Origin: Escherichia coli | GTDB taxonomy: Bacteria > Pseudomonadota > Gammaproteobacteria > Enterobacterales > Enterobacteriaceae | DNA: 64,000 bases | NCBI RefSeq assembly: GCF_041886205.1 | Contig: NZ_CP169029.1 | Reading direction: 5' to 3' (one strand) | In this document: one piece after another, positions 1-64,000 of the stretch | Position numbering within the stretch: position 1 is the first letter of the stretch | How the letters are laid out: each line of letters begins with the position of its first letter | Program-made: the position numbers and the translations under genes | The notes under the pieces: generated by a model | Databases searched by the model: none | What the model saw: the letters and a program-made list of their open reading frames with translations, nothing else | What the model was told of the DNA's origin: nothing

Positions 1-1313
1 GCGATCTGGCCTCTAACATCCTGCTGGATATTGGTACGCTTTATCTTTTGAAGTTTTATACCGACGTTCTGGGGCTACCTGGCACCTATGGCGGCATTAT
101 CTTTTTGATCTCGAAATTCTTTACCGCCTTTACCGATATGGGAACCGGCATCATGTTGGATTCCCGGCGTAAGATTGGCCCGAAAGGTAAGTTCCGCCCT
201 TTCATTTTGTACGCGTCATTCCCGGTCACCTTATTGGCAATCGCTAACTTTATCGGCACACCGTTCGATGTCACTGGTAAAACGGTGATGGCCACTATTC
301 TGTTTATGCTCTACGGGCTGTTTTTCAGCATGATGAACTGCTCCTATGGCGCGATGGTGCCTGCTATTACCAAAAACCCCAACGAGCGCGCATCACTGGC
401 GGCATGGCGTCAGGGAGGCGCTACGCTGGGCCTGCTGCTGTGCACGGTGGGATTCGTGCCGGTTATGAATCTTATCGAAGGTAATCAGCAACTTGGCTAT
501 ATCTTCGCCGCCACGCTGTTTTCACTGTTCGGCCTGCTGTTTATGTGGATCTGCTACTCGGGCGTGAAAGAGCGTTATGTCGAAACCCAACCAGCCAATC
601 CGGCGCAAAAGCCTGGCCTGCTGCAATCTTTCCGCGCAATTGCCGGTAACCGCCCACTGTTCATTCTGTGCATTGCCAACCTCTGCACTTTAGGGGCGTT
701 TAACGTCAAGCTCGCCATCCAGGTCTATTACACCCAGTACGTACTTAACGATCCCATCCTGTTGTCATATATGGGATTTTTCAGCATGGGCTGTATTTTC
801 ATCGGTGTGTTCCTGATGCCTGGCGCAGTCAGGCGTTTTGGTAAGAAGAAGGTCTATATCGGCGGCCTGCTGATTTGGGTGCTGGGCGATCTGCTCAACT
901 ATTTCTTCGGCGGCGGTTCGGTCAGCTTCGTGGCGTTCTCCTGCCTGGCGTTCTTTGGCTCAGCGTTTGTTAACAGCCTGAACTGGGCGCTGGTTTCCGA
1001 CACCGTCGAGTACGGCGAGTGGCGCACCGGCGTGCGTTCGGAAGGAACGGTCTACACCGGTTTTACCTTCTTTCGCAAAGTGTCTCAGGCGCTGGCTGGT
1101 TTCTTCCCCGGCTGGATGCTGACGCAAATTGGCTATGTGCCGAACGTCGCACAGGCTGACCACACCATTGAAGGGTTACGCCAGTTGATCTTCATCTATC
1201 CAAGCGCACTGGCGGTAGTCACCATTGTGGCGATGGGTTGCTTCTACAGCCTGAACGAGAAGATGTATGTCCGCATTGTGGAAGAGATAGAAGCCCGTAA
1301 ACGCACGGCGTAA
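1..1313 (+). CDS. yihP: MFS/GPH-family sugar transporter, 5'-truncated by window edge (sulfoquinovose cluster member)
   Basis: ORF 48..1313 stays open to the window start in the same frame; paralogous to the next ORF (shared LKFYTD...GGIIFL...FTAFTDM...GPKGKFRPF motifs); position upstream of yihO-ompL. Confidence 0.8.
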   Translation, partial: DLASNILLDIGTLYLLKFYTDVLGLPGTYGGIIFLISKFFTAFTDMGTGIMLDSRRKIGPKGKFRPFILYASFPVTLLAIANFIGTPFDVTGKTVMATILFMLYGLFFSMMNCSYGAMVPAITKNPNERASLAAWRQGGATLGLLLCTVGFVPVMNLIEGNQQLGYIFAATLFSLFGLLFMWICYSGVKERYVETQPANPAQKPGLLQSFRAIAGNRPLFILCIANLCTLGAFNVKLAIQVYYTQYVLNDPILLSYMGFFSMGCIFIGVFLMPGAVRRFGKKKVYIGGLLIWVLGDLLNYFFGGGSVSFVAFSCLAFFGSAFVNSLNWALVSDTVEYGEWRTGVRSEGTVYTGFTFFRKVSQALAGFFPGWMLTQIGYVPNVAQADHTIEGLRQLIFIYPSALAVVTIVAMGCFYSLNEKMYVRIVEEIEARKRTA

Positions 1314-1355
1314 TAATAATAAACGACGCCCTGCGGGGCGTTATAAGGAGTGATT

Positions 1356-2759
1356 ATGTCTGACCATAATCCACTGACATTAAAACTGAATCTGCGGGAA
1401 AAAATCGCCTATGGTATGGGCGACGTCGGTTCGAATTTAATGCTCTGCATCGGTACTCTGTATCTCCTCAAATTTTATACCGATGAATTAGGGATGCCTG
1501 CTTACTATGGCGGGATTATCTTTCTGGTGGCGAAGTTTTTTACCGCGTTTACCGATATGCTCACCGGATTTTTACTCGACTCGCGGAAAAATATTGGGCC
1601 TAAAGGCAAATTTCGTCCCTTTATTTTATATGCAGCGGTTCCGGCGGCGTTAATTGCAACGCTCCAGTTTATCGCCACCACCTTTTGTTTGCCGGTTAAA
1701 ACGACGATTGCCACCGCGCTGTTTATGATGTTTGGACTTTCATACAGTCTGATGAACTGCTCGTATGGTGCGATGATCCCGGCAATTACCAAAAACCCGA
1801 ATGAGCGCGCGCAGCTCGCGGCTTACCGCCAGGGTGGTGCAACCATAGGGCTATTGATTTGTACCGTGGCGTTTATTCCGTTGCAGTCGCTTTTTTCTGA
1901 CTCAACCGTCGGTTATGCCTGTGCGGCACTTATATTCTCCATTGGCGGCTTTATTTTTATGATGCTGTGCTACAGAGGCGTCAAAGAGCATTATGTGGAC
2001 ACAACGCCAACCGGACATAAAGCCAGTATTCTCAAATCATTTTGCGCGATATTTCGGAATCCGCCATTGCTGGTTTTATGCATTGCTAACTTGTGTACCC
2101 TGGCGGCATTTAATATCAAACTGGCGATTCAGGTCTATTACACCCAGTATGTGCTGAATGATATTAATTTATTGTCGTGGATGGGATTCTTCAGTATGGG
2201 ATGCATCCTCATCGGCGTATTACTGGTGCCATTAACTGTAAAATGTTTTGGTAAAAAACAGGTTTATCTGGCTGGCATGGTGCTGTGGGCGGTGGGTGAT
2301 ATACTGAATTATTTCTGGGGAAGTAACTCTTTCACTTTCGTCATGTTCTCTTGTGTCGCCTTTTTTGGCACGGCCTTTGTAAACAGCCTGAACTGGGCAC
2401 TGGTACCAGATACCGTAGATTACGGTGAATGGAAAACCGGTATTCGTGCCGAAGGTTCTGTTTATACCGGTTATACCTTCTTTCGTAAAATTTCTGCCGC
2501 ACTTGCTGGCTTCTTGCCAGGCATTATGCTGACGCAAATTGGTTATGTTCCCAACATCGCGCAAAGCGATGCGACATTACAGGGTTTGCGTCAGCTCATT
2601 TTTATCTGGCCTTGTGCACTGGCAATTATTGCTGCATTGACGATGGGATTCTTTTACACACTCAATGAAAAACGGTTTGCATTGATTATTGAGGAAATCA
2701 ACCAACGCAAAAATAAAGAGATGGCGACAGAAGAAAAAACGGCTTCCGTAACGTTATAA
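1356..2759 (+). CDS. yihO: MFS/GPH-family transporter (sulfoquinovose cluster)
   Basis: 467-aa product from ATG 1356 with AAGGAG Shine-Dalgarno at 1345..1350; track ORF begins at an upstream GTG (1350); recognised YihO sequence. Confidence 0.85.
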   Translation: MSDHNPLTLKLNLREKIAYGMGDVGSNLMLCIGTLYLLKFYTDELGMPAYYGGIIFLVAKFFTAFTDMLTGFLLDSRKNIGPKGKFRPFILYAAVPAALIATLQFIATTFCLPVKTTIATALFMMFGLSYSLMNCSYGAMIPAITKNPNERAQLAAYRQGGATIGLLICTVAFIPLQSLFSDSTVGYACAALIFSIGGFIFMMLCYRGVKEHYVDTTPTGHKASILKSFCAIFRNPPLLVLCIANLCTLAAFNIKLAIQVYYTQYVLNDINLLSWMGFFSMGCILIGVLLVPLTVKCFGKKQVYLAGMVLWAVGDILNYFWGSNSFTFVMFSCVAFFGTAFVNSLNWALVPDTVDYGEWKTGIRAEGSVYTGYTFFRKISAALAGFLPGIMLTQIGYVPNIAQSDATLQGLRQLIFIWPCALAIIAALTMGFFYTLNEKRFALIIEEINQRKNKEMATEEKTASVTL

Positions 2760-2826
2760 ATGTCAATAGCCGCTATTTCCATCCTGGTGGGTGGCGGCCT
2801 CCCTACGTTTAAAAAATGGACTTATT

Positions 2827-3519
2827 ATGAAAAAGATTAATGCAATAATTTTATTATCTTCTCTGACCTCTGCCTCGGTATTTGCTGGCGCATACGTCGA
2901 AAACAGGGAGGCATATAATCTTGCCTCCGATCAGGGCGAGGTTATGCTACGTGTGGGTTATAACTTCGATATGGGCGCGGGTATTATGTTAACCAATACC
3001 TACAACTTTCAGCGAGAAGATGAACTAAAACATGGATATAACGAAATTGAAGGCTGGTATCCGTTATTTAAACCAACCGATAAATTAACCATCCAGCCCG
3101 GTGGCTTAATTAATGATAAGAGTATCGGTTCGGGTGGTGCAGTGTATCTGGACGTCAACTATAAATTTGTACCATGGTTTAATCTGACAGTACGAAATCG
3201 CTATAACCATAATAACTATAGTTCAACAGATTTGAGCGGGGAACTGGATAATAATGACACCTATGAAATTGGCACCTACTGGAATTTTAAAATCACCGAT
3301 AAATTTTCCTATACATTTGAGCCACATTACTTCATGCGAGTGAATGACTTTAATAGTAGCAACGGGAAAGATCATCATTGGGAAATCACTAACACCTTCC
3401 GTTACCGTATTAATGAACACTGGCTCCCTTATTTCGAATTGCGCTGGTTAGACCGCAACGTCGAACCGTACCACCGCGAGCAAAACCAGATCCGTATCGG
3501 GACGAAGTATTTCTTCTGA
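2827..3519 (+). CDS. ompL: outer-membrane porin OmpL
   Basis: 230-aa product from MKKINAIILLSS with a signal-peptide-like N-terminus and C-terminal aromatic residue (..KYFF); ORF track starts 12 codons upstream. Confidence 0.85.
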   Translation: MKKINAIILLSSLTSASVFAGAYVENREAYNLASDQGEVMLRVGYNFDMGAGIMLTNTYNFQREDELKHGYNEIEGWYPLFKPTDKLTIQPGGLINDKSIGSGGAVYLDVNYKFVPWFNLTVRNRYNHNNYSSTDLSGELDNNDTYEIGTYWNFKITDKFSYTFEPHYFMRVNDFNSSNGKDHHWEITNTFRYRINEHWLPYFELRWLDRNVEPYHREQNQIRIGTKYFF

Positions 3520-3528
3520 TGTGAAACT

Positions 3529-3606
<78 letters not shown>

Positions 3607-3609
3607 TAA

Positions 3610-4875
3610 TTAAGCTTCAGCCGCCAGCATCTCTTTCTTACGTTGGCTAATACGCTTAACCAGCATTACGGAAACCACCGCACCACTGAATGCGAAGCAG
3701 GCCATAATGCCAAACACGATTTTGTAGCCAATAATCCCCGGATTTAAATCCAGAATGTAGCCATACAGACTGAAGCAGAACATCGCCGGAGCGTAACCAA
3801 TAAAGCTACCCAACGCCATCGCCGCACCTGTTTTATTTTCAGCAATTTTTGCTTCGCCGATAGGTGCAAAAAATACGGCTCGCTGTGTAAAGACTATCGC
3901 GCCAAAGCCCAGCGTACATGCCATCCCTAAATAGACCGGCATACTTTCGTGCGGCAGCATAATCAACAGTACGAGCGCAGCGGTACTAATGATAAAGGTG
4001 TAGCATAGATATTTACTTGGCGATTTCAGGATCTTATCTGAAATCATGCCACCAATCGGTCCACCAATCATTTTCAGACAGTATTGGTTAATGATGCCGT
4101 AAGCCCCCACCAGCGCAACGGGCAATAGATAGATGTTTTTCAGGAATGGAATGAAGAATGTCAGGCCACAGTAAACCGCGTAAACGAAGAAGACGTTAAA
4201 AGCGATAAGCCAGATAGTTTTGTCTTTCAGCACCGAGGTCATACTGGTGTTTTTCGATGCTCCGTCTTCTTTTTTCACCTCAACGGACGGTGCCTCTTCT
4301 TTGTCATTCAGAACAAAGAAAATGATAATGCCTACGGCAATCACAATAAGGGAATAGAACCAGATGCCTGCTTTAAAACCCAATAAGCCACTGCCAAACC
4401 AGGTAAATACTGCCAACGCAGAAAATGCCACCACGGTATCGACAATGCCACGCCCTGTTTCGAAGAAGCCAAACAACCGACCTTGTTGTTCGCTATTGCC
4501 CAATCGACTTACCGACTTGAGCAAGACCGGCCAGTTCATCATGTCGCAAGTAACGCCAAATAGCGCCCAGACAAAGAGGATGCCCCAATACCCCGGCATT
4601 GTCGTCAAATAAACACCCAGTAATCCTGTCGCAATGAGTGAGAATGACATGGTGTATCTGCGCGGTAGTTTATCGGCAAAATAAATAGACAGAAAAAAAC
4701 CCACTGTCGTGACAAATGAGTTTACCGACATAGCATTACCAATTTGACCATTGGTCAAATGGAAATATTCCTGCATCGGGATATAAAACGCATCTTTCAG
4801 CGACGGTAATTTATAAATTGTACCGCCACACAATGTTAATAGACTAAATAACGCCCATTTCTTTTTCGTGAGCAT
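3610..4875 (-). CDS. yihN: MFS transporter, uncharacterised substrate
   Basis: 421-aa hydrophobic multi-span ORF; conserved position after yihM. Confidence 0.85.
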   Translation of the reverse strand: MLTKKKWALFSLLTLCGGTIYKLPSLKDAFYIPMQEYFHLTNGQIGNAMSVNSFVTTVGFFLSIYFADKLPRRYTMSFSLIATGLLGVYLTTMPGYWGILFVWALFGVTCDMMNWPVLLKSVSRLGNSEQQGRLFGFFETGRGIVDTVVAFSALAVFTWFGSGLLGFKAGIWFYSLIVIAVGIIIFFVLNDKEEAPSVEVKKEDGASKNTSMTSVLKDKTIWLIAFNVFFVYAVYCGLTFFIPFLKNIYLLPVALVGAYGIINQYCLKMIGGPIGGMISDKILKSPSKYLCYTFIISTAALVLLIMLPHESMPVYLGMACTLGFGAIVFTQRAVFFAPIGEAKIAENKTGAAMALGSFIGYAPAMFCFSLYGYILDLNPGIIGYKIVFGIMACFAFSGAVVSVMLVKRISQRKKEMLAAEA

Positions 4876-4976
4876 AACATCCCCTAAGCGATTTTTAAAA
4901 TCACTGTTTTATAGGCAATAAGATACCGACCATTCATATGGAATGGTTTTATTAACTGCGTATGAGTTAAAACTTA

Positions 4977-5957
4977 TTAGTGGTTCAGAAGATGGTTTGC
5001 CTCTTGTTTGATTTGTTGTAGTACGTTACGCACATGATTTATCTGATTAATTGCATCTTCTTTTTCTTTACGTAACCGCGCATCCAGTAAATGATTTTCT
5101 GGCAATGGTGTTTCACTCATCTGGCGATAAGGGATCCACGGATTATCATCTTCGTCTTCAAAGCGGAACGCCGGCGCATAGTAATCAACCTCTTCTTCCA
5201 GGCCATATGCCGTCACCTGCGGCTCATCATCACCCAGGCAGATAAGGTGCGTTAATAACGCTTTGAACGGCATATCACCCTGACCTGAAATACAGGCTTT
5301 ATGACCCAGGCCACCCTGTTCTTTAACGATCAAGGCATCTTTGATATGGACCTGGGTAATATGCGGTGCCATCGTTTTTAAGGCGTCGATGGGATGCTCA
5401 TTTGCATTGATCATGTTCGCAAAATCAAACAGTAAGGAAAGAGACTCCATCTCACTTTCTTTGACCAGCGACACCAGCTCATGACTTTTTAAATCTTCAT
5501 GCTGCTCGATCGTAAAAGTCAGGCCGCTGTCCTGATACGTTTCCCGTACATAGGCAATGTCGTTAGCGATAATCGATAATACGTCGCGCAAATTACCTTC
5601 ATAACGTGGATAAAAACGTACGGACGATGCCCCAGTTTTCAACGCAATGGCGACGGCTTCGTCAATAGATGCCTTATCTGAGGCGCTGGTTTCAATATGA
5701 ATATCAAGGTTCAGACGGCGGGCTTTATCTCCAAAGGCAGAGAGTTCTTTATCGTCCATATTACCAAGAGAAAAACGCTCGCCATCCAGAACATGGATTT
5801 TGACGCCACGTAGATTATTTTCACTTGCGATATCAAGTAAATCAGCAGGCAACACTCTTTCCAGCCGCATATTTAAATGAAAGGCATAAGCATGTAAATA
5901 AAGAGGAAGAGTGTCGACACGTTGTAGAATCTTTCTTGCGTTATTTATTGTCACCAT
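4977..5957 (-). CDS. yihM: sugar-phosphate isomerase/epimerase-like (xylose-isomerase TIM-barrel fold) protein
   Basis: 326-aa ORF recognised as YihM; operon position between yihL and yihN. Confidence 0.8.
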   Translation of the reverse strand: MVTINNARKILQRVDTLPLYLHAYAFHLNMRLERVLPADLLDIASENNLRGVKIHVLDGERFSLGNMDDKELSAFGDKARRLNLDIHIETSASDKASIDEAVAIALKTGASSVRFYPRYEGNLRDVLSIIANDIAYVRETYQDSGLTFTIEQHEDLKSHELVSLVKESEMESLSLLFDFANMINANEHPIDALKTMAPHITQVHIKDALIVKEQGGLGHKACISGQGDMPFKALLTHLICLGDDEPQVTAYGLEEEVDYYAPAFRFEDEDDNPWIPYRQMSETPLPENHLLDARLRKEKEDAINQINHVRNVLQQIKQEANHLLNH

Positions 5958-5964
5958 AAAACAC

Positions 5965-6675
5965 CTACAGATTAATGATGAGGTCTACGGCCTCAAATCG
6001 CCAATATTCAATATCTATCTGGACAATATTGCCTTGCTGGTCGGCGCGATGCTTTTCAATTAAGATCGCTGGCATACCCGCAGAACCGCCAAGATACTTG
6101 CTGATATCGCCCGGCATTCTGACGGGTTTGAAAATCAATTTTTTTACTACCGTCTCTTTTTGGTAGCACTTTTCCCAGACTGCAGAAAATGAGTGGTTTT
6201 CAAGTTGTTCAATAAAACCCGGAGCAACTTCAGGATTAATATATGTTTCGTGATAGAAAACTTTATGTCCTTCCAGCGCCCCCCAGCCGGTGATGCGATA
6301 GAGTTCAGTTGATGGTGTCACTGCAATCAGTGGCGCGAGCGTCTCGGGAATATCGCTGGTACGGTTTTTCTCGGTAAACCCCCAGGAAGGCTCTCGTCCT
6401 TGCTCAATTGCGGCCCGCTGAAAGCTCGCTGACAGCTCCGGACTGTAATTAAATCGCGGCTGGGTCACGAACCACCCCTTACGATCCTTACGGAAGATTT
6501 TGGATTCTGCCTCAAGGTTCAACAACGCCTGGCGCAGCGTCATACGTTTAATGCCCAGCAGTTCTCCCAGCTCTCTTTCTGAAGGGAGTTTTCCACCCGG
6601 CGTGGTGATGCCATCTTTCAACCACCGATCCAGTTTCTCTTTTGCATTTTCTACGGTGGATTGATTCTCCGCCAT
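5965..6675 (-). CDS. yihL: GntR-family transcriptional regulator (HTH + UTRA-type effector domain)
   Basis: 236-aa ORF with N-terminal GntR-like HTH (..SERELGELLGIKRMTLRQAL..); 8 bp upstream of yihM. Confidence 0.8.
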   Translation of the reverse strand: MAENQSTVENAKEKLDRWLKDGITTPGGKLPSERELGELLGIKRMTLRQALLNLEAESKIFRKDRKGWFVTQPRFNYSPELSASFQRAAIEQGREPSWGFTEKNRTSDIPETLAPLIAVTPSTELYRITGWGALEGHKVFYHETYINPEVAPGFIEQLENHSFSAVWEKCYQKETVVKKLIFKPVRMPGDISKYLGGSAGMPAILIEKHRADQQGNIVQIDIEYWRFEAVDLIINL

Positions 6676-6841
6676 TGTTTAATCCTTTTGGTTTAAACCA
6701 GATGAAGCATCTTACGCTTACGCCAAAAAAGAAAGCAATTAACGGCGTATGACTTTGCAGATAATTGTGACAAAGCTCTCTATTGACGTAATCCCAGACT
6801 TATAAGGGAGATACTCGCATTGGTGTGCGCTCACGACAGGT

Positions 6842-6874
6842 AAAAAAAAACCTGCCAGCGATGGCAGGTTTTTT
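6842..6874 (-). terminator. rho-independent terminator downstream of typA (hairpin CCTGCCAGCGATGGCAGG flanked by A/T runs)
   Basis: perfect inverted repeat 6851..6868 followed by a U-run on the minus-strand transcript. Confidence 0.6.
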
Positions 6875-6891
6875 ATAACTAAAAAACGAAA

Positions 6892-8715
6892 TTAATCGTC
6901 TTTCGGTGCGCGGTTGGCGCGACGACGATCGTTTTCAGTCAGGTGACGTTTACGAATACGGATAGAGGTCGGAGTCACTTCTACCAGTTCGTCATCATCG
7001 ATGAACTCCAGAGCTTGTTCCAGAGTCATGCGGATAGGCGGAACCAGAACAACGGCTTCGTCAGTACCGGAAGCACGCATGTTGGTCAGTTTCTTACCAG
7101 TCAGGCAGTTTACCGTCAGGTCGTTAGAGCGGCTGTGAATACCGATAATCTGACCTTCGTAAACTTCTGCACCGTGACCGAGGAACAGCTTACCGCGATC
7201 CTGCAGACCGAACAGCGCGAACGCGACCGCTTTACCCTGACCGTTAGAGATCAGTACGCCGTTCTGACGCTGACCCACTTCACCCGGACGTACGTCGTCG
7301 TAGTGGCTGAAGGTGGAGTACAGCAGACCAGTACCGGAAGTCATGGTCATGAACTCAGAACGGAAGCCAATCAGACCACGGCTTGGGATCACGTAGTCGA
7401 GACGTACGCGGCCTTTACCGTCTGGATTCATGTTTTTCAGGTCGCCTTTACGTTCGCCCAGCGCCTGCATTACAGAACCCTGATGCTGTTCTTCAACGTC
7501 CAGAGTCACGTTTTCATACGGCTCTTGTTTACGACCGTCGATTTCACGGAAGATAACTTTCGGACGGGATACCGCCAGTTCGAAACCTTCACGACGCATG
7601 TTTTCGATCAGAACAGACAGGTGTAGTTCGCCACGACCAGAAACGCGGAACGCATCAGCGTCTTCGGTTTCTTCTACGCGCAGCGCAACGTTGTGTACCA
7701 GTTCTTTGTTCAGACGATCCAGGATCTGACGAGACGTTACGAACTTACCTTCTTTACCGCAGAACGGCGAGGTGTTAACGCAGAAGAACATAGAAACGGT
7801 CGGCTCATCAACGGAGAGTGCCGGCAGCGCTTCAACGTTTTGCGTGTCGCAAACGGTGTCAGAAATGTTCAGTTCGCCCAGGCCCGTGATCGCCACGATA
7901 TCGCCAGCTTCCGCCAGATCGGTTTCGATACGTTCCAGACCGAGGTGGCCCAGCACTTTACCGACTTTCGCGTTACGGGTTTTGCCTTCGCTATCGATGA
8001 TAGTGACCTGCTGGTTCGGCTTCACTTTACCGCGCTTGATGCGGCCAATGCCGATAACGCCAACATAGCTGTTGTAATCGAGCTGAGAAATCTGCATCTG
8101 GAACGGACCGTCAAGGTCAACGTCCGGCGCAGGAACGTGATCAACAATCGCCTGATACAGCGGGGTCATGTCTTCCGCCATATCTTCGTGGTCCAGACCC
8201 GCGATACCGTTCAGCGCAGAAGCGTAAACGATCGGGAAGTCCAGCTGCTCGTCGGTCGCGTCGAGGTTAACGAACAGATCGAATACCTGATCCACAACCC
8301 AATCAGGACGCGCGCCAGGGCGGTCAACTTTGTTGATAACAACAATCGGCTTCAGGCCGTAAGCAAACGCTTTTTTGGTTACGAAGCGCGTTTGCGGCAT
8401 CGGGCCGTCAAATGCGTCAACCACCAGCAGCACTGAGTCTACCATGGACATTACACGTTCAACTTCACCACCGAAGTCGGCGTGCCCCGGGGTATCAACG
8501 ATGTTGATACGGTAATCATTCCATTTGATAGCGGTGTTTTTCGCGAGGATGGTAATCCCACGCTCTTTCTCCAAATCGTTGGAGTCCATCACGCGCTCTT
8601 GGGTTTCGGCACGAGAGTCGAACGTACCGGATTGTTGGAGCAGCTTGTCTACCAGGGTGGTTTTACCATGGTCTACGTGCGCGATGATGGCGATATTACG
8701 CAATTTTTCGATCAC
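6892..8715 (-). CDS. typA: ribosome-associated translational GTPase BipA/TypA
   Basis: 607-aa ORF with GTPase motifs ([18 protein letters not shown]); divergent from glnA. Confidence 0.95.
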
Positions 8716-8866
8716 AACTTTGCCTCAGGCATTAGAAATAGCGCGTTATTGTACACGGATTAATCGCACTACAAAACAGGATCACAAACATCCTCCGCAA
8801 ACAAGTATTGCAGAGTCCCTTTGTGATCGCTTTCACGGAGCATAAAAAGGGTTATCCAAAGGTCAT

Positions 8867-8947
8867 TGCACCAATATGGTGCTTAATGTTTCCATTGAAG
8901 CACTATATTGGTGCAACATTCACATCATGGTGCAGCCCTTTTGCACG
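8867..8947 (+). promoter_or_regulatory. NtrC (GlnG) enhancer sites upstream of glnA (TGCACCAatatGGTGCt, GCACtatatTGGTGCA and a third partial site)
   Basis: matches to the TGCACCA-N3-TGGTGCA dyad at about 8867..8883, 8900..8916 and 8929..8947. Confidence 0.75.
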
Positions 8948-8988
8948 ATGTTAAGCATGATAACGCCTTTTAGGGGCAATTTAAAAGT

Positions 8989-9004
8989 TGGCACAGTTTT
9001 CGCT
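8989..9004 (+). promoter_or_regulatory. sigma-54 promoter glnAp2 (TGGCAC-N5-TCGCT)
   Basis: -24 GG / -12 GC element TTGGCACAGTTTTCGCT about 85 bp upstream of the glnA ATG. Confidence 0.8.
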
Positions 9005-9087
9005 TTATCTTTTTTACGGCGACACGGCCAAAATAATTGCAGATTTCGTTACCACGACGACAATGACCAATCCAGGAGAGTTAAAGT

Positions 9088-10497
9088 ATGTCCGCTGAAC
9101 ACGTACTGACGATGCTGAACGAGCACGAAGTGAAGTTTGTTGATTTGCGCTTCACCGATACCAAAGGTAAAGAACAGCACGTCACTATCCCTGCTCATCA
9201 GGTGAATGCTGAATTCTTCGAAGAAGGCAAAATGTTTGACGGCTCCTCGATTGGCGGCTGGAAAGGCATTAACGAATCCGACATGGTGCTGATGCCAGAC
9301 GCATCCACCGCAGTGATTGACCCGTTCTTCGCCGACTCCACCCTGATTATCCGTTGCGACATCCTTGAACCTGGCACCCTGCAAGGCTATGACCGTGACC
9401 CGCGCTCTATTGCGAAGCGCGCCGAAGATTACCTGCGTTCCACTGGCATTGCCGACACCGTACTGTTCGGGCCAGAACCTGAATTCTTCCTGTTCGATGA
9501 CATCCGTTTCGGATCATCTATCTCCGGTTCCCACGTTGCTATCGACGATATCGAAGGCGCATGGAACTCCTCCACCCAATATGAAGGTGGTAACAAAGGT
9601 CACCGTCCGGCAGTGAAAGGCGGTTACTTCCCGGTTCCACCGGTAGACTCGGCTCAGGATATTCGTTCTGAAATGTGTCTGGTGATGGAACAGATGGGTC
9701 TGGTGGTTGAAGCCCATCACCACGAAGTAGCGACTGCTGGTCAGAACGAAGTGGCTACCCGCTTCAATACCATGACCAAAAAAGCTGACGAAATTCAGAT
9801 CTACAAATATGTTGTGCACAACGTAGCGCACCGCTTCGGTAAAACTGCGACCTTTATGCCAAAACCGATGTTCGGTGATAACGGCTCCGGTATGCACTGC
9901 CACATGTCGCTGTCTAAAAACGGCGTTAACCTGTTCGCGGGCGACAAATACGCAGGTCTGTCTGAGCAGGCGCTGTACTACATTGGCGGCGTAATCAAAC
10001 ACGCTAAAGCGATTAACGCCCTGGCAAACCCGACCACCAACTCTTATAAGCGTCTGGTCCCGGGCTACGAAGCACCGGTAATGCTGGCTTACTCTGCACG
10101 CAACCGTTCTGCGTCTATCCGTATTCCGGTGGTTTCTTCTCCGAAAGCACGTCGTATCGAAGTACGTTTCCCGGATCCGGCGGCTAACCCGTACCTGTGC
10201 TTTGCTGCCCTGCTGATGGCCGGTCTTGATGGTATCAAGAACAAGATCCATCCGGGCGAAGCCATGGACAAAAACCTGTATGACCTGCCGCCAGAAGAAG
10301 CGAAAGAGATCCCACAAGTTGCAGGCTCTCTGGAAGAAGCACTGAACGAGCTGGATCTGGACCGCGAGTTCCTGAAAGCCGGTGGCGTGTTCACGGATGA
10401 AGCGATCGATGCGTACATCGCTCTGCGTCGCGAAGAAGATGACCGCGTGCGTATGACTCCGCATCCGGTAGAGTTTGAGCTGTACTACAGCGTCTAA
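9088..10497 (+). CDS. glnA: glutamine synthetase
   Basis: 469-aa ORF, recognised GlnA sequence including the adenylylation region. Confidence 0.97.
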
Positions 10498-10584
10498 TAG
10501 TTGAAGTTGTACTACCCGGCGCAACAACGCCGGGATTTAGTTGCCGTGGAAACTTTCAGCCCATCTCTGCATGGGCTTTTTTCT
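10498..10584 (+). ncRNA. glnZ: glnA 3'UTR, candidate 3'UTR-derived sRNA (GlnZ-like) ending at the glnA terminator
   Basis: 3'UTR with hairpin CCCGGCG..CGCCGGG (10515..10534) and terminator GCCCATCTCTGCATGGGCTTTTTT (10558..10584); sRNA assignment is from literature, not visible in sequence. Confidence 0.35.
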
Positions 10585-10670
10585 CCGTCAATTCTCTGAT
10601 GCTTCGCGCTTTTTATCCGTAAAAAGCTATAATGCACTAAAATGGTGCAACCTGTTCAGGAGACTGCTTT

Positions 10671-11720
10671 ATGGCAACAGGCACGCAGCCCGATGCTGGG
10701 CAGATCCTCAACTCGCTGATTAACAGTATTTTGTTAATCGATGACAACCTGGCGATCCATTACGCCAACCCCGCCGCGCAACAACTGCTCGCCCAAAGCT
10801 CCCGCAAATTGTTTGGTACACCGTTACCGGAACTGTTGAGCTACTTCTCATTAAATATCGAGCTGATGCAAGAAAGTCTGGAGGCGGGGCAAGGTTTTAC
10901 CGATAACGAAGTGACGCTGGTCATCGACGGGCGCTCGCATATCCTTTCTGTGACGGCCCAGCGTATGCCGGACGGCATGATCCTGCTGGAGATGGCACCG
11001 ATGGATAACCAGCGCCGCTTAAGTCAGGAACAGCTACAGCACGCCCAGCAGGTTGCTGCCCGTGATTTAGTGCGCGGCCTGGCACATGAGATTAAAAATC
11101 CGCTTGGCGGTTTACGTGGCGCGGCGCAGCTGCTCAGCAAAGCGTTACCTGACCCATCACTACTCGAATATACCAAAGTGATTATCGAACAGGCGGACCG
11201 GCTGCGAAATCTGGTCGACCGTCTGTTGGGGCCGCAGCTGCCCGGTACGCGCGTTACCGAAAGTATTCACAAAGTGGCTGAACGCGTGGTAACGCTGGTG
11301 TCGATGGAACTGCCGGACAACGTGCGGTTGATTCGTGATTACGATCCCAGCCTGCCGGAACTGGCGCACGACCCGGATCAAATTGAACAGGTCTTGCTGA
11401 ATATTGTGCGCAATGCGCTACAGGCGCTGGGGCCGGAAGGCGGTGAAATCATTCTGCGTACCCGCACCGCGTTTCAACTGACCTTACACGGCGAGCGCTA
11501 CCGGCTGGCGGCGCGAATTGATGTGGAAGATAACGGGCCGGGCATTCCGCCTCATTTGCAGGATACGCTGTTTTACCCGATGGTCAGCGGCCGCGAAGGT
11601 GGCACCGGGCTTGGCTTATCCATCGCCCGTAATTTGATTGATCAGCATTCAGGCAAAATTGAATTTACCAGTTGGCCAGGTCATACCGAGTTCTCGGTTT
11701 ACCTGCCTATCAGGAAATAA
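10671..11720 (+). CDS. glnL: nitrogen-regulation sensor histidine kinase NtrB
   Basis: 349-aa ORF with H-box (..[11 protein letters not shown]..) and ATPase motifs. Confidence 0.95.
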
Positions 11721-11731
11721 AGGTGACGTTT

Positions 11732-13141
11732 ATGCAACGAGGGATAGTCTGGGTAGTCGATGACGATAGTTCCATCCGTTGGGTGCTTGAACGTGCGCTC
11801 GCTGGAGCGGGGTTAACCTGTACGACATTTGAGAACGGCGCGGAAGTACTTGAGGCGCTGGCGAGCAAAACGCCGGATGTGCTGCTTTCAGATATCCGTA
11901 TGCCGGGAATGGACGGGCTGGCACTGCTCAAGCAGATTAAACAGCGCCATCCGATGCTTCCGGTCATCATTATGACCGCACATTCCGATCTGGATGCTGC
12001 CGTCAGCGCCTATCAACAAGGGGCGTTTGATTATCTGCCCAAACCGTTTGATATCGACGAAGCCGTGGCGCTGGTTGAGCGCGCCATCAGTCATTACCAG
12101 GAACAGCAGCAGCCGCGTAATGTTCAGCTTAACGGCCCAACGACCGATATCATCGGCGAAGCGCCAGCCATGCAGGACGTGTTCCGTATTATCGGTCGGC
12201 TTTCGCGTTCTTCTATTAGCGTGCTGATTAACGGCGAATCCGGCACCGGTAAAGAACTGGTCGCTCATGCCCTGCATCGCCACAGTCCGCGAGCCAAAGC
12301 GCCGTTTATCGCGCTGAATATGGCAGCTATCCCAAAAGATTTGATCGAATCAGAACTGTTTGGTCACGAGAAAGGCGCGTTTACCGGCGCGAATACCATT
12401 CGTCAGGGGCGTTTTGAACAGGCTGATGGCGGTACATTATTTCTCGATGAAATTGGCGATATGCCGCTGGATGTGCAGACGCGTTTGCTGCGCGTGCTGG
12501 CAGACGGTCAGTTTTACCGCGTTGGCGGCTATGCGCCGGTGAAAGTGGATGTGCGGATTATCGCTGCCACTCACCAGAATCTCGAACAGCGGGTGCAGGA
12601 AGGTAAGTTCCGTGAGGATCTGTTCCACCGCCTGAACGTTATCCGCGTTCATCTGCCGCCGCTGCGCGAACGTCGGGAAGATATTCCCCGTCTGGCGCGC
12701 CATTTTTTACAGGTTGCCGCGCGCGAACTGGGCGTAGAAGCGAAGTTGCTGCATCCGGAAACCGAAGCCGCGCTGACGCGTCTGGCGTGGCCAGGCAACG
12801 TGCGCCAGCTGGAAAACACCTGCCGCTGGCTAACGGTGATGGCCGCTGGGCAGGAAGTGTTGATTCAGGATTTGCCCGGCGAACTGTTTGAATCAACGGT
12901 TGCGGAGAGTACTTCGCAAATGCAACCGGACAGTTGGGCGACGCTTCTTGCGCAGTGGGCAGACAGAGCGCTGCGTTCCGGTCATCAAAATCTGCTTTCC
13001 GAAGCGCAGCCAGAGCTGGAGCGGACGTTACTGACGACCGCGTTGCGACACACCCAAGGGCATAAACAGGAAGCGGCGCGGCTACTCGGCTGGGGCCGCA
13101 ACACCCTGACGCGTAAGTTAAAAGAGCTGGGGATGGAGTGA
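11732..13141 (+). CDS. glnG: sigma-54-dependent response regulator NtrC
   Basis: 469-aa product from ATG 11732 with SD AAGGTG; receiver domain, AAA+ domain (GESGTGKE) and C-terminal HTH. Confidence 0.95.
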
Positions 13142-13252
13142 TTCACGGCTTGTGTGTAAAGATTGATTATTGAGCGCAAATTGCTGGTATTTTGCGCTTT
13201 ACTGTTCCGATAAGTTCAGTATGATCTTGCCCGGAAAACGGGGAGAGTCATT

Positions 13253-13363
13253 ATGCTGGAATCAATAATTAATCTGGTATCGAGTGGCGCAGTTGACAGC
13301 CACACACCGCAAACTGCCGTTGCTGCCGTGCTGTGTGCCGCGATGATTGGGCTGTTTAGTTGA
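13253..13363 (+). CDS. yshB: small protein YshB (36 aa)
   Basis: ORF MLESIINLVSSGAVDSHTPQTAVAAVLCAAMIGLFS preceded by GGGGAGAG Shine-Dalgarno; absent from the ORF track because of its size. Confidence 0.6.
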   Translation: MLESIINLVSSGAVDSHTPQTAVAAVLCAAMIGLFS

Positions 13364-13378
13364 AGCTCGTTGTTTATG

Positions 13379-13480
<102 letters not shown>

Positions 13481-13562
13481 AAAAGCAATAATTTCAACAG
13501 GTTTTGTTGACCAGCGCATCAGGCAACCTTGTTCTCAGCACATTGATAGCGCCATTCACTAT

Positions 13563-14936
13563 TTAAATCACCCGAGAGAACTGCTGCATCCGCGCTTTCT
13601 GGCGCAGATAGGTATCAAAGCACATGCAAATGTTGCGGATCAGCAAGCGACCTTTCGCCGTCACCTGAATCCCCTTCTCATCGACATCCACCAGCCCATC
13701 TTTTGCTAACGGGGCGAGCAGCTTGAGATCTTCCGCAAAGTAATCAGCGAAGTGCAAATCCCACTGTTTCTCAATAGGGGCGTAATCCAGACGGAAGTTG
13801 CAGATGAGCGACTTAATCACATCGCGGCGAATACAGTCATCACGCGTTAGCGCAATACCACGCCACAGCGCATTGCCTTGTTCATCCACTTGCTGATAGT
13901 ACTGCTTCAACTCTTTCTGGTTCTGCGCGTAGCAGTCGCCAATCATGCTGATGGCGGAAACGCCCATCCCCAGCAGATCGGTATCGCCCTGAGTGGTGTA
14001 GCCCTGGAAGTTACGATGCAGCACGCCTTCACGCTGGGCCACCGCCAGCTCGTCATCCGGACGGGCAAAGTGATCCATACCGATAAACTGATAGCCCGAT
14101 TGCGTCAGGAAGGCGATGGTTTCCTGCAGGATATCGAGTTTTTGCTGCGGACTCGGCAGGTCAGCATCTTTGATTTTGCGCTGAGCAGCAAAAATGGTCG
14201 GCAGATGCGCGTAGTTAAAGACACTCAGACGATCGGGGTTCAGCTCCGCCACACGTTTCAGGGTAAAGGCGAAACTCTCCGGCGTCTGTTTCGGCAGGCC
14301 GTAAATCAGGTCGATGTTGGTGGAGGTAAAACCAATCTCACGCGCATGGTTAAGCAGTGCAAAGATGAACTCTTCATCCTGCTCGCGGTTAACCAGACGT
14401 TGCACTTCTTTGTTGAAGTCCTGCACGCCCATGCTCAGGCGATTAAAGCCTTCGGCGCGTAAATGATCGAGTACATCCAGTTCGATTTCCCGCGGATCGA
14501 CTTCGATCGAAATCTCCGCATCGGCATTGAACTGGAAGTTTTCGCGCAGCAGCTTCATCAGGCGGCTGATTTGCGCTTTATTCAGATACGTCGGCGTTCC
14601 GCCGCCCCAGTGCAATTGGCTGACGTGACGCCCGGCGAACAGCGGTGCACGATGGACGATTTCTTGCTCCAGCGCGTCCAGATACTGATCGGCCTTGTGC
14701 TGCTGGCGAGTAACAATCTTATTGCAACCGCAGAAGTAACAAAGCTTATGGCAGAACGGGATATGTACGTAGAGAGATAATGGACGCTCAGGATAGCGCG
14801 CCACGGCTTGTAAAAACGCCTGTTCGCCGAAGTCTTCTGAAAACTCCAGCGCGGTCGGGTACGAGGTGTATCGTGGCCCGGAATAGTTATATTTCTGGAT
14901 CAGGGCCAGATCCCAGTCGATTTGCTGTACAGACAT
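13563..14936 (-). CDS. hemN: oxygen-independent coproporphyrinogen III oxidase (radical SAM)
   Basis: 457-aa product from MSVQQIDWD; CxxxCxxC motif (HIPFCHKLCYFCGC). Confidence 0.95.
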   Translation of the reverse strand: MSVQQIDWDLALIQKYNYSGPRYTSYPTALEFSEDFGEQAFLQAVARYPERPLSLYVHIPFCHKLCYFCGCNKIVTRQQHKADQYLDALEQEIVHRAPLFAGRHVSQLHWGGGTPTYLNKAQISRLMKLLRENFQFNADAEISIEVDPREIELDVLDHLRAEGFNRLSMGVQDFNKEVQRLVNREQDEEFIFALLNHAREIGFTSTNIDLIYGLPKQTPESFAFTLKRVAELNPDRLSVFNYAHLPTIFAAQRKIKDADLPSPQQKLDILQETIAFLTQSGYQFIGMDHFARPDDELAVAQREGVLHRNFQGYTTQGDTDLLGMGVSAISMIGDCYAQNQKELKQYYQQVDEQGNALWRGIALTRDDCIRRDVIKSLICNFRLDYAPIEKQWDLHFADYFAEDLKLLAPLAKDGLVDVDEKGIQVTAKGRLLIRNICMCFDTYLRQKARMQQFSRVI

Positions 14937-15124
14937 GCTCACTCCTTCCGATGGCGTCTCTGGCGGCTACGGCGTACCGGCGGATGCCCGTTTCGGGTCA
15001 TCAGCCGGTTGCGCAGCCACTTTTGTCGCCGCGACAACCGCTGTAGTTTAACGAATAACCACACCAGATAACATATAACCGGAAGGGTTATCAGCAGAAC
15101 GGGAAGGCCCACGGCGGCAATCCG

Positions 15125-15634
15125 TTAGTTGCCCCGCAGCAGACGCATCATGTCTTCTTGCTTCTCGTCTTCTTCCTCTTCTTCGTCATCGTCATAAGAG
15201 AGGCCGAGTTTCTGCATCAACTCATCAATACGATCCAGTTTAGCATCCACCCAGGATTGCTCTTCGGCACTCAGGGTTTCGCCTGCTTCCAGACGTTCCA
15301 GCAGCGCATCCAGACGCTCATCCGTTTCCAGTAATTCCAACTCCGCCTGCGGTGAAAGCATAGGTTTCTCACTCTTCGGTTTGTGCTGTTTGGTGACTTT
15401 TTCAGTCACGCCCAATGGAATAGGGGTTTTACTGCCAATACGTGGATCTTTTGGTGCGTTCTGGCCTTTGCTGCCTGACGTGGTGTTTCCGCCCGCTGCG
15501 CGGCTGCCCGGCGCATGACCACGACGTTTTTTCTGACGCTTGCGATCACGAGCTTCCTGATCCAGCTCCTCGCGTGTTTTTCGACGCGCTTTTGCATGAC
15601 CTTTGCTGCGTGAGTTTGAAGATGATGGTTTCAT
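15125..15634 (-). CDS. yihI: Der GTPase-activating protein YihI
   Basis: 169-aa product from [13 protein letters not shown]; strongly basic N-terminus and acidic C-terminus. Confidence 0.85.
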
Positions 15635-15702
15635 AATGGTTCGTCTTTTAGCCGTTTTATTCAGTATAGATTTGCGGCGGAATCTAACAGAAAGCAAGCA
15701 AA

Positions 15703-15945
15703 GAAAAAAGGCGACAGATTACTCTGTCGCCTTTTTTCCTGACTCATAACCCTTAACGGGTCTTACAATCCTTGCAGGCCGCCAACACACCCTGTTTTTC
15801 CTTTAGCCGGAACAATCCGTGTTGATTCCATTTCCGTTTAATTACGTCTCCGGACGTTTGTCTTCCTGACAATCCTCTGTCTTCGCCTCCTGGCGCTCCT
15901 GACCCTCATCCTGAGTCATTGTTCCTGTTAGCGTCCTCGCTCTAT
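15703..15945 (-). ncRNA. csrC: CsrC small RNA (CsrA-sequestering)
   Basis: reverse complement matches CsrC from ATAGAGCGAGGACGC.. to the terminator GGCGACAGAGTAATCTGTCGCCTTTTTT; multiple GGA motifs; between yihI and engB. Confidence 0.85.
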
Positions 15946-16215
15946 GGGTGCTACTTTACGCCTTTGCTTTAAACAAACAATCAACCGCCATCAGTATTTG
16001 CACATTTTCAGAGTTTTATATAAAAGCAATTCACTGATTTATATAGCTTATTTGACATGCATCGCAGAATTTTCTCTGCTATTTCGCATAAAGACTATCG
16101 GCAATGTCTCACAAAGCGTATGGCTTTTACTTACAACGCTCACGCCGAAAAATCCGCCTTTTATTATGGTTCAGGTATAATCGCCACAAAGCTTTGACTG
16201 ACGGAGACGACCGCT

Positions 16216-16848
16216 TTGACTAATTTGAATTATCAACAGACGCATTTTGTGATGAGTGCGCCTGATATTCGCCACCTACCTTCCGATACCGGAATTGAAG
16301 TGGCTTTTGCAGGCCGTTCCAACGCAGGTAAATCCAGTGCGCTGAACACGCTGACTAACCAGAAAAGCCTGGCTCGTACCTCAAAAACCCCAGGGCGCAC
16401 CCAGCTTATCAACCTGTTTGAAGTGGCTGACGGCAAGCGTCTGGTTGACTTGCCTGGGTACGGTTATGCGGAAGTCCCGGAAGAGATGAAGCGCAAATGG
16501 CAGCGTGCGCTCGGCGAATACCTCGAAAAACGTCAGAGCCTGCAAGGTCTGGTGGTGCTAATGGATATTCGCCATCCGCTGAAAGATTTGGATCAGCAGA
16601 TGATTGAGTGGGCGGTAGACAGCAATATCGCCGTTCTGGTGCTGCTGACCAAAGCGGACAAACTGGCAAGCGGCGCACGTAAAGCGCAATTGAATATGGT
16701 GCGTGAAGCTGTACTGGCGTTTAACGGTGATGTGCAGGTTGAAACGTTTTCTTCGTTGAAGAAACAAGGCGTGGACAAGCTGCGGCAGAAACTGGATACC
16801 TGGTTTAGCGAGATGCAGCCTGTAGAAGAAACGCAGGACGGCGAATAA
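16216..16848 (+). CDS. engB: ribosome-biogenesis GTPase EngB/YihA
   Basis: 210-aa ORF with apparent TTG start; G1 motif GRSNAGKSS. Confidence 0.9.
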
Positions 16849-16869
16849 TTTTCTTGCCTTAATGCTTGT

Positions 16870-16950
16870 GCCGGATGTGGCGTATCCGGCCCGTAAATTC
16901 AATAGATTACAATTCTACCGTTGGCCTGATAAACATAGCGCATCAGGCAT
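16870..16950. repeat. REP-like palindromic units downstream of engB
   Basis: GCCGGATGTGGCGTATCCGGC and GCCTGATAAACATAGCGCATCAGGC imperfect palindromes. Confidence 0.5.
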
Positions 16951-16973
16951 TACGGATCTTTTCTTTCGCCCAA

Positions 16974-17082
16974 TAAAAAACGCCCCAGTCATTACTGACT
17001 GGGGCGGCTAAAATATTCAGCCAAATCCGATTACGTGAAGTAAAAGGTCTGAAAGATAGAACATCTTACCTCTGTACCCTAC
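16974..17082 (-). ncRNA. spf: Spot 42 small RNA
   Basis: reverse complement matches Spot 42 (GTAGGGTACAGAGGTAAGATGTTC...) through the terminator CCGCCCCAGTCAGTAATGACTGGGGCGTTTTTTA. Confidence 0.9.
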
Positions 17083-17229
17083 GCGACTAACTTTACTCTT
17101 TTTTGTTCAGTTCAGAAAGCACTTTTTGTAATTTTTTTTCAGTTGTTGCATAGGAATTTCTAATAGCCATCACAAAACGTGACAGCTTATGTTGCTTACT
17201 TACGAAAAAAGGGCATGTTCAGGCGAATC

Positions 17230-20016
17230 TTAGTGCGCCTGATCCCAGTTTTCGCCACTCCCCACTTCCACCAGCAACGGCACATCCAGACGGGTACAGT
17301 TTTCCATCAGTTGATGAATCTGCTTCGCGACGGCATCAACATCATCTTTATGAACTTCAAATACCAGTTCATCGTGTACCTGCATGATCATACGTACACG
17401 CGGTTGCTCAGCCTGTAACCACGCATCAACGGCAATCATCGCCCGTTTGATAATGTCGGCGGCGGTTCCCTGCATTGGCGCGTTAATGGCTGCACGTTCA
17501 GCCGCTGCACGACGAGCACCATTGCTGGATTTGATATCCGGCAGATACAGACGGCGTCCGTCCAGCGTTTCAACGTAGCCCTGCTCTTTCGCCTGAGCAC
17601 GGGTGCGTTCCATATACTCCAGCACGCCAGGGTAGCGTTCGAAGTAAAGGTCCATGTACTTCTGCGCTTCTTTACGTGGAATGTTCAATTGCCGCGCCAG
17701 ACCGAAAGCACTCATGCCATAAATCAGACCAAAGTTGATCGCTTTCGCGCTACGGCGTTGCTCGCTGGTGACGGTTTCCAGTGGCAAACCAAACACTTCT
17801 GCCGCCGTTGCCCGGTGGATATCTTTTCCTTCCGCGAATGCGGTCAGCAAGCCTTTGTCACGCGAAAGATGCGCCATAATGCGCAGTTCAATCTGCGAGT
17901 AGTCCGCTGAGACAATCACATAATCCTCTGGCGCAATAAACGCCTGGCGGATACGACGACCTTCTTCGTTACGCACCGGAATGTTTTGCAGGTTAGGATC
18001 GGTTGACGATAAACGTCCCGTTGCAGTTACTGCCTGGTGATAAGAGGTATGCACACGCCCGGTTTTCGGGTTGATCATCAGCGGCAGCTTGTCGGTGTAG
18101 GTCGATTTCAGCTTCGCCAGACCACGATACTCCAGAATCACTTTTGGCAACGGATAGTCCAGCGCCAGTTCTTCCAGTACCTCTTCCGACGTTGACGGCG
18201 CGCCACCCGGCGTTTTCTTCAGCGGTTTAATGCCCTGTTTTTCAAAGAGAATGGTTTGTAACTGCTTGGTGGAAGAAAGGTTAAATTCCTCACCTGCAAT
18301 TTCATGCGCTTTCTTTTCCAGCTCAGCCAGACGAAGGGTGAGCTCTTCAGAATGATTGTGCAGCACTTTCGGATCGATCTTCACACCGTTACGTTCAATG
18401 CGTGAAAGCACCGGCACCAGCGGCATTTCGATATTCTCGAAGACGTTCAACGGCCCTTTGTGTTTTTGCAGATCCGGCCACATTTTCAGATGCAACTGCA
18501 AGGTGACATCTGCATCTTCGGCGGCGTAACGTCCGGCTTCTTCGAGGGCAATCTGGTTAAAGGTCAGTTGATTTTTGCCTTTACCAGCAATCTCTTCAAA
18601 AGTGATGGTTTTGTGCTTCAACCAACGTTCCGCGAGGCTGTCCATATCGTGACGCCCGGCAACGCTATTGAGAATGTAGGACTCCAGCATGGTATCAAAC
18701 GCAATCCCACGCAGTTCAATGCCGTAGTTCGCCAGAATACCGCGATCGTATTTCAGGTTTTGCCCGACCTTCAGCGCCTTTTCATCTTCCAGCAGCGGTT
18801 TTAGCAACTCGAGTGCACGCTCGCGAGAGATTTGATCGGGCGCATCAAGATAATCATGAGCAACCGGAATATATGCCGCTACGCCTGGCTCGATAGCAAA
18901 AGAAAGCCCGACCAGGTTAGCAGAGATGTTATCAAGGCTGTCGGTTTCGGTATCAAATGCAAATACCGGCGCTTTTTCCAGCTTCGCAATCCACGCTTTC
19001 AGTGTTTCTTCATCAAGGATGGTGACGTAGTTGTCATAAGAAATCACCGTTGCCGTCACTTCTGGCGCTTCGTCTGCAACACTGGTTTCCTGCGGTCTGG
19101 CTGCGGGTTTCGCCCCTTTAGCCTGTAACCATTTGCCCGCTTCGACATCAGCAGTCCAGCGTTTGAACTCATACTTTTTGAACAGCCCCAACAACTCTTC
19201 CGCCGCCGGTTGCTGCACTTCCAGTTGTTCACAGGTCAGCTCCAGTTCAACGTCGGTTTTAATCGTCGCCAGCTGGTATGAGAGATAAGCAACTTCTTTG
19301 TTTTGCTCGAGCTTCGCTGCCATTGTTTTCGCGCCACGGAAGCTCAACCCAGCAATTTTTTCTGGCTCGGCATACAGCGTATCCAGTCCGCCAAGACCTT
19401 GCAGCAATGCCTGCGCGGTTTTTTCACCGACGCCCGGTACGCCAGGGATGTTATCGGAGGAGTCACCCATCAGCGCCAGGAAATCGATGATCAGTTCTGG
19501 CGGCACGCCGTACTTATTCACCACCTCTTCCGGTCCAAGGATGGTATTCGTCATGGTATTGATAAGCGTAATATTTGGCGTCACCAGCTGCGCCATATCT
19601 TTATCGCCAGTGCTGATCAGCACCGGATGCCCGGCTTTTTCGGCTTCGCGCGCCAGAGTACCGATAACGTCGTCCGCTTCTACGCTAGAAACCGCCAGCA
19701 GCGGCAGCCCCATCGCTTTAACCATCGCGTGCAAAGGTTCGATTTGTGCTCGCAGATCGTCCGGCATTGGCGGGCGATGTGATTTGTAATGTTCAAACAG
19801 TTCATCACGAAAGGTTTTTCCCTTGGCGTCAAAGACCACCGCTGCATGCGTCGGTTTATATTGCATGATCAGACTGCGCAGCATGTTGAGGACACCATAC
19901 ATCGCACCGGTCGGCTCGCCTGCGCTGTTAGTCAGCGGAGGAAACGCGTGATATGCGCGATAAAGATAAGATGAACCATCTACAAGGATAAGTGGATTTT
20001 GGGGGATCTGAACCAT
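17230..20016 (-). CDS. polA: DNA polymerase I
   Basis: 928-aa ORF, recognised PolA sequence. Confidence 0.97.
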
Positions 20017-20139
20017 AATGTCCGTGCCTGTTTATCAGATTATGGGTAAAGGATGCCACAGACAGGATGAAAACATGAGTTTTTCACCGCTTTTCGTGAA
20101 AATCTTTTGTAGATCTTCTGGATCGCTCGCAAATCGTCA

Positions 20140-20148
20140 TGTGGATAA
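20140..20148 (-). promoter_or_regulatory. DnaA box (TTATCCACA) in the polA upstream region; second near-match CTATCCACA at 20281..20289
   Basis: exact 9-mer consensus on the minus strand 124 bp upstream of the polA start. Confidence 0.5.
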
Positions 20149-20379
20149 CTTTGTGCATAAATTATTTACATCGCTTTTAATTTATTATCATGCTTTTTAC
20201 AGCATGATGTTTGTCTTTGTTTTTCATGCAGTTAAAAATAAATCCATCCCTAATAATTGAGATAATGGGATTTTTTCTAATGTGGATAGATATGAATTAT
20301 TTTTCTCCTTAAGGATCATCCGTTATTTGGGTCGTTTTCTGCTAAAATCTGCGCCTTGCGCTTCTTTAGCGCACTGTCT

Positions 20380-21312
20380 ATGGCTAACCTTTTGAATAAA
20401 TTCATTATGACGAGAATACTCGCTGCGATAACCCTTTTGCTGAGTATCGTATTGACCATTTTGGTCACTATTTTTTGTTCCGTCCCGATCATCATTGCCG
20501 GGATTGTAAAACTATTGCTTCCTGTGCCAGTCATTTGGCGAAAGGTTTCGCGTTTTTGTGATTTTATGATGTATTGCTGGTGTGAAGGTCTGGCGGTATT
20601 ACTGCATCTGAACCCACACCTGCAATGGGAAGTTCACGGGCTGGAAGGGTTAAGTAAGAAGAACTGGTATCTGCTTATTTGTAACCACCGTAGTTGGGCA
20701 GATATTGTCGTACTGTGCGTGCTGTTTCGTAAGCACATTCCGATGAATAAATATTTCCTCAAGCAGCAGCTGGCCTGGGTGCCATTTCTTGGCCTGGCGT
20801 GCTGGGCGCTGGATATGCCGTTTATGAAGCGTTATTCCCGCGCTTATTTATTACGTCATCCGGAGCGACGTGGTAAAGATGTTGAAACCACTCGGCGTTC
20901 TTGTGAAAAGTTTCGCCTGCATCCCACCACCATTGTCAATTTCGTTGAAGGCTCCCGTTTCACGCAAGAAAAACATCAGCAAACCCACTCCACTTTTCAA
21001 AACTTGTTGCCACCAAAGGCGGCAGGCATTGCGATGGCGCTAAATGTGCTGGGTAAACAATTCGATAAACTGCTTAATGTTACGCTGTGTTATCCGGACA
21101 ATAACCGTCAGCCGTTCTTCGATATGTTAAGCGGTAAACTGACGCGGATTGTCGTACATGTGGATTTACAGCCTATTGCCGATGAGTTACATGGCGACTA
21201 CATCAATGACAAAAGCTTTAAGCGCCATTTTCAGCAATGGCTGAACTCACTGTGGCAGGAAAAAGACCGACTTCTGACGTCTCTCATGTCATCACAGCGT
21301 CAGAATAAGTAA
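20380..21312 (+). CDS. yihG: membrane-anchored acyltransferase (PlsC/LPLAT family)
   Basis: 310-aa product from MANLLNKF; N-terminal transmembrane segment and H(x4)D-like motif (NHRSWAD). Confidence 0.85.
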
Positions 21313-21318
21313 GTTTTA

Positions 21319-21348
21319 CTCGCCTCTGAATGAGCAGAGGCGAGTGAG
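21319..21348. terminator. bidirectional hairpin between convergent yihG and yihF (CTCGCCTCTG-aatgag-CAGAGGCGAG)
   Basis: 10-bp perfect inverted repeat in the 40-bp convergent spacer. Confidence 0.5.
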
Positions 21349-21352
21349 TATT

Positions 21353-22783
21353 TTAATGAACAAAACGTCCGGCACGAGACATAAATTCTTCTTCGCTCAT
21401 CTCCTGTCCGTTAAAAACAACTTTACCCGGTGTATAACGCAGTTGCAGCGAGGCGGTATTGTTGTCAATCGTGATTAACTGAAACATCTGACCTAATGTC
21501 ATCATCCCGCTGATTTGTTTATCAGCCTGCTTTTGCGCTTTTTCCGCATCCATTCCTTCAGATAAATTAAGCTGTTTTGCGGTTTCTGTGACGACATTAA
21601 GCGGTAACTTCACATCAAAATTGAGCGATTTGATATCTTTGTTTGTGGATGATGAAGATTTGGCTGGGTCGGCAATACTGATATCCAGATTGGCATTTAG
21701 TTCGCCGAGTGCGTTCTTCCATCTTACCGGTTGTTTAATGGTCGGCTCACTTTGTTGTAATAACGGTAAATACTCTTTGAACAATGCAGCATTCACTTCT
21801 TGCAGAGCAACTTCATCGTTTGCTAACTCAGGGTGTGCAGCAAGCTGCTTCTGCATCGCAATGTTATACTGGATGATAAATTGGCGCACTGCTGAGGGAT
21901 CAATAGATTCAGCAATCAATGACCACTCACCACTACCGAGTTGCTGATTCCCTTTTGTTAACTTATCAAGTTCGTAGGTCAGATTGACATTGATATAATC
22001 TTTGTCTTTAACGCGATCCAGCCTGGTTTTTGCAACGAAAGCATCGATTTGGGCAACGTCTTCCCCGTGATTGATAATGTTAATCTGATTAAATTTCGAC
22101 TCGCTTTCACCAACCGGAAATTTCTTTTCTTCTAATCGTGCCAGAGAATCAATGGTAAAACTTTTTGCCGTTACTTTGTTCATTGGTGATAATTGCAGAA
22201 CAATATCTTCGACTTTGCCTTCAATATCCAGGTTAGACAATGAACTACCATCACCATTAAAAGTAAACTGGCCCTCACCAAAAGAAAACTTTCCATACTC
22301 TGCAGGGGCAACATCTAATGTCGTAGAGAATGAGCCACCAAACGCGAATCGCAATGTCGCTTCCACGGGCGATTTATTTTTCGCGGCGATAAATAGCGGT
22401 TGTGTCAGTTCATTATTCACTAAGTTCACTTTTGCCGCTGCCAGTGCTGGGATGACATTACCATGCATTAACATTGTGATGGGCAACGGACCGTGCTCAA
22501 CATCCACATCAAATACAACTTTCTGGCCTGGCTTGATATTGAGATCGGGTGCACCGTTATCGAATGTCATTTGCATTTGAAAACGGGAATTAAAAAAGCC
22601 TTTGTCAAAGTTTTTATAACTTAACGTCATATCGTAGGCATGTTCACCTTTCTTTTTCGCATCGTTAAAATCTTTAATAAACTTTTCGATACCAGGCTGA
22701 ATTTGCGTACCTGTGTACCATGTGCCACCACCCCAGATTACGGCTAACGCAACAATAACACCTGTAGCTGACTTACGTATCAT
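21353..22783 (-). CDS. yihF: DUF945-family protein, likely secreted or periplasmic
   Basis: 476-aa product from MIRKSATGVIVALAVIWGGG (signal/anchor-like N-terminus); track ORF extends 14 codons upstream from a GTG. Confidence 0.8.
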   Translation of the reverse strand: MIRKSATGVIVALAVIWGGGTWYTGTQIQPGIEKFIKDFNDAKKKGEHAYDMTLSYKNFDKGFFNSRFQMQMTFDNGAPDLNIKPGQKVVFDVDVEHGPLPITMLMHGNVIPALAAAKVNLVNNELTQPLFIAAKNKSPVEATLRFAFGGSFSTTLDVAPAEYGKFSFGEGQFTFNGDGSSLSNLDIEGKVEDIVLQLSPMNKVTAKSFTIDSLARLEEKKFPVGESESKFNQINIINHGEDVAQIDAFVAKTRLDRVKDKDYINVNLTYELDKLTKGNQQLGSGEWSLIAESIDPSAVRQFIIQYNIAMQKQLAAHPELANDEVALQEVNAALFKEYLPLLQQSEPTIKQPVRWKNALGELNANLDISIADPAKSSSSTNKDIKSLNFDVKLPLNVVTETAKQLNLSEGMDAEKAQKQADKQISGMMTLGQMFQLITIDNNTASLQLRYTPGKVVFNGQEMSEEEFMSRAGRFVH

Positions 22784-22937
22784 ATAAATATTCCCTGATA
22801 AAACAGCAAAACTTTGAATATCCACTTATGCTGAAATAATGTCCAGCGGCAGGATGCATTATCAGAATGTATTTATATTTATTAAATAATAAAAAAAGCC
22901 CGTGAATATTCACGGGCTTTATGTAATTTACATTGAA

Positions 22938-23564
22938 TTATTTTTTCTCGGACAGATATTTCACCGTATCAGCATACTGCTGAACAAAAACATCCATATT
23001 GCTGGTATCCATACCCTGCGGATTCAGCTGATATTTACCGTTAACAAACATCGCCGGAACACCACGCAATTGCACATCAGCTGCGGCTTTTTCCTGCTGA
23101 GCGACCAGAGATTTCACCACGAAGCTGTTCCACGCCGCGTCGTACTCTTCACCTTTAATACCTGCATTGATAAATACATCGCGGATATCAGATGCTGAAC
23201 GAATGGTCTGGGTTTTCTGTACGCCTTCAAACAGTGGAACAGTCACTTTGTCTTCCACGCCCAGCGCCATCGCCACAGCCCATGCCTGAGTCAGATCTTT
23301 GCCCAGGTCACCCCCCATGAAGTTGACGTGGTATTTAGTCATCTTCACGCCTTCCGGCAGTTTTTTCTTCACGTTATCAGAAATATGCAGAACTTCTTCA
23401 AACTGATAGCAGTGCGGGCAGAAGAAAGAGAAAAACTCCAGCACTTGCGGCGCGCCAGCTACCGGTTTTTCCAGGGTAGTGTACTGTTTACCATCTTCAT
23501 ACTGCGCCGCCGATGCGCTAAACGCTAAAACTAAACCAGCCAGCGCCAGCCAAATCTTTTTCAT
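22938..23564 (-). CDS. dsbA: periplasmic thiol:disulfide oxidoreductase DsbA
   Basis: 208-aa ORF with signal peptide and CPHC active site ([12 protein letters not shown]). Confidence 0.97.
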
Positions 23565-23580
23565 GATCTACTCTCTCCGA

Positions 23581-24567
23581 TTAATACATAGGTGTTAATT
23601 GCAAAGGGGGTTCTTGTAGAACTTTTGCCTGTTCTATAAAAGTCGCCGTCTGTCGCAGCCAGTAATCTTCCCCGGTTAACCACGGGAAATTTTTCGGGAA
23701 CGCGGGATCAGCCCAACGCCGCATTAGCCAGGCAAGATAATAAACCAAACGCATGGCGCGTAAAGGTTCAATCAGTCCGATTTCAGCGGTGTCGAACTCG
23801 CTAAACTCTTCATAAGCTTCAATAATAGTTTCCAGTTGCATCCGCTGCTCGGCTTTATCGCCATTGAGCAACATCCACAAATCCTGAATAGCTGGACCAT
23901 TACGTGCATCATCCAGATCAACAAACATTGGACCATCGCGCCAGAGAATATTCCCGGCGTGGCAGTCTCCATGTAGCCGCAGAACGGTGAAATCTTCCCG
24001 CCAGTGTGCTGTAACGGCGGCGATCAGCTCATCTGTCGCTTTCAGGAATGCCGCTTTCAACCCGGAAGGTATCAGTGTAGCGTCCTCAAACAGCTTGCGT
24101 GGCTCAATGAGATATTCATTCAGACCGATGGTCGGGCGATGGATAAAAAGCTGTTTGCGCCCCGTCTGGTGCATACGCCCTAAATAACGCCCAACCGCTT
24201 CCATCTGATCGATATTATCAGCTTCGAACTGGCGACCACCGACGCTTGGAAAAACAGCGAAATAAAATCCCTGATGATTCAATAAAGTCTGACCGTTAAA
24301 GGCCACAGGTGCTGCGACCGGAACTTCATCATTTACCAGCTGCAACGCAAATTGATGTTCTTCGAGGATTTGATCGGCTGTCCAACGTTCAGGGCGATAA
24401 AATTTGACGACAAAACGTCGACGATCTTCGTCCTGAAATTGATAGACACGGTTTTCATAGCTGTTAAGCGGGGTAAGACCGGAATCCACCCGGATCCCTT
24501 GCTCAAACAGAGCGTCCATGATGGTATCCGGGTGTAGTGTCTGGAAAGTAAAAGCGCTGTTGTTCAT
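23581..24567 (-). CDS. srkA: stress-response Ser/Thr protein kinase SrkA (YihE)
   Basis: 328-aa ORF; dsbA lies 16 bp downstream. Confidence 0.9.
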   Translation of the reverse strand: MNNSAFTFQTLHPDTIMDALFEQGIRVDSGLTPLNSYENRVYQFQDEDRRRFVVKFYRPERWTADQILEEHQFALQLVNDEVPVAAPVAFNGQTLLNHQGFYFAVFPSVGGRQFEADNIDQMEAVGRYLGRMHQTGRKQLFIHRPTIGLNEYLIEPRKLFEDATLIPSGLKAAFLKATDELIAAVTAHWREDFTVLRLHGDCHAGNILWRDGPMFVDLDDARNGPAIQDLWMLLNGDKAEQRMQLETIIEAYEEFSEFDTAEIGLIEPLRAMRLVYYLAWLMRRWADPAFPKNFPWLTGEDYWLRQTATFIEQAKVLQEPPLQLTPMY

Positions 24568-24643
24568 CCCATCATCCGGAAAACATTACGAATGATGAAG
24601 GATATCATTTCACGATGATTTTGGTGGCGCCGCTTACAAGCTT

Positions 24644-24913
24644 TTACTCTTTAATTACGCCGCGAGCGCGTAACAGCGCCGTTTTGAAGTCTTCTTCATA
24701 ATCTTTCTGCAAACCCGGGATCACCGCATCTTTCGCGGAATCACGCATTTTCAGGTGATAGATCAGAATGTCATCCGTCAAATCCGCCAGTTCGCCGTCA
24801 AAACCTGACTCTTTCGCCAGTTTCTGCAAAAATTGCAACAGGTTAAGGTCTGGCTCTTTTTGCCAGGCTGGCTGGAGGAGTTCAATAACTTCATTCAGAC
24901 GTTTACATTTCAT
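24644..24913 (-). CDS. yihD: DUF1040 protein YihD
   Basis: 89-aa product from MKCKRLNEV; track ORF has a 10-codon N-terminal extension. Confidence 0.8.
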
Positions 24914-24982
24914 AGTGATGCTCCTTACTCTTGAGACAGACACGTTAGCAGGGTCAATCCCACAATAAAAGAGGCGATATCG

Positions 24983-25567
24983 GTGAATCTGATGACGACG
25001 ATAACAGGCGTTGTGCTGGCAGGCGGTAAAGCCAGACGAATGGGCGGCGTAGATAAAGGATTGCTGGACTTAAATGGCAAACCGCTGTGGCAACATGTCG
25101 CTGACGCGCTTATGACGCAGCTCTCTCACGTCGTGGTTAATGCTAATCGTCATCAGGAAATCTATCAGGCAAGCGGTCTGAAAGTGATTGAAGATTCACT
25201 GGCGGATTACCCAGGCCCTCTGGCAGGAATGCTTTCAGTAATGCAGCAGGAAGCTGGTGAGTGGTTTTTGTTTTGCCCGTGCGATACGCCTTACATTCCC
25301 CCTGATTTAGCAGCCAGGCTTAATCATCAGCGCAAAGATGCGCCTGTCGTGTGGGTCCATGACGGTGAACGCGATCACCCGACTATTGCTCTGGTAAACC
25401 GCGCTATTGAGCCTTTATTACTGGAATATCTGCAAGCAGGAGAACGCCGGGTAATGGTATTTATGCGTCTGGCTGGCGGTCATGCGGTTGATTTCAGCGA
25501 TCATAAAGATGCATTTGTTAACGTGAATACGCCAGAGGAGCTTGCCCGATGGCAGGAAAAACGATGA
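24983..25567 (+). CDS. mobA: molybdenum cofactor guanylyltransferase
   Basis: 194-aa ORF with [11 protein letters not shown] motif. Confidence 0.93.
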
Positions 25568-26076
25568 TACCGTTACTCGCCTTTGCCGCGTGGAGTGGTA
25601 CCGGAAAAACTACGCTTTTGAAAAAACTGATCCCGGCATTATGCGCCAGAGGGATCCGTCCAGGGCTGATTAAGCATACGCACCATGATATGGATGTTGA
25701 TAAGCCAGGCAAAGATAGCTATGAGCTGCGCAAGGCTGGCGCGGCACAAACCATCGTTGCCAGCCAGCAACGATGGGCCTTGATGACGGAAACACCAGAC
25801 GAAGAAGAGCTGGATCTACAGTTTCTCGCAAGTCGAATGGATACCTCAAAGCTGGATTTGATTCTGGTCGAAGGGTTTAAGCATGAAGAGATCGCAAAGA
25901 TTGTGCTGTTTCGCGATGGAGCCGGACATCGACCTGAAGAATTAGTGATAGACAGGCATGTTATTGCTGTAGCCAGTGATGTGCCGCTTAATCTTGATGT
26001 CGCATTACTGGATATTAATGATGTTGAGGGGCTGGCTGATTTTGTGGTGGAGTGGATGCAAAAGCAGAACGGATAA
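25549..26076 (+). CDS. mobB: molybdopterin-guanine dinucleotide biosynthesis adapter MobB
   Basis: 175-aa ORF overlapping mobA by 19 nt; P-loop SGTGKTT; alternative start MIPLL at 25564. Confidence 0.9.
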
Positions 26077-26085
26077 GCAAGAGTA

Positions 26086-26121
26086 GGCTGGATAAGACGC
26101 GCCAGCGTCGCATCCGGCATT
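26086..26121. repeat. REP element between mobB and the rrnA terminator
   Basis: GGCTGGATAAGACGCGCCAGCGTCGCATCCGGC palindromic unit. Confidence 0.7.
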
Positions 26122-26135
26122 TTTTTCTGCGCCAA

Positions 26136-26168
26136 TGCAAAAAGGCCATCCGTCAGGATGGCCTTCTG
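26136..26168 (-). terminator. rrnA operon terminator (hairpin AAGGCCATCCTGACGGATGGCCTT + U-run)
   Basis: inverted repeat immediately after the 5S 3' end on the minus strand. Confidence 0.75.
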
Positions 26169-26177
26169 CTTAATTTG

Positions 26178-26297
26178 ATGCCTGGCAGTTCCCTACTCTC
26201 GCATGGGGAGACCCCACACTACCATCGGCGCTACGGCGTTTCACTTCTGAGTTCGGCATGGGGTCAGGTGGGACCACCGCGCTACGGCCGCCAGGCA
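26178..26297 (-). rRNA. rrfA: 5S ribosomal RNA
   Basis: 120-nt match to E. coli 5S rRNA (reverse complement ATGCCTGGCAGTTCCCTACTCTCGCATGGGG...). Confidence 0.97.
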
Positions 26298-26389
26298 AAT
26301 TCTTTTTTATCAGACCGCTTCTGCGTTCTGATTTAATCTGTATCAGGCTGAAAATCTTCTCTCATCCGCCAAAACACCTTCGGCGTTGT

Positions 26390-29292
<2,903 letters not shown>

Positions 29293-29475
29293 TCACAACC
29301 CGAAGATGTTTCTTTCGATTCATCATCGTGTTGCGAAAATTTGAGAGACTCACGAACAACTTTCGTTGTTCAGTGTTTCAATTTTCAGCTTGATCCAGAT
29401 TTTTAAAGAGCAAAACTTCGCAGTGAACCTTTGCAGGTACACTCTGAAGTATTTTTTATTTAATCACTACAGAGA

Positions 29476-29551
29476 TGGTGGAGCTATGCGGGATCGAACC
29501 GCAGACCTCCTGCGTGCAAAGCAGGCGCTCTCCCAGCTGAGCTATAGCCCC
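29476..29551 (-). tRNA. alaT: tRNA-Ala (UGC)
   Basis: 76-nt match to GGGGCTATAGCTCAGCTGGGAGAGCGCCTGCTTTGCACGCAGGAGGTCTGCGGTTCGATCCCGCATAGCTCCACCA. Confidence 0.97.
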
Positions 29552-29593
29552 ATAACATGTAGTTAAAACCTCTTCAAATTTGCGGTGCAAATT

Positions 29594-29670
<77 letters not shown>

Positions 29671-29738
29671 GTAGAGGTTTTACTGCTCATTTTCATCAGA
29701 CAATCTGTGTGAGCACTGCAAAGTACGCTTCTTTAAGG

Positions 29739-31280
<1,542 letters not shown>

Positions 31281-31405
31281 AAAAGTTTGATGCTCAAAGA
31301 ATTAAACTTCGTAATGAATTACGTGTTCACTCTTGAGACTTGGTATTCATTTTTCGTCTTGCGACGTTAAGAATCCGTATCTTCGAGTGCCCACACAGAT
31401 TGTCT

Positions 31406-31425
31406 GATAAATTGTTAAAGAGCAG
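31406..31425 (-). promoter_or_regulatory. rrn leader boxA antitermination element (TGCTCTTTAACAATTTATCA)
   Basis: exact boxA-containing leader motif on the minus strand between P2 and 16S. Confidence 0.8.
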
Positions 31426-31462
31426 TGCCGCTTCGCTTTTTCTCAGCGGCGCGGGGTGTGCA

Positions 31463-31490
31463 TAATACGCTTTCCCGCTACAGAGTCAAG
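31463..31490 (-). promoter_or_regulatory. rrnA P2 promoter (-35 TTGACT, -10 TATTAT)
   Basis: minus-strand TTGACTCTGTAGCGGGAAAGCGTATTATGC. Confidence 0.75.
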
Positions 31491-31580
31491 CATTTATTTT
31501 TGCTTTCTCTGCCGGAATTCTCAGGAGAACCCCGCTGACCCGGCGGCGTGTTTGCCGTTGTTCCGTGTCAGTGGTGGCGC

Positions 31581-31608
31581 ATTATAGGGAGTTATTCCGG
31601 CCTGACAA
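31581..31608 (-). promoter_or_regulatory. rrnA P1 promoter (-35 TTGTCA, -10 TATAAT)
   Basis: minus-strand TTGTCAGGCCGGAATAACTCCCTATAATGCGCCACCACTG; upstream UP/Fis region runs into the hemG 3' end. Confidence 0.8.
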
Positions 31609-31657
31609 GAGGAAATTTAAAATAATTTTCCGACCGCGCATTTTTTATTCTTTATGC

Positions 31658-32203
31658 TTATTTCAGCGTCGGTTTGTCGGTTAAATGGGCGATTTCTCGG
31701 GCGAAATTCGCCACCTGCTCCCAATCGGTATAGACAACTTCTTTGCGCGTATCCGTTTCACCGCCTGACATCTTCATAATTAGCTTGATCATAAAACGGT
31801 CGTACCAGCGATAACGTGGGTAACGCAGCGCCCCGGCAATGACCGCGCAGCGATCGGGACGCCATTGCGAGTTCATCAGAAACTTCCGCGCGTAGCTGTT
31901 GGTCTGTGGAGTGCGCTTCTCCGGTTTACGCGCCACCAGGTTTACGGAGTAAAAGGCGCTCGGCATCGAATTCAGCCGCGTCGCATGCTTTTTGACAAAT
32001 TCCTGGAACGCAGAGTGGTAGTGACCATAGCGAATAGAAGCACCAATGACCACACGGTCGTAGTTTTCCCACTGTGGTTCTTCAATGCGGTGCACATTGG
32101 CGACATCCGCCTGGATCCCCAGTTCTTTCAGTTCCGAAGCCAAGTAGGAGGCAATCTCGCGCGTTTGTCCGTCCCTTGTTGAGAAAAGAATTAATGTTTT
32201 CAC
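31658..32203 (-). CDS. hemG: protoporphyrinogen IX dehydrogenase (menaquinone-dependent, flavodoxin-like)
   Basis: 181-aa ORF recognised as HemG; directly upstream of rrnA. Confidence 0.95.
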
Positions 32204-32214
32204 GTATTACTCCA

Positions 32215-33666
32215 TCATTCACGCCAGAAAGTCGGGGTAAAGAGCACCAGCAATGTAAAGACCTCGAGACGACCAAACAGCATGTTGGCAATCAGGATCC
32301 ATTTAGCCACCGGGTTCATACTGGTAAAGTTATCAGCAACCACGCCAAGCCCCGGCCCCAGGTTATTCAATGTCGCAACAACCGAGGCAAAAGCAGAAAA
32401 GTCATCCACGCCCGTGGCGATAATCGCCAGCATACTGACAATAAACACCAATGCATAGGCGGAGAAAAATCCCCAAACGGCTTCGAGGATACGTTCCGGC
32501 AGTGCGCGATTCCCCAGCTTAATGCTATAGACGGCGTTCGGATGCACCAGTCGTTTCAGCTCACGGTTCCCCTGCTTAAACAGCAGCAGGATGCGGATCA
32601 CTTTCAGGCCACCGCCCGTTGACCCGGCACAACCGCCGATAAAAGCTGAACATAAAAGCAGTACCGGCAAAAAGAGCGGCCAGCGGGCAATGCTGTCAGT
32701 CGTAAACCCGGCGGTTGTCGCCATCGACACCACCTGGAAAAACGCCTGGTTAATTGTCATCAGCGCCGAACTGTAGACATTGTGAAACCACAGTACGAGG
32801 GTACAAATAACCACCAGCGTAAACTGTACGCCGATAAACATGCGAAATTCCGGATCGCGCCAATAAACCTTCAGACTACGCCCACTTAACAGTGAAAAGT
32901 GCAGACCGTAGTTACAGCCGGAGATCAGCAGGAAGATAGCAATGATAGTGTTAATAGTCGGGCTGTCGAAATAACCGATACTGGCATCATGTGTCGAGAA
33001 GCCGCCAATAGCGATAGTCGCAAAGCTATGGCCGATGGCATCAAAGGCATCCATTCCGGCAAACCACAACGCCAGCGCACAGGCGACGGTCAGCAAGACA
33101 TAAATCAACCACAGGGTTTTCGCCGTTTCCGCAATTCGCGGGCGCATTTTGTTATCTTTCAGCGGGCCGGGCATTTCTGCGCGATAGAGCTGCATCCCAC
33201 CCACGCCGAGGATAGGCAGTATCGCAACCGCTAACACGATGATCCCCATCCCGCCAAACCATTGCAGCATCTGGCGATAAAAGAGGATGGCGTGAGGGAG
33301 CGAATCCAGCCCCACCAGCGTAGTGGCCCCGGTGGTGGTCAGGCCAGAGAAAGATTCAAAAAACGCATCGGTAATCGTGAGGTTCGGGCTTTCCGAGAAG
33401 ATAAAAGGGAGCGCACCGACACTACCCAGCACGGTCCAGAACAGCACCACTATCAGAAACCCCTCACGGGATTTCAGTTCGCCCTTCTCTTTACGGTTCG
33501 GCCACCACAGCATAGAACCAATGGCGAGGGCGACAAAAAAGGTCTGGGTAAAAGCGCGGCCCGCTCCATCCCGGTAGATGAGTGCTACCAGCCCAGGGAT
33601 AATCATGGTCCCTGAAAATAAGATGACCAGTAGTCCAACGATTCGGGTAATGGCGCGAAAATGCAT
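32215..33666 (-). CDS. trkH: Trk potassium uptake protein TrkH
   Basis: 483-aa polytopic membrane ORF, recognised TrkH. Confidence 0.95.
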   Translation of the reverse strand: MHFRAITRIVGLLVILFSGTMIIPGLVALIYRDGAGRAFTQTFFVALAIGSMLWWPNRKEKGELKSREGFLIVVLFWTVLGSVGALPFIFSESPNLTITDAFFESFSGLTTTGATTLVGLDSLPHAILFYRQMLQWFGGMGIIVLAVAILPILGVGGMQLYRAEMPGPLKDNKMRPRIAETAKTLWLIYVLLTVACALALWFAGMDAFDAIGHSFATIAIGGFSTHDASIGYFDSPTINTIIAIFLLISGCNYGLHFSLLSGRSLKVYWRDPEFRMFIGVQFTLVVICTLVLWFHNVYSSALMTINQAFFQVVSMATTAGFTTDSIARWPLFLPVLLLCSAFIGGCAGSTGGGLKVIRILLLFKQGNRELKRLVHPNAVYSIKLGNRALPERILEAVWGFFSAYALVFIVSMLAIIATGVDDFSAFASVVATLNNLGPGLGVVADNFTSMNPVAKWILIANMLFGRLEVFTLLVLFTPTFWRE

Positions 33667-33704
33667 CTCTGCCGCTTCCTTAGTTCTGCAAAACGAAGTG
33701 GGGA

Positions 33705-34322
33705 TTATTCTTCAATCGCTAACAATTGCAATGAACCACGGCTAAAATCCGCCAGCTTTGCGGAAAATTCAGCCACTTTCGCCGCCGGAAGCGCCACCCG
33801 CAGCAGAACGAATGCCTGATAATCACTGTTGATAATTTTGCCGTCACACTGCCCCAGCAACGCTTCAATGCCGGTTAACTGACTATATTCACATTGCAAA
33901 GTATATTCGGTTAATGGCGTCTTGCGTTGGGTCGTTAGCTGGCGCAGCGCCTGATTCACGCCGCCGCCATACGCTTTCACTAACCCACCGGTGCCAAGCA
34001 ATATGCCACCGTAGTAGCGCACTACCACAGCGGTAATTTCCCCGACGCCGCTGCCCATTAGCTGGGCGAGCATCGGTTTACCTGCCGTTCCTGCCGGCTC
34101 CCCGTCGTCAGAGAAACCCAGCTGTTGAGAATCATCCGGCGCACCCGCCACCCACGCCACGCAATGGTGGCGGGCATCGGGGTGTTCTGCCCGCACCGAT
34201 TCAACAAACGCTTTCGCCGCCTCAACGCCATCGGTATGCGCCAACAGTGTTATGAAGCGGCTCTTTTTGATCTCTTCAACGACCGTGACCGGTGCCGCAG
34301 GAATTAACCAGCTTTCCATCAC
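33705..34322 (-). CDS. yigZ: IMPACT-family protein YigZ
   Basis: 205-aa ORF; start overlaps the pepQ stop by 4 nt. Confidence 0.85.
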
Positions 34323-35650
34323 GCCAGTTTCAGATCCCGGGTCATGTTTTCCACGTTGTTTTCGTGGATCACCACGTTGTCTTCGATACGAATGCCGCCG
34401 AACGGTTTCAGTGCTTCAATTTTCTGCCAGTTGAAGTGCTTGCTGAACTGCCCTTCACGCCACGGTGCCAGTAGCGATTCAATGAAGTAGATACCCGGTT
34501 CGATGGTTAACACCATGCCCGGCTGGAGAATACGGGTGCAGCGCAGGTACGGATATTTTGCCGGTGCCGCGAGGTGTGTACCGCTATCATCCTGCATAAA
34601 ACCGGCTACGTCATGCACCTGCAGGCCCAGCGGATGACCGATACCATGCGGCATAAACGGTCCGGTGAGATTGTTTTCGACCATCGCTTCTTCACTCATA
34701 TCGGTGATGATTTGATGTTTACGCAGCAATTTGGCGATACGCTGATGGAACTGGATGTGGTAATCCACATAGCTGACGCCAGCTTTCATGGTGGCGATCA
34801 GCGCAAGTTGTTCATCATTTACGTCTTTCACCAGCTGTGCGTAGTCGTTGTCGCTTTTTGCCGACCAGGTACGGGTCAGGTCAGCCGCATAGCCGTTATA
34901 TTCGGTCCCGGCATCCAGCAGGAAGCTGCGCATCTCTTCCGGCGCCTGATGATCCAGTTTGGTGTAATGCAGCACCGCAGCGTGTTCGTTGAGCGCCACA
35001 ATGTTGCTGTAAGGCACGTCGGTATCACGATGACCGGTCGCGGTCAGATAGGCAATGTTGATATCGAACTCGCTCATGCCAGAACGGAACGCTTCTTCTG
35101 CCGCGCGATGACCGTTGACCGCCATTTTCTGCGCTTCACGCATACAGGCCAGTTCGTACTCGGTTTTGAAGGAGCGATAGTAATGCAGGTAGTCGATCAC
35201 CCCTTTCGGGTTGATGTTGCTGGCCTCAATACCCAGTTGCAGCGCACGTTCCGGCACCGGACCGATATAACCGATATTGCCGCGCGCAGCAGGCAGCAGG
35301 CTACCAATGCCATCGGCTTTCGGCAGCGCGATCACTTCCACATCTTCAGTCCAGAAGGAGGTCGGCAGCGGTTCGACGTTGTGCCAGTAATCAACCGGCA
35401 GATAGAACCACAGTTTCGGCTTATTCACGCCATCCACCAGCAACCAGCAGTTTGGTACCTGAGTTACCGGCACCCACGCTTTGAATTGCGGGTTCACTTT
35501 AAACGGATAGGGATGATCGTCGAGAAAAACGTTGAACAGTTCGCCGGAGTGAATAAGTAACGCATCCAGCTTGAAGCGCGTCAGCGCATCGCGAGTCCGT
35601 TCCTGCAATGTAGCTATATGATTTTTATAGAGCGAGGCCAGTGATTCCAT
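34319..35650 (-). CDS. pepQ: Xaa-Pro dipeptidase (prolidase)
   Basis: 443-aa ORF recognised as PepQ. Confidence 0.95.
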
Positions 35651-35797
35651 TTTTTACCCTTCTGTTTTTTTGACCTTAAGTCTCCGCATCTTAGCACATC
35701 GTTCATCCAGAGCGTGATTTCTGCCGAGCGTGATCAGATCGGCATTTCTTTAATCTTTTATTTGCATATTTTTAACACAAAATACACACTTCGATGC

Positions 35798-35814
35798 ATC
35801 TGGTACGACCAGAT
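35798..35814 (+). promoter_or_regulatory. FadR operator of the fadBA promoter (ATCTGGTACGACCAGAT)
   Basis: 17-bp palindrome 26 bp upstream of the fadB ATG. Confidence 0.8.
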
Positions 35815-35839
35815 CACCTTGCGGATTCAGGAGACTGAC

Positions 35840-38029
35840 ATGCTTTACAAAGGCGACACCCTGTACCTTGACTGGCTGGAAGATGGCATTGCCGAACTGG
35901 TATTTGATGCCCCAGGTTCAGTTAATAAACTCGACACTGCGACCGTCGCCAGCCTTGGCGAGGCCATCGGCGTGCTGGAACAGCAATCAGATCTAAAAGG
36001 GCTGCTACTGCGTTCGAACAAAGCAGCCTTTATCGTCGGTGCTGATATCACCGAATTTTTGTCCCTGTTCCTCGTTCCTGAAGAACAGTTAAGTCAGTGG
36101 CTGCACTTTGCCAATAGCGTGTTTAATCGCCTGGAAGATCTGCCGGTGCCGACCATTGCTGCCGTCAACAGCTATGCGCTGGGCGGTGGCTGCGAATGCG
36201 TGCTGGCGACCGATTATCGTCTGGCGACGCCGGATCTGCGCATCGGTCTGCCGGAAACCAAACTGGGCATCATGCCGGGCTTTGGCGGTTCTGTACGTAT
36301 GCCACGTATGCTGGGCGCTGACAGTGCGCTGGAAATCATTGCCGCCGGTAAAGATGTCGGCGCGGATCAGGCGCTGAAAATCGGTCTGGTGGATGGGGTA
36401 GTCAAAGCAGAAAAACTGGTTGAAGGGGCGATGGCGATTTTACGCCAGGCCATTAACGGCGACCTCGACTGGAAAGCAAAACGTCAGCCGAAGCTGGAAC
36501 CGCTAAAACTGAGCAAGATTGAAGCCACCATGAGCTTCACCATCGCTAAAGGGATGGTCGCACAAACGGCGGGGAAACATTATCCGGCCCCCATCACCGC
36601 AGTAAAAACCATTGAAGCTGCGGCCCGTTTTGGTCGTGAAGAAGCCTTAAATCTGGAAAACAAAAGTTTTGTCCCGCTGGCACATACCAACGAAGCCCGC
36701 GCACTGGTCGGCATTTTCCTTAATGATCAATATGTAAAAGGCAAAGCGAAGAAACTCACCAAAGACGTTGAAACACCGAAACAGGCCGCTGTACTGGGCG
36801 CAGGCATTATGGGCGGCGGTATCGCTTACCAGTCTGCGTGGAAAGGCGTGCCGGTTGTCATGAAAGATATCAACGACAAGTCGTTAGCCCTCGGCATGAC
36901 TGAAGCCGCGAAACTACTGAACAAGCAGCTTGAGCGCGGCAAGATCGATGGTCTGAAACTGGCTGGCGTGATCTCCACGATCCACCCAACGCTCGACTAC
37001 GCCGGATTTGACCGCGTGGATGTTGTGGTAGAAGCGGTTGTCGAAAACCCGAAAGTGAAAAAAGCCGTACTGGCAGAAACCGAGCAGAAAGTACGCCCGG
37101 ATACCGTGCTGGCGTCTAACACTTCAACCATTCCTATCAGCGAACTGGCCAACGCGCTGGAACGTCCGGAAAACTTCTGCGGGATGCACTTCTTTAACCC
37201 GGTCCACCGAATGCCGTTGGTGGAAATTATTCGCGGCGAGAAAAGCTCCGACGAAACCATCGCGAAAGTCGTCGCCTGGGCGAGCAAGATGGGCAAAACG
37301 CCGATTGTGGTTAACGACTGCCCCGGCTTCTTCGTCAACCGCGTGCTGTTCCCGTATTTCGCCGGTTTCAGCCAGTTGCTGCGCGACGGCGCGGATTTCC
37401 GCAAGATCGACAAAGTGATGGAAAAACAGTTTGGCTGGCCGATGGGTCCGGCATATCTGCTGGATGTCGTGGGCATTGATACCGCGCATCACGCTCAGGC
37501 TGTCATGGCAGCAGGCTTCCCGCAGCGGATGCAGAAAGATTATCGCGATGCCATCGACGCGCTGTTTGATGCCAACCGCTTTGGTCAGAAGAACGGCCTC
37601 GGTTTCTGGCATTATAAAGAAGACAGCAAAGGTAAGCCGAAGAAAGAAGAAGACGCCGCTGTTGACGACCTGCTGGCAGAAGTGAGCCAGCCGAAGCGCG
37701 ATTTCAGCGAAGAAGAGATTATCGCCCGCATGATGATCCCGATGGTCAACGAAGTGGTCCGCTGTCTGGAAGAGGGCATTATCGCCACTCCGGCGGAAGC
37801 GGATATGGCGCTGGTCTACGGCCTGGGCTTCCCTCCGTTCCACGGCGGCGCGTTCCGCTGGCTGGACACCCTCGGTAGCGCAAAATACCTCGATATGGCA
37901 CAGCAATATCAGCACCTCGGCCCGCTGTATGAAGTGCCGGAAGGTCTGCGTAATAAAGCGCGTCATAACGAACCGTACTATCCTCCGGTTGAGCCAGCCC
38001 GTCCGGTTGGCGACCTGAAAACGGCTTAA
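35840..38029 (+). CDS. fadB: fatty-acid oxidation complex alpha subunit (enoyl-CoA hydratase / 3-hydroxyacyl-CoA dehydrogenase)
   Basis: 729-aa product from [16 protein letters not shown]; track ORF begins 42 codons upstream. Confidence 0.97.
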
Positions 38030-39202
<1,173 letters not shown>

Positions 39203-39208
39203 GCACTT

Positions 39209-39392
<184 letters not shown>

Positions 39393-39452
39393 TGGTTTGC
39401 CAGATACGTCATAGATCTAAATGCCACTGAATAACAGTTTAGTTGCCGTTCT

Positions 39453-39477
39453 TCCCGCCTGTCAGGGGCGGGTTTTT
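39453..39477 (+). terminator. rho-independent terminator (CCCGCCTGTCAGGGGCGGG + TTTTTT), probably ending the fadBA transcript
   Basis: GC-rich hairpin followed by six T on the plus strand. Confidence 0.6.
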
Positions 39478-39483
39478 TATATC

Positions 39484-40185
39484 TCAGATAAATGCAAACG
39501 CATCGCCAAACAGGCGATCTTCCCGCGCATTACGCTCACTGCAAAACAGGTCACGAGCAATTTTCGCCATCTCAAAACGTCCGGCAATATAGATATCATG
39601 CTCTGCCAGCGTACCGTGATCCTGCAATACCGCCGTTAACACGGTGCCAGTACGCCCACGCCAGCCCGCTTCCGGTTGTTCAACCACCGGCACCACTTGC
39701 AGACCAGGGTGCTTTAACGAAAGCGCCTCAAGCTCGCAGAGATCATACAGATGCTGCTCTTCACGCCCGCCCCAGTAAATGGTGATATCACGGTTTGGGT
39801 TACGCGCCAACGCTGTCAGCAAAATCGAGCGGGCATAAGAGAACCCGGTGCCGCCCGCAATCAAAATCATCGGACGCTCTTCATCATCGCGCAGCCACGC
39901 TTCTCCGTGGGGAATATCGACCACGATTTGATGATCTTTGAGGATGCGGTCCATGACTGCTTTCGCGTAAAGGTTGATTTCAGAAGCGCCAATATGCAGC
40001 TCGATAAACCCTTTTTCATCCGGCGTCGAGGCCATTGAGAACGGACGTTTGTCGCGCTCATCCATCACTACCATCAAATACTGACCAGCACGAAAAGAAA
40101 AGGCCGCGTCTGGCACGATGCGGACACGATATACGGTATCCGTGATAGCTTCTACCGAGGTCACTTTACAGCTTAAGGTTGTCAT
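39484..40185 (-). CDS. fre: NAD(P)H-flavin reductase
   Basis: 233-aa product from [16 protein letters not shown]; track ORF has an 11-codon extension. Confidence 0.93.
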
Positions 40186-40230
40186 GCGCTTTCTCTGTCG
40201 GATCGATAAATAGGGCAAAACAAACGCGCA

Positions 40231-41724
40231 TCAGGCGCTTTTACCGTTGTTAAAAATAGCCAGTTCATCCCAGATGGCGTCAATATGCGCGACAACATCT
40301 GGATCTTTTTTGATGGGACGCCCCCATTCACGCTGGGTTTCCCCCGGCCATTTATTCGTGGCATCCAGCCCCATTTTTGAACCCAGCCCGGAGACAGGCG
40401 AGGCAAAATCCAGATAATCAATAGGCGTATTTTCTACCAGAACAGTATCCCGCGCCGGGTCCATACGGGTGGTAATCGCCCAAATCACATCGTTCCAGTC
40501 GCGTGCGTTGACGTCATCATCGCAAACGATCACAAATTTAGTGTACATAAACTGGCGTAAGAACGACCAGACGCCCATCATGACGCGCTTCGCGTGTCCG
40601 GCGTACTGTTTTTTGATCGTCACTACCGCCAGACGATAAGAACAGCCTTCCGGCGGCAGGTAGAAATCGACAATTTCCGGGAACTGTTTTTGCAGAATCG
40701 GCACGAACACTTCGTTCAACGCCACGCCCAGCACTGCCGGTTCATCTGGTGGACGGCCGGTATAAGTGGAGTGATAAATCGCATCTTCACGCTGGGTAAT
40801 ATGCGTCACGGTAAATACCGGGAAACTGTCGACTTCGTTATAGTAACCGGTGTGGTCGCCATACGGCCCTTCCGGCGCAGTTTCGCCTTGTTCGATATAC
40901 CCTTCCAGCACAATCTCCGCACTGGCGGGCACTTCAAGGTCATTGGAAATACACTTCACCACTTCGGTCTTGGTGCCACGTAGCAATCCGGCAAACGCAT
41001 ACTCTGAAAGCGTATCCGGAACGGGAGTGACTGCACCGAGAATCGTGGCGGGATCGGCACCCAGCGCCACAGAAACCGGGAAACGTTCGCCCGGATGCGC
41101 CGCACACCACTCCTGATAATCCAGCGCGCCGCCGCGATGCGACAGCCAGCGCATAATCAGTTTGTTTTTACCAATCAGCTGCTGGCGATAAATGCCCAGA
41201 TTCTGCCGCTCTTTATGCGGGCCGCGCGTCACTGTCAGCCCCCAGGTAATCAGCGGCGCGGCATCTTCCGGCCAGCAGGTCATAATGGGAATGCGATTGA
41301 GATCGACGTCATCGCCAGAGACGATTTTTTGTTGGCAGGGCGCACCACGCAGCCGCTTTGTCGGCATGTTCAATACTTGCTTAAACTGCGGCAGTTTATC
41401 AAACAGGTCGCGGAAACCTTTTGGCGGCTCCGGCTCTTTCAGAAACGCCAATAATTTACCAACTTCACGCAGCGCCGAAACATCTTCCTGCCCCATGCCC
41501 ATCGCCACGCGCTTTGGCGTACCGAACAGGTTGCACAGCACCGGCATTGAGTAGCCTTTAGGGTTTTCGAACAACAGCGCAGGCCCACCGGCACGCAAAG
41601 TGCGGTCAGCAATTTCAGTGATTTCCAGATGCGGATCCACCGGGAGCGTGATACGTTTTAGCTCACCCTGCTGTTCAAGCAGCGTCAGGAAGTCGCGTAA
41701 ATCGTTATATTTCATGGCGTCCAT
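40231..41724 (-). CDS. ubiD: 3-octaprenyl-4-hydroxybenzoate decarboxylase
   Basis: 497-aa ORF recognised as UbiD. Confidence 0.95.
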
Positions 41725-41845
41725 TGTAGCCTCTTAATCTGCGCCCATTATACGGCGTTCATCTTTGTGATGCTGTAAATTTGTTAAATTAGCGTGAACT
41801 CTGACGGTATAACGCAAACCGGGGAATATAATTAACTTAGCGTAA

Positions 41846-43158
<1,313 letters not shown>

Positions 43159-43199
43159 CCTGTACTCCATATGACAACCGCCCTGACGGGCGGTTGAAT

Positions 43200-43976
43200 T
43201 TATTCTTCAGTTTTTTCGCTTTCTGCTTCAGCGTCGTTTTCCTCTTCCCGATTTCGCCCTTTACCAACGTAAAAGCGTGAGAAGAAGACACCGATTTCAA
43301 ACAGACAGTACATCGGGATCGCCAACAGCGTTTGCGAGAAGACATCCGGCGGCGTCAGCAACATCCCGACAACGAATGCACCAACCAGCACATACGGGCG
43401 TTTTTTGCGTAAGTCTTCTGGCGAGGTAATCCCCATCCAGCACAGCAGCACAATTGCCACAGGCACTTCAAAGGAGACACCAAACGCCATAAACAACGCC
43501 ATAACAAAGCTTAAATAGCTGGCGATGTCGGTGGATACCTGCACCCCTTCCGGCGCGGTATTGGCAAGGAAGCCAAATGCCAGCGGAAAGACCACAAAGT
43601 AGGCGAACGCCATGCCGATATAAAACAGCAGAGAGCTGGAAACCAGCAGCGGCACCACCAGGCGACGTTCATGCTTATACAGCGCTGGGGCGATAAATGC
43701 CCACACCTGATAGAGAATCACCGGCGCTGACAGAATCAGCGACACCATAAAGGTCAGCTTGATCGGCGTAAAGAACGGCGAGGCCACGTCGGTGGCGATC
43801 ATCGTTGAACCTTGCGGCAACTGCTTGATCAATGGCGCGGATACCAGGTGATAGATGTCATTGGCGAAATAGACCAGACACAGGAATATCACGATCACCG
43901 CGATAATGCAGTTCAGCAGACGCTTACGCAGCTCAATCAGATGCGTGATAAGCGGTTGAGTATCTTCTACAGACAT
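43200..43976 (-). CDS. tatC: twin-arginine translocase subunit TatC
   Basis: 258-aa six-helix membrane ORF. Confidence 0.95.
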
Positions 43977-43978
43977 GT

Positions 43979-44494
43979 TTACGGTTTATCACTCGACGAA
44001 GGGGAAGGTGCAGCGGTTTTCGGTTCAGCGTCCGCAGCAGGTTTTACCACCGGCTCTGGCGTGGTTTCTGGCTTCTGTTCCGGCGAACTGGCCTGCGTTT
44101 GTGCAGCGGCAGGCGTTACGCCTTCATGCGCAGCTTCATTGTCTTTCACCACCGGGTTATGGATGGTGTGCGCTTCATCGCTCGCCTTTTCAGGATCGTT
44201 TGCAACGTAGGAACGCTTCATCGACTCTGCGGCCTGGCGTAATTCATCCATCGACGCTTTCAGTTCGGGCGTCAGATTAGTGAGGCTCGCCTTTTCAACC
44301 TTTTTCAGACTGTCCTGAAACTCCTGGAGTTTTAACTCCTGGGTCAGTTCGTTCTGCACCGTTGTCGCCAGTGAACGCAACGCGCGAATCCAGCCCGCTA
44401 CCGTTTTTACCGCCACAGGCAGTCGTTGCGGCCCCAGAACGACTAGGCCGATGATGAACACCAATAGCAGTTCGCTAAAACCGATATCAAACAC
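43979..44494 (-). CDS. tatB: twin-arginine translocase subunit TatB
   Basis: 171-aa [29 protein letters not shown].. Confidence 0.95.
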
Positions 44495-44497
44495 GGA

Positions 44498-44767
44498 TTA
44501 CACCTGCTCTTTATCGTGGCGCTTCGCGTCTTCTGTTTTAGCCTGTTCCTGATTCGTATCCGCCTGCTTATCGGCGATAGTTTTCGCAGTAAAATCAGCA
44601 TCCTGACTGGTTTTATCCTGCTTTGGTTCATCATCGCTCATTGCTTTTTTAAAGCCTTTGATCGACGCACCAAGATCGGAACCGATGGAGCCGAGCTTTT
44701 TGGTGCCAAAAAGCAGTACAACGATGACGGCAATAATCAATAACTGCCAAATACTGATACCACCCAT
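44498..44767 (-). CDS. tatA: twin-arginine translocase subunit TatA
   Basis: 89-aa product from [25 protein letters not shown]. Confidence 0.93.
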
Positions 44768-44845
44768 ACATGTTCCTCTGTGGTAGATGATGATTAAACA
44801 AGGCCGCATTATACGTTACACGGCCCGCCTTGAGCGATGAAAAAA

Positions 44846-47088
<2,243 letters not shown>

Positions 47089-47101
47089 TTCCGGTCTCCT
47101 G

Positions 47102-47857
47102 TCAGAACTTATAACCACGATGCAACGCCACAACCCCTGCCGTCAGATTGTAGTAGTCGACACTTTCGAATCCAGCATCCTGCATCATGGCTTTCAGGGT
47201 ATCCTGATCGGGATGCATACGGATGGATTCTGCCAGATAACGGTAGCTGTCGGCGTCGTTCGCGACCAGTGAGCCAATACGCGGCAGCACATGGAAGGAG
47301 TATGCATCATAGGCTTTGCTCAGCGGCTCGATAATTGGCTTCGAGAACTCAAGCACCAGCAGGCGGCCGCCGGGTTTCAGCACGCGATACATTGAACGCA
47401 GTGCTTTATCTTTGTCGGTGACGTTACGCAGACCAAACGAAATGGTGATGCAATCAAAGGTGTTATCCGGGAACGGCAGCGCCTCAGCGTTCGCCTGAAC
47501 ATACTCAACGTTGCCAATCACACCGATATTACGCAGCTTCTCGCGTCCCATTTTGAGCATGGATTCATTGATATCAGCAAGGACCACTTTGCCAGTTTCT
47601 CCGACCAGGCGGGAGAATTTCGCTGTCAGGTCGCCGGTGCCACCAGCCAGATCCAGCACGGTCTGCCCACGGCGTACGCCGCTGCAATCAATCGTGAATC
47701 GCTTCCACAAACGATGAATACCAAATGACATCAAATCATTCATGACATCGTATTTTGATGCCACGGAATGGAAAACGTGGGCGACCATATCCGCTTTTTG
47801 TTCCTTCGCGACGGTCTGAAAACCAAAGTGCGTCGTTTCTTGTGACTTATCCACCAT
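47102..47857 (-). CDS. ubiE: ubiquinone/menaquinone C-methyltransferase
   Basis: 251-aa ORF with SAM-binding motif ([10 protein letters not shown]). Confidence 0.95.
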
Positions 47858-47951
47858 CTCAATGCCTGCTCATCAAAAAATTGTTCCAGAAGTGTAACAG
47901 ATTGGGCGTCGATGCCCTAGATTTCTACCCGGCTTAACTACCCCCAATGGG

Positions 47952-49379
47952 CTAGCGCGACTGCTGATTATATTCATCATCGCGTTGATAAGCTTCATCA
48001 TTCGGCTGCTCCGGAACCGACCGAAGTCGATACTCTTCATCCTGGCTCACCGCCTGTTCAGCCAAATCCGGATTAATCTCGCGTTTTATTTCTACTCCTA
48101 AACCGCGAAACGCTTCTGCCTGCGCCAGCACATTTCCGCGCCCTGAAGAGAGTTTTTTCATTGCCTGCCGATAGTTATCCTGCGCTTTGTCGAGACTTTG
48201 ACCAATCGCGGACATGTCATCGATGAACAAACGCATCTTGTCGTACAGCTTGCTGGCACGATCGGCGATTTGCTGGGCGTTGCGGCTTTGATGCTCATAA
48301 CGCCACAGGTTGGCGATAGTGCGCAGCGCCACCAGCAGCGTAGTCGGGCTAACCAGCATGATATTGTTTTTCAACGCTTCGGTGATCAGCTCCGGCTGGC
48401 GGTCAAGCGCCAGTAAAAAAGCGGGTTCAACGGGAATAAACATCAGCACGTAATCCAGGGTTCGCAGCCCCGGCAGTTGTTGATAATCTTTGCGTCCCAG
48501 CAAACGGATATGGTTACGCACCGACGCGATATGTTCCTGTAGCGCGCTTTCGCGGGTGTAGTCGTCTTCGGCGTTAAAATAGCGTTCATAGGCGACCAGC
48601 GTCATTTTGGCGTCGATCACCACATCTTTTCCCTGCGGCAGCCGCACGATGACATCCGGCTGCATCCGCGAGCGGGCGTCATTTTCGATGCTGACCTGGG
48701 TTTCATATTCATACCCTTCACGCAGACCGGAAGCCTCCAGCACCCGCGTCAATACTACCTCGCCCCAGTTGCCCTGGGTTTTATTGTCGCCTTTCAGCGC
48801 GCGCGTCAGGTTGATCGCTTCCTGGGCCATTTGCGCATTGAGCTGCTGGAGATTGCGAATTTCGTGGGTCAGGGTATGGCGTTCTTGTGCTTCTTTACCG
48901 AAGCTGTCCTGAACCTGACGGCGGAAACCGTCCAGTTGTTCACGTAGCGGCGACAACAGGCTGTTCAGACTCTGACGGTTTTGCTCATCAACCCGGCGAT
49001 TGCTGTGCTCAAAAATACGGTTGGCGAGGTTTTCAAACTGCTCACTGAGGCGCTGCTCGCTGTTAATCATCTGGCGAATTTTATCGTCAGCATGTTGCTG
49101 TGCGGCTTCCATCCGCGTGGTTACTTCACGCAGATCGGCCTCCAGAGAGGTGTTAATACTTTGCAGGCTGCGCACTTCGTTATTGAGTAACTCGCACTCT
49201 GCACGCCAGTGCTCGCTTTGGGTAATTTGTTGTTTTGCCGCGCTTAACTCCGCGACCATCTCTTCACGTTCAGCTAATTGCTCGGCTTTTTGCTGCGCAT
49301 GTTGATAACTGGCAAACAGCCAGCCAATTGCCACACCCACCAACGCAATAACTGCGTAAACCATGATTGAGAAATCCAC
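47952..49379 (-). CDS. rmuC: DNA recombination protein RmuC
   Basis: 475-aa ORF with N-terminal membrane anchor and long coiled-coil. Confidence 0.9.
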   Translation of the reverse strand: MDFSIMVYAVIALVGVAIGWLFASYQHAQQKAEQLAEREEMVAELSAAKQQITQSEHWRAECELLNNEVRSLQSINTSLEADLREVTTRMEAAQQHADDKIRQMINSEQRLSEQFENLANRIFEHSNRRVDEQNRQSLNSLLSPLREQLDGFRRQVQDSFGKEAQERHTLTHEIRNLQQLNAQMAQEAINLTRALKGDNKTQGNWGEVVLTRVLEASGLREGYEYETQVSIENDARSRMQPDVIVRLPQGKDVVIDAKMTLVAYERYFNAEDDYTRESALQEHIASVRNHIRLLGRKDYQQLPGLRTLDYVLMFIPVEPAFLLALDRQPELITEALKNNIMLVSPTTLLVALRTIANLWRYEHQSRNAQQIADRASKLYDKMRLFIDDMSAIGQSLDKAQDNYRQAMKKLSSGRGNVLAQAEAFRGLGVEIKREINPDLAEQAVSQDEEYRLRSVPEQPNDEAYQRDDEYNQQSR

Positions 49380-49519
49380 AACGCCTCCTGACGCAACAAC
49401 TTACCCGCACAAAATAGAATTGTGCTGTACAAACGTCCAGTTGGAAAGGCATTTCCTGCGAGGCGCTACGCAAAAATACAAAAGGCCGAACGCGTCGGCC
49501 TTCAGACAGGAGAAGAGAA

Positions 49520-50281
49520 TTACAGCAGACGACGCGCCGCTTCCACCACGATTTTCACCGCATGGCTTTCGGTTTGTTTCATCGTCTCAGCATTCGGGAT
49601 CTCTTGCTGGGTGCGGTTAACGATAACACCCGCTACCATACCGGCACGCAGGCCCTGACTTGCACACATGGTCAGCAGGGTTGCAGATTCCATTTCATAG
49701 TTCATTACGCCCATCGCCTGCCACTCTTCCATAGAACCTTTAAAGTGACGAACTACGCGACCAGAGTAAGTATCGTAACGTTCCTGGCCTGGGTAGAAGG
49801 TATCAGAAGAAGCCGTCACGCCAACGTGAGTCGTCGCGCCAATGGATTTCGCCGCTTCAACCAGCGCAGTCGTACATTCGAAATCAGCGACAGCCGGGAA
49901 TTCCAGCGGTGCGAAGTGCAGGCTCGCGCCATCCAGACGGACAGACGCCGTGGTAACCAGGACATCACCCACATTAATATGCGGCTGAATAGCGCCCGTT
50001 GTACCGATACGCAGGAAGGTGCGAATGCCCAGCTGTGCCAGCTCTTCAACAGCAATAGAGGTAGACGGGCCACCGATACCGGTAGAGCAGACGATAACAG
50101 GTTTACCATCCAGCTCTGCACGCCAGGTGGTGAATTCGCGGTGAGATGCCAGCTTAACCGGCTTATCCATCAGCGCGGCGATCTTTTCCACACGATCCGG
50201 GTCGCCAGGGACGATGGCAAGCGTAGCCCCTTGTAAATCGTTTTTAGTGAGGCCGAGATGAAAAACATCAGACTTGGACAT
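49520..50281 (-). CDS. udp: uridine phosphorylase
   Basis: 253-aa product from [16 protein letters not shown]. Confidence 0.95.
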
Positions 50282-50542
50282 ATACAACTCCTCTGTGAAT
50301 CGGTTTAGTCAGAAGAAGCAAAAAGACACTTTACCGAAGGGTTTAACATTTTTTCGTGATACTCATCACCATGACGCAAATGCGTTGCATAAATTTACCC
50401 ACCAAAAGTGATTCAAATCACATAAATCACTCTTCATTCTGCAGGACTGCATAAAAGATGAGCCGATTCAGGCAATGTGATTTGTTGCATGCTGACTATA
50501 GTTAACATTGCGCAACATTTTTATAAGGGTACGGAGAATACC

Positions 50543-51358
50543 ATGGCAACAACACAACAATCTGGATTTGCACCTGCTGCATCGCCTCTCGCTTCGACCA
50601 TCGTTCAGACCCCGGACGACGCGATTGTGGCGGGCTTCACCTCTATCCCTTCACAAGGGGATAACATGCCTGCTTACCATGCCAGACCAAAGCAAAGCGA
50701 TGCCCCACTGCCAGTGGTCATTGTAGTGCAGGAAATTTTTGGCGTGCATGAACATATCCGCGACATTTGTCGCCGTCTGGCGCTGGAGGGGTATCTGGCT
50801 ATCGCACCTGAACTTTACTTCCGCGAAGGCGATCCGAATGATTTTGCCGATATCCCCACGTTGCTTAGCGGTCTGGTAGCAAAAGTGCCTGACTCGCAGG
50901 TGCTGGCCGATCTCGATCATGTCGCCAGTTGGGCTTCCCGCAACGGCGGCGATGTTCATCGTTTAATGATCACCGGATTCTGCTGGGGTGGACGTATCAC
51001 CTGGCTGTATGCCGCGCATAATCCACAGCTAAAAGCTGCAGTGGCGTGGTACGGCAAACTGACGGGCGACAAGTCGCTGAATTCACCGAAACAACCTGTT
51101 GATATCGCAACCGATCTTAACGCGCCGGTTCTCGGCTTATATGGCGGTCTGGATAACAGTATTCCGCAGGAGAGCGTTGAAACCATGCGCCAGGCGCTGC
51201 GGGCTGCTAATGCGAAAGCAGAGATTATCGTGTACCCGGATGCCGGGCATGCATTCAACGCTGATTATCGCCCGAGCTATCATGCCGAATCTGCGAAAGA
51301 TGGCTGGCAGCGAATGTTGGAATGGTTTAAGCGGTATGGTGGGAAGAAGTCGCTGTAA
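50543..51358 (+). CDS. dlhH: dienelactone hydrolase-family carboxymethylenebutenolidase
   Basis: 271-aa product from [11 protein letters not shown] (ATG 50543); track ORF starts 22 codons upstream. Confidence 0.85.
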
Positions 51359-51397
51359 TGAGAAAAGACCGGGTGGTATTACCACCCGGTTTGGATT

Positions 51398-53659
51398 TTA
51401 CCCCCGACGCAAGTTCTGCGCCGCCTGCACCATGTTCGCCAGTGCCGCGCGGGTTTCTGGCCAGCCGCGCGTTTTCAGGCCACAGTCCGGGTTGACCCAC
51501 AGGCGCTCTGCCGGAATGCGTTTTGCCGCTTTCTTCAGCAGGGCTTTAATCCATTCCACGCTCGGTACGTTTGGCGAGTGAATGTCATAGACGCCTGGAC
51601 CGATTTCATTCGGATAATCAAACTCTTCGAACGACTCCAGCAACTCCATGTCAGAACGCGAAGTTTCGATGGTAATCACATCCGCATCCAGCGCCGCAAT
51701 GGAATCCATGATGTCGTTGAACTCGCAATAACACATGTGAGTGTGGATTTGTGTGTCATCTTTCGCCACGGCGGCGTTGATACGGAAGGCCTCTACGCCC
51801 CACTGGAGATAGGCGTCCCAGTCGCTACGACGCAGCGGTAAACCTTCGCGCAGCGCCGGTTCGTCAATCTGGATGATACCAATCCCTGCCGCTTCCAGAT
51901 CGGCCACCTCATCACGCAGCGCCAGCGCAATCTGTTTGGCGATGGTTTCACGGCTGACATCTTCACGCGGGAACGACCAGCAGAGTATGGTCACCGGCCC
52001 CGTCAGCATCCCTTTCACCGGTTTGTCGGTCAGCGATTGCGCATACTTCGCCCACTCCACGGTAATCGGTGCCGGGCGGCTAATGTCACCAATGACAATC
52101 GGTGGCTTCACGCAGCGGGAACCGTAGCTCTGTACCCAACCGTTTTGCGTAAAGACAAATCCGTCGAGGTGCTCGCCAAAGTATTCCACCATGTCATTAC
52201 GCTCGGCCTCGCCATGTACCAGCACATCCAGTCCCAAACGTTCCTGCTCAACAATGGCCTGCTTGATATGTTCCGCAATGCCCGTGCGGTAGTTGTTGGC
52301 GTCGAGATTACCCTTTTTGAAATCCAGACGCAGGGTACGAATTTCCGTGGTTTGCGGGAAAGAACCAATCGTGGTGGTCGGCCACGCTGGCAGTTTAAAA
52401 CGCGCACGCTGGGCTTCGGCACGCACTTCATAGACATTCGCACGCTGGCTGTCCTGGGCGGTGATCGCCGCCAGACGCTTTTCTACCGCCGGATTATGTA
52501 CACGAGTAGAGTGACGACGCGCCTGAATTGGGGCGCTCCACTCTGCCAGAGCTGCCGTGTCACCACTGTTCAGCGCATCGCGCAGCAGTGCCAGTTCATG
52601 GCATTTTTGTAGGGCGAAGGCAAACCAGCTTTTCACTTCTGCATCAAGACGCGTTTCCACGCTCAGGTCGATGGGGCTGTGCAGCAACGAGCAGGAAGAT
52701 GCCACCCACAAATCACGTTTGCCGACAATGTCCTTAATTTGCGCATATTTCTCGGTAAGATCGGCGCGCCAGACGTTACGACCATTGATCAGACCCGCAG
52801 ACAGCAACCAGTCAGAAGGTAGGCGCTTGTGCAGTTCAGCAACGTCATCTTTACCATGTACAAGGTCCACATGCAGCCCCTGAACAGGCAGCGCAGTAAT
52901 CGTGTCGAGGTTTGGCGTTACGCCTTCAAAATAGGTGGTCAGCAGCAGTTTCACCTGGCCCTGGAGCGCGTCGTAAGCGGGTTTGTATGCGTCCAGCCAC
53001 GCCTGCGGTAGTTCCAGTACCAGCGCGGGTTCGTCGATCTGTACCCACTCAATGCCGCGTTTTGCCAGTTCTGCCAGCACTTGCTGATAAACCGGCAGAA
53101 TGTCGTTCAGCAGGCTCAGGCGGTCAAATTGTTCACCTTTCACTTTCCCCAGCCACAGCCAGGTAACCGGCCCCAGCAGCACAGGTTTCACCTTGTGGCC
53201 CAGCGCCAGCGCCTCGTCCACTTCGTCCAGCAGCTGCGTCCAGGTCAGTTTGAACTGTTGGCCTTTAACGAACTCCGGCACCATGTAGTGATAGTTGGTG
53301 TTAAACCATTTGGTCATTTCCGCTGCCGCCGCAGGTTCGCCAGTTGGCGCACGTCCACGACCAATACGGAACAGGGTGTCGATATCTACCGAACCATCTT
53401 TGTTCTGATGACGTGGCGGAACATTACCCAGCAGCAGACTGGTGGTCAGTACATGATCATACCAGGCAAAATCGCCCACCGGCAGCAGGTCGATACCCGC
53501 TTGCTTTTGTTGATCCCAGTGACGAGCACGCAATTCACGCCCTACCGCCAGCAGTTCTTCACGCGTGGAGTTCCCCGCCCAATAACTCTCTTGCGCTTTT
53601 TTCAGCTCGCGACGCAGGCCAACGCGAGGGAAACCGAGGGTGTGATTAAGAATTGTCAT
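51398..53659 (-). CDS. metE: cobalamin-independent methionine synthase
   Basis: 753-aa ORF recognised as MetE. Confidence 0.97.
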
Positions 53660-53764
53660 TATATGCCCCTTATGGAATTTTTAGTATTTAGCCGTCCAGA
53701 TGTTTACACATCCATAATTGGCGGTTACTGTATATTCCTCAAGCGCAAATTATTCATGCCGAAG

Positions 53765-53777
53765 TGAAGGACTTTCA
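53765..53777 (+). promoter_or_regulatory. MetR-type binding motif TGAAggactTTCA in the metE-metR divergent region
   Basis: TGAA-N5-TTCA dyad immediately abutting the metR ATG. Confidence 0.5.
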
Positions 53778-54730
53778 TGATCGAAGTAAAACACCTGAAA
53801 ACGCTACAAGCGTTGCGGAACTGCGGCTCTCTCGCAGCCGCTGCGGCGACGTTGCATCAGACGCAATCCGCCCTGTCTCACCAGTTTAGCGATCTGGAAC
53901 AACGCCTTGGCTTCCGGCTATTTGTGCGTAAGAGCCAGCCGCTACGCTTTACACCGCAGGGAGAAATCCTGTTGCAACTGGCAAACCAGGTGCTGCCGCA
54001 AATCAGCCAGGCACTGCAAGCCTGCAATGAACCGCAGCAGACGCGTCTGCGCATTGCCATTGAGTGCCATAGCTGTATTCAGTGGCTGACGCCCGCGTTA
54101 GAAAATTTCCATAAGAACTGGCCGCAGGTAGAGATGGATTTTAAATCGGGCGTGACGTTTGACCCGCAGCCTGCGTTGCAACAGGGCGAGCTGGATCTGG
54201 TGATGACCTCCGATATCCTGCCGCGCAGTGGCCTGCATTATTCGCCGATGTTCGATTATGAAGTACGCCTGGTGTTAGCGCCTGACCATCCACTGGCGGC
54301 AAAAACGCGTATTACACCGGAAGATCTCGCCAGCGAGACGCTATTAATTTATCCGGTGCAGCGTAGTCGACTGGATGTCTGGCGGCATTTTCTTCAGCCG
54401 GCAGGCGTCAGCCCGTCACTGAAAAGCGTCGATAACACCTTATTGTTGATTCAGATGGTTGCCGCGCGGATGGGTATTGCCGCGCTACCGCATTGGGTAG
54501 TAGAGAGTTTTGAGCGCCAGGGTCTGGTGGTCACCAAAACCCTGGGCGAAGGCTTGTGGAGCCGACTGTACGCCGCCGTGCGCGATGGCGAGCAGCGTCA
54601 GCCGATTACAGAAGCATTTATTCGCTCAGCGCGCAATCACGCCTGCGATCATCTGCCGTTTGTGAAGAGCGCGGAGCGACCCACTTACGATGCACCCACA
54701 GTGAGGCCAGGATCACCAGCGCGCCTGTAA
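53777..54730 (+). CDS. metR: LysR-family transcriptional activator MetR
   Basis: 317-aa ORF with N-terminal HTH. Confidence 0.95.
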
Positions 54731-55517
54731 TAAACGTTGGCCAGTGCGGCTGTTGGTGCCAGATAGCCAGGTTAACCAGCAGCCCTGCCGGAACGTGCAT
54801 ATTATTCATAATGCCCAGCGTTCCGGCGTCCACCTGCGTCGCGCCGTAGTTCCACATAAAGTAGCCAATCCCGGAAGCCACCACGCCAAGAAACACCAGA
54901 ATGCCCCATTGCAGCGTGGTTTGCGGCATTTTCTGCGCATTTCCCAGCAAGAACCATGCAATTACCGCCACCAGGAACGCGCCAAGATAGAACCACGCAA
55001 AGGCGTTATGCTGCGGCATCGGGCGAGTTTCCATCAGGCGTTTGTAACCCACCATGCCGATGGCAAAAGTGATATTGGAGAGTTGCACCAGCAACAAGCC
55101 AGTCCAGAAATGGTCGGTGACCTGATCATAGCGAATAATCCCGGCACCAATCACCGCCAACAAGGCACTAAAAGCATATCCCCAGCGCAGACGGCGCTTA
55201 CTCATGATGTCATAAATCAGCGTGATGTAGAGCGGCGTCAGTACGGTGAACAACAGCAGTTCGGAGACCGTCAGGTAGAGATAGGCGCGGAAACTCAGCA
55301 TATACATCACGCCAAGCTGCATCGCGCCCACCAGCATATACAGGCCGACTGTTTTCAGGCTATTGCCACGGGTACGCAGAAACGGCAGAAAAACGAGCGC
55401 CGCCAGGCCAACTCGCACCAGCACCGCAAAATAGCTATCGACGTGCCCCGCAAGGTACTCGCCATAAAAGCTAAAGGAGAAGGCCCACAGAATCGTGGTG
55501 ATGATAAGTAGCGCCAC
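54618..55517 (-). CDS. yigM: DMT/EamA-family transporter (biotin transporter BioP/YigM)
   Basis: 299-aa ten-helix membrane ORF; 3' end overlaps the metR 3' end by 113 nt. Confidence 0.88.
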
Positions 55518-55608
55518 ACTGGAAAACTCTTTGATTAACGAGTATCCATTGTAGCGAAGTATCAGGTTGACAACTGTTTAATGTTTGCTCAATCGTGTGC
55601 GTTTTTAC

Positions 55609-55971
55609 TCATCGTCCAACGTTACCCGCTGCAACGAAAAGTAGTTGATTAATAATGGATTCACGCGCGCTCTCCACGCTCAGATTCCAGTACTTGGTGT
55701 CGAGAGCCAGTTTCATAAAAGGCGCGTGCCAGTCTTGTTCTCTTTTTTCAAAAACCACTTCAGCGACTTTATAGCCCGTCCAGCTACGATACAAATGCAA
55801 AACGTTATTCTCAAAATAGATAAACCATTTGTATTCCATCGCTGGAGGAATAAACCCCATTTCCAGATTACGCATTTGCGCTTCATCTAACGTCAAATTA
55901 AGCTCAACCCTCTGCCAGTCAACGGTAAATGCTTTGAGGTTATGCCAGCTTTGCTTCGTCGCTTTTGTCAT
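55609..55971 (-). CDS. hypothetical protein (120 aa from MTKATKQSWHNLKAF..), not recognised
   Basis: only long ORF in the 518-bp yigL-yigM spacer; Trp-rich (6 W), AT-richer than neighbours, weak SD (AGGGAA); unclear whether it is an annotated gene. Confidence 0.35.
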   Translation of the reverse strand: MTKATKQSWHNLKAFTVDWQRVELNLTLDEAQMRNLEMGFIPPAMEYKWFIYFENNVLHLYRSWTGYKVAEVVFEKREQDWHAPFMKLALDTKYWNLSVESARESIINQLLFVAAGNVGR

Positions 55972-56035
55972 GCGTATTCCCTGCCTGGTTTTTAAGTGCT
56001 CTCCCGCAATCAACGTAATGCGGGAGAGGCTGGCA

Positions 56036-56836
56036 TTAACTGAGATAGAGTTTACGCAGATAATGCGGTACCGCGTCGTCGGCATTAGTACCAATCACTT
56101 CCAGCTCTGGATGCAGATCTTTCAGCCGTTGATGCGCGCTGCCCATAATGCAGCCTTTCCCCGCCATCGACAGCATTTCGGCGTCGTTCATCCCGTCACC
56201 AAAGGCAATACAATCCTTCAGGCTGTAGCCCAGTTTCTTCGCCACCGCTTCCAGCGCATGGCCTTTCGACACGCCGCCCGCCATCACTTCCAGACAGGTT
56301 AAGGTAGAGAAACTGACGTTGACGCGATCGCCCCAGCGAGCGTTAATCGCCTGCTCCAGCGGCAGCAGTTGTTCATGGGAATCGCAGGTGAAGAACACTT
56401 TGCTGACGCCTTCCGGCTCCAGTAATCCAGGCTCATACAGCGCATATTTGAACACCGCTTCTTTAAAAAAGCGCATCTCTTCCGGGCGATGGCGATTCAT
56501 AAACCATTCGTCGTCGCGATAAACGTTAGTAATGATGTCCGGATTGTCGTTGACCACACCAAACAGATCGCTGGCAATGTCGCGATCCAGGTTATGAGCA
56601 AAAATCAGATTACCATCCAGATCGTGAACGCGCGCGCCATTGGAGGTAATCATGTAAGACTTGATCTCCAGATTATCGCGAATTTGCCCCACATCGACGT
56701 GATGGCGACCAGTCGCAAACACAAAGTTGATACCGCGCGCGGTAAGCAGCTTCAGAGTTTCTTTGGCGTAAGGAGATAACGTATGGTCGGGAGAAAGTAA
56801 CGTGCCATCTAAATCAGACGCAACAACCTGGTACAT
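56036..56836 (-). CDS. yigL: HAD-superfamily (Cof-type) sugar/pyridoxal phosphate phosphatase
   Basis: 266-aa product from MYQVVASDLDGTLL (HAD motif I DxDGT); track ORF is extended 42 codons upstream into pldB. Confidence 0.88.
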   Translation of the reverse strand: MYQVVASDLDGTLLSPDHTLSPYAKETLKLLTARGINFVFATGRHHVDVGQIRDNLEIKSYMITSNGARVHDLDGNLIFAHNLDRDIASDLFGVVNDNPDIITNVYRDDEWFMNRHRPEEMRFFKEAVFKYALYEPGLLEPEGVSKVFFTCDSHEQLLPLEQAINARWGDRVNVSFSTLTCLEVMAGGVSKGHALEAVAKKLGYSLKDCIAFGDGMNDAEMLSMAGKGCIMGSAHQRLKDLHPELEVIGTNADDAVPHYLRKLYLS

Positions 56837-56843
56837 AAGAAAT

Positions 56844-57866
56844 TTAAACCTCTGTAGAGCGGTTTCCGCTGGGTGAGTTATGCCTGTTGAAAAAATCAAC
56901 AATGGCGTGGAGCGCGACTGAGCGCATTGCGTCCTTTTCAAAAAGGATCTCATGGTAAGCACCTTTAATTACCAACGGTCGTCCCCCTTCGACAGGATAG
57001 CCCGCGGCGGTGCGGAGTTCACAAAAACGGTCATGCATGCGGTTATCCACCACGCGTTCCTCTTCAGCCTGCAAGAGAAGCGTTGGCGTGGCGTCATCAC
57101 CCGCACCGGCTAACACCTGTTCGCCAGCCAGAATACTTTCGCGTACCCAATGGTAGGTCGGCCCACCGACGCGAATCGTTGGGTCATCAGCATAGAAGCG
57201 TAAGTTACGTCGATATCGCTGTCTGCTGTGGGTCAGTACGTTGATAGCAAACGGCAACGCGCGCCAGCGCCCGGTGCCTATTGCATAGCCATCACGGAAA
57301 CGTGGATGCGCTTCGGCCCAGTTGAGGATCTGCCGTGCCATAAATGACGGCATACGAATCACGATCCCAAACATTGGCGCAGTTAGCGCAATGGCGTCAC
57401 ATACACCTGGATGGCGTTGCAGAAATAATGTGGAGATCGCACCGCCCATCGAATGTGCCAGTATATAGCGTTTACGCCACGGACCGGGCTGAACCTCCTG
57501 CTGCCAGAATGCCGCCAGATCATCAACATAATCATTAAAGCGATTAACATGCCCGAGATGCGGATCGGCTAACAGGCGACCGGAACGTCCCTGCCCGCGA
57601 TGGTCGATGATTAAGACATCAAACCCCAAATGGAACAGGTCGTAGGCCAGTTCCGCATATTTTACGTAGCTCTCAATACGCCCCGGGCAGATGACTACCA
57701 CCCGGTCATGGTGCTGTGCGCGAAAACGGACAAAGCGCACCGGAATGTCATCCACACCAGTAAACTCTGCTTCATCACGCTGACGCCAGAAATCAGTCAG
57801 CGGTCCCATGGTAAAAGCAGCAAACGCGTTTTCTCTTGTTTCCCAGTCTTTTTGCTGCTGAAACAT
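56844..57866 (-). CDS. pldB: lysophospholipase L2
   Basis: 340-aa ORF with alpha/beta-hydrolase GHSMGG motif. Confidence 0.93.
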   Translation of the reverse strand: MFQQQKDWETRENAFAAFTMGPLTDFWRQRDEAEFTGVDDIPVRFVRFRAQHHDRVVVICPGRIESYVKYAELAYDLFHLGFDVLIIDHRGQGRSGRLLADPHLGHVNRFNDYVDDLAAFWQQEVQPGPWRKRYILAHSMGGAISTLFLQRHPGVCDAIALTAPMFGIVIRMPSFMARQILNWAEAHPRFRDGYAIGTGRWRALPFAINVLTHSRQRYRRNLRFYADDPTIRVGGPTYHWVRESILAGEQVLAGAGDDATPTLLLQAEEERVVDNRMHDRFCELRTAAGYPVEGGRPLVIKGAYHEILFEKDAMRSVALHAIVDFFNRHNSPSGNRSTEV

Positions 57867-57976
57867 CGGGTAATCTGCCTCTTAAACCACGTAAAATCGT
57901 TTTTTTTAGCGTGCCTGACACAACGCTGCGACAGTAGCGTATTGTGGCACAAAAATAGACACACCGGGAGTTCATC

Positions 57977-58597
57977 ATGACCTTAGAATGGTGGTTTGCC
58001 TACCTGCTGACATCGATCATTTTAAGCCTGTCGCCAGGCTCTGGTGCAATCAACACTATGACCACCTCGCTCAACCACGGTTATCGCGGCGCGGTGGCGT
58101 CTATTGCTGGGCTTCAGACCGGACTGGCGATTCATATTGTGCTGGTTGGCGTGGGGTTGGGGACGCTATTTTCCCGCTCAGTGATTGCGTTTGAAGTGTT
58201 GAAGTGGGCAGGCGCGGCTTACTTGATTTGGCTGGGAATACAGCAATGGCGCGCCGCTGGCGCAATTGATCTTAAATCGCTGGCCTCTACTCAATCACGT
58301 CGACATTTGTTCCAGCGCGCAGTTTTTGTGAATCTCACCAATCCCAAAAGTATTGTGTTTCTGGCGGCGCTATTTCCGCAATTCATCATGCCACAGCAGC
58401 CACAACTGATGCAGTATATCGTGCTCGGCGTCACCACTATTGTAGTCGATATTATTGTGATGATCGGTTACGCCACCCTTGCTCAACGGATTGCTCTATG
58501 GATTAAAGGACCAAAGCAGATGAAGGCGCTGAATAAGATTTTCGGCTCGTTGTTTATGCTGGTGGGAGCGCTGTTAGCATCGGCGAGGCATGCGTGA
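57977..58597 (+). CDS. rhtB: LysE/RhtB-family homoserine/homoserine-lactone exporter
   Basis: 206-aa ORF. Confidence 0.93.
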
Positions 58598-58605
58598 AAA
58601 ATAAT

Positions 58606-58635
58606 GTCGGATGCGGCGTAAACGCCTTATCCGAC
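58606..58635. repeat. REP element between convergent rhtB and rhtC
   Basis: GTCGGATGCGGCGTAAACGCCTTATCCGAC palindrome. Confidence 0.75.
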
Positions 58636-58658
58636 TTACTCTGAAGACGCGTCTGGCA

Positions 58659-59279
58659 TCACCGCGAAATAATCAAATGAATGCCAAATCCGGCAAATAA
58701 CGCCCCGGCAAAACCATCAATCCACTTCGCCAGACGTTGATAACCACGGCGCATTTGCGGCAGGGCAAACAGGCTGGCAACGACGGTAAACCACGCCAGT
58801 GTTTCGACAATAATCAACGCGAAAATGCCCCAGCGCGCGGTAGTGCCAACGTTATCGCCGACAAACAATGAGAATACCGAACCAAAATAGATAATCGCTT
58901 TCGGATTGGCGAGATTGGTCAGTAAGCCTTTCAGGAAACTGCGCCCGCTTTTCGCCAGCTCAATCTGTGGTGCAGGCGCAGATACAGCCTCTTTTTTCAG
59001 TGCACCGCGTAGCATCTGGTAACCCATCCAGCAGAGATACAGGCCTCCGCCAACCATAATCAGCGTATGCAGCCAGGCCATTTTTTCGATAATCAAATGC
59101 AGGCCAAGCAACGCAATCCCAGCCCAAACCATTACACCGCAGGTAATGCCCAGCACGCCCATCATCGCTTCTTTACGGGAACGACTGACAGCGGTCTGAG
59201 AGACAAAAAAGAAATCGGGACCGGGACTCATAAGCGCCACAATGTGCACCATGGCGACGGTGAGAAATAACATCAACAT
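58659..59279 (-). CDS. rhtC: LysE/RhtB-family threonine exporter
   Basis: 206-aa ORF. Confidence 0.93.
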   Translation of the reverse strand: MLMLFLTVAMVHIVALMSPGPDFFFVSQTAVSRSRKEAMMGVLGITCGVMVWAGIALLGLHLIIEKMAWLHTLIMVGGGLYLCWMGYQMLRGALKKEAVSAPAPQIELAKSGRSFLKGLLTNLANPKAIIYFGSVFSLFVGDNVGTTARWGIFALIIVETLAWFTVVASLFALPQMRRGYQRLAKWIDGFAGALFAGFGIHLIISR

Positions 59280-59342
59280 ACATTTGACTCGCGGGGGAAA
59301 CGTTTACGGAGTCTTCATCCTGGCACTTTTTTATGCTGCTGA

Positions 59343-61172
59343 CTACTCTTCGTCGTCGCCATCGACATGCGCACGAATCAGCGCCATAAACGGTTTACCA
59401 AAGCGTTCCAGCTTGCGCATCCCAACGCCGTTAACGCTGAGCATTTCGCTGGCGGTGATCGGCATCTGTTCAGCCATCTCAATCAAGGTTGCGTCGTTAA
59501 ACACCACGTACGGCAGGACATTACTATCATCGGCAATCGATTTACGCAGTTTGCGTAATTTGGCGAACAGTTTGCGATCATAGTTGCCGCCGAACGATTT
59601 CTGCATCGCTTTCGGTTTGAGCGCCACGATACGCGGCACGGCAAGTTGCAAAGAGGATTCGCCGCGCAGCACCGGGCGCGCGGCCTCTGTCAGTTGTAGG
59701 GCAGAATGCTGGGCAATATTTTGCGTCACCAGGCCGAGGTGAATCAGCTGGCGGATCACGCTCACCCAATGTTCATGGCTTTTATCACGGCCCATGCCAT
59801 AGACTTTCAGTTTGTCATGACCATAGTCGCGGATACGCTGGTTATTAGCACCACGAATCACTTCCACCACATAACCCATCCCAAACCGCTGATTCACACG
59901 ACCAATGGTGGAAAGGGCAATCTGAGCATCGGTTGAACCGTCGTACTGTTTCGGCGGATCGAGGCAGATATCGCAGTTCCCGCACGGCTCCTGCCGCCCT
60001 TCGCCAAAATAGTTCAGCAATACCAGACGACGGCAAGTTTGCGCTTCGGCAAAAGCGCCCATCGCATTGAGTTTATGACGTTCGATATCCTGTAACTGCC
60101 CCTGCGGCTTCTCTTCCAGGCAACGGCGCAGCCACGCCATATCGGCCGGATCGTAAAACAGCATCGCTTCCGCGGGCAGGCCATCACGCCCGGCGCGACC
60201 GGTTTCCTGATAATAGGATTCGATATTGCGCGGAATATCAAAGTGGACCACGAAGCGAACGTTTGGTTTATTGATGCCCATGCCGAACGCCACCGTCGCC
60301 ACCACAATTTGCAGGTCATCGCGCTGGAATTTCTCCTGCACGTCGGCGCGGACATTATTTTCCAGCCCGGCATGATAGGCCGCCGCGCTAATACCCTTGC
60401 TTTGCAGGCGCGCAGCGGTGTCTTCTACTTTCGCCCGGCTGTTGCAGTAGATAATGCCGGACTTACCGCGCTGTTCCTGCACGTAGCGCATCAACTGATC
60501 GAGCGGTTTGAATTTCTCCATCAGCATGTAGCGAATATTCGGACGGTCAAAACTGCTGATTTGAATCAGCGGATCGTTCAGCCCCAGCAAGCGCACGATA
60601 TCCTGGCGCGTGGTGTCGTCGGCTGTGGCAGTCAGCGCCATAAACGGCAGCGTCGGGAACCGCTGGCGCAACTGACCGAGCGCGGCATATTCCGGGCGGA
60701 AATCGTGGCCCCATTGGGAGATACAGTGCGCTTCATCAACGGCTAATAACACCGGATTCCAGTGCGCCAGATGCTCAAGAAAGTTATCCAGCATCAGGCG
60801 TTCCGGCGCGATATAAAGCAGGCGGATTTGCCCGGTGCGACAGCCTGTCATCACTTCAAGTTGCTGCTCGCGGGTTTGCGTCGAGTTAAGGCACGCCGCC
60901 GCCACGCCGTTGGCTTGCAGTTGATCCACCTGATCTTTCATCAACGAAATCAGCGGTGAAACAACCACGGTAAGGCCGTTTAGCAATAAGGCAGGAATTT
61001 GATAGCAAAGGGATTTTCCGCCACCAGTGGGCATAACAACCAGACAATCGCGACCGGAAAGCACAGTGTCGATAATTTCTTCCTGGCCGGGGCGAAACTG
61101 TTGGTAGCCAAAGGTTTCTTGTAAAACCTGTTTAGCTCCGGACTCCAGATTCAACACTTCCGCCTGCGCCAC
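59343..61172 (-). CDS. recQ: ATP-dependent DNA helicase RecQ
   Basis: 609-aa product if started at GTG ([12 protein letters not shown].. read as M); an in-frame ATG two codons upstream (61178) gives the 611-aa track ORF; helicase motifs, zinc-binding and HRDC regions. Confidence 0.95.
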
Positions 61173-61304
61173 ATTCACCCCGATTGCCTGAAATAAAAAC
61201 AGGCGCTATTTTCAGCGCCTGCGCGAGAAACTGCAATGCTTTTAGTCTCTGAGAGGGTAATCCTGGATGATGGATTCCAGATTTGCCAACCACTCAACCG
61301 TTCA

Positions 61305-62174
61305 TCAAAACAAATCGTTTAGCATAACCCCTACACCGACACGGGTCTGGTTGAAGTTATAGTCGATGAGCGATTCGCCATAGCCGCTGTAAACCTGAGT
61401 ATAAAGGCGCACATGTTTGGTGATCGGGTAACTTAAGCCTAACTCCGCGCCGCCGTAACCGGTGTTCCAGTTGTACTGTCCTTTCGCACTGAGCACCGCA
61501 TCACCGAGGTGATAGCCGATTTTAAGCTGGTAGTAACCCATATATTTGGTGATATCCGGGTTATCGTCAGTATTACCCACCACATACCACGGCTTCACCT
61601 CTACCAGCCAGTTACCGTTTTCTGCCATCAGGCGGGTATAAAGGCGGTTCCAGCTGCGGGAGGTCGGGTCGGAACGCCCGTTAGAGTCGTGGTTATACCC
61701 CATCTCCACATCGCGCAGCGTCCAACCTGCAAAACGGTAATCGGTGGCAAAACCGAGAAACAATTGCGGTTCATAGTTGGTTTCACGAAACGGTGAAGAC
61801 TCTTCGCTATTGGACAGTTGCCACCAGGATTTTTGCGTATAAGACGCACCCAACACCGAGTTTGGGCCTAAAATCCCACGCCACAGCGGAAATGCCAGGC
61901 TCAACTGAAACTTTACTTCATCCTTACGCGCATTTTCCGCCCAGTCGTAACTGGCAATCGCTTCTTTGTTCAGATCGCTGGTTTGGGTGTAGATGAGGTA
62001 GTTGGTGTCATAAGGATAGAGCGTGAACGGATTGTCATGCTCCTGCAGCATATTGGCGATAATACTGCCACGCACCGCTGGCGCGTCATGCACCTCTTTC
62101 ACCGTTGCCTCTTGTGCATATACTGCCATAGGCAACATAAACACCGGCAACAACCAGCCCTGCAGAGTCCGCAT
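61305..62174 (-). CDS. pldA: outer-membrane phospholipase A
   Basis: 289-aa ORF with signal peptide, recognised PldA. Confidence 0.95.
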   Translation of the reverse strand: MRTLQGWLLPVFMLPMAVYAQEATVKEVHDAPAVRGSIIANMLQEHDNPFTLYPYDTNYLIYTQTSDLNKEAIASYDWAENARKDEVKFQLSLAFPLWRGILGPNSVLGASYTQKSWWQLSNSEESSPFRETNYEPQLFLGFATDYRFAGWTLRDVEMGYNHDSNGRSDPTSRSWNRLYTRLMAENGNWLVEVKPWYVVGNTDDNPDITKYMGYYQLKIGYHLGDAVLSAKGQYNWNTGYGGAELGLSYPITKHVRLYTQVYSGYGESLIDYNFNQTRVGVGVMLNDLF

Positions 62175-62338
62175 CGGTCGTGTTCTCCGTAACGAATTAT
62201 TGATAAGGTGAATATTTTTCTGCGGGCTATTTTACATACTTAACTCCATTGCCGTTAGTTATCCCTTCCTAAAGTAGAAACCAACAACAAAGAAGCATAA
62301 AATCAACATTTCATTAACCAATGAAGTGTAAGGATGAT

Positions 62339-62806
62339 ATGTCTGCCGTACTGACCGCTGAACAAGCCCTGAAATTAGTGGGTGAGATGTTTGTTTATCA
62401 TATGCCATTTAACCGCGCATTGGGGATGGAACTGGAGCGTTACGAAAAAGAGTTCGCACAGCTGGCCTTTAAAAATCAGCCAATGATGGTGGGCAACTGG
62501 GCGCAAAGCATTTTGCACGGCGGGGTCATTGCATCGGCGCTGGATGTCGCCGCAGGTCTCGTGTGCGTGGGAAGTACCTTAACCCGCCACGAAACCATCA
62601 GTGAAGATGAACTACGCCAGCGGCTATCGCGGATGGGGACCATTGATCTTCGCGTTGATTATCTGCGCCCAGGCAGGGGCGAGCGTTTTACTGCTACCAG
62701 TAGCCTGTTGCGTGCAGGCAATAAAGTCGCCGTCGCCCGCGTTGAATTACACAATGAAGAACAGCTTTATATTGCCAGTGCCACCGCCACCTATATGGTA
62801 GGTTGA
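62339..62806 (+). CDS. yigI: PaaI/YigI-type hotdog-fold thioesterase
   Basis: 155-aa product from [18 protein letters not shown]; track ORF starts 6 codons upstream. Confidence 0.85.
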
Positions 62807-62857
62807 AGACATAAAAGCAGGTAAACTGCTGTTACCAATTAAAAATGAGTATTCCCG

Positions 62858-63748
62858 ATGGATGCAAAACAAACGCGGCAGGGCGTATTACTCGCTCTTG
62901 CCGCTTATTTTATTTGGGGTATTGCGCCAGCGTACTTCAAGCTAATTTACTACGTGCCCGCCGATGAGATCCTGACGCATCGCGTGATCTGGTCGTTTTT
63001 CTTTATGGTGGTGCTGATGAGTATTTGCCGCCAGTGGTCCTATTTAAAAACGCTGATTCAGACGCCACAGAAAATTTTTATGCTGGCAGTCTCTGCCGTA
63101 CTGATTGGTGGCAACTGGCTACTGTTTATCTGGGCGGTGAACAATCACCATATGCTGGAAGCGAGCCTTGGTTACTTTATTAACCCGCTGGTGAACATTG
63201 TGCTGGGGATGATTTTCCTCGGCGAGCGATTCCGCCGGATGCAATGGCTGGCGGTGATTCTGGCGATATGTGGCGTGCTGGTTCAGTTGTGGACTTTTGG
63301 TTCACTGCCGATCATCGCGCTGGGGCTGGCATTTAGTTTTGCCTTCTACGGCCTGGTACGCAAGAAGATTGCCGTTGAAGCGCAAACCGGCATGTTAATC
63401 GAAACCATGTGGTTGCTGCCCGTGGCGGCGATTTACCTGTTTGCTATTGCCGACAGCTCAACCAGCCATATGGGACAAAACCCGATGTCGCTGAATTTAC
63501 TGCTGATCGCCGCCGGTATTGTCACTACCGTACCGCTGTTGTGTTTTACCGCCGCTGCCACACGCCTGCGTCTCTCAACGTTAGGCTTTTTCCAGTATAT
63601 TGGCCCGACGCTGATGTTCCTGTTGGCTGTGACGTTTTATGGTGAAAAACCGGGTGCCGATAAGATGGTGACTTTCACCTTTATTTGGGTGGCGCTGGCA
63701 ATTTTTGTGATGGATGCAATTTATACGCAGCGTAGAACGTCCAAATAA
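62858..63748 (+). CDS. rarD: DMT-superfamily transporter RarD
   Basis: 296-aa ten-helix membrane ORF. Confidence 0.93.
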   Translation: MDAKQTRQGVLLALAAYFIWGIAPAYFKLIYYVPADEILTHRVIWSFFFMVVLMSICRQWSYLKTLIQTPQKIFMLAVSAVLIGGNWLLFIWAVNNHHMLEASLGYFINPLVNIVLGMIFLGERFRRMQWLAVILAICGVLVQLWTFGSLPIIALGLAFSFAFYGLVRKKIAVEAQTGMLIETMWLLPVAAIYLFAIADSSTSHMGQNPMSLNLLLIAAGIVTTVPLLCFTAAATRLRLSTLGFFQYIGPTLMFLLAVTFYGEKPGADKMVTFTFIWVALAIFVMDAIYTQRRTSK

Positions 63749-63842
63749 AAAATAAATATATTCTGAAAAAATATGCTGACTCTTGCATGAGAGTGGGCAT
63801 ATTGCCATGCTGACAGGAGACTAACACAAGGATGTAAAATTT

Positions 63843-64000
63843 ATGTTACGTATGTTTATCCCAACATCTAACGGTAAGATTTCAAGACGTCAGTATATAT
63901 TTTCATTTATTTTAACAAATCTGATTTGTATCCTGCTTATATCTTTTTTTTCCAATGCTGGCTCAGTATTTTTCGTTTTAATATTTACCATTCTTTTACA
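63843..64000 (+). CDS. yigG: small inner-membrane protein, 3'-truncated by window edge
   Basis: [39 protein letters not shown].. runs off the window end; position after rarD. Confidence 0.6.

What the first reader, a model, noticed from the sequence alone, without database searches (positions are those of the whole stretch)
1..3519. Distal end of the sulfoquinovose catabolic cluster (yihP, yihO, ompL)
Two paralogous GPH-family MFS transporters followed by a porin gene. In E. coli K-12 these belong to the yihO-yihW sulfoquinovose (sulfoglycolysis) locus; the rest (yihQ to yihW) lies beyond the window start. yihP ends in four consecutive in-frame TAA codons (1311..1322), followed by a short hairpin (ACGCCCTGCGGGGCGT, 1323..1338) and a strong AAGGAG Shine-Dalgarno for yihO.
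Basis: partly seen in the sequence, partly recalled or inferred. Interest (0 to 1): 0.3.

Follow-up and report, generated by a model that had tools for sequence, protein, structure and literature searches.

The report
Known E. coli sulfoquinovose transporter genes
This stretch is the already-annotated yihP–yihO–ompL transport end of the E. coli sulfoquinovose (plant sulfosugar) utilisation cluster, essentially as in strain K-12; the only mildly new point is that the small RNA hairpins between the genes are conserved across many enterobacteria.

Summary
Window 1-3519 carries yihP (first 73 nt missing), yihO and ompL on the + strand. It matches MG1655 at 98.9% without gaps, and both intergenic spacers are identical to K-12. 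(TAA)4 is at 1311-1322 and AAGGAG at 1345-1350. The hairpin sequence is right, but it lies at 1326-1341, not 1323-1338.

YihP and YihO are 66% identical GPH-family paralogues, and OmpL is a KdgM-family porin. All three genes are sulfoquinovose-induced in K-12 according to published RNA-seq. Their substrates remain unproven.

Three further points:
- The TAA run is a polymorphic microsatellite, with 3 copies in E. coli B and interrupted forms in other strains.
- The hairpin is not a + strand intrinsic terminator, because no U tract follows it.
- Across 31 Enterobacterales species the hairpin is kept by compensatory base changes, always 12-14 nt before the yihO start codon. Comparable hairpins sit at the yihQ-yihP and yihO-ompL junctions.

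These hairpins most likely act as intra-operon mRNA decay barriers or attenuators that grade expression. That mechanism is an inference and was not tested.

Verdict: already known locus, low interest.

The parts
3..1313 (+). yihP, 3' 1,311 nt including the stop. The first 73 nt of the gene lie before the window. GPH-family MFS transporter, annotated as putative DHPS exporter.
1311..1322 (+). (TAA)4: the yihP stop codon plus three further in-frame TAA codons. A polymorphic trinucleotide repeat and an A/U-rich spacer.
1325..1342 (+). Intercistronic RNA hairpin. Core ACGCCC-UGCG-GGGCGU at 1326-1341 plus a G.U closing pair. No U tract follows. Conserved by covariation in Enterobacterales.
1345..1350 (+). 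AAGGAG Shine-Dalgarno sequence of yihO, 5 nt before the ATG.
   Evidence: conserved as GAGGA/AAGGA
1356..2759 (+). yihO, 467 aa. GPH-family MFS transporter, annotated as putative sulfoquinovose importer.
2769..2798 (+). Second intercistronic hairpin (GCCGCUAUUUCCAUC...GGGUGGCGGC) in the 67-nt yihO-ompL spacer. A hairpin occupies this position in other genera, with different inner-stem sequences.
2827..3519 (+). ompL, 230 aa. KdgM-family outer-membrane porin with an N-terminal signal-peptide-like segment (MKKINAIILLSSLTSASVFA).
3529..3605 (.). REP-type palindrome (3529-3558) and a second GC-rich hairpin (3581-3605) between the convergent genes ompL and yihN. This marks the end of the operon.
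3610..4875 (-). yihN, a convergent MFS transporter gene. It is not part of the sulfoquinovose cluster and marks its boundary.

Best explanation
Window 1-3519 is the promoter-distal transport module of the E. coli sulfo-EMP (sulfoquinovose) gene cluster.

Gene content: a 5'-truncated yihP, then yihO, then ompL, all on one strand with spacers of 42 and 67 nt. A REP palindrome and the convergent gene yihN close the unit.

Likely roles:
- OmpL, a KdgM-type porin, most likely lets sulfoquinovose or its glycosides cross the outer membrane.
- YihO and YihP are 66%-identical GPH-family carriers that move the sulfosugar and/or its glycosides inward.
- In the standard model YihP exports the end product DHPS.
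- These substrate assignments are inferred from family membership, gene context and induction. They have not been measured.

The four TAA codons are a slippage-prone A/U-rich repeat. Only its first codon matters for termination.

The GC-rich hairpin after the repeat is a selected RNA structure on the mRNA strand, and similar hairpins occupy the other junctions of the yihQ-yihP-yihO-ompL transcript. The most likely function (inferred, about 0.4) is as an intra-operon barrier to 3'-to-5' decay and/or a weak attenuator, so that mRNA abundance falls stepwise along the operon (glycosidase > carriers > porin).
For: Identity and context:
- Searches give near-identity to annotated E. coli genomes, identical spacers and upstream yihQ-yihW.
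- Induction: ompL, yihO and yihP have log2FC of at least 5 on sulfoquinovose in K-12 (PMC12608037).
- Synteny yihS-(yihR)-(tauE)-yihQ-yihP-yihO-ompL is conserved across Enterobacterales.

Hairpin at the yihP-yihO junction, 31 species:
- 93.1% of cells are paired, against 40-53% when partners are slid.
- 5 of 8 pairs show changes on both sides.
- There are 22 compensatory cells against 7.3 +/- 3.2 in shuffles, reached by 0 of 500 shuffles.
- In the seven core pairs there are 11 G.U cells and no A.C cells, which points to the + (mRNA) strand.
- 21 of 31 loops are UGCG, UACG or UUCG.
- The stem ends 12-14 nt before the ATG in all 31 sequences.
- The median folding z-score of 44 junctions is -2.34.

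Other junctions:
- Hairpins are also present at the yihQ-yihP and yihO-ompL junctions in many genera.
- At yihQ-yihP, pair 6 is CG 19 / UA 8 and pair 7 is GC 12 / AU 12 / CG 4.

Expression gradient: raw RNA-seq counts on sulfoquinovose (Table S3 of PMC12608037), divided by gene lengths, give about 337, 150, 113 and 27 reads per kb for yihQ, yihP, yihO and ompL.

Precedent: protective intra-operon hairpins, including consecutive ones with graded abundance (menBCE), are established in E. coli (PMC5927463).
Against: - No transport assay exists for YihO, YihP or OmpL in the literature searched.
- The abundance drop across the yihP-yihO hairpin is only about 25%. It rests on two replicates of raw counts, and ordinary polarity could explain it.
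- No 3'-end or half-life data for this operon were found.
- Seven species have a short yihP-yihO spacer with no hairpin at all (L020, L046, L047, L057, L069, L070, L097), so the element is dispensable.
- The nearly fixed 12-14 nt distance to the start codon suggests a link to the ribosome-binding site that a pure decay barrier does not need.
Confidence: 0.85

Rival explanations
1. The hairpin serves the downstream gene. In one version it is the protected 5' end of a processed yihO-ompL mRNA, after endonuclease cleavage in the A/U-rich tract, as in papBA. In another it is a structural part of the yihO translation-initiation region, such as a standby site or a block to ribosomes coming from yihP.
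For: The distance from stem to ATG is fixed at 12-14 nt in 31 of 31 species, whereas the distance from stop codon to stem ranges from 5 to 15 nt. An A/U-rich single-stranded tract lies directly 5' of the stem in the Escherichia, Citrobacter, Klebsiella and Salmonella group. The papBA-type 5' protective hairpin is an established mechanism (PMC5927463).
Against: In-silico disruption of the 5' arm does not lower predicted accessibility of the ribosome-binding site. Mean unpaired probability over positions -13 to +3 is 0.33 for wild type and 0.40 for the mutant, and wild type is higher in only 10 of 32 species. yihO reads per kb are lower than yihP, not higher. The (UAA)n tract does not match the RN|WUU RNase E motif quoted.
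Confidence: 0.25
2. The hairpin is a leaky intrinsic transcription terminator that reduces read-through into yihO and ompL.
For: The stem is GC-rich with a stable tetraloop. mRNA abundance declines stepwise along the operon. In one Anaerobiospirillum genome the same junction carries a hairpin followed by T8 (L014).
Against: On the + strand the stem is followed by UUAUAAGGAG, or UAUGAGGAU in other genera, with no U tract. The consensus scan calls it terminator-like only on the - strand. The G.U versus A.C asymmetry argues against the - strand. The yihP-to-yihO drop is only about 25%. A hairpin 12-14 nt past a stop codon lies where terminating ribosomes are reported to suppress termination (abstract of PMC4824070).
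Confidence: 0.12
3. The TAA run and the hairpin are neutral by-products with no function: a slippage repeat and a chance palindrome.
For: The TAA copy number varies within E. coli (3 copies in strain B; TAA TTA TAA TAA in AR_0067). Several species have no hairpin.
Against: This reading is plausible for the TAA run. For the hairpin it does not fit: pairing is kept through double-sided substitutions in distant genera, extra-stable loop types are enriched, and two other junctions of the same operon show analogous conserved hairpins.
Confidence: 0.08
4. This rival concerns the protein annotation. YihP would be a second cation-coupled importer, for example one paralogue for free sulfoquinovose and one for SQ-glycerol, rather than the DHPS exporter.
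For: YihP scores 522 bits on the GPH:cation symporter model and is 66% identical to YihO. The pathway requires import of glycosides for intracellular cleavage by YihQ (PMC8006165). Many clusters, including the closest genome 6EVA, carry a TauE/SafE-family gene next to yihQ or yihP that could export the sulfonate. The YihP export role 'has not been experimentally characterized'.
Against: K-12 lacks the TauE/SafE gene, yet the literature describes it as excreting DHPS, so some exporter in or outside the cluster is needed. Reviews still assign export to YihP. Nothing here tests substrate or direction of transport.
Confidence: 0.3

Closest known systems
E. coli K-12 MG1655 ompL-yihO-yihP (b3875-b3877), the transport end of the sulfo-EMP cluster ompL/yihO-yihW
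   Same: Same genes, order, strand relationships and lengths. Identity is 98.9% over 9.1 kb without gaps. The yihP-yihO and yihO-ompL spacers are identical, including (TAA)4, the hairpin and the Shine-Dalgarno sequence.
   Different: Only scattered SNPs. The window's nearest relative (6EVA, 99.9%) has an extra TauE/SafE-family gene between yihR and yihQ that K-12 lacks. Whether the window's own genome has that gene cannot be seen.
Intra-operon protective RNA structures (malE-malF REP; menBCE consecutive hairpins; Dar and Sorek 2018, PMC5927463)
   Same: Stable stem-loops at cistron boundaries of a polycistronic mRNA, conserved among enterobacteria. Several occur in one operon, accompanied by a graded fall in mRNA abundance.
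   Different: No decay or 3'-end data exist for the yih operon. These hairpins are short (6-9 bp) and lie entirely in the spacers, directly against the next Shine-Dalgarno sequence. Many hairpins in that study lie inside the downstream ORF.
papBA-type 5' protective hairpin generated by RNase E cleavage
   Same: An A/U-rich stretch followed by a hairpin just upstream of the downstream cistron.
   Different: No good RN|WUU site is present, and the downstream gene is not the more abundant one.
GPH:cation symporters MelB, UidB/GusB and YagG
   Same: Same family model, TIGR00792 and Pfam MFS_2.
   Different: Scores are far below the equivalog cut-offs for MelB (198 and 221 against 456) and the glucuronide transporter (284 and 290 against 528). 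YihO and YihP are therefore a separate subfamily with a different, untested substrate.
KdgM/KdgN oligogalacturonate porins
   Same: OmpL matches Pfam KdgM (PF06178) end to end, E = 3e-91.
   Different: It sits in a sulfosugar cluster rather than a pectin cluster, and its substrate specificity is unknown.

Membership tests
GPH (glycoside-pentoside-hexuronide):cation symporter family, TC 2.A.2 | Full-length match to the family HMM above the curated cut-off | tested here: met
   TIGR00792 scores: YihP fragment 521.9 bits and YihO 530.4 bits against a cut-off of 231.35. Pfam MFS_2 E-values are 1e-75 and 2e-79.
GPH (glycoside-pentoside-hexuronide):cation symporter family, TC 2.A.2 | About 12 transmembrane helices | tested here: inconclusive
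   A crude Kyte-Doolittle scan finds 11 hydrophobic peaks in YihO, some of them overlapping. No dedicated topology predictor was available.
GPH (glycoside-pentoside-hexuronide):cation symporter family, TC 2.A.2 | Cation-coupled transport of a glycoside or sugar | not testable with these tools
   No transport data were found in the literature searched.
E. coli sulfo-EMP (sulfoquinovose) gene cluster ompL/yihO-yihW | [quoted passage not shown] | tested here: met
   Shown in MG1655 and in the 99.9%-identical strain 6EVA, and as conserved synteny in other genera. The window itself ends inside yihP.
E. coli sulfo-EMP (sulfoquinovose) gene cluster ompL/yihO-yihW | Induction by growth on sulfoquinovose | not testable with these tools
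   Published for K-12: log2FC of 7.3 for ompL and 7.9 for yihO, and counts of 1-3 rising to about 200 for yihP (PMC12608037). The window's regulatory and intergenic DNA within range is identical to K-12.
KdgM-family outer-membrane porin (OmpL) | Full-length HMM match above cut-off, plus an N-terminal signal sequence | tested here: met
   NF007434 'porin OmpL' equivalog at 472.4 bits against a cut-off of 288. PF06178 covers residues 14-230 of 230. The hydrophobic N-terminus ending in VFA-G was judged by eye.
Rho-independent (intrinsic) terminator | GC-rich hairpin immediately followed by a U tract on the transcribed strand | tested here: not met
   On the + strand the stem is followed by UUAUAAGGAG. 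The scan reports the site only on the - strand, where the TAA repeat reads as a T-rich tail. The same lack of a U tract holds in 31 orthologous junctions.
Intra-operon protective or attenuating RNA hairpin | Stable stem-loop at a cistron boundary, maintained by selection | tested here: met
   z = -2.54 in E. coli and a median z of -2.34 over 44 species. The strand asymmetry is 11 G.U cells against 0 A.C cells.
Intra-operon protective or attenuating RNA hairpin | RNA 3' ends or decay intermediates at the hairpin, with different half-lives on either side | not testable with these tools
   Only indirect evidence: reads per kb fall 337 > 150 > 113 > 27 along yihQ, yihP, yihO and ompL.
REP/BIME dispersed palindromes | Membership of a dispersed repeat family (for the hairpin at 1326-1341) | tested here: not met
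   There is no Rfam hit at 1300-1360 at E <= 1. With up to 2 mismatches, the only other match in the window is one at 43179, within chance expectation. The true REP-like element lies at 3529-3558.

The most novel reading that the evidence does not exclude
The three covarying, U-tract-less hairpins at the yihQ-yihP, yihP-yihO and yihO-ompL junctions may form a conserved post-transcriptional programme across Enterobacterales. In this reading they act as decay barriers or attenuators placed just outside the footprint of the terminating ribosome and directly against the next Shine-Dalgarno sequence. The result would be a fixed stoichiometry of sulfoquinovosidase > inner-membrane carriers > porin from a single sulfoquinovose-induced transcript. 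This has not been described for this operon in the literature I could search.
Probability: 0.4. Interest if true: 0.3.

Novelty: already known. Interest (0 to 1): 0.13.

Why it matters
As an annotation the finding adds nothing. The genes, their order and even the spacers are those of K-12, and the cluster has been studied since 2014.

Two modest points may be useful to people working on sulfoglycolysis:
- The transport assignments that databases repeat (YihO imports sulfoquinovose, YihP exports DHPS) are still untested. Many clusters carry a TauE/SafE-type candidate sulfonate exporter next to yihP, which makes the YihP assignment worth testing.
- The operon carries conserved intercistronic RNA hairpins. 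These offer a simple, mutationally testable explanation for the graded mRNA levels seen in published RNA-seq.

Tried and rejected
1. Long-range pairing. The E. coli MFE fold pairs the yihP stop region (1307-1314) with the yihO start region (1353-1360), which would be a possible translational-coupling helix. Across 31 species only 63% of cells pair, with almost no compensatory change. Rejected.

2. Hairpin as an insulator that exposes the ribosome-binding site. In-silico disruption of the 5' arm did not reduce predicted accessibility; if anything it increased it. Not supported, although the test is crude.

3. Rfam. No family matches at either intergenic hairpin at E <= 1.

4. Dispersed-repeat origin of the hairpin. 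Not supported.

5. RNAalifold on a MAFFT alignment of yihO-ompL spacers recovered only the outer GCC/GGC stem, because the inner stems differ in length and sequence and were misaligned. For that hairpin I rely on the per-sequence folds, which is weaker evidence than for the yihP-yihO hairpin.

6. - strand terminator reading. Disfavoured by the G.U versus A.C asymmetry and by the UNCG loops, which exist only on the + strand.

7. Literature. I found no paper that links yihP or yihO with a hairpin or terminator. The paper I recall on REP elements near stop codons causing ribosome stalling (Liang, Rudd and Deutscher 2015) was not in the library, so that idea rests on memory only.

8. Technical. 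The first two scripts failed because locus L002 had not yet been copied to the script machine.
Full report
OBSERVATION. The ORF list and raw sequence show three same-strand genes in 1-3519.
- An ORF is open from the window edge, in frame from position 3, and ends at TAA 1311-1313.
- A 467-codon ORF runs from ATG 1356 to 2759.
- A 230-codon ORF runs from ATG 2827 to 3519.

TAATAATAATAA sits at exactly 1311-1322, in frame with the first ORF. It occurs once in the window and never in 100 dinucleotide-preserving shuffles. Of 79 long ORFs in the window, 72 end in one stop, 6 in two, and only this one in four.

RNAfold adds a G.U closing pair, giving 1325-1342 with loop UGCG. AAGGAG is at 1345-1350, five bases before the ATG.

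IDENTITY. Megablast against 5,426 complete E. coli genomes finds the 3.6-kb stretch in 3,874 of them. Strain 6EVA is the best match at 99.9%, and the genes are annotated yihP, yihO and ompL. The window is collinear with MG1655 from 4,067,121 downwards, at 98.9% over 9,122 nt without a gap. It therefore lacks the first 73 nt of yihP. Both intergenic spacers are identical to MG1655 and to 6EVA.

In MG1655 and 6EVA the DNA just upstream of yihP carries yihQ, yihR, yihS, yihT and yihU, then divergent yihV and csqR. Downstream lie a REP-type palindrome and a second hairpin (3529-3605) and then the convergent yihN, yihM and yihL genes.

PROTEIN FAMILIES. YihP and YihO are 66% identical. Both score over 520 bits on the GPH:cation symporter model (cut-off 231). 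Both fall far below the equivalog cut-offs for MelB and the glucuronide transporter. OmpL matches the OmpL equivalog and Pfam KdgM end to end.

The two paralogues differ in composition: GC3 is 0.67 for yihP and 0.50 for yihO, and third codon positions are only 40% identical. Orthologues of YihP are also closer to the E. coli protein (85-93%) than orthologues of YihO (74-83%). The duplication is therefore old.

WHAT IS KNOWN. A 2025 study describes a 'long' cassette (ompL-yihOPQRSTUVW) and a 'short' one (yihTUVW) at the same chromosomal site (PMC12608037). My count of 71% of complete genomes carrying the transport genes fits that picture. In K-12 the three genes are strongly induced on sulfoquinovose. 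The substrate assignments remain predictions: a 2021 preprint states that neither carrier has been characterised, and a 2026 review still only cites the original proposal for YihP as DHPS exporter.

THE TAA RUN. The run is not conserved as such within E. coli.
- Strain B has (TAA)3.
- AR_0067 has TAA TTA TAA TAA.
- WP7-S17 has a different arrangement.

Relatives show similar A/T-rich trinucleotide tracts.
- Citrobacter and Klebsiella spallanzanii have TGA TAA TAA TAA TGA.
- E. whittamii has TAA TAA TGA TAA TAA.
- Enterobacter-type genomes have a single stop.

The run therefore behaves as a slippage-prone spacer. Only the first stop codon has an evident role.

THE HAIRPIN. I scanned one genome per species for a peptide motif shared by both carriers. 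This returned 93 loci, nearly all Enterobacterales. Forty-four carry both genes in tandem, and 31, including the window, have a 36-47 nt spacer with a hairpin in the same place.

On that alignment the 8-pair stem gives the following results.
- 93.1% of cells are paired, against 40-53% when the partners are slid by 1-3 columns.
- Five pairs change on both sides. Pair 29-46 is GC 17, AU 12, GU 2 and is never unpaired.
- There are 22 compensatory cells against 7.3 +/- 3.2 in shuffles, reached by 0 of 500 shuffles.

Further properties:
- The seven core pairs contain 11 G.U cells and no A.C cells, so the structure is read on the mRNA strand.
- 21 of 31 loops are UGCG, UACG or UUCG.
- The stem ends 12-14 nt before the ATG in every species and begins 5-15 nt after the stop codon, with a median of 14.
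- Across all 44 junctions the median folding z-score is -2.34.
- Seven species have a 9-23 nt spacer with no hairpin. Yersinia, Serratia and Mixta have a longer spacer with a different long palindrome. One Anaerobiospirillum genome has a true hairpin-plus-T8 terminator.

OTHER JUNCTIONS. Hairpins without U tracts also occupy the yihQ-yihP spacer (outside the window; E. coli sequence) and the yihO-ompL spacer (window 2769-2798) in many genera.

At yihQ-yihP, nine stacked pairs are canonical in 25-30 of 30 species. Compensatory changes are clear at pair 6 (CG 19, UA 8) and pair 7 (GC 12, AU 12, CG 4). These pairs were taken from per-sequence folds, which leans towards the structure.

At yihO-ompL the outer GCCGCC/GGCGGC or GGCC/GGCC stem is kept. 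The inner stem is entirely different in different clades, for example CCAUC/GAUGG, CCUUCCUG/CAGGAGGG and CCUUCAUGC/GCAUGAGGG. A sequence-based alignment could not capture this.

MECHANISM. What is shown is that the hairpins are selected RNA structures on the sense strand. The rest is inference.
- They are not classical terminators, because no U tract follows on the + strand.
- They are not known RNA families and not dispersed repeats.
- A translational-coupling helix suggested by the E. coli fold is not conserved.
- Disrupting the stem in silico does not lower predicted accessibility of the ribosome-binding site.

Published raw RNA-seq counts on sulfoquinovose, divided by gene length, give about 337, 150, 113 and 27 reads per kb for yihQ, yihP, yihO and ompL. 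That is a step down at each hairpin, though only about 25% at the yihP-yihO hairpin.

Intra-operon protective hairpins that block 3' exonucleases are documented in E. coli and conserved in Salmonella and Enterobacter. Consecutive hairpins with graded abundance are also documented (PMC5927463). I therefore favour a decay-barrier or weak-attenuator role, at about 0.4. A role tied to the yihO initiation region or to a processed 5' end is the main rival, at about 0.25, because the distance to the start codon is so tightly fixed.

COMPARISON AND NOVELTY. At most, the conserved hairpins are further examples of a known kind of element. I found no paper that mentions them.

VERDICT. The locus is of low interest.

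Noticed in passing
window 55577-56044: A roughly 440-bp insertion lies between yigL and bioP relative to MG1655. It carries a 120-161 aa ORF on the - strand at 55609-56094, annotated only as 'hypothetical protein'. It is present full-length in just 8 of 5,426 complete E. coli genomes and has no Pfam match.
   Followed up: partly
L001 9862-10737 (strain 6EVA, upstream of the window); also L013, L020, L040, L046, L051, L062, L070, L085, L086 and L097: A TauE/SafE-family 'sulfite exporter' gene sits inside the sulfoquinovose cluster in the closest E. coli genome and in many Enterobacterales, either between yihR and yihQ or between yihQ and yihP. It is absent from K-12. It is a candidate sulfonate exporter and bears on the untested 'YihP exports DHPS' annotation.
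   Followed up: partly
window 3-1313 versus 1356-2759: The two paralogous carrier genes differ strongly in codon composition: GC3 is 0.67 for yihP, 0.50 for yihO and 0.46 for ompL. YihP orthologues are consistently more conserved than YihO orthologues, at 85-93% against 74-83% identity to E. coli.
   Followed up: partly
window 6839-6907 (- strand): An Rfam STnc370 match just at the gathering score (54.9 against 54) coincides with the hairpin at the 3' end of typA/bipA, in the yihL-typA spacer.
   Followed up: no
window 3529-3605: A REP-type palindrome (sub-threshold naRNA4 match) and a second GC-rich hairpin lie between the convergent genes ompL and yihN. Together they fold with z = -3.85.
   Followed up: partly
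hit H3, NZ_AP027800.1 (E. coli 2017.10.01CC): In this strain yihO is split by an IS5-family transposase insertion.
   Followed up: no
window 8797-46734: The rest of the window is the K-12-like region containing ES222, CsrC, Spot 42, the rrnA operon with tRNA-Ile and tRNA-Ala, two full naRNA4/REP325-type elements (13400-13477 and 39261-39338) and EsrE. It is collinear with MG1655 apart from small indels.
   Followed up: no
L008, L074, L096 (Yersinia), L037 (Serratia), L042 (Mixta): In these genera the yihP-yihO spacer is 87-153 nt. It carries a different, long palindrome (for example AACCCGCUUAUGGCAGGCUCCGG...CCGGAGGUAAGCGGGUU) in place of the short hairpin. It may be a lineage-specific repeat element.
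   Followed up: no

What the first reader, a model, noticed from the sequence alone, without database searches (positions are those of the whole stretch)
3610..6675. yihL-yihM-yihN: uncharacterised regulator + isomerase/epimerase-like enzyme + MFS transporter module
Three co-directional genes with 7-bp and about 100-bp spacers encode a GntR-family regulator, a xylose-isomerase-like TIM-barrel protein and an MFS transporter, the classic layout of a small carbohydrate or sugar-acid uptake and conversion module. It sits next to, but is transcribed opposite to, the sulfoquinovose cluster (yihO/yihP/ompL). To my knowledge its substrate and effector are not established. typA has its own strong terminator (6842..6874), so yihLMN probably has its own promoter in 6676..6840.
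Basis: partly seen in the sequence, partly recalled or inferred. Interest (0 to 1): 0.4.

Follow-up and report, generated by a model that had tools for sequence, protein, structure and literature searches.

The report
Orphan yihLMN catabolic cassette of E. coli
The three genes are real and still have no known substrate. They form a self-contained, self-repressed uptake-and-conversion cassette found in many bacteria, and its partner genes elsewhere point to a small nitrogen- and phosphorus-containing compound rather than an ordinary sugar.

Summary
The window is E. coli, and yihL (5965-6675), yihM (4977-5957) and yihN (3610-4875) lie on the minus strand with 7-nt and 101-nt spacers, downstream of a strong typA terminator.

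No paper or 2026 annotation assigns a substrate.

New here:
- The L-M-N trio keeps its order in about 57 loci from more than 20 genera, in at least 15 chromosomal contexts. It is a mobile unit, not part of the sulfoquinovose cluster.
- A perfect palindrome, TGGTTTAAACCA (6689-6700), sits just upstream of yihL in 49 of 57 loci, with single-base variants in 7 more. It falls under the published YihL ChIP-exo peak (signal/noise 60), so it is the YihL operator.
- Around it are conserved -35 and -10 elements and a CRP-like site.
- YihM is a confident xylose-isomerase-fold metalloenzyme of an uncharacterised subfamily.
- Partner genes elsewhere are RidA, MocR-type regulators, a HisN-like phosphatase, phosphate transporters and phosphodiesterase-family enzymes. 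YihL's nearest relative is PhnR.

These partners suggest an amine-bearing organophosph(on)ate substrate. That is inference only.

About 20% of E. coli genomes carry a different six-gene cassette in this slot.

Interest is moderate.

The parts
3610..4875 (-). yihN: 421-aa MFS transporter, the predicted importer of the cassette's anionic substrate
   Evidence: ORF; MFS_1 at 94 bits. The best curated family is the organophosphate/PgtP subfamily, at 72 bits against a cut-off of 408. It is found next to a YihM homologue in 64-65 loci. The GlpT R45/R269 pair is not conserved.
4929..4947 (-). Intercistronic hairpin ACCATTC-catat-GAATGGT in the yihM-yihN spacer. A second hairpin lies just upstream of the yihN Shine-Dalgarno sequence.
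   Evidence: Fold of 4876-4976: -21.1 kcal/mol, z = -2.5. The hairpin is kept with changes on both stem sides in Citrobacter, Pseudocitrobacter and Yokenella. Its function is unknown; it may be an attenuator or a processing site.
4977..5957 (-). yihM: 326-aa metal-dependent xylose-isomerase-fold TIM barrel of an uncharacterised subfamily, with a conserved C-terminal extension
5965..6675 (-). yihL: 236-aa GntR/HutC-type repressor (winged helix plus UTRA domain)
   Evidence: Pfam GntR at 70 bits and UTRA at 78 bits. The nearest curated family is PhnR, at 183 bits against a cut-off of 297, with the next family at 51 bits. PhnR proteins are 33-34% identical and are the nearest non-orthologues in a 5.8-billion-protein search. 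A published ChIP-exo peak lies at its own promoter.
6689..6700 (.). YihL operator: the perfect palindrome TGGTTTAAACCA, 14-25 nt upstream of the yihL ATG
   Evidence: It is exact in 49 of 57 loci that have a YihL-type gene, a one-base variant in 7 and absent in 1. It occurs once per roughly 17-kb locus and always at this position. It is the only exact copy in the 64-kb window. It lies within the ChIP-exo peak, NC_000913.2 positions 4058436-4058459, signal/noise 60.46. Two to four tandem copies occur in Marinobacterium, Oceanospirillaceae and Rhodobacterales loci.
6709..6714 (-). Putative -10 hexamer TAAGAT of the yihL promoter
   Evidence: A TAnnnT element lies 8-12 nt upstream of the operator in diverged loci. 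A genomic SELEX study with RpoD holoenzyme places a promoter in the typA>yihL spacer. The hexamer is below the threshold of the simple consensus scan.
6733..6738 (-). Putative -35 hexamer TTGCTT, with an 18-nt spacer to the -10
   Evidence: A TTGnnn element is conserved in position across Enterobacterales, Neisseriaceae, Acinetobacter and Photobacterium loci.
6766..6781 (-). CRP-like site AGAGA-gctttg-TCACA, centred about 71 nt upstream of the inferred transcription start (class I position)
   Evidence: In 22 representative loci, a TCACA-like right half (TCACA, CCACA, GCACA or ACACA) lies 69-77 nt (one at 62) upstream of the operator in 19. Of these, 15 also have a left half beginning TG (TGnGA or TGnTA). 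The left half is degenerate in E. coli. No published CRP data were found.
6842..6874 (-). typA intrinsic terminator, the upstream boundary of the cassette
   Evidence: Fold of -18.7 kcal/mol, z = -5.0, followed by U9. Homology in E. coli genomes that lack yihLMN stops at window position 6842.
3520..3609 (.). Pair of REP-type hairpins between the convergent yihN and ompL genes, the downstream boundary
   Evidence: Fold of -38.4 kcal/mol, z = -4.75. A query that includes them has a median of 21 matching places per E. coli genome, against 1 when they are excluded.

Best explanation
yihLMN is a self-contained, horizontally mobile, substrate-inducible catabolic cassette.

Regulation (shown or strongly supported). 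YihL, a HutC-type GntR repressor, binds the palindrome TGGTTTAAACCA. The site lies just downstream of the -10 of its own sigma-70 promoter, at about +4 to +15. Binding there shuts off yihL-yihM, and probably yihN. A class-I CRP-like site suggests catabolite control.

Function (inferred from partner genes in other bacteria). The inducer and substrate is a small anionic compound that carries an amino group and most likely a phosphate or phosphonate group.
- YihN imports it.
- YihM carries out the single committed step. It is a divalent-metal enzyme of the xylose-isomerase fold, with a metal site of E151, D178, H204 and E254, and extra invariant residues H153, E154, E160, N181, R114 and R265. The step would be an isomerisation or beta-elimination next to a carbonyl that yields an enamine or imine.
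- That intermediate is hydrolysed to a keto product plus ammonia by RidA. RidA is a housekeeping protein in E. coli and is encoded inside the cluster in Photobacterium, Proteus and Clostridia.
- Where present, a HisN-like phosphatase and phosphate transporters deal with the phosphate.
For: Unit and selection:
- The L-M-N order is conserved in about 57 loci from more than 20 genera, in at least 15 different neighbourhoods.
- The L-M junction is always tight.
- dN/dS is about 0.02-0.06.

Operator:
- The palindrome is exact in 49 of 57 loci and a single-base variant in 7.
- It is the only exact copy in the window.
- It falls under the ChIP-exo peak with signal/noise 60.46. The other two YihL peaks are at about 5 (mapping).
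- The sister regulator PhnR has look-alike sites, TGGTCTATACCA and TGGTATAGGCCA, at its promoters.

Promoter:
- RpoD SELEX places a promoter there.
- -35, -10 and CRP-like elements are conserved in position.

Enzyme:
- The model is high-confidence and matches the fold.
- The metal ligands are invariant or nearly so.

Amine evidence:
- A RidA-family gene (TIGR00004, 166 bits against a cut-off of 106) lies inside the cluster in Photobacterium and Proteus. It also accompanies the YihN-like/AP_endonuc_2 clusters of two Clostridia.
- MocR-type regulators replace YihL in 17 loci.
- An arginase-family gene is translationally coupled to M in a Rhodobacteraceae MAG (L077), and a HutF-like amidohydrolase lies immediately upstream of M in another alphaproteobacterial MAG (L071).

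Phosphate evidence:
- An IMPase-family gene closest to HisN (255 bits, cut-off 275) overlaps the stop codon of M in Rhizobiales. It also sits in the operator-controlled ABC operon of Marinobacterium.
- Na/Pi-PhoU and PhoU_div genes are adjacent.
- YihN homologues at 56% identity sit beside PF01663 phosphodiesterase-family enzymes in Romboutsia and Desulfoluna.
- The binding protein of the associated ABC transporter is weakly PhnS-like.
- YihL's nearest relative is the 2-aminoethylphosphonate regulator PhnR.
Against: - No experiment links any compound to the cassette.
- The enteric cassettes encode no phosphatase, kinase or dehydrogenase. The substrate must therefore already be reactive, and its product must enter known metabolism in a single step.
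- YihN lacks the two arginines that bind phosphate in GlpT and UhpT.
- PhnR-likeness is not specific to phosphonates. The fructose-asparagine regulator FraR (STM3602) is reported to be 45% identical to PhnR (PMC5351497).
- Many of the partner-gene observations come from related Rhizobiales, so they amount to only about three independent lineages per association.
- The CRP left half-site is poor in E. coli, and no CRP binding data were found.
- The fold's known chemistry needs a carbonyl, which simple amino-phosphates such as phosphoethanolamine lack.
Confidence: 0.5

Rival explanations
1. This is the first reader's view: an ordinary carbohydrate module. YihN would import a rare keto-sugar, sugar acid or sugar phosphate. 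YihM would epimerise or isomerise it into a common sugar, and YihL would sense the sugar.
For: The best structural neighbours are sugar isomerases and ketose 3-epimerases, namely Art22, D-tagatose and D-allulose 3-epimerases and IolI. The E-D-H-E metal site is canonical. The CRP-like site is typical of sugar operons. One 45%-identical homologue lies next to a shikimate-dehydrogenase-like gene and near inositol-catabolism-type genes.
Against: This view does not explain the recurrent RidA, MocR-type, arginase-family, HisN-like phosphatase and phosphate-transporter partners. It also does not explain YihL's closest kinship to PhnR. No curated sugar-enzyme family comes near its cut-off; the best score is 17 bits.
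Confidence: 0.22
2. Amadori or Heyns (glycated amine) deglycation. YihN would import a fructosamine-type conjugate as a carboxylate anion. YihM would isomerise the ketosamine to the aldosyl-imine. RidA or water would then hydrolyse that to an aldose plus a free amine. No phosphate is involved.
For: The reaction suits an aldose-ketose isomerase fold and explains RidA. HutC-type regulators control the frl and fra loci, and FraR is reported to be 45% identical to PhnR. From my own knowledge, FrlC is a member of this fold. SBP_bac_5 binding proteins, which include opine binders, sit in the operator-controlled Marinobacterium operon.
Against: It does not explain the IMPase-type phosphatase fused in register to M, the phosphate transporters or the phosphodiesterase-family partners. 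No kinase or deglycase genes like those of the known pathways are present.
Confidence: 0.13
3. Phosphodiester head-group scavenging. YihN would import a glycerophosphodiester-like compound. YihM would be a metal-dependent phosphodiesterase. The amino-alcohol phosphate released would be dephosphorylated and oxidised elsewhere.
For: Partners in Alpha- and Gammaproteobacteria include a HisN-like phosphatase, a GMC oxidoreductase that passes the choline dehydrogenase equivalog cut-off (749 against 732), a betaine-aldehyde-dehydrogenase-like ALDH and phosphate transporters. YihN homologues sit beside phosphodiesterase-family enzymes. Endonuclease IV shares the fold.
Against: YihM lacks the histidine ligands of the trinuclear endonuclease IV site: position 181 is Asn, and there is no His pair on strands 2 and 3. 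RidA is left unexplained. The idea that YihN belongs to the family of the Mycoplasma glycerophosphocholine permease GlpU rests on my memory only and could not be checked.
Confidence: 0.1
4. The module is an accessory part of the neighbouring sulfoquinovose (yih) pathway, for example handling a sulfonate by-product.
For: It is physically adjacent to ompL, yihO and yihP in Escherichia and some Citrobacter.
Against: The trio occurs in at least 15 other contexts without sulfoquinovose genes. In about 1075 of 5426 E. coli genomes it is replaced by another cassette while ompL, yihO and yihP remain. It has its own repressor and operator, and phosphate-specific rather than sulfur-specific partners.
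Confidence: 0.03

Closest known systems
PhnR with phnSTUV and phnWX, the 2-aminoethylphosphonate system of Salmonella and Enterobacteriaceae
   Same: YihL's nearest non-orthologous relatives are PhnR proteins: 33-34% identity over 95% of the length, and 183 bits on TIGR03337. Both are HutC-type regulators encoded next to a transporter and a catabolic enzyme. The putative PhnR sites TGGTCTATACCA and TGGTATAGGCCA share the TGGT-N4-ACCA frame of the YihL operator. ABC transporters next to YihM homologues have a weakly PhnS-like binding protein.
   Different: YihL scores below the PhnR equivalog cut-off (183 against 297). There is no PhnW transaminase and no PhnX phosphonatase. The transporter is an MFS protein, not an ABC system, and the enzyme is a TIM-barrel metalloenzyme.
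FrlR with frlABCD and FraR with fraBDAE, the Amadori-compound loci
   Same: These are HutC-type repressors controlling uptake and conversion of an amine-bearing keto-sugar. From my own knowledge, FrlC is a xylose-isomerase-fold epimerase. FraR is reported to be 45% identical to PhnR.
   Different: yihLMN has no kinase and no SIS-type deglycase. The transporters belong to other families. The phosphate-related partners of YihM homologues have no counterpart in these loci.
NagR (YvoA) and DasR with their dre-type operators
   Same: They share the GntR+UTRA architecture and are the best solved-structure matches to YihL, at E = 5e-13. From my own knowledge, they recognise palindromic operators of the TGGT...ACCA type.
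   Different: They have different effectors (GlcNAc-6-P and GlcN-6-P) and larger regulons. By ChIP-exo, YihL appears to be essentially a single-target regulator.
Ketose 3-epimerases, IolI and IolE, and the isomerase Art22 (xylose isomerase-like TIM barrels)
   Different: Identity is only 12-20%. YihM has extra invariant residues (H153, E154, E160, R114, R265) and a conserved extension of about 70 residues (residues 255-326) ending in a long helix. The family is small: 47 clusters at E <= 1e-30 among 1.84 billion representative proteins.
AepP, the MFS 2-aminoethylphosphonate permease of Pseudomonas putida (PMC8316502)
   Same: It is an MFS importer of an amino-phosphonate used as a nitrogen source, with export of the excess phosphate. 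That physiology would explain the phosphate transporters seen next to YihM homologues.
   Different: AepP is reported to keep GlpT's phosphate-binding residues, whereas YihN does not. I could not compare the two sequences directly.

Membership tests
GntR family, HutC subfamily (YihL) | N-terminal winged-helix GntR domain | tested here: met
   PF00392 at 70.2 bits (cut-off 27), residues 8-70
GntR family, HutC subfamily (YihL) | C-terminal UTRA effector domain | tested here: met
   PF07702 at 77.9 bits (cut-off 23.8), residues 91-230
GntR family, HutC subfamily (YihL) | Binds a palindromic operator at a target promoter | tested here: met
   The palindrome is conserved in 56 of 57 loci and lies under the published ChIP-exo peak. 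No in-vitro binding to the 12-mer itself has been shown.
GntR family, HutC subfamily (YihL) | Released from DNA by a small-molecule effector | not testable with these tools
   Needs EMSA or thermal-shift assays with candidate ligands.
PhnR equivalog (TIGR03337) | Score at or above the curated cut-off | tested here: not met
   183.4 bits against a cut-off of 296.75
PhnR equivalog (TIGR03337) | Encoded beside phnSTUV and phnWX | tested here: not met
   The neighbours are yihM and yihN. The true PhnR locus has an aminotransferase, a HAD hydrolase and an ABC transporter.
Xylose isomerase-like TIM barrel (YihM) | Pfam AP_endonuc_2 above the gathering score | tested here: met
   36.2 bits against 31.1
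Xylose isomerase-like TIM barrel (YihM) | (beta/alpha)8 fold matching solved members | tested here: met
Xylose isomerase-like TIM barrel (YihM) | Glu-Asp-His-Glu metal ligands at the ends of the barrel strands | tested here: met
   E151, D178 and H204 are invariant; E254 is conserved in 24 of 28 sequences and is Gln in the rest. The assignment is by alignment and model. Metal binding was not measured.
Characterised subfamilies of that fold (UlaE/SgbU, IolE, Hyi, ketose 3-epimerase) | Curated equivalog score | tested here: not met
   The best NCBIfam hits are 17 bits against cut-offs of 200-290.
Endonuclease IV-type phosphodiesterases | Trinuclear zinc site with histidine ligands (His69, His109, His182, His231 in E. 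coli Nfo; numbering from my own knowledge) | tested here: not met
   The position after D178-x-x is an invariant Asn181. There is no conserved His on strands 2 and 3: position 54 is variable and position 91 is Ser.
Major facilitator superfamily (YihN) | MFS_1 profile across the protein | tested here: met
   94.2 bits, residues 33-364
Organophosphate:phosphate antiporter family (GlpT, UhpT, PgtP) | Curated subfamily score, and the TM1 and TM7 arginines that bind phosphate | tested here: not met
   TIGR00881 at 72.5 bits against 407.75. In the alignment with GlpT, UhpT and UhpC, GlpT R45 and R269 align to non-basic residues, and identity is 18-21%.
Sulfoquinovose (sulfo-EMP) gene cluster | Co-occurrence with yihO-yihV across genomes | tested here: not met
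   The trio is found in at least 15 contexts without those genes. The sulfoquinovose genes are retained where the trio is replaced.

The most novel reading that the evidence does not exclude
The YihM family is a new cofactor-independent (non-PLP), metal-dependent deaminating isomerase or lyase that acts on an amino-organophosph(on)ate. Candidates are a phosphorylated amino-keto compound or an aminophosphonate derivative. Together with YihN and housekeeping RidA, it would form a previously unrecognised one-enzyme route that releases ammonia, and indirectly phosphate, from such compounds in gut, soil and marine bacteria.
Probability: 0.2. Interest if true: 0.7.

Novelty: new member of a known kind. 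Interest (0 to 1): 0.45.

Why it matters
yihL, yihM and yihN are among the remaining function-unknown genes of E. coli K-12. This work turns 'unknown module' into a concrete, testable model:
- a defined operator and promoter architecture;
- a single-target autorepressor that can serve as a ligand-screening tool;
- a narrowed substrate class (amine-bearing organophosph(on)ate anions), which can be screened with nitrogen- and phosphorus-source phenotype arrays in a delta-yihL background.

If the substrate class is right, the cassette would add a new enzyme chemistry to organic nitrogen and phosphorus mineralisation. It would also show why the slot between ompL and typA alternates between two accessory cassettes in E. 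coli. If it turns out to be a rare-sugar module, it is an ordinary deorphanisation.

Tried and rejected
- The consensus promoter and terminator scan found no promoter in 6676-6840 and missed the typA terminator. I replaced it with folding and cross-genus footprinting.
- Sequence searches of solved structures gave only remote hits for YihM (E = 4e-6) and none for YihN.
- A literature search for the top structural match, Art22, returned nothing relevant, so its reaction could not be used.
- Searches by gene name and b-number found no functional assignment. yihL appears in one paper only as a linked kanamycin marker.
- The reduced dye uptake of a delta-yihN strain is broad and unspecific.
- My recollection that YihN is classed with the Mycoplasma glycerophosphocholine permease GlpU could not be verified, so it is not used as evidence.
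- The hypothesis that YihN is an organophosphate antiporter was tested and not met.
- The IS1-mediated deletion seen in strain TUM9812 was tested as the general cause of absence and rejected. Only one genome has that junction; the common cause is replacement by another cassette.
- The contexts of several distant YihM homologues were too short or uninformative.
- dS is saturated in most comparisons, so only the qualitative conclusion dN/dS << 1 is used.
- A first greedy ORF caller failed on high-GC loci. It was redone with a codon-position GC filter.


Full report

Yes. The window is Escherichia coli. Positions 3400-7000 are 100% identical to strain 6EVA, where RefSeq annotates ompL, yihN, yihM, yihL and typA in this order.

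The three ORFs are at exactly the stated coordinates on the minus strand. Their spacers are 7 nt (5958-5964) and 101 nt (4876-4976). Pfam confirms GntR+UTRA for YihL, AP_endonuc_2 for YihM and MFS_1 for YihN.

It has a 13-bp stem including an A/U extension, followed by U9. The fold is -18.7 kcal/mol, z = -5.0, and none of 200 shuffles folded as well. The simple scan missed it and found no promoter.

All three genes are under strong purifying selection relative to Citrobacter, Yokenella and Raoultella (dN/dS about 0.02-0.06, with dS saturated). This is therefore not a decaying remnant.

**2. What is known?**

Full-text searches by gene name and b-number found no biochemical or genetic assignment.
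- YihL is listed among E. coli transcription factors of unknown function (PMC9308461; PMC4797297).
- YihN is called a transporter of unknown substrate. Its knockout lowers uptake of many dyes unspecifically (PMC8131027).

Two published data sets do bear on regulation.
- A genomic SELEX study with RpoD holoenzyme lists a constitutive promoter between typA and yihL, with target 'yihLM' (PMC3946193).
- A ChIP-exo survey of 40 candidate regulators found three YihL peaks in MG1655. One dominates: NC_000913.2 positions 4058436-4058459, signal/noise 60.46, nearest gene yihL. The other two have signal/noise about 5 (PMC8464067, supplement 5). The reads were mapped on version .2 of the genome. The paper gives no motif, effector or function for YihL.

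**3. The cassette is a conserved, mobile unit.**

A scan of one genome per species with a YihM family alignment returned 80 loci. I called ORFs and clustered the neighbours. The three largest clusters were YihM (76 loci), YihN-like MFS proteins (65) and YihL-like regulators (57).

The order L-M-N is kept in Escherichia, Citrobacter, Pseudocitrobacter, Pluralibacter, Yokenella, Raoultella, Serratia, Buttiauxella, Budvicia, Pragia, Morganella, Edwardsiella, Shimwellia, Silvania, Aeromonas, Photobacterium, Acinetobacter, Uruburuella and a Neisseriaceae MAG. The flanking genes differ between these groups.

The L-M junction is always tight, from -4 to +17 nt. The M-N spacer varies from 21 to 233 nt.

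Adjacency to ompL, yihO and yihP is limited to Escherichia and some Citrobacter. Some Citrobacter and Buttiauxella genomes carry two or three diverged copies of the cassette.

**4. Operator and promoter.**

Fourteen to 25 nt upstream of the yihL ATG lies the perfect palindrome TGGTTTAAACCA (window 6689-6700).

Among the 57 loci with a YihL-type gene:
- the exact 12-mer is at the equivalent position in 49;
- the variant TGGTTTATACCA is there in 6, all from one diverged paralogue group;
- AGGTTTAAACCA is there in 1;
- nothing similar is there in 1.

The exact 12-mer occurs once per roughly 17-kb locus and only once in the 64-kb window. The flanking sequence is diverged beyond recognition between genera.

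In K-12 the palindrome is at NC_000913.3 positions 4060422-4060433, and the yihL ATG is at 4060447. The two genome versions differ in length by 1,977 bp. The .3 length comes; the .2 length is from my own knowledge. With any plausible offset (1,973-1,978), the ChIP-exo peak overlaps the palindrome. I therefore take TGGTTTAAACCA as the YihL operator.

Anchoring diverged loci on the palindrome also reveals other elements:
- a TTGnnn element (window 6733-6738, TTGCTT);
- a TAnnnT element (6709-6714, TAAGAT), with an 18-nt spacer in E. coli, 8-12 nt upstream of the operator;
- a CRP-like site. In 22 representative loci, a TCACA-like right half lies 69-77 nt (one at 62) upstream of the operator in 19, and 15 of these also have a left half beginning TG.

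In E. coli the CRP-like site reads AGAGA-gctttg-TCACA (6766-6781), so its left half is weak. The inferred start near 6702-6703 puts the operator at about +4 to +15 and the CRP-like centre at about -71. These positions are classic for a repressor that blocks initiation and for a class-I activator. The CRP part is inference only; I found no published CRP data.

Two to four tandem copies of the operator lie between divergent operons in Marinobacterium, an Oceanospirillaceae MAG and a Rhodobacterales MAG. This extends the predicted regulon there to an ABC transporter operon.

**5. The proteins.**

*YihL.* Its best curated family is PhnR, the 2-aminoethylphosphonate regulator. The score is 183 bits, below the cut-off of 297, but the next family scores only 51 bits. 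In a 5.8-billion-protein search, everything more similar than 45% is an orthologue from an LMN cassette. The next group is PhnR, at 33-34% identity.

At the Salmonella phnR locus I found TGGTCTATACCA between phnW and phnR, and TGGTATAGGCCA upstream of phnS. These have the same TGGT-N4-ACCA frame as the YihL operator. I identified them by inspection; they are not established sites.

One caution applies. A paper reports that FraR (STM3602), the regulator at the fructose-asparagine locus, is 45% identical to PhnR (PMC5351497). This clade of regulators is therefore not restricted to phosphonates.

*YihM.*
- The family is small: 47 clusters at E <= 1e-30, many of them fragments, among 1.84 billion representative proteins.
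- An AlphaFold model built on a 28-sequence alignment has mean pLDDT 95.9.
- The canonical metal ligands are present: E151, D178 and H204 are invariant, and E254 is Glu in 24 of 28 sequences.
- Further invariant residues are H153, E154, E160, N181, S91, R114, R265, S281 and E298.
- A conserved C-terminal extension ends in a long helix.
- It lacks the histidine set of endonuclease IV.
- No curated enzyme subfamily scores above 17 bits.

*YihN.* It is an MFS protein whose best, but very weak, curated match is the organophosphate/PgtP subfamily. In an alignment with GlpT, UhpT and UhpC, the two phosphate-binding arginines are not conserved. It is therefore not a member of that family.

**6. What the neighbours say about the substrate.**

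Outside the enteric L-M-N form, YihM and YihN homologues keep recurring with a limited set of partners.

(a) RidA. True Rid-family proteins (TIGR00004, 166 bits against a cut-off of 106) lie:
- between M and N in Photobacterium;
- upstream of N-M in Proteus, with a YheO-type regulator;
- next to AP_endonuc_2 genes in Crassaminicella and Clostridium aciditolerans, in clusters that also hold a YihN homologue of 56-58% identity. The two Crassaminicella AP_endonuc_2 proteins are 23-25% identical to YihM.

(b) MocR-type regulators (GntR plus an aminotransferase-like domain) replace YihL in 17 loci. These include M-N pairs in Paracoccus and Pseudomonas.

(c) An IMPase-family phosphatase closest to histidinol-phosphatase HisN (255 bits, cut-off 275) overlaps the stop codon of M in Rhizobiales and a Rhodobacterales MAG. 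It also sits in the operator-controlled ABC operon of Marinobacterium.

(d) Phosphate transport genes are adjacent: a Na/Pi cotransporter with PhoU domains in Pseudogulbenkiania and Ensifer, and a PhoU_div protein in Marinobacterium.

(e) PF01663 phosphodiesterase-family enzymes lie immediately downstream of YihN homologues in Romboutsia and Desulfoluna.

(f) Other partners:
- a weakly PhnS-like binding protein of an ABC transporter;
- a GMC oxidoreductase that passes the choline dehydrogenase cut-off;
- a betaine-aldehyde-dehydrogenase-like ALDH;
- an NCS1 permease;
- an arginase-family gene, translationally coupled to M in a Rhodobacteraceae MAG (L077);
- a HutF-like amidohydrolase immediately upstream of M in another alphaproteobacterial MAG (L071).

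Each association is seen in roughly three or four independent lineages. The many Rhizobiales loci count as one.

Taken together, these partners indicate that the pathway handles an amine and produces an enamine or imine (RidA, MocR). They also indicate that it involves a phosphate ester or a phosphonate-like group, with inorganic phosphate released (IMPase, phosphate transporters, PF01663). This matches the physiology described for 2-aminoethylphosphonate used as a nitrogen source, where excess phosphate is exported (PMC8316502). The exact compound cannot be named from these data.

**7. Most likely mechanism.**

*Shown or strongly supported.* YihL binds the palindrome at its own promoter, and the cassette is a single conserved unit with its own sigma-70 promoter.

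*Inferred.*
- Repression occurs by occlusion of the promoter.
- CRP activates transcription.
- The substrate or its product induces the cassette.
- YihN takes up an anionic, amine-bearing organophosph(on)ate.
- YihM catalyses a metal-dependent isomerisation or beta-elimination.
- RidA hydrolyses the resulting enamine or imine.

*Weak points.*
- The enteric cassette has no phosphatase, kinase or dehydrogenase.
- The fold's known chemistry needs a carbonyl next to the reacting carbon.
- YihN lacks the known phosphate-binding signature.

The rivals, in order of plausibility, are a plain rare-sugar or sugar-acid module, Amadori-type deglycation, phosphodiester head-group scavenging, and an accessory role in sulfoquinovose catabolism.

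**8. Population genetics in E. coli.**

Of 5,426 complete genomes, 4,421 carry yihLMN. In about 1,075 genomes, homology to the window stops at about position 6842-6845 in the four genomes sampled, immediately after the typA terminator.

In one such genome examined (strain 2021CK-00607), the slot between ompL and typA holds a different six-gene cassette:
- STM4015-family and STM4014-family proteins;
- an STM4013/SEN3800-family hydrolase;
- two radical SAM proteins;
- a Cof-type HAD hydrolase.

The sulfoquinovose genes remain in place. The slot therefore alternates between two accessory cassettes.

Rarer events also occur. One is an IS1-mediated deletion from within yihL to yihR in a single genome. 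Another is an ISEc31 insertion in yihM.

**9. Verdict.**

The finding is a correct description of a genuine orphan module, and its interpretation is partly right.

The regulatory half can now be described in detail. It agrees with published but un-interpreted ChIP-exo and SELEX data. The metabolic half is narrowed to a class of substrates but remains unsolved.

This is a new member of a familiar kind of system, a repressor-controlled uptake-plus-enzyme operon. It is built around an uncharacterised enzyme subfamily. Interest is moderate.

Noticed in passing
window 3520-6841 (slot between ompL and the typA terminator); L098 3423-8957: In about 1075 of 5426 complete E. coli genomes, homology ends at about window 6842-6845 in the four genomes sampled. 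In one such genome examined (strain 2021CK-00607) the slot holds a six-gene cassette instead of yihLMN: STM4015 and STM4014 family proteins, an STM4013/SEN3800 hydrolase, two radical SAM proteins and a Cof-type HAD hydrolase. The STM4013 family model also weakly hit the phosphodiesterase-family enzyme that sits next to a YihN homologue in Romboutsia.
   Followed up: partly
L006 6151-7324 (E. coli TUM9812): An IS1 element joins a 5' remnant of yihL to a remnant of yihR. This deletes yihM, yihN and the whole sulfoquinovose cluster. The junction is found in only one genome.
   Followed up: yes
window 3520-3609: Two REP-type hairpins lie between the convergent yihN and ompL genes. They explain why a query that includes them matches a median of 21 places per E. 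coli genome.
   Followed up: partly
window 4876-4976: The yihM-yihN spacer folds into a 7-bp hairpin (4929-4947) and a second hairpin that abuts the yihN Shine-Dalgarno sequence. The first is kept with changes on both stem sides in Citrobacter, Pseudocitrobacter and Yokenella. It might set the yihLM to yihN expression ratio; the cited RpoD SELEX table lists only 'yihLM' as a unit.
   Followed up: partly
L051, L055, L056, L057, L059, L060 (Citrobacter, Buttiauxella, Entomohabitans): A diverged paralogous L-M-N cassette (about 60% identity) carries the operator variant TGGTTTATACCA. It can coexist with the E. coli-type cassette in one genome, for example Citrobacter sp. R56 (L014 and L051). This suggests insulated regulators with different ligands.
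   Followed up: partly
L066 7125-7209; L079 7128-7212; L069 7140-7197; L087 635-671: Two to four tandem copies of the YihL operator, 19-27 bp apart start to start, lie between a divergent SBP_bac_5 ABC operon and the yihL/yihM homologues in marine Gamma- and Alphaproteobacteria. The ABC operon includes an IMPase-family phosphatase and a PhoU_div gene.
   Followed up: partly
L101 5870-5890 and 6868-6885 (Salmonella phnR locus): Candidate PhnR operators TGGTCTATACCA (between phnW and phnR) and TGGTATAGGCCA (upstream of phnS) share the frame of the YihL operator. I found them by inspection only.
   Followed up: no
window 6858-6861 versus L095 2062-2065 (K-12): The 4-nt loop of the typA terminator is TCGC in this window and GCGA in K-12, its reverse complement. 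The stem is identical. This looks like an inversion of the hairpin loop.
   Followed up: no
hit H19, E. coli ST69 strain (NZ_CP102488.1): An IS3-family ISEc31 element is inserted within the yihM region in this genome.
   Followed up: no
whole-genome (published data, MG1655): The two minor YihL ChIP-exo peaks, near yqcC and yifB (signal/noise about 5), lie outside the window. I could not check them for operator-like sequences.
   Followed up: no

Follow-up and report, generated by a model that had tools for sequence, protein, structure and literature searches.

The 372-bp divergent spacer between typA and glnA, at positions 8716..9087 of the Escherichia coli sequence analyzed here (64,000 nucleotides, one strand, herein referred to as the window), is the control region of the glnALG operon, in the allele carried by O157:H7 and by about 40% of the sequenced E. 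coli. We estimate the probability of this reading at about 97%. The spacer is bounded by the GTG start codon of typA at 8715 on the minus strand and by the ATG start codon of glnA at 9088 on the plus strand. The first-pass annotation, made from the sequence alone, had described a divergent typA-glnA control region with an NtrC enhancer and the promoter glnAp2, and this description is borne out: the mapped region of K-12 is the ortholog of this spacer, with differences at 7 of 372 bp. Being the glnAp2 region itself, it belongs to the class of sigma-54/NtrC enhancers. By sequence alone, the matches to the sigma-54 and CRP consensus do not exceed chance; that these sites are real follows from this orthology, from published binding data for the exact sequence, and from a geometry conserved in 109 Enterobacterales spacers. 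The glnA control region itself is already known, and the annotation of it holds nothing new. The locus is a rediscovery of one of the best-characterised bacterial enhancer-promoter systems and is mainly of use as a positive control.

The genes on both sides of the spacer were identified by NCBIfam models. The typA (bipA) coding sequence, at 6892..8715 on the minus strand with its GTG start at 8715, matches the ribosome-dependent GTPase TypA model over its full length (NF007583, 1441.9 bits), in agreement with the RefSeq annotation of the identical O157:H7 locus. The glnA coding sequence, at 9088..10497 on the plus strand, matches the glutamate--ammonia ligase model (NF007006, 1048.6 bits) and is annotated likewise in RefSeq. 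Directly downstream of glnA are located glnL (NR-II, 700.8 bits) and glnG (NR-I, 1051.5 bits). All four proteins, TypA, glutamate-ammonia ligase, NR(II), and NR(I), score above the NCBIfam equivalog cut-offs. The rpoN gene lies outside the window.

A 601-nt query spanning the spacer has matches in 5425 of the 5426 complete E. coli genomes. The spacer is 100% identical to that of O157:H7 strains, for which RefSeq annotates the same genes. Alignment with K-12 MG1655 gave 365 identical positions of 372, with 7 substitutions and no indels, and positions within the spacer are converted by a single rule (K-12 position = 4067122 - w, where w is the window position). The substitutions, given from K-12 to the window, are 8875 C>T in the spacer of NtrC site I, 8927 G>A in site III, a cluster at 8951/8953/8954 in the right half of site IV (GGTGCG>GTTAAG), 8997 A>T between the -24 and -12 elements, and 9062 C>A in the glnA 5'UTR. 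The locus, gene order, and 372-bp spacer length of the K-12 glnAp1/glnAp2 region are the same as in the window, and its five NtrC sites, CRP site, -24/-12 element, and both starts are positioned in the same way.

Five NtrC sites are described in K-12, two strong ones centered at -140 and -108 and three weak ones centered at -89, -66, and -45 (PMC1865078, PMC3870243, PMC5159524). With +1 set at 9015, the published positions land exactly on dyads in the window. These dyads were scored against TGCACCA-N3-TGGTGCA, that is, over 14 positions. Strong site I (8867-8883, TGCACCAATATGGTGCT; center 8875, -140) has 1 mismatch of 14, and strong site II (8899-8915, AGCACTATATTGGTGCA; center 8907, -108), which overlaps the glnAp1 start, has 2 of 14. 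Weak site III (8918-8934, ATTCACATCATGGTGCA; center 8926, -89) has 5 mismatches of 14 with a perfect right half, TGGTGCA, and this half-site is conserved at about 90% across the Enterobacterales spacers. The weak site IV, called the 'governor' site (8941-8957; center about 8949, -66), has 7 mismatches of 14 in its best register vs. 5 of 14 in K-12. Weak site V (8962-8978; center 8970, -45) has 6 mismatches of 14, and its position was taken from the literature (PMC5159524).

Scans for NtrC, sigma-54, and CRP sites were performed as consensus searches with allowed mismatches and dinucleotide shuffles, not with position-weight matrices. NtrC dyads with no more than two mismatches were found three times in the 64 kb vs. 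approximately 0.3 expected, which is about 10-fold over expectation. Counted over both strands, the same dyads give 6 vs. 0.60 expected, and only 1 of 100 shuffles reached that number. All three dyads are located in the gln locus, being sites I and II and the glnLp site at 10633. In contrast, site III does not exceed background by sequence, with 150 window positions matching equally well, and sites IV and V, with 6-7 mismatches, are not distinguishable from background by sequence. At least three NtrC-type dyads within 8867..8947 had been proposed in the first-pass annotation. The dyads are present and two of them exceed chance, but the third (8918-8934) does not, and the literature has five sites rather than three. 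Scoring above background, which had been suggested as the check on these sites, separated sites I and II from chance when run as consensus scans and did not separate the sigma-54, CRP, and weak NtrC sites. As a refutation test it is too weak in both directions, and here its answer would have been ambiguous. Except for these sigma-54, CRP, and weak-site motif frequencies, which are not above background, the sequence features expected of the sigma-54/NtrC enhancer class were found.

Binding of NtrC was shown by EMSA with a 200-bp probe from EHEC TW14359 centered on the box at 8868-8883 (PMC4287178), and TW14359 and the window do not differ over 8596-9196. With dyads centered at -140 and -108, upstream of the -24/-12 element, and with the cognate glnL and glnG genes present, sites I and II fit the pattern of an NtrC enhancer. 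The same type of dyad was found at glnLp, the NtrC-repressed sigma-70 promoter in the glnA-glnL spacer, where a site at 10633-10649 with 1 mismatch overlaps the -10 hexamer TATAAT at 10629-10634. The repression logic is the same as that of sites I and II over glnAp1. Unlike the glnA region, glnLp has a single site and no sigma-54 promoter, and it lies downstream of glnA.

The sigma-54 promoter glnAp2 is located at 8989..9004 on the plus strand (TGGCACAGTTTTCGCT). The element TGGCAC-N5-TCGCT, which the first-pass annotation had placed at these positions, was found exactly there. With +1 at 9015, the GG at 8990-8991 corresponds to -25/-24 and the GC at 9002-9003 to -13/-12. Compared with TGGCAC-N5-TTGCW, the element has one mismatch (TCGC for TTGC), while the GG and GC are intact and exactly 10 bp apart. 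The sigma-54 consensus is not enriched in the 64 kb, since only 1 match with intact GG/GC and no more than one mismatch was found on both strands vs. 2.23 expected. For the spacer on the glnA strand, approximately 0.007 chance matches are expected. Because the motif frequency is not above background, the glnAp2 call rests on context and conservation, including the presence of the motif in all 109 species, and not on the motif score. Dependence of glnAp2 on sigma-54 and NtrC is known from the K-12 literature (PMC1865078, PMC3870243), and the K-12 gSELEX peaks for NtrC (97%) and for the RpoN holoenzyme fall in this spacer (PMC8743547).

The glnAp2 start at 9015/9016, derived from the -108 and -140 site centers, gives a 73-nt glnA 5'UTR (9015..9087, plus strand) with the Shine-Dalgarno sequence AGGAG at 9074-9078. 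According to the glnA entries of Table S1 in PMC7967276 (Thomason), the dRNA-seq starts of glnA in K-12 are 4058106 and 4058220, which convert to window positions 9016 for glnAp2 and 8902 for glnAp1. The two derivations of the glnAp1 and glnAp2 starts, from literature site positions and from dRNA-seq, agree within 1-2 nt. The glnA 5'UTR is not unusually structured (z = 0.28). A further typA-strand start in the same table, K-12 4058043, corresponds to window position 9079 on the minus strand; it falls within the glnA 5'UTR shortly before the start codon and is antisense to the ribosome-binding site of glnA.

The promoter inventory of the first-pass annotation was incomplete: glnAp2 had been placed, but glnAp1 and its CRP site at 8822-8837 had not. 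The glnAp1 promoter is described as a weak promoter lying 115 bp upstream of glnAp2 (PMC1865078). The promoter scan gave no plus-strand match in the region. The best hexamer reading, TTGCAC-18-TTCCAT, matches at 7 of 12 positions, which fits the description of a weak promoter. This weak sigma-70 promoter occupies 8866..8902 on the plus strand, with an inferred -35 TTGCAC at 8866-8871, an inferred -10 TTCCAT at 8890-8895, and a start at about 8900-8902, within the enhancer. The CRP site is located at 8822..8837 (TGTGATCGCTTTCACG) and has 1 mismatch to TGTGA-N6-TCACA. Its center, 8829.5, is at -70.5 to -72.5 from glnAp1. The spacing of this TGTGA-N6-TCACG element fits a class I position near -71.5, and the site is conserved across Enterobacterales. 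The CRP consensus is not enriched over background in the 64 kb. The classical CRP site upstream of glnAp1 is needed for glnAp1 activation (PMC1865078), whereas a recent preprint from the Reitzer laboratory states that CRP binding in the glnA region has never been footprinted or determined experimentally. A role of CRP as a class I activator of the typA-proximal promoter discussed below is not supported, as the site would be near -88.5 or -77.5, off-phase. Additionally, a 21-nt imperfect inverted repeat (GATCACAAAC.../...TTTGTGATC) was observed at 8780-8828. Within it, the right CRP half-site is paired with a second conserved TGTGATC element. GATC (Dam) sites occur in each arm and are maintained throughout the order, and the loop has a constant length but a variable sequence.

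For the analysis of conservation, the region of the glnA start codon was scanned in one genome per species. In total, 120 loci were found, 108 of them with a recognisable typA start upstream, and these 108 spacers together with the window form the set of 109. The divergent typA-glnA order is conserved throughout Enterobacterales, and most Enterobacteriaceae have spacers of 366-380 bp. The sigma-54 motif was found in 109 of 109 spacers and at least two NtrC dyads in 105 of 109. Among these 105, the spacing between sites I and II is 32 bp in 91, and the distance from the center of site II to TGGCAC is 82 bp in 82. The CRP center is located 44.5-46.5 bp from the center of site I in 86 spacers. 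The 5'UTR between promoter and ATG, on the other hand, ranges from 71 to 270 nt across species. An activator acting by looping requires just this, a fixed enhancer-promoter geometry with no constraint on leader length. The glnA regions of Salmonella, Citrobacter, Klebsiella, and Enterobacter share with the window the 32-bp dyad pair, the 82 bp to TGGCAC, the CRP site, and the typA-proximal block; in the Enterobacterales, the right half of site IV differs from genus to genus, and the 5'UTR length is variable as well.

The features, the K-12 orthology, the EHEC identity, and the geometry were observed here, and the looping, activation, and governor steps that connect them are taken from the established K-12 literature. 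Under nitrogen limitation, NtrB would phosphorylate NtrC, and NtrC~P would assemble on the strong dyads I (8867-8883) and II (8899-8915). Through DNA looping and ATP hydrolysis, NtrC~P would then convert sigma-54 RNA polymerase at 8989-9004 from the closed to the open complex, and transcription of glnA would start at 9015/9016. Because sites I and II overlap the -35 region and the start of glnAp1, NtrC would repress glnAp1. CRP-cAMP at 8822-8837 (about -71) would activate glnAp1 under carbon limitation. The weak sites III-V (8918-8978) would be filled only at high NtrC~P and would cap the output of glnAp2, acting as a 'governor'.

A putative sigma-70 promoter directed toward typA was found on the minus strand at 8951..8985, with -35 TTTAAA at 8985..8980, a 17-bp spacer, -10 TATCAT at 8962..8957, and a start at about 8951. 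The TTTAAA-17-TATCAT element is the only promoter-like match in the region. The corresponding K-12 start, 4058171, is reported to be confirmed by dRNA-seq and Cappable-seq in the compilation of PMC7967276, which assigns it to the 5' end of an RNA named typA5' / G0-10705. It converts to window position 8951 on the minus strand, 6-7 nt downstream of TATCAT and 65 bp from the glnAp2 start. Given this mapped start, sites I-III, glnAp1, and the CRP site lie inside the typA-ward transcript. The enhancer DNA itself is thus transcribed, and the glnAp1 and typA-ward transcripts overlap in antisense, the latter being antisense to the first approximately 50 nt of the glnAp1 mRNA. The enhancer had been said to lie between the two divergent start points; this does not hold for the one mapped typA-ward start at 8951 and would hold only for a predicted typA-proximal promoter. 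No start-site data for the typA-proximal promoter were found in published material, and a literature search returned nothing specific on the bipA promoter or UTR.

In 78 of 109 species, the typA-ward hexamers stand at an unchanged distance from TGGCAC. Most discriminators are rich in GC, with GCGCACCA occurring in 33 species. This promoter overlaps the weak NtrC sites IV and V, its -35 hexamer ends 4 bp from TGGCAC, and GCATGATAACGCC shows higher conservation than do the dyad positions of these two sites. The conservation credited to the weak NtrC sites may therefore partly reflect the typA-ward promoter.

Three of the seven differences from K-12 cluster in this segment, at 8951/8953/8954, where GGTGCG in K-12 is replaced by GTTAAG in the window. 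These positions fall in the right half of site IV and also at -1 to -4 relative to the typA-ward start. The GTTAAG allele was found exactly in 2205 of the 5426 complete E. coli genomes (41%) and GGTGCG in 3209 of 5426. The GGTGCG form is common to Salmonella, Citrobacter, Enterobacter, Kluyvera, and others, and the GTTAAG form was found only in E. coli. Thus, the GTTAAG allele is derived, as the outgroups carry the K-12 form. The change removes the TGGTGC-like half-site of site IV (7 mismatches vs. 5 in K-12), and site IV is predicted to be weaker in the window allele than in K-12. In the typA-ward discriminator and start, GCGCACC in K-12 corresponds to GCTTAAC in the window. The GTTAAG allele also lifts an inverted repeat with 8875-8886 from 7/12 to 10/12 complementary bases, which hints that the three-base change may have arisen from a single templated mutation event. 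With the altered site IV and the 8997 A>T substitution between the -24 and -12 elements, the quantitative behavior of the region may differ from that in K-12. The derived variant separates K-12-type strains, in which most of the cited experiments were performed, from O157:H7-type strains, and could serve as a natural test of both the governor model and any cross-talk with typA. The dimorphism and the back-to-back promoter offer leads of modest value; no discussion of either was found in the searchable literature.

The segment 8941-8985 could be conserved mainly as the typA-ward sigma-70 promoter, standing back-to-back with glnAp2. In that case, this promoter would also be subject to repression by NtrC~P bound at sites IV and V and by sigma-54 polymerase at -24, and the dimorphism at 8951-8954 would chiefly change its discriminator and start. 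This reading complements the glnALG control function and does not exclude it. Its basis is the TTTAAA-17-TATCAT element as the sole sigma-70-like match in the region, a start at 4058171 reportedly backed by two 5'-specific data sets and a PlatProm prediction (PMC7967276), the constant offset of the hexamers in 78 of 109 species with a GC-rich discriminator in most, and the position of the -35 hexamer 4 bp from TGGCAC with GCATGATAACGCC conserved better than the site IV and V dyads. However, the promoter scan gave 1 match vs. 1.1 expected by chance, and the start at 8951 was mapped in K-12, which has the other allele. In the published data, typA is listed only as a neighbor of the gSELEX peak (PMC8743547), and a cross-talk between NtrC and typA expression would be hypothetical; the typA-ward RNA may also stop as a species of 72-108 nt instead of reaching typA. 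Moreover, a governor role of sites III and IV has mutational evidence in K-12 (Atkinson 2002, as cited in PMC3870243 and PMC5159524). We consider the reading possible but lean against it.

A stronger form of this idea appears doubtful. In it, the IV/V segment (8941-8985) would double as a conserved typA-ward sigma-70 promoter, so that occupancy by NtrC~P and sigma-54 polymerase would set both the glnA output and the transcription of a structured typA leader (typA5'/ES222), and the three-base allele would be a natural regulatory variant affecting both genes. If true, the ribosome-assembly GTPase TypA would be coupled to nitrogen status.

The typA-ward leader contains a match to the Rfam family of ES222 sRNA (RF02755) at 8904..8797 on the minus strand, found by cmscan with 133 bits vs. 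a gathering score of 62 (E 8e-26) over the full model 1-108. No relevant literature on ES222 was found. By K-12 annotation, typA5' (G0-10705, RegulonDB) corresponds to 8880-8951 on the minus strand and overlaps ES222 (8797-8904) but does not coincide with it. Both are read as pieces of one typA-ward leader. The 239-nt leader starting at 8951 folds with z = -4.7, largely by pairing of NtrC dyads I and II with each other. Two further Rfam candidates, mir-4703 and rliD, were rejected as being at the E-value threshold and far below their gathering scores; they arise from the palindromic NtrC sites. In Table S1 of PMC7967276, typA5' is also listed at 4056194-4056265, next to glnL, and given as convergent transcription. 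These coordinates equal those of G0-10705 (4058171-4058242) minus 1977, which is the offset between U00096.2 and U00096.3, and thus one RNA was apparently entered twice.

Alternatively, the minus-strand transcript could be the product of an independent trans-acting small RNA gene (ES222 / G0-10705) and not a typA leader. The full-length ES222 match with 133 bits, the RegulonDB-type annotation of a 72-nt RNA, the z-score of -4.7 for the 239-nt leader, and the antisense position of the transcript relative to the first approximately 50 nt of the glnAp1 mRNA are in agreement with such a gene. Nevertheless, these RNAs were removed from EcoCyc in 2019 because evidence was lacking, and the original name typA5' denotes a 5'UTR fragment. 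No clear intrinsic terminator was found, although two hairpins weakly resemble one. The pairing of dyads I and II accounts for much of the predicted stability, as it would with any similar palindromes, and the typA-proximal part shows no covariation. An independent small RNA gene is therefore improbable.

The notion that the motifs of the spacer are chance matches in an ordinary intergenic sequence, with no regulatory role, is hardly credible: although the sigma-54 and CRP consensus matches occur at shuffled-sequence frequency and 150 window positions match the consensus as well as the third dyad, the strong dyads are about 10-fold over expectation and clustered in the gln locus, the spacer is orthologous to an experimentally mapped K-12 region, the identical sequence binds NtrC in EMSA (PMC4287178), and the presence and spacing of the motifs are conserved in 109 species, so that the fixed geometry and the published binding data refute it.

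Besides the control elements of the glnALG operon, the spacer contains an ultra-conserved typA-proximal block at 8716..8800. On the minus strand, this block holds TACAAT (8753..8748), ATTAAT (8764..8759), and the Shine-Dalgarno sequence GAGG. Nearly every column has the same base in at least 90% of the 108 other Enterobacterales spacers, from Escherichia to Yersinia and Photorhabdus. No other part of the spacer, including the gln machinery, is as well conserved. The sequence GTGTACAAT was found in 109 of 109 spacers. In 105 of 106, it stands at one and the same distance from the CRP site, despite a variable sequence in between. When 36 diverse sequences were folded with RNAalifold, 16 pairs with 0 compensatory changes were obtained in 8716-8800. 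As there are no compensatory changes, the block looks like a case of primary-sequence conservation, and in view of the missing covariation a structured RNA element is not claimed. The block may be the main, proximal promoter of typA, its 5'UTR, or both.

Several further features were observed elsewhere in the window. The glnA-glnL spacer (10498-10670) is 112 bp shorter than in K-12, and the K-12 insertion in the glnA 3'UTR, annotated as GlnZ sRNA, is absent from the window. The short glnA 3'UTR ends at the terminator GCCCATCTCTGCATGGGCTTTTTT, at approximately 10559-10584. A weak Rfam match to the Yersinia RNA Ysr49 (34 bits) was found in 10498-10670. Other Rfam matches at gathering level are located at 6839-6907, 13400-13477, 15692-15945, 16974-17092, 26180-31280, 39261-39338, and 46483-46734. 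They represent STnc370 at the 3' end of typA, two naRNA4/REP elements, CsrC, Spot 42, an rrn operon, and the 'Erse' sRNA. The rrn operon is complete, with two tRNAs and StyR-44.

What the first reader, a model, noticed from the sequence alone, without database searches (positions are those of the whole stretch)
10498..10584. glnA 3'UTR with two hairpins: candidate GlnZ-type 3'UTR-derived sRNA
The 173-bp glnA-glnL spacer begins with an 87-nt 3'UTR containing a GC hairpin (CCCGGCG-caacaa-CGCCGGG) and then a canonical terminator (GCCCATCTCTGCATGGGC + U6). In enterobacteria a nitrogen-responsive sRNA (GlnZ) has been reported to be processed from the glnA 3'UTR; this sequence has the expected architecture. 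glnL then needs its own promoter in 10585..10670.
Basis: partly seen in the sequence, partly recalled or inferred. Interest (0 to 1): 0.35.

Follow-up and report, generated by a model that had tools for sequence, protein, structure and literature searches.

The report
Known GlnZ/EsrF small RNA after glnA
The stretch after the E. coli glutamine synthetase gene is the already published 85-nt GlnZ small RNA (also called EsrF in O157:H7), which is cut from the glnA message under nitrogen limitation and represses sucA, glnP and aceE; it is real but ordinary.

Summary
The window is E. coli (100% over 25 kb to strain 6EVA). [quoted passage not shown] It is 85/85 identical to the interval in O157:H7 EDL933 that RACE mapped as the sRNA EsrF, later called O157-type or Class I GlnZ. 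That element is the published seed UUGCCGUGGAAA at 10541..10552, in the linker between the hairpins. In the window's own genome this linker pairs with the validated sites in sucA, glnP and aceE. The seed plus terminator lies directly after glnA in 110 other Enterobacterales species, with a variable stop-to-seed spacer. The first hairpin belongs to that variable spacer and is not a family hallmark. Among 5,426 complete E. coli genomes, 3,853 carry this form or its insertion derivative, and 1,571 carry the K-12 form. glnL has its known NtrC-operated promoter at 10628..10649. Corrections: the UTR is 85 nt, not 87, and the seed matters more than hairpin 1. Expression in this strain was not tested. 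Novelty: already known. Interest: low.

The parts
8867..8915 (+). Two high-affinity NtrC (NRI) enhancer sites upstream of glnA (8867..8883 and 8899..8915).
   Evidence: They match TGCACCANNNTGGTGCA with 1 and 2 mismatches. Only three sites in the 64-kb window have 2 or fewer mismatches. The region is near-identical to the K-12 glnA control region.
8989..9004 (+). glnAp2, the sigma-54 promoter (TGGCAC-N5-TCGCT). It drives the glnA mRNA from which the sRNA is derived.
   Evidence: The pattern matches with 1 mismatch. The site differs from K-12 glnAp2 by one spacer base. Its role is taken from Miyakoshi 2022.
9088..10497 (+). glnA coding sequence (glutamine synthetase), stop TAA at 10495..10497, followed in frame by TAG.
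   Evidence: ORF list and the RefSeq annotation of the identical strain 6EVA.
10470..10476 (+). Candidate upstream RNase E site AGAG|UUU, with cleavage inferred between 10473 and 10474, inside the glnA 3' end.
   Evidence: This is the only strict RN|WUU motif in 10460..10515. Miyakoshi 2022 reports an upstream RNase E site before the stop codon in K-12 that is conserved in Salmonella. The assignment is inferred and was not tested.
10498..10582 (+). The 85-nt glnA 3'UTR, which is the O157-type / Class I GlnZ sRNA (synonym EsrF).
   Evidence: It is 85/85 identical to the RACE-mapped EDL933 interval.
10515..10534 (+). Hairpin 1, with a 7-bp all-G-C stem and a CAACAA loop. It lies in the lineage-variable spacer between the stop codon and the seed.
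   Evidence: Folds. It is absent from K-12 and from the 25 species whose stop-to-seed spacer is 25 nt or less. A related ACCCGGCG...CGCCGGG hairpin occurs in Enterobacter (L014, L033, L111).
10532..10540 (+). GGGAUUUAG, the motif that Jia et al. 2021 reported as essential for EsrF binding to the flhB 5'UTR.
   Evidence: Motif location and the paper. Its complement CTAAATCCC lies at -93..-85 of flhB in K-12 and in strain 6EVA. The GGG is inside the hairpin 1 stem, with P(unpaired) about 0.01.
10541..10552 (+). The GlnZ seed UUGCCGUGGAAA. The extended pairing region is 10535..10555.
   Evidence: It matches the published seed exactly and occurs once in the window. The core CGUGGA is predicted to be unpaired, with P about 0.9 to 1.0.
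10558..10582 (+). Rho-independent terminator: a 7-bp stem, a CUCUGC loop and a U6 tail. It is the presumed Hfq-binding 3' end.
   Evidence: It is 100% identical to K-12. The GCCCAU..AUGGGC stem and a U-tract of exactly six occur in 110 of 110 species.
10628..10649 (+). The glnLp -10 box TATAAT (10628..10633), overlapped by the NtrC operator TGCACTAAAATGGTGCA (10633..10649).
   Evidence: Direct reading of the sequence. The NtrC consensus matches with 1 mismatch. The region is identical to K-12. glnLp is sigma-70 dependent and NtrC-repressed per the papers cited.
10671..11720 (+). glnL (ntrB) coding sequence.

Best explanation
Window 10498..10582 encodes the O157-type (Class I) form of the Hfq-dependent sRNA GlnZ, first published as EsrF. 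Under nitrogen limitation, NtrC~P activates the sigma-54 promoter glnAp2. Transcription runs through glnA and mostly stops at the intrinsic terminator at 10558..10582. RNase E, with Hfq, cuts the mRNA at or near the stop codon and releases an RNA of about 85 nt. Its single-stranded linker (AUUUAGUUGCCGUGGAAACUU, seed 10541..10552) pairs with the 5'UTRs of sucA, glnP and aceE and represses them. This holds back 2-oxoglutarate for glutamate and glutamine synthesis and limits glutamine import. Shown here are the sequence identity, the anatomy, the target complementarity and the conservation. Taken from the literature on the identical sequence are expression, low-nitrogen induction, Hfq and RNase E dependence, and target repression. 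Inferred is that the same holds in this particular strain.
For: The window is 85/85 (401/401 with flanks) identical to EDL933, and the RACE coordinates map exactly. The published seed is present exactly once. The fold gives hairpin, linker, then terminator plus U6. In strain 6EVA, which is 100% identical to the window over 25 kb, the linker pairs with three targets. These are sucA at -48..-27 (-20.4 kcal/mol), glnP at -22..-11 just before the SD (-18.4), and aceE at -105..-91, which covers the published C-99 (-20.8). Shuffled linkers reach these energies in 6 to 41 of 1000 trials, and 0.3 to 1.3% of 16,250 background windows reach them. glnAp2 and the NtrC enhancer sites are intact. A scan of 100,044 species genomes for seed plus terminator returned 120 loci, and 110 of them lie directly after glnA with glnL about 80 to 100 nt downstream. 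Positions the pattern did not require are also nearly invariant: UU before GCCG in 110/110, G in 107/110, and U6 in 110/110. Experiments on the identical O157 sequence support function. A northern blot shows induction by low nitrogen or glutamine. EsrF represses glnP, sucA and aceE, with compensatory mutations for glnP. The O157 allele placed in K-12 makes the sRNA.
Against: No expression data exist for this strain. The duplex energies alone are only moderately specific. In the full-length 85-nt fold, the flanks of the seed (UAGUUGC and AACU) are partly paired, so mean P(unpaired) of the seed is 0.61 and only CGUGGA is fully open. The downstream RNase E site defined in K-12 is not conserved here, and only the upstream RN|WUU motif is present. 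Jia et al. 2021 reported the opposite regulation and a primary, TEX-resistant transcript.
Confidence: 0.92

Rival explanations
1. This is the EsrF model of Jia et al. 2021. The 85-nt RNA is an independent primary transcript from its own promoter inside the glnA 3' end. NtrC represses it, so high ammonium induces it. Its main job is to activate flhB, and through it motility and virulence, by pairing GGGAUUUAG with the flhB 5'UTR.
For: The motif GGGAUUUAG is at 10532..10540. Its complement lies at -93..-85 of flhB in K-12 and in the window's strain, with a predicted duplex of -19.8 kcal/mol. Jia et al. report TEX resistance, glnA-promoter independence and REMSA binding.
Against: Two later studies on O157 and EDL933 found induction by low nitrogen, not high, and processing from the glnA mRNA. 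No sigma-70-like promoter is called on the + strand anywhere in 8700..11000. That scan also misses the real glnLp, so this point is weak. The GGG of the motif is buried in the all-G-C stem of hairpin 1, with P(unpaired) about 0.01. The motif is absent from the K-12 type and destroyed in the O111 type. flhB activation could still coexist with GlnZ function.
Confidence: 0.12
2. The UTR is only a transcription terminator and mRNA-stabilising end for glnA. The linker has no trans-acting role.
For: The terminator is canonical. Miyakoshi 2022 reports that deleting it slightly lowers GlnA.
Against: An element of about 20 nt upstream of the terminator is nearly invariant across 110 species, while the rest of the UTR varies freely from 7 nt to more than 300 nt. 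A terminator alone would not require that. Published seed and target compensatory mutations argue against it as well.
Confidence: 0.02
3. Hairpin 1 is itself a partial terminator or attenuator. It would control how much transcription reaches the seed and glnL.
For: The simple scan flags CCCGGCGCAACAACGCCGGG followed by ATTTAGTT as terminator-like.
Against: The tail AUUUAGUU is a poor U-tract. RACE and northern blots show the 85-nt species ending at the second hairpin. Hairpin 1 is missing from K-12 and from the species with the shortest stop-to-seed spacers, with no reported effect on GlnA or NtrC levels when alleles are swapped.
Confidence: 0.04

Closest known systems
GlnZ, O157 type (Miyakoshi et al. 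2022, eLife, PMC9731577), also called Class I GlnZ (Walling et al. 2022), also called EsrF (Jia et al. 2021, mBio, PMC8092317)
   Same: Everything that can be tested matches. The 85 nt are identical. The position directly after the glnA stop is the same. U41 is present (window 10538), the seed is at UTR nt 44..55, and the terminator and target complementarity match.
   Different: Nothing differs at the sequence level. The host is a commensal-type human faecal isolate (strain 6EVA), not O157. RefSeq/PGAP leaves the interval unannotated in this and the other listed genomes.
GlnZ of E. coli K-12 (b4836, 194 nt; K-12 type / Class III)
   Same: It has the same seed and an identical terminator and downstream glnLp region. 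It has the same targets and the same glnAp2/NtrC control.
   Different: In K-12 the seed sits right after the stop codon, and an insertion that Walling et al. describe as a REP sequence separates it from the terminator. K-12 lacks hairpin 1 and the GGGAUUUAG motif. The K-12 form is in 1,571 of 5,426 genomes, against 3,853 for the window's form plus its derivative.
Rfam RF02766, Ysr49 (Yersinia sRNA 49)
   Same: Ysr49 is the whole glnA 3'UTR of Yersinia pestis and Y. ruckeri. It ends in the same seed plus terminator module. The window aligns to that 3' module.
   Different: The window scores 34.1 bits against a gathering score of 95. The 5' two-thirds of Ysr49 has no counterpart here.
Other 3'UTR-derived Hfq sRNAs released by RNase E, such as SdhX and SroC, which the GlnZ papers name as comparators
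   Same: They follow the same logic. The parental mRNA's own terminator serves as the sRNA 3' end, and the seed lies just upstream. Output is coupled to the parental operon's promoter.
   Different: The parental genes, seeds and regulons are different. No sequence relationship was tested.

Membership tests
GlnZ (glnA 3'UTR-derived sRNA) | It lies on the glnA strand directly after the glnA stop codon and upstream of glnL. | tested here: met
   glnA ends at 10497, the UTR is 10498..10582, and glnL starts at 10671.
GlnZ (glnA 3'UTR-derived sRNA) | It carries the conserved seed 5'-UUGCCGUGGAAA-3'. | tested here: met
   An exact match lies at 10541..10552 and is unique in the window. The seed is as published.
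GlnZ (glnA 3'UTR-derived sRNA) | It has a conserved Rho-independent terminator with a U-tract. In Class I and II this lies immediately 3' of the seed. | tested here: met
   The stem is at 10558..10577 and U6 ends at 10582, 5 nt after the seed. The same module is found in 110 species.
GlnZ (glnA 3'UTR-derived sRNA) | The boundaries coincide with an experimentally mapped GlnZ or EsrF transcript. | tested here: met
   The EDL933 RACE interval 4939965..4940049 is 85/85 identical to the window.
GlnZ (glnA 3'UTR-derived sRNA) | The seed is complementary to the validated sites in sucA and glnP, and in E. coli also aceE. | tested here: met
   In strain 6EVA the sites are sucA -48..-27, glnP -22..-11 and aceE -105..-91, at -18.4 to -20.8 kcal/mol.
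GlnZ (glnA 3'UTR-derived sRNA) | Transcription comes from the NtrC-activated sigma-54 promoter glnAp2. | tested here: met
   The promoter and two enhancer sites are present and near-identical to K-12. This holds at the sequence level only, because activity was not measured.
GlnZ (glnA 3'UTR-derived sRNA) | [quoted passage not shown] | not testable with these tools
   Only a candidate RN|WUU motif at 10473/10474 can be pointed to. The experimental basis is in K-12 and Salmonella.
GlnZ (glnA 3'UTR-derived sRNA) | A stable small transcript accumulates under nitrogen limitation. | not testable with these tools
   This has been shown for the identical sequence in O157 and EDL933 by northern blot. 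It has not been shown for this strain.
EsrF as defined by Jia et al. 2021 | It is an 85-nt RNA with the motif GGGAUUUAG, complementary to flhB -82..-97. | tested here: met
   The motif is at 10532..10540. CTAAATCCC lies at -93..-85 of flhB in K-12 and 6EVA.
EsrF as defined by Jia et al. 2021 | It has its own promoter within the glnA 3' end. | tested here: inconclusive
   No sigma-70-like site is called on the + strand. However, the same scan misses the genuine glnLp.
Rfam RF02766 Ysr49 | The covariance-model score reaches the gathering threshold of 95 bits. | tested here: not met
   The window scores 34.1 bits, and only the seed and terminator align. Y. pestis scores 159.7 bits and Y. ruckeri 125.2 bits.

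The most novel reading that the evidence does not exclude
The O157-type RNA may carry two regulatory faces. One is the universal GlnZ seed, which represses sucA, glnP and aceE. The other is a lineage-specific face made of the 3' arm of hairpin 1 plus the linker (GGGAUUUAG), which acts on flhB. The second face exists only in the contiguous 85-nt allele, which 2,756 of 5,426 complete E. coli genomes carry at 100% identity. It is absent from the K-12 type and destroyed by the insertion in the O111 type. Strains would then differ in whether nitrogen status is wired to flagellar export. The extended hairpin 1 helix, which partly sequesters UAGUUGC, could act as the switch between the two faces.
Probability: 0.12. 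Interest if true: 0.35.

Novelty: already known. Interest (0 to 1): 0.1.

Why it matters
For the genome scan, it shows that reading the sequence alone recovered a genuine regulatory RNA that automatic annotation leaves blank. PGAP lists no feature under this interval in the strains examined, and Rfam 15 has no family that reaches threshold here. Biologically nothing new follows. GlnZ already links nitrogen limitation to TCA-cycle flux and glutamine import. The by-products have minor curation value. These are an allele census across 5,426 genomes, the near-invariance of the seed-terminator module across the 110 Enterobacterales species sampled, and the observation that Rfam's Ysr49 is the Yersinia counterpart.

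Tried and rejected
(1) The Rfam search of 8500..11500 found no GlnZ family. It gave only a sub-threshold Ysr49 hit, which turned out to be informative, and chance miRNA-type hits. K-12 glnZ likewise has no Rfam family, only weak naRNA4 and Ysr49 hits.

(2) The pairwise MAFFT alignment of the window against K-12 scattered the seed across gaps because the two alleles differ by large indels. I read the relationship from the sequences directly instead.

(3) The sigma-70 promoter scan calls neither an esrF promoter nor the real glnLp. It therefore cannot decide the question of a primary transcript versus a processed one.

(4) The duplex energies were tested against shuffled linkers and 16,250 background windows. 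They are good but not unique, falling in the top 0.3 to 1.3%. The argument therefore rests on recovering the published sites, not on energy alone.

(5) Folding the full EsrF against the whole flhB leader with duplexfold gave a meaningless long duplex of -48 kcal/mol. I replaced it with a local test.

(6) Hairpin 1 was considered as a family hallmark and as an attenuator. I rejected both because it is absent from K-12 and from the species with the shortest spacers.

(7) The opposite strand was considered. Only a 41-aa GTG ORF (10512..10637, -) overlaps it, with nothing to support it.

(8) Two Python calls failed because loci are stored several per file.

Full report
**What is in the sequence.** The glnA ORF ends with TAA at 10495..10497, followed in frame by TAG. 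glnL begins at 10671, so the spacer is 173 nt. Hairpin 1 (CCCGGCG/CAACAA/CGCCGGG) lies at 10515..10534. A canonical intrinsic terminator (AGCCCAT/CTCTGC/ATGGGCT) lies at 10558..10577, followed by six T up to 10582. Both hairpins appear in the MFE and centroid structures of the isolated RNA. The fold energy is -28.3 kcal/mol, z = -2.27, and 5 of 200 shuffles fold as well. The UTR up to the end of the U-tract is 85 nt, not 87.

**Where the window comes from.** The first 25 kb of the window are 100% identical to E. coli strain 6EVA, a human faecal isolate. Its RefSeq annotation places typA, glnA, glnL and glnG as expected and annotates nothing in the glnA-glnL spacer. In K-12 MG1655 the corresponding interval carries the curated ncRNA glnZ (b4836, 194 nt).

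**Identity with a published RNA.**
- Miyakoshi et al. 2022 divide E. coli glnA 3'UTRs into a K-12 type (197 nt), an O157 type (85 nt) and an O111 type (230 nt).
- Walling et al. 2022 call the O157 form Class I GlnZ and equate it with EsrF.
- Jia et al. 2021 mapped EsrF in EDL933 by RACE. It is exactly 85 nt, running from the T next to the glnA stop to the terminator T, at coordinates 4939965..4940049.
- In the EDL933 RefSeq record the glnA CDS ends at 4940050, so that interval abuts the stop codon.
- The EDL933 interval is 85/85 identical to window 10498..10582, and 401/401 identical with flanks.

The published seed 5'-UUGCCGUGGAAA-3' lies at 10541..10552, in the 23-nt linker between the two hairpins. 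It occurs once in the window. U41 of the UTR, whose change to G weakens aceE regulation, is window 10538 and is a U here. In the partition function of the 85-nt RNA the core CGUGGA is essentially unpaired. The flanks are less accessible. UAGUUGC is partly held by an extension of hairpin 1, and AACU by the 5' end. This is a prediction and was not probed.

**Targets.** I located sucA, glnP and aceE in strain 6EVA itself and computed duplexes with the linker 10535..10557.

| Target | Site relative to start codon | Energy (kcal/mol) | Note |
|---|---|---|---|
| glnP | -22..-11 | -18.4 | just upstream of the SD, as published |
| aceE | -105..-91 | -20.8 | spans the published C-99 |

Shuffled linkers reach these energies in 6 to 41 of 1000 trials, and 0.3 to 1.3% of 16,250 background 60-nt windows do. 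The energies are supportive rather than decisive. The weight lies in recovering the three experimentally validated sites.

**Upstream control.** The sigma-54 promoter glnAp2 (TGGCACAGTTTTCGCT, 8989..9004) and the two strong NtrC sites (8867..8883 and 8899..8915) are present. These two, with the site in glnLp, are the only three NtrC-consensus matches in the window with two or fewer mismatches.

**The glnL promoter.** TATAAT at 10628..10633 is overlapped by TGCACTAAAATGGTGCA at 10633..10649. The whole stretch from the terminator into glnL is identical to K-12. In K-12, glnLp is a sigma-70 promoter repressed by NtrC, and the terminator upstream of it is of moderate strength.

**Population census.** The 85-nt query matches 3,853 of 5,426 complete E. 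coli genomes. Of these, 2,756 match at 100% identity. Roughly a quarter of the rows sampled at even steps down the ranking are two-piece matches spanning 230 nt, which is the O111 type. The K-12 glnZ matches the other 1,571 genomes. The window's allele is thus the commonest E. coli form. In the O111 type, the extra 145 nt sit immediately after hairpin 1.

**Other species.** One scan of the species-representative genome collection used the pattern GCCGTGGAAA-N3-9-GCCC-N8-16-GGGCTTTT.
- 110 of the loci lie directly downstream of a glnA C-terminus. glnL begins about 80 to 100 nt further on in most of those with enough flanking sequence.
- The remaining loci were either cut off by the end of the sequence held or lay in unrelated phyla and are likely chance hits.
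- The genera include Citrobacter, Enterobacter, Klebsiella, Pantoea, Erwinia, Serratia, Yersinia, Pectobacterium, Dickeya and Plesiomonas.
- Positions the pattern did not constrain are also nearly fixed. UU before GCCG is found in 110/110, the preceding G in 107/110, a U-rich run lies upstream of that, the stem interior is AU..AU, and the U-tract is exactly six in 110/110.
- The stop-to-seed distance ranges from 15 to 322 nt, with a median of 78 nt. All 85 spacers of 25 nt or more fold at -8 kcal/mol or better, which was not compared with shuffled spacers.

Hairpin 1 therefore belongs to a variable spacer. A clearly related ACCCGGCG...CGCCGGG hairpin exists in Enterobacter (L014, L033, L111). 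K-12 and the species with the shortest spacers lack it. The pattern selects for the seed and terminator, so only the unconstrained positions and the genomic context count as evidence.

**Mechanism.** The best-supported account is the published one. glnAp2 drives the glnA mRNA under nitrogen limitation. The terminator forms the 3' end. RNase E together with Hfq releases the UTR. The released RNA, not the full mRNA, represses sucA, glnP and aceE by pairing through the seed. For the O157 allele specifically, the literature shows three things. Northern blots show induction by glutamine or nitrogen starvation. EsrF represses glnP, sucA and aceE, with compensatory mutants for glnP. The O157 allele transplanted into K-12 produces the sRNA without changing GlnA or NtrC levels. 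The exact cleavage site in this allele is uncertain. The only strict RN|WUU motif near the stop is AGAG|UUU at 10473/10474, and the downstream K-12 site is not conserved.

**The literature conflict.** Jia et al. 2021 described the same RNA as a primary transcript, repressed by NtrC and induced by high ammonium, that activates flhB through GGGAUUUAG.
- The motif is at 10532..10540. Its complement lies at -93..-85 of flhB both in K-12 and in strain 6EVA, so the pairing is possible on paper.
- Both later studies found the opposite regulation.
- The GGG lies inside the all-G-C stem of hairpin 1.
- The promoter scan sees no + strand promoter, though it also misses glnLp.

I treat flhB regulation as an unconfirmed, allele-specific extra and not as the main function.

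**Comparison and membership.** Every testable defining feature of GlnZ is met. These are position, seed, terminator, mapped boundaries, target complementarity and the glnAp2/NtrC context. Hfq and RNase E dependence and actual expression in this strain cannot be tested here. The window does not qualify for Rfam's Ysr49, scoring 34.1 bits against a gathering score of 95. Ysr49 does reach threshold on the glnA 3'UTR of Yersinia pestis and Y. ruckeri and ends in the same module. It is evidently the Yersinia counterpart. Neither GlnZ paper mentions it in its main text.

**Verdict.** Interest is low. What remains is annotation, since the interval is unannotated in RefSeq outside K-12 and has no Rfam family, and the unresolved flhB claim.

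Noticed in passing
window 8797..8904 (-): There is a full-length match to Rfam ES222 sRNA (RF02755; 133 bits against a gathering score of 62). It lies in the divergent typA(bipA)-glnA spacer on the typA strand and overlaps the NtrC enhancer sites. RefSeq does not annotate it in strain 6EVA.
   Followed up: no
window 8943..8957: The low-affinity NtrC site about 65 nt upstream of the glnAp2 start reads TGCACGATGTTAAGCA here, against TGCACGATGGTGCGCA in K-12, so the right half-site is lost. The 71-nt stretch around this site matches at 99% or better in 2,066 of 5,426 complete E. coli genomes, including O157:H7. A further 3,190 genomes fall in the 90 to 95% identity band, where the listed examples sit at 94.4%. 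It might alter the upper limit of glnAp2 activity and hence GlnZ output.
   Followed up: partly
L110 3863..3986 (Yersinia pestis); L125 781..906 (Y. ruckeri): Rfam Ysr49 (RF02766) coincides with the entire glnA 3'UTR in these Yersinia species. It ends in the GlnZ seed plus terminator. It therefore appears to be the Yersinia GlnZ orthologue. The main texts of the two GlnZ papers do not mention it.
   Followed up: partly
L007 61..290 (E. coli EC21, O111-type allele): The 230-nt O111-type UTR equals the window's UTR plus 145 extra nt inserted right after hairpin 1. The insertion removes the GGGAUUUAG (EsrF-flhB) motif. The seed flank also has a 1-nt deletion (GGAAATTTC). Miyakoshi et al. describe a 98-nt insertion flanked by AGGUUCAAA repeats. 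The difference in size was not resolved.
   Followed up: partly
L011..L130 (110 glnA 3'UTRs): The U-tract after the terminator is exactly six T in all 110 species. Most species use a GCCCAUC-UUCG/UCCG-GAUGGGC stem-loop, whereas Escherichia has a 6-nt CUCUGC loop. The Plesiomonas locus L021 has compensatory AU-to-GC changes in the stem.
   Followed up: partly
L001 324..384 (K-12 glnZ): The insertion that separates seed and terminator in K-12 gives a weak, sub-threshold hit on both strands to Rfam naRNA4 (RF02564; 30.4 and 26.6 bits against a gathering score of 59.5). Walling et al. describe this insertion as a REP sequence.
   Followed up: no
window 10495..10500: glnA ends with tandem in-frame stop codons, TAA then TAG. 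The K-12 allele has TAA followed by GTG instead.
   Followed up: no

What the first reader, a model, noticed from the sequence alone, without database searches (positions are those of the whole stretch)
13253..13363. 36-codon small ORF (yshB-like) downstream of glnG, missed by the ORF track
ATG at 13253 is preceded by a GGGGAGAG Shine-Dalgarno and encodes MLESIINLVSSGAVDSHTPQTAVAAVLCAAMIGLFS, which has a hydrophobic C-terminal half like a single-pass small membrane protein. I recognise it as the small protein YshB described between glnG and hemN. It is followed by a REP/BIME cluster.
Basis: partly seen in the sequence, partly recalled or inferred. Interest (0 to 1): 0.3.

Follow-up and report, generated by a model that had tools for sequence, protein, structure and literature searches.

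The report
Known small-protein gene yshB

Summary
The ORF at 13253-13363 (+) is there exactly as described: ATG start, GGGGAGAG Shine-Dalgarno five bases upstream, and a 36-aa product, MLESIINLVSSGAVDSHTPQTAVAAVLCAAMIGLFS. RefSeq annotates the identical ORF as yshB (K-12 b4686), between glnG and the convergent hemN. It scores 72.1 bits on the NCBIfam equivalog model small_YshB, against a cut-off of 34. The promoter-plus-ORF stretch is single-copy in 5425 of 5426 complete E. coli genomes.

The frame is under protein-level selection. E. coli and Salmonella differ at 14 synonymous and 3 conservative codons, with no second-position change. Of the six frames, only this one stays open in all six sequences compared (E. 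coli, Salmonella, Klebsiella, three Erwiniaceae contigs), always about 100-112 nt after glnG. A promoter-like TTTACT-16-TATGAT site is conserved with it.

Published work reports direct mass-spectrometric detection, cleavage of tagged YshB by the intramembrane protease RseP, its own promoter that does not respond to nitrogen limitation, and a role in Salmonella virulence. The downstream REP/BIME cluster is also confirmed.

The biochemical function in E. coli is still unknown. I infer a small inner-membrane modulator of a larger protein.

Verdict: correct and already known, so low interest.

The parts
13253..13363 (+). yshB coding sequence: 36 codons plus TGA stop
   Evidence: Searches give the sequence and translation. 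RefSeq CDS yshB sits at the same coordinates (locus 4354-4464 corresponds to window 13253-13363). NCBIfam NF033841 scores 72.1 bits.
13240..13247 (+). Shine-Dalgarno sequence GGGGAGAG
   Evidence: Read from the sequence. The G-rich block before the ATG is conserved in all six species aligned.
13198..13225 (+). Sigma-70-type promoter-like site: TTTACT, 16-nt spacer, TATGAT. This is the likely yshB promoter.
   Evidence: Found by the consensus scan. CTTTAC and GTATnAT are invariant across E. coli, Salmonella, Klebsiella and Erwiniaceae. The literature states that yshB has its own promoter (PMC9731577). The transcription start was not mapped here.
13172..13199 (+). 9-bp stem-loop GAGCGCAAA...TTTGCGCTC after glnG. 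It may be the glnG 3' hairpin, and it overlaps the yshB -35 region.
   Evidence: RNA fold, both MFE and centroid. It is conserved in Salmonella but not in Erwiniaceae. The terminator scan did not call it. Its role is inferred, not shown.
13376..13480 (.). REP/BIME cluster between the convergent genes yshB and hemN. It has a half-REP at 13378-13390, a REP at 13397-13433 in inverse orientation and a REP at 13447-13480. A further fragment lies at 13515-13525.
   Evidence: Inverted repeats I4 and I5. The REP core motif occurs 20 times in the window against 3.25 expected. Rfam naRNA4 matches above its gathering score. The 901-nt query that contains the cluster hits a median of 26 places per E. coli genome, whereas the promoter-plus-ORF stretch hits one.
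11732..13141 (+). glnG (ntrC), the upstream neighbour, given for context
   Evidence: RefSeq annotation mapped to the window.
13563..14936 (-). hemN, the convergent downstream neighbour, given for context
   Evidence: RefSeq annotation mapped to the window.

Best explanation
This is yshB (K-12 b4686), a real and independently expressed gene for a 36-residue protein.

Shown here:
- The frame, its length, and its start and stop positions are kept, about 100-112 nt downstream of glnG, in Escherichia, Salmonella, Klebsiella and Erwiniaceae.
- Substitutions fall on synonymous sites.
- A promoter-like site and a Shine-Dalgarno sequence are conserved with the frame.

Reported by others:
- The protein is detected intact by top-down mass spectrometry.
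- Tagged YshB is cleaved by the intramembrane protease RseP, in vivo at chromosomal RseP levels and in vitro.
- The Salmonella orthologue promotes intracellular replication and virulence.

Inferred:
- The protein folds as an N-terminal amphipathic helix (residues 2-15), a break at the invariant H-T-P-Q-T motif, and a C-terminal hydrophobic helix (19-35).
- The C-terminal helix inserts post-translationally into the inner membrane as a tail anchor, with the N-terminus in the cytoplasm.
- There it most likely binds and modulates a larger membrane protein, as MgrB, AcrZ, MgtS and CydX do, and its level is trimmed by RseP.
- The downstream REP/BIME cluster marks the 3' end of the short mRNA, probably stabilises it, and separates it from convergent hemN.

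The partner protein and the biochemical activity are unknown.
For: - Annotation: RefSeq and K-12 both annotate the ORF as yshB.
- Family: NCBIfam equivalog small_YshB scores 72.1 bits against a cut-off of 34. Orthologues carry precomputed Pfam PF28018:YshB.
- Exact sequence: it is in the collection as YSHB_ECOLI, seen on at least 1000 contigs.
- Distribution in E. coli: the promoter-plus-ORF stretch is single-copy in 5425 of 5426 complete genomes at 95% identity or more.
- Selection: E. coli and Salmonella differ at 14 synonymous and 3 conservative codons, with differences by codon position of 5/0/15. Across six species the variable columns by codon position are 23/10/31, and only this frame of six is open in all.
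- Synteny: the order glnA-glnL-glnG-yshB is the same in all loci. The organisms are named.
- Promoter and Shine-Dalgarno conservation.
- Predicted structure: helix 2-15, break, helix 19-35, mean pLDDT 70.
- Hydrophobicity.
- Literature: PMC10470546 for RseP cleavage, where YshB is a class I substrate. PMC12529367 for top-down MS. PMC9731577 for its own promoter and lack of nitrogen induction. PMC7549839 for the estimate of more than 11,000 copies, citing Li et al. 2014.
Against: - The hydrophobic run is only 16 residues. No family member examined has a single Lys or Arg, so there is no positive-inside signal to fix a topology.
- C-terminally His-tagged YshB could not be detected after induction in one study (PMC7549839).
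- The MS paper lists YshB apart from the 'small membrane proteins'.
- All the RseP data use N-terminally tagged constructs, and the authors warn that tags can change topology.
- No partner protein is known, and none was found here.
- The structure model has only moderate confidence and rests on eight sequences.
- I could not read the primary discovery paper (Hemm 2008) or the Salmonella paper (Bomjan 2019).
Confidence: 0.9

Rival explanations
1. The ORF is a chance reading frame in the glnG 3' region, or the transcript acts as a non-coding or dual-function RNA. Pseudomonas, for example, has the sRNA NrsZ downstream of ntrC. On this reading the peptide is irrelevant.
For: Short ORFs are abundant by chance: 105 of at least 20 aa lie in 6.5 kb. 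The region upstream of the ORF is unusually well conserved between E. coli and Salmonella. PMC9731577 notes that NrsZ occupies the corresponding locus in Pseudomonas.
Against: The substitutions are overwhelmingly synonymous, with no second-position change between E. coli and Salmonella. The frame, its length and its stop position are kept as far out as Erwiniaceae at 53% amino-acid identity, while the other five frames each acquire stops in at least one species. Intact protein is detected by MS. No Rfam family matches the ORF. The candidate RNA structures showed no covariation or excess stability.
Confidence: 0.02
2. YshB is a real protein but is not an integral membrane protein. It would be a soluble or peripherally bound amphipathic peptide that acts in the cytoplasm or at the membrane surface.
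For: The hydrophobic segment is only 16 residues, there are no basic residues, and the N-terminal segment is strongly amphipathic (muH 1.67). The MS paper names YshB separately from the small membrane proteins.
Against: RseP, which cleaves within transmembrane segments, cleaves YshB in four assay formats, including purified enzyme. TMHMM or TOPCONS predicted a single span for all 37 proteins in that screen, YshB among them. NCBI names the family 'small membrane protein'.
Confidence: 0.07
3. YshB is a type I toxin-like small hydrophobic peptide, held in check by an antisense RNA that starts in the downstream REP.
For: It is a small hydrophobic peptide and was found as an RseP substrate alongside the Hok toxins. 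A promoter-like site on the minus strand at 13463->13434 would read antisense into yshB.
Against: A very high copy number is reported, which does not fit a toxin. It is a single-copy core gene at one fixed syntenic site in 5425 of 5426 genomes, not a mobile or duplicated module. The minus-strand site lies inside a REP repeat and is only a consensus match, 2 found against 0.6 expected. None of the papers read reports toxicity.
Confidence: 0.01

Closest known systems
YshB family small membrane protein (NCBIfam NF033841, Pfam PF28018; E. coli K-12 b4686; Salmonella YshB)
   Same: The protein sequence is identical to K-12 YshB. The neighbours (glnG upstream, hemN convergent), the length and the HTPQTA plus hydrophobic-tail motif are the same.
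   Different: Nothing of substance. Relative to K-12 there are two synonymous changes in the ORF (Ala30 GCG/GCA, Ser36 AGT/AGC) and a 29-nt deletion further downstream, next to the hemN stop.
Small inner-membrane regulators of larger proteins (MgrB-PhoQ, AcrZ-AcrB, MgtS-MgtA, CydX-cytochrome bd)
   Same: It is under 50 aa, has one hydrophobic helix, is encoded by its own small gene, is conserved in enterobacteria, and is cleaved by RseP in the same screen as MgrB and CydX.
   Different: No partner is known for YshB. It has no basic residues at all, and its hydrophobic segment lies at the extreme C-terminus and is only 16 residues. The comparison describes how it may work. It is not a claim of homology.
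REP/BIME extragenic palindromes of E. coli
   Same: Imperfect palindromes of about 35 nt with the GCCGGATGCGGCG core, in alternating orientation, between convergent genes and dispersed through the genome.
   Different: The BIME subtype was not assigned. The Rfam match to naRNA4 reflects the REP origin of that family and does not show that this locus produces naRNA4.

Membership tests
YshB family (NF033841 / PF28018) | Scores above the curated cut-off of the equivalog HMM over its full length | tested here: met
   72.1 bits against a cut-off of 34, E=2.4e-20, residues 1-36 on profile positions 1-40 of 40. The local Pfam copy lacks the newer PF28018 and gave no hit. PF28018 is precomputed on the orthologues.
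YshB family (NF033841 / PF28018) | Genomic position immediately downstream of glnG (ntrC), on the same strand | tested here: met
   RefSeq 6EVA and K-12. The same order holds in Salmonella, Klebsiella and Erwiniaceae loci, with a glnG-yshB spacer of 100-112 nt. hemN is the next gene except in Erwinia tracheiphila, where an SBP_bac_5 gene lies between them.
YshB family (NF033841 / PF28018) | Conserved sequence signature: a protein of about 36 aa with an HTPQTA core and a C-terminal hydrophobic tail | tested here: met
   M1, E3, H17, P19, Q20, T21, A22, A25, C28, A29 and F35 are invariant in 8 sequences down to 53% identity.
YshB family (NF033841 / PF28018) | The reading frame is under purifying selection as a protein | tested here: met
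   14 synonymous against 3 non-synonymous codon differences between E. coli and Salmonella. It is the only frame open in all six species.
YshB family (NF033841 / PF28018) | The protein is actually synthesised | not testable with these tools
   Literature only: top-down MS detection (PMC12529367) and a ribosome-profiling copy-number estimate cited in PMC7549839. Ribo-seq initiation tables were not held.
YshB family (NF033841 / PF28018) | Integral inner-membrane localisation | not testable with these tools
   Sequence gives a 16-residue apolar run, T21-S36, and a predicted helix at 19-35. RseP cleavage of tagged constructs supports membrane insertion (PMC10470546). Nothing I read shows it for the native protein.
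REP/BIME | Imperfect palindrome of about 35 nt carrying the REP core, repeated many times in the genome, in extragenic positions | tested here: met
   Palindromes at 13397-13433 and 13447-13480. Core motif found 20 times in the window against 3.25 expected, with 0 of 100 shuffles reaching 20. The query containing them hits a median of 26 places per genome. They lie between the stop codons of yshB and hemN.
Type I toxin-antitoxin (Hok-like) | A toxic small hydrophobic peptide with a cis-encoded antisense RNA, often in several copies | not tested
   There is only a consensus promoter match on the antisense strand, inside a REP. The gene is single-copy and core, and high abundance is reported. 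Considered and set aside.

The most novel reading that the evidence does not exclude
Three features are odd for an ordinary small transmembrane protein. No family member examined has any Lys or Arg. The hydrophobic segment is only 16 residues and sits at the extreme C-terminus. His17 and Cys28 are invariant from Escherichia to Erwinia. YshB could therefore be a tail-anchored peptide that ligates a cofactor or metal, or forms a disulphide or thioether link to a partner. That partner might be tied to heme or anaerobic respiration, given its usual neighbour hemN. Alternatively, its fixed spacing of about 110 nt after glnG could reflect coupling to read-through from glnALG. Nothing here tests either idea. 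Published work says the gene is not nitrogen-regulated, and in Erwinia tracheiphila it stays with glnG while hemN is displaced.
Probability: 0.05. Interest if true: 0.5.

Novelty: already known. Interest (0 to 1): 0.07.

Why it matters
For the scan, this is a positive control. A reader without tools correctly picked a genuine 36-codon gene out of a background of over a hundred chance ORFs nearby, and named it correctly. Biologically it adds nothing new. yshB has been in the E. coli K-12 annotation (b4686) since the comparative-genomics search for small membrane proteins (Hemm et al. 2008, as cited), and it has curated NCBIfam and Pfam models. The open question is what YshB does in E. coli and which protein it acts on. 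The sequence observations made here could guide mutagenesis but do not answer that question: invariant His17, Pro19-Gln20-Thr21 and Cys28, no basic residues, and a short C-terminal anchor.

Tried and rejected
I used the HMMER scan of representatives instead. It gave 15 hits at E<=1e-3, several of them frameshifted or extended versions of the same gene.
2. The local Pfam-A copy gave no hit. The family PF28018 is newer than that copy.
3. A 5'-UTR hairpin, CCCGG-AAAA-CGGG at 13230-13244, overlaps the Shine-Dalgarno sequence. RNAalifold over six species gave 3 pairs, no compensatory change and -0.68 kcal/mol. It is not supported as a conserved structure.
4. The inverted repeat 13160-13173 / 13262-13275 could let glnG read-through RNA mask the start of yshB. 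The duplex energy is no better than shuffles (fraction of shuffles at or below the observed value is 0.13 in E. coli and 0.27 in Salmonella), and the pairing is not conserved. I treat it as chance.
5. The stretch from glnG to yshB does not fold unusually well (z = -0.93), and the terminator scan found nothing. The 'glnG terminator' label for the 13172-13199 hairpin is therefore tentative.
6. Ribo-seq initiation-site tables (Weaver 2019, Li 2014) and the primary papers (Hemm 2008 and 2010, Fontaine 2011, Bomjan 2019) are not held.
7. I did not run a structure-library search. A 36-residue two-helix model at pLDDT 70 would give meaningless matches.
8. Cluster look-ups and exact-protein look-ups already gave named organisms and synteny at far lower cost.

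Full report
**Observation**

The window has an ATG at 13253 and a TGA at 13361-13363. The 36 codons between them translate to MLESIINLVSSGAVDSHTPQTAVAAVLCAAMIGLFS, and the ORF listing reports the ORF at 13253..13363 (+) with no earlier in-frame start. GGGGAGAG lies at 13240-13247, five bases before the ATG.

The ORF alone means little. The surrounding 6.5 kb holds 105 ORFs of at least 20 aa. The case for a gene has to come from comparison with other genomes.

**Identity**

A megablast of 12900-13800 against 5,426 complete E. coli genomes finds the region in essentially all of them. It is annotated glnG | yshB | hemN. In the 100% identical record (strain 6EVA), the CDS yshB, 'YshB family small membrane protein' WP_000893994.1, maps exactly to window 13253-13363. 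It sits between glnG (window 11732-13141, +) and hemN (13563-14936, -).

K-12 MG1655 carries the gene as b4686. It differs from the window by two synonymous changes in the ORF. The protein scores 72.1 bits on the NCBIfam equivalog model NF033841 small_YshB, whose cut-off is 34. The exact sequence is the UniRef entry YSHB_ECOLI and is seen on at least 1000 contigs.

The 172-nt stretch holding the promoter and the ORF is single-copy in 5425 of 5426 genomes, at 95% identity or more.

An exhaustive HMMER scan of 1.84 billion representative proteins returned only 15 hits at E<=1e-3. All were YshB-like sequences or frameshifted or extended versions of them, so the family is narrow.

Cluster look-ups name the organisms: Escherichia (including E. 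marmotae), Shigella, Salmonella, Klebsiella, Enterobacter, Erwinia tracheiphila and other Erwiniaceae.

I fetched orthologue loci from Salmonella, Klebsiella and Erwiniaceae. In every one the gene lies 100-112 nt after glnG, in the order glnA-glnL-glnG-yshB. hemN is usually convergent next to it. In Erwinia tracheiphila a solute-binding-protein gene separates them.

| Comparison | Result |
|---|---|
| E. coli vs Salmonella, codons that differ | 14 synonymous, 3 conservative (V/L, M/L, I/V) |
| E. coli vs Salmonella, differences at codon positions 1/2/3 | 5 / 0 / 15 |
| Six species, variable columns at codon positions 1/2/3 | 23 / 10 / 31 |
| Six species, frames open in all | only the annotated frame of six |
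| Eight proteins down to 53% identity, invariant residues | M1, E3, H17, P19, Q20, T21, A22, A25, C28, A29, F35 |

This is the signature of a protein-coding gene under purifying selection.

**Expression signals**

The consensus scan finds TTTACT-16-TATGAT at 13198-13225. CTTTAC and GTATnAT are invariant across all six species, and the G-rich Shine-Dalgarno block is conserved too. [quoted passage not shown]

A 9-bp stem-loop at 13172-13199 follows glnG and overlaps the -35 hexamer. It is conserved in Salmonella but not in Erwiniaceae, and the terminator scan did not call it. Its role as a glnG terminator is therefore tentative.

**Downstream repeats**

REP elements begin 13 nt after the stop:

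- a half-REP at 13378-13390
- imperfect palindromes at 13397-13433 and 13447-13480, in opposite orientation
- a fragment at 13515-13525

The REP core occurs 20 times in the window against 3.25 expected. Rfam's REP-derived family naRNA4 matches 13400-13477 above its gathering score. Its role as an mRNA 3'-end stabiliser or boundary between convergent yshB and hemN is inferred from what is generally known about REPs.

**The protein**

AlphaFold2 on the eight-sequence alignment gives helix 2-15, a break at S16-T18, and helix 19-35. Mean pLDDT is 70. The N-terminal helix is amphipathic (muH 1.67). The C-terminal segment T21-S36 is the only long apolar run, at 16 residues. None of the five divergent homologues examined has a Lys or Arg.

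**Published experiments**

- N-terminally tagged YshB is a class I substrate of the intramembrane protease RseP. It was cleaved in all four assays, including at chromosomal RseP levels and with purified enzyme (PMC10470546). The authors caution that tags may alter topology.
- YshB is detected intact by top-down proteomics. It has no tryptic sites (PMC12529367).
- A copy number above 11,000 per cell is quoted from ribosome-profiling synthesis rates (PMC7549839 citing Li et al. 2014).
- C-terminally His-tagged YshB was not detectable in that same study.
- The Salmonella orthologue is reported to promote intracellular replication and to be required for virulence. I know this only from the title and from citing statements about Bomjan et al. 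2019, because the paper itself is not held.

**Mechanism**

It is shown here that this is a conserved, selected and separately signalled coding gene. Others report that the protein is made, is abundant, is cleaved by RseP when tagged, and matters for Salmonella inside host cells.

I infer the following. The C-terminal helix acts as a tail anchor in the inner membrane, with the N-terminal amphipathic helix on the cytoplasmic side. The protein modulates an unidentified larger membrane protein, as other enterobacterial small proteins do. RseP limits its level.

I considered three rivals. A non-coding or chance ORF is close to excluded by the codon pattern. A soluble or peripheral peptide remains possible, because the anchor is short and carries no charge. 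A type I toxin is unlikely for a single-copy, abundant, core gene.

**Dead ends**

- The 5'-UTR hairpin has no covariation support.
- The inverted repeat linking the glnG 3' end to codons 4-8 of yshB is no better than shuffles and is not conserved.
- Ribo-seq initiation tables and several primary papers could not be obtained.

**Verdict**

Both the observation and the interpretation are correct. The feature is already known, annotated and backed by curated family models, so interest is low. The least ordinary points are the complete absence of basic residues, the very short C-terminal anchor, and the invariant His17 and Cys28. They are hints for mutagenesis, not findings.

Noticed in passing
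window 15692-15945 (-): The CsrC sRNA lies between yihI and yihA (Rfam RF00084, 278.7 bits against a gathering score of 61). The RefSeq record of the identical strain carries a pseudo-CDS, 'hypothetical protein, frameshifted; internal stop', at about window 15753-15919 (-), on top of CsrC. This is probably an annotation artefact on a non-coding RNA gene.
   Followed up: partly
window 13546/13547: The window lacks 29 nt that K-12 has here (GGCGCTTTCGTTTTCTACTTTGTAAACGA). That segment is one arm plus the loop of a hairpin just downstream of the hemN stop codon. The listed next-best E. coli records span 930 nt rather than 901, consistent with the longer form, and only 23 records match the window's region at 99% identity or more. 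The effect on hemN 3'-end formation is unknown.
   Followed up: partly
window 13463->13434 (-): A promoter-like site, TTTACG-18-TATGAT, lies on the minus strand inside the REP cluster and would read antisense through yshB. It is a consensus match only, inside a repeat, and the best Rfam naRNA4 match is also on the minus strand.
   Followed up: no
window 13160-13173 and 13262-13275: A 14-nt inverted repeat, 93% complementary, joins the sequence just after the glnG stop to codons 4-8 of yshB. Its duplex energy is no better than shuffles and it is not conserved beyond E. coli and Salmonella, so it is probably chance in AT-rich sequence.
   Followed up: yes
window 10498-10670 (+): The glnA 3'UTR / glnA-glnL spacer corresponds to the sRNA GlnZ, annotated in K-12 as b4836. 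Rfam gave only a sub-threshold match to Ysr49 at 10478-10582 (34.1 bits against 95), so GlnZ appears to have no matching Rfam model.
   Followed up: no
YshB protein family (window 13253-13363; L002, L004, L005, L007, L008 at 3001-3111/3114): None of the five divergent homologues examined contains Lys or Arg. The apolar run is 16 residues at the extreme C-terminus (12 in Erwinia tracheiphila). His17 and Cys28 are invariant. This is unusual for a predicted single-pass membrane protein, which normally carries flanking positive charges.
   Followed up: partly
L007 3115-5646 (Erwinia tracheiphila): A 542-aa SBP_bac_5 solute-binding-protein gene lies between yshB and hemN, while yshB keeps its position about 100 nt after glnG. 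The conserved linkage is therefore to glnG, not to hemN.
   Followed up: no

Follow-up and report, generated by a model that had tools for sequence, protein, structure and literature searches.

The global regulator CsrA governs carbon metabolism, biofilm formation, motility and virulence, and its activity is set by the small RNAs CsrB and CsrC. The Escherichia coli DNA analysed here (a stretch of 64,000 nucleotides from contig NZ_CP169029.1, hereafter the window) has a blank in its list of open reading frames between yihI and yihA (engB), where a sequence-only reading had recognised a CsrC gene ending in a possibly bidirectional terminator. What does this interval encode, how might it be controlled, and does it give rise to anything other than a CsrA-titrating RNA, such as a stop signal for the opposite strand, a leader of yihI or a small peptide?

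Identity and position of csrC

A scan of the whole 64-kb window with Rfam 15, the check suggested with the earlier reading, matched the minus strand at 15692-15945 to RF00084 (CsrC) over the full model (positions 1-255 of 255); the score was 278.7 bits, the gathering score being 61 (E 6.4e-88), and clan competition at the locus was resolved for CsrC. Moreover, window positions 15700-15945 are identical in 246/246 nucleotides to csrC of K-12 MG1655 (b4457; NC_000913.3 4051036-4051281), and the whole yihA-yihI intergenic region equals the K-12 sequence without a difference. The minus strand of this interval reads ATAGAGCGAGGACGC...GGCGACAGAGTAATCTGTCGCCTTTTTTCTTT. The full-length match and the identity bear out the earlier recognition of CsrC on this strand, and it is virtually certain that 15700-15945 is the csrC gene, whose product is the known CsrA-decoy sRNA. 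The gene is an already known one and, because it is identical to that of K-12, this copy adds nothing new. The 651-nt csrC region was found in 5425/5426 complete E. coli genomes, with an identity of at least 95% in all but one.

The boundaries depend slightly on their source: the K-12 annotation places the 3' end at 15700 and the Rfam match at 15692, and the interval first proposed (15703-15945) was correct to within 3 nt of the annotated end. The locus is the canonical one, between yihA/engB and yihI and near spf, with the K-12 gene order reversed in orientation (Table 1). The RNA had been described as antisense to the open reading frame track between yihI and engB; the position between the two genes holds but the antisense relation does not, since csrC is intergenic with nothing encoded opposite, co-directional with yihI and divergent from engB. 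The track is indeed blank, with no open reading frame of at least 40 aa inside 15750-15943 on either strand.

Table 1. Features of the csrC locus and other elements, in window coordinates
Feature	Position	Strand	Details and basis
csrC gene (CsrC sRNA, 246 nt per K-12 annotation)	15700..15945	-	Transcription start 15945; Rfam and K-12 identity
Intrinsic terminator	15704..15737	-	A6 15737..15732, stem-loop 15731..15710, U6 15709..15704
CsrC nucleotide 202, published in vivo sense 3' end just 5' of the terminator	15744	-	Term-seq, K-12 4051237 (+)
Array of 14 GGA (candidate CsrA-binding sites)	15739..15936	-	Sequence and Rfam consensus structure; first G at 15936, 15925, 15911, 15899, 15890, 15875, 15866, 15851, 15835, 15829, 15818, 15801, 15771, 15739
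25-aa open reading frame MTQDEGQERQEAKTEDCQEDKRPET	15842-15919	-	AUG 15919; overlaps other small open reading frames
Core promoter (predicted)	15953..15980	-	-10 TAAAGT 15958..15953, 16-nt spacer, weak -35-like TTGTTT 15980..15975; conservation
PhoP activator site reported for csrC (-41..-24)	15969..15986	-	GGTTGATTGTTTGTTTAA; mapped from K-12 4,050,995-4,051,012
UvrY-P binding inverted repeat (-168..-151)	16096..16113	-	TGTGAGACATTGCCGATA; exact published sequence
TGTAAG half-site, 16 bp upstream of the UvrY repeat	16130..16135	-	Published; conserved across genera
hemN	13563-14942	-	Neighbour as in K-12
yihI	15125..15634	-	Downstream co-directional neighbour; open reading frame list and RefSeq annotation
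yihA/engB	16216..16848	+	Upstream divergent neighbour; open reading frame list and RefSeq annotation
spf/Spot 42 sRNA	16974-17092	-	Rfam 122.8 bits; just beyond yihA
polA	17230-20016	-	Neighbour as in K-12
16S	29739-31280	-	
Two tRNAs	29479-29670	-	rRNA operon
StyR-44 match	29300-29408	-	rRNA operon
23S	26390-29292	-	
5S	26180-26295	-	
Erse	46483-46734	-	Rfam, 313 bits
ES222	8797-8904	-	Rfam, above gathering score
STnc370	6839-6907	-	Rfam, borderline (54.9 vs gathering score 54)
naRNA4/REP-type element	13400-13477	-	Rfam; between glnG and hemN
naRNA4/REP-type element	39261-39338	-	Rfam, above gathering score

Among the other elements of the window, a complete rRNA operon occupies 26180-31280 on the minus strand, and the further Rfam matches are listed with it in Table 1.

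CsrC in related genomes

Relatives were gathered by an exact 18-mer scan of contigs representing one genome per species and were then confirmed with Rfam. The 18-mer scan also gave chance matches in GC-rich Actinobacteria and other unrelated genomes; at one such match, in a Vibrio cholerae locus, the Rfam scan found no CsrC. Alignments contain only loci with a CsrC match and comprise 12 sequences, namely the window and 11 other Enterobacteriaceae: Escherichia whittamii, Salmonella arizonae, two Citrobacter, Superficieibacter, Enterobacter cloacae, Silvania, Pluralibacter, Pseudescherichia, Enterobacter sp. Bisph1 and Kosakonia. Each of these 11 loci carries a full-length CsrC (140-298 bits, Rfam). 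Nine of the eleven have Spot 42 some 1 kb away from CsrC, and in the remaining two that place falls outside the fetched stretch.

GGA motifs and predicted fold

The csrC RNA is purine-rich (A80 G77 T47 C42), and in the 246-nt interval GGA occurs 14 times on the minus strand, as against twice on the plus strand. Stretches of 245 nt elsewhere in the 64-kb window carry 3.3 on average (sd 1.9), and csrC is the maximum over both strands, in agreement with the earlier description of a GGA-rich minus strand. Dinucleotide shuffles of csrC are a harder test than the window average because the RNA itself is purine-rich: they contain 8.9 GGA on average (sd 2.0) and 0.8% of them reach 14, so that the motif count alone is only moderately significant. 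It is the covariance-model match, and not the GGA count, that is decisive for the identity of the RNA. The excess over composition-matched shuffles, only about 2.6 sd, would suit a chance purine-rich intergenic stretch beside a terminator, or some other member of the CsrB/RsmB clan. Both are refuted by the Rfam match (E 6e-88 on the full CsrC model, with clan competition favouring CsrC), by identity to the annotated gene and by synteny kept across genera, and we regard their probability as negligible.

In the Rfam consensus structure, six of the motifs fall in hairpin loops and five in single-stranded linkers, which leaves three at least partly paired; a count of GGA in predicted loops had been proposed as a check on the CsrC call, and 11/14 are thus unpaired in the consensus. 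This predicted layout is as expected for a CsrA decoy. CsrC homologs contain 13-15 GGA each, and at 13/14 of the E. coli positions a GGA is found no more than 4 columns away in 10/12 sequences or more. Across the 12-sequence alignment, the Rfam pairs are maintained in 88.4% of cells, compared with 39-48% when partners are slid, and six pairs are altered on both sides in a compensatory manner; this covariation gives limited support because most pairs are invariant among such close relatives. The single-sequence fold of csrC is unusually stable (z = -5.3). Applied to a MAFFT alignment, RNAalifold found the Rfam structure only in part and added a doubtful 5'-3' closing helix, and the Rfam consensus mapped onto the alignment was therefore used instead.

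Promoter and upstream control

A sigma-70 consensus scan of 15000-17300 found no promoter, and the csrC promoter was therefore placed from the annotated start and from conservation across genera. Across the 12 sequences, TTGT never varies and TAAAGT varies at only one of its six positions. A promoter so poor in consensus, as predicted here, would be consistent with one that depends on activators.

Candidate sites for two such activators lie upstream. A PhoP site has been reported at csrC, at K-12 4,050,995-4,051,012 (PMC11230228, Table 3). For UvrY, Zere et al. 2015 (PMC4682653) described at E. coli csrC the repeat TGTGAGACATTGCCGATA with a TGTAAG half-site 16 bp upstream. Both are present in the window in exact sequence and spacing, binding itself being predicted, and the TGTGAGA block of the repeat is conserved across genera. 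A search of the whole window for TGTRAGN6CTYACA with 3 mismatches gave 37 matches against 56.5 expected by chance; as the consensus search had no discriminating power, the UvrY site was accepted only after the published sequence and spacing had been matched.

The terminator and the opposite strand

The 3' end of csrC is GGCGACAGAGUAAUCUGUCGCC followed by U6. On the minus strand the stem-loop reads GGCGACAGAGTAATCTGTCGCC, after which come T6 and CTTT. The stem is GC-rich and 9 bp long with a 4-nt loop, and according to the fold and the terminator scan the A and U runs can lengthen it to 18 pairs; the strong intrinsic terminator with its U6, and the A-run on one side and T-run on the other, had been described accurately from the letters. 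A-run, stem and T-run are kept in 12/12 sequences (Kosakonia has 5 As, not 6), and variation in the terminator is limited to one stem pair and one loop-closing pair. Its loop is GUAA in Escherichia, C. amalonaticus and Superficieibacter, whereas the other genera have a UUAC-like form.

Could the same hairpin be truly bidirectional and also stop plus-strand transcription arriving from the yihI/hemN side? Its plus-strand copy, AAAAAA-GGCGACAGATTACTCTGTCGCC-TTTTTT, has the same 9-bp stem followed by T6, with nearly equal stability of the core hairpin (-15.0 kcal/mol vs -15.9 kcal/mol in sense), and reaches 42.9 bits against the terminator segment of the CsrC model. Given the symmetry of the flanks, the reverse-strand A5-stem-loop-T6 of the E. 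coli element is the sense terminator stretch of Citrobacter werkmanii CsrC, and an A-run that is dispensable for sense termination is kept in 12/12 sequences, which likewise speaks for termination in both directions.

The A-run, however, is explicable by the extension of the stem to 18 pairs, the distal tail on the plus strand is less T-rich (TTTTTTCCTGAC vs TTTTTTCTTTGC on the sense strand), and the genomic setting argues against a role in the reverse direction. csrC and yihI are co-directional, that is, the hairpin does not lie between convergent units, where the bidirectional terminators of E. coli have been described (bioRxiv 10.1101/2022.10.23.513370), and to its left no plus-strand gene or consensus promoter occurs within 15000-15700. 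Transcripts reading in from glnALG have ended some 2.1 kb before the hairpin, at K-12 4053422 (window ~13559; PMC7815308). No opposite-strand 3' end at K-12 40512xx-40513xx appears in the Term-seq data tabulated by Adams et al. 2021 (PMC7815308), possibly because no transcription arrives from that side, and our literature search found no paper treating the csrC terminator as bidirectional. Of the earlier suggestion that the element could act bidirectionally, the sequence symmetry stands, but it is matched by neither a convergent unit nor an opposite-strand Term-seq 3' end. Bidirectional termination at csrC is a structural possibility, and we consider it unlikely that the hairpin truly serves both strands.

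The spacer to yihI

The DNA that separates the csrC terminator from the yihI ATG (15635-15703, minus strand) is nearly invariant across the 12 sequences and contains, besides further invariant blocks, an invariant TATACT box at 15668..15663 (minus strand). On the strength of this box, yihI probably has its own promoter in the spacer, and the T-rich tail of the csrC terminator would then sit about 35-55 nt upstream of the transcription start of that promoter, in the position of an UP-like element.

The end of csrC is only 65 nt from the yihI ATG on the same strand, and in the classification of Adams et al. (PMC7815308) the csrC 3' end appears under 'upstream ORF -110 yihI'. This proximity would fit a region that is mainly a long 5' leader of yihI, with CsrC as an attenuation by-product and yihI driven by read-through. 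Such a leader is very unlikely given the strong terminator, with its 18-pair extended stem and U6CUUU, and the invariant TATACT box and blocks, which suggest a separate promoter for yihI; moreover, CsrC is established as an autonomous regulator (PMC7652899).

Coding potential within CsrC

Sense-strand open reading frames of 22-39 aa occur within csrC, some of them preceded by AGGA, and raise the question of whether CsrC has a dual function and is also translated into a small peptide, from the 25-aa frame of Table 1 or from frames overlapping it. Ribosome-profiling data lend this some weight: Friedman et al. 2017 (PMC5521070) reported peaks over CsrC open reading frames, two of which were scored as coding, although the peaks are ambiguous. 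In addition, the PGAP annotation of strain E2865 places a frameshifted 'hypothetical protein' pseudogene inside csrC. The alignment, on the other hand, does not behave like coding sequence. The ATG is kept in only 3/12 sequences and the position of the stop shifts; minimal changes per codon position are 22/26/24, without a third-position excess (CsrC nt 49-66 were left out of this test because the 18-mer seed forces invariance there); and the homologous segments differ in length by -1, -1, -2, -10 and -10 nt, that is, by out-of-frame indels. Comparison of the internal peptides with Pfam and NCBIfam gave no family match. The footprints could stem from the GGA motifs themselves, which resemble Shine-Dalgarno sequences and are bound by CsrA.

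These comparisons cover peptides conserved across genera, and for such a peptide the 12 sequences give no evidence of a coding signature; that CsrC doubles as a messenger of this kind is highly improbable. We assign an equally slight chance to a lineage-specific acidic peptide of 25 aa translated from AUG 15919 in Escherichia. If this were true, CsrC would be a dual-function RNA like the neighbouring Spot 42/SpfP. In K-12, Spot 42 (spf) also encodes the small protein SpfP (b4837).

In the RefSeq/PGAP annotation of E. coli E2865, the pseudogene ('hypothetical protein; frameshifted; internal stop') lies at window 15753-15919 on the minus strand (1832-1998 of the retrieved locus), and no csrC ncRNA feature is annotated there; it looks like an annotation artefact. 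Among the matches listed, a 'hypothetical protein' label lies under the csrC match in all 12 genomes. In many E. coli genomes the automated RefSeq annotation lacks csrC, and a spurious 'hypothetical protein' pseudogene may stand in its place. csrC illustrates how a textbook regulatory RNA can be recognised from raw sequence where the open reading frame track is blank.

Proposed mode of action and decay

For CsrA binding, for UvrY and PhoP control and for CsrD/RNase E decay we rely on published work on K-12, whose csrC sequence is identical. Both CsrB and CsrC draw CsrA away from mRNAs through multiple high-affinity binding sites; their synthesis is driven by BarA-UvrY, ppGpp/DksA and other inputs; and CsrD with EIIA-Glc triggers their RNase E-dependent decay, PNPase clearing the fragments (PMC7652899, PMC5027483).

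Based on these prior findings, we propose the following course of events at this locus. Starting from the weak sigma-70-type promoter, transcription of csrC would run along the minus strand between 15945 and the intrinsic terminator near position 15700. Activation would come from phosphorylated UvrY, bound some 150-190 bp upstream, and from PhoP at the -35 region. The RNA of about 245 nt would form consecutive short hairpins, with GGA exposed in loops and linkers. As a CsrA dimer occupies two GGA sites, one CsrC molecule would sequester several dimers and titrate CsrA off its mRNA targets. CsrC would be removed by CsrD-dependent RNase E cleavage, probably beginning just 5' of the terminator, and then by PNPase.

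In CsrB, the necessary RNase E cleavage occurs in an unstructured segment just 5' of the terminator (PMC5027483). The 3'-end tables of Adams et al. 2021 (PMC7815308) hold three entries for K-12 4051237 and none for the csrC terminator end itself. By analogy with the equivalent place in CsrB, we infer that this in vivo end, at CsrC nucleotide 202, is probably the cleavage site at which decay begins.

Comparison with known systems

The hairpin at the end of csrC resembles the bidirectional terminators of Ju et al. 2019 (via bioRxiv 10.1101/2022.10.23.513370) in that it reads as a stem-loop on both strands; theirs, however, lie between convergent expressed genes, whereas the genes flanking this hairpin are in tandem.

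CsrB (RF00018, clan CL00106) is, like CsrC, a multi-hairpin GGA RNA that sequesters CsrA, is activated by UvrY and decays by way of CsrD and RNase E. It differs in being longer, in having 22 GGA motifs and in its locus. According to the literature, activation of CsrB needs IHF, whereas that of csrC does not, and the UvrY repeat of csrC is less symmetric than that of CsrB (PMC4682653).

The closest known system is CsrC of E. coli K-12 itself (b4457; RF00084; Weilbacher et al. 2003, as cited in PMC7652899), which the window matches in 246/246 nt with the same terminator, the same neighbours (yihA, yihI, spf, polA and hemN) and the same UvrY repeat and half-site. The window comes from an E. coli strain other than K-12, since the surrounding 5 kb differ from K-12 at up to 45 aligned columns (hand trimming of the compared stretches makes this an upper bound), although none of the differences lies in the gene or in the yihA-yihI intergenic region.
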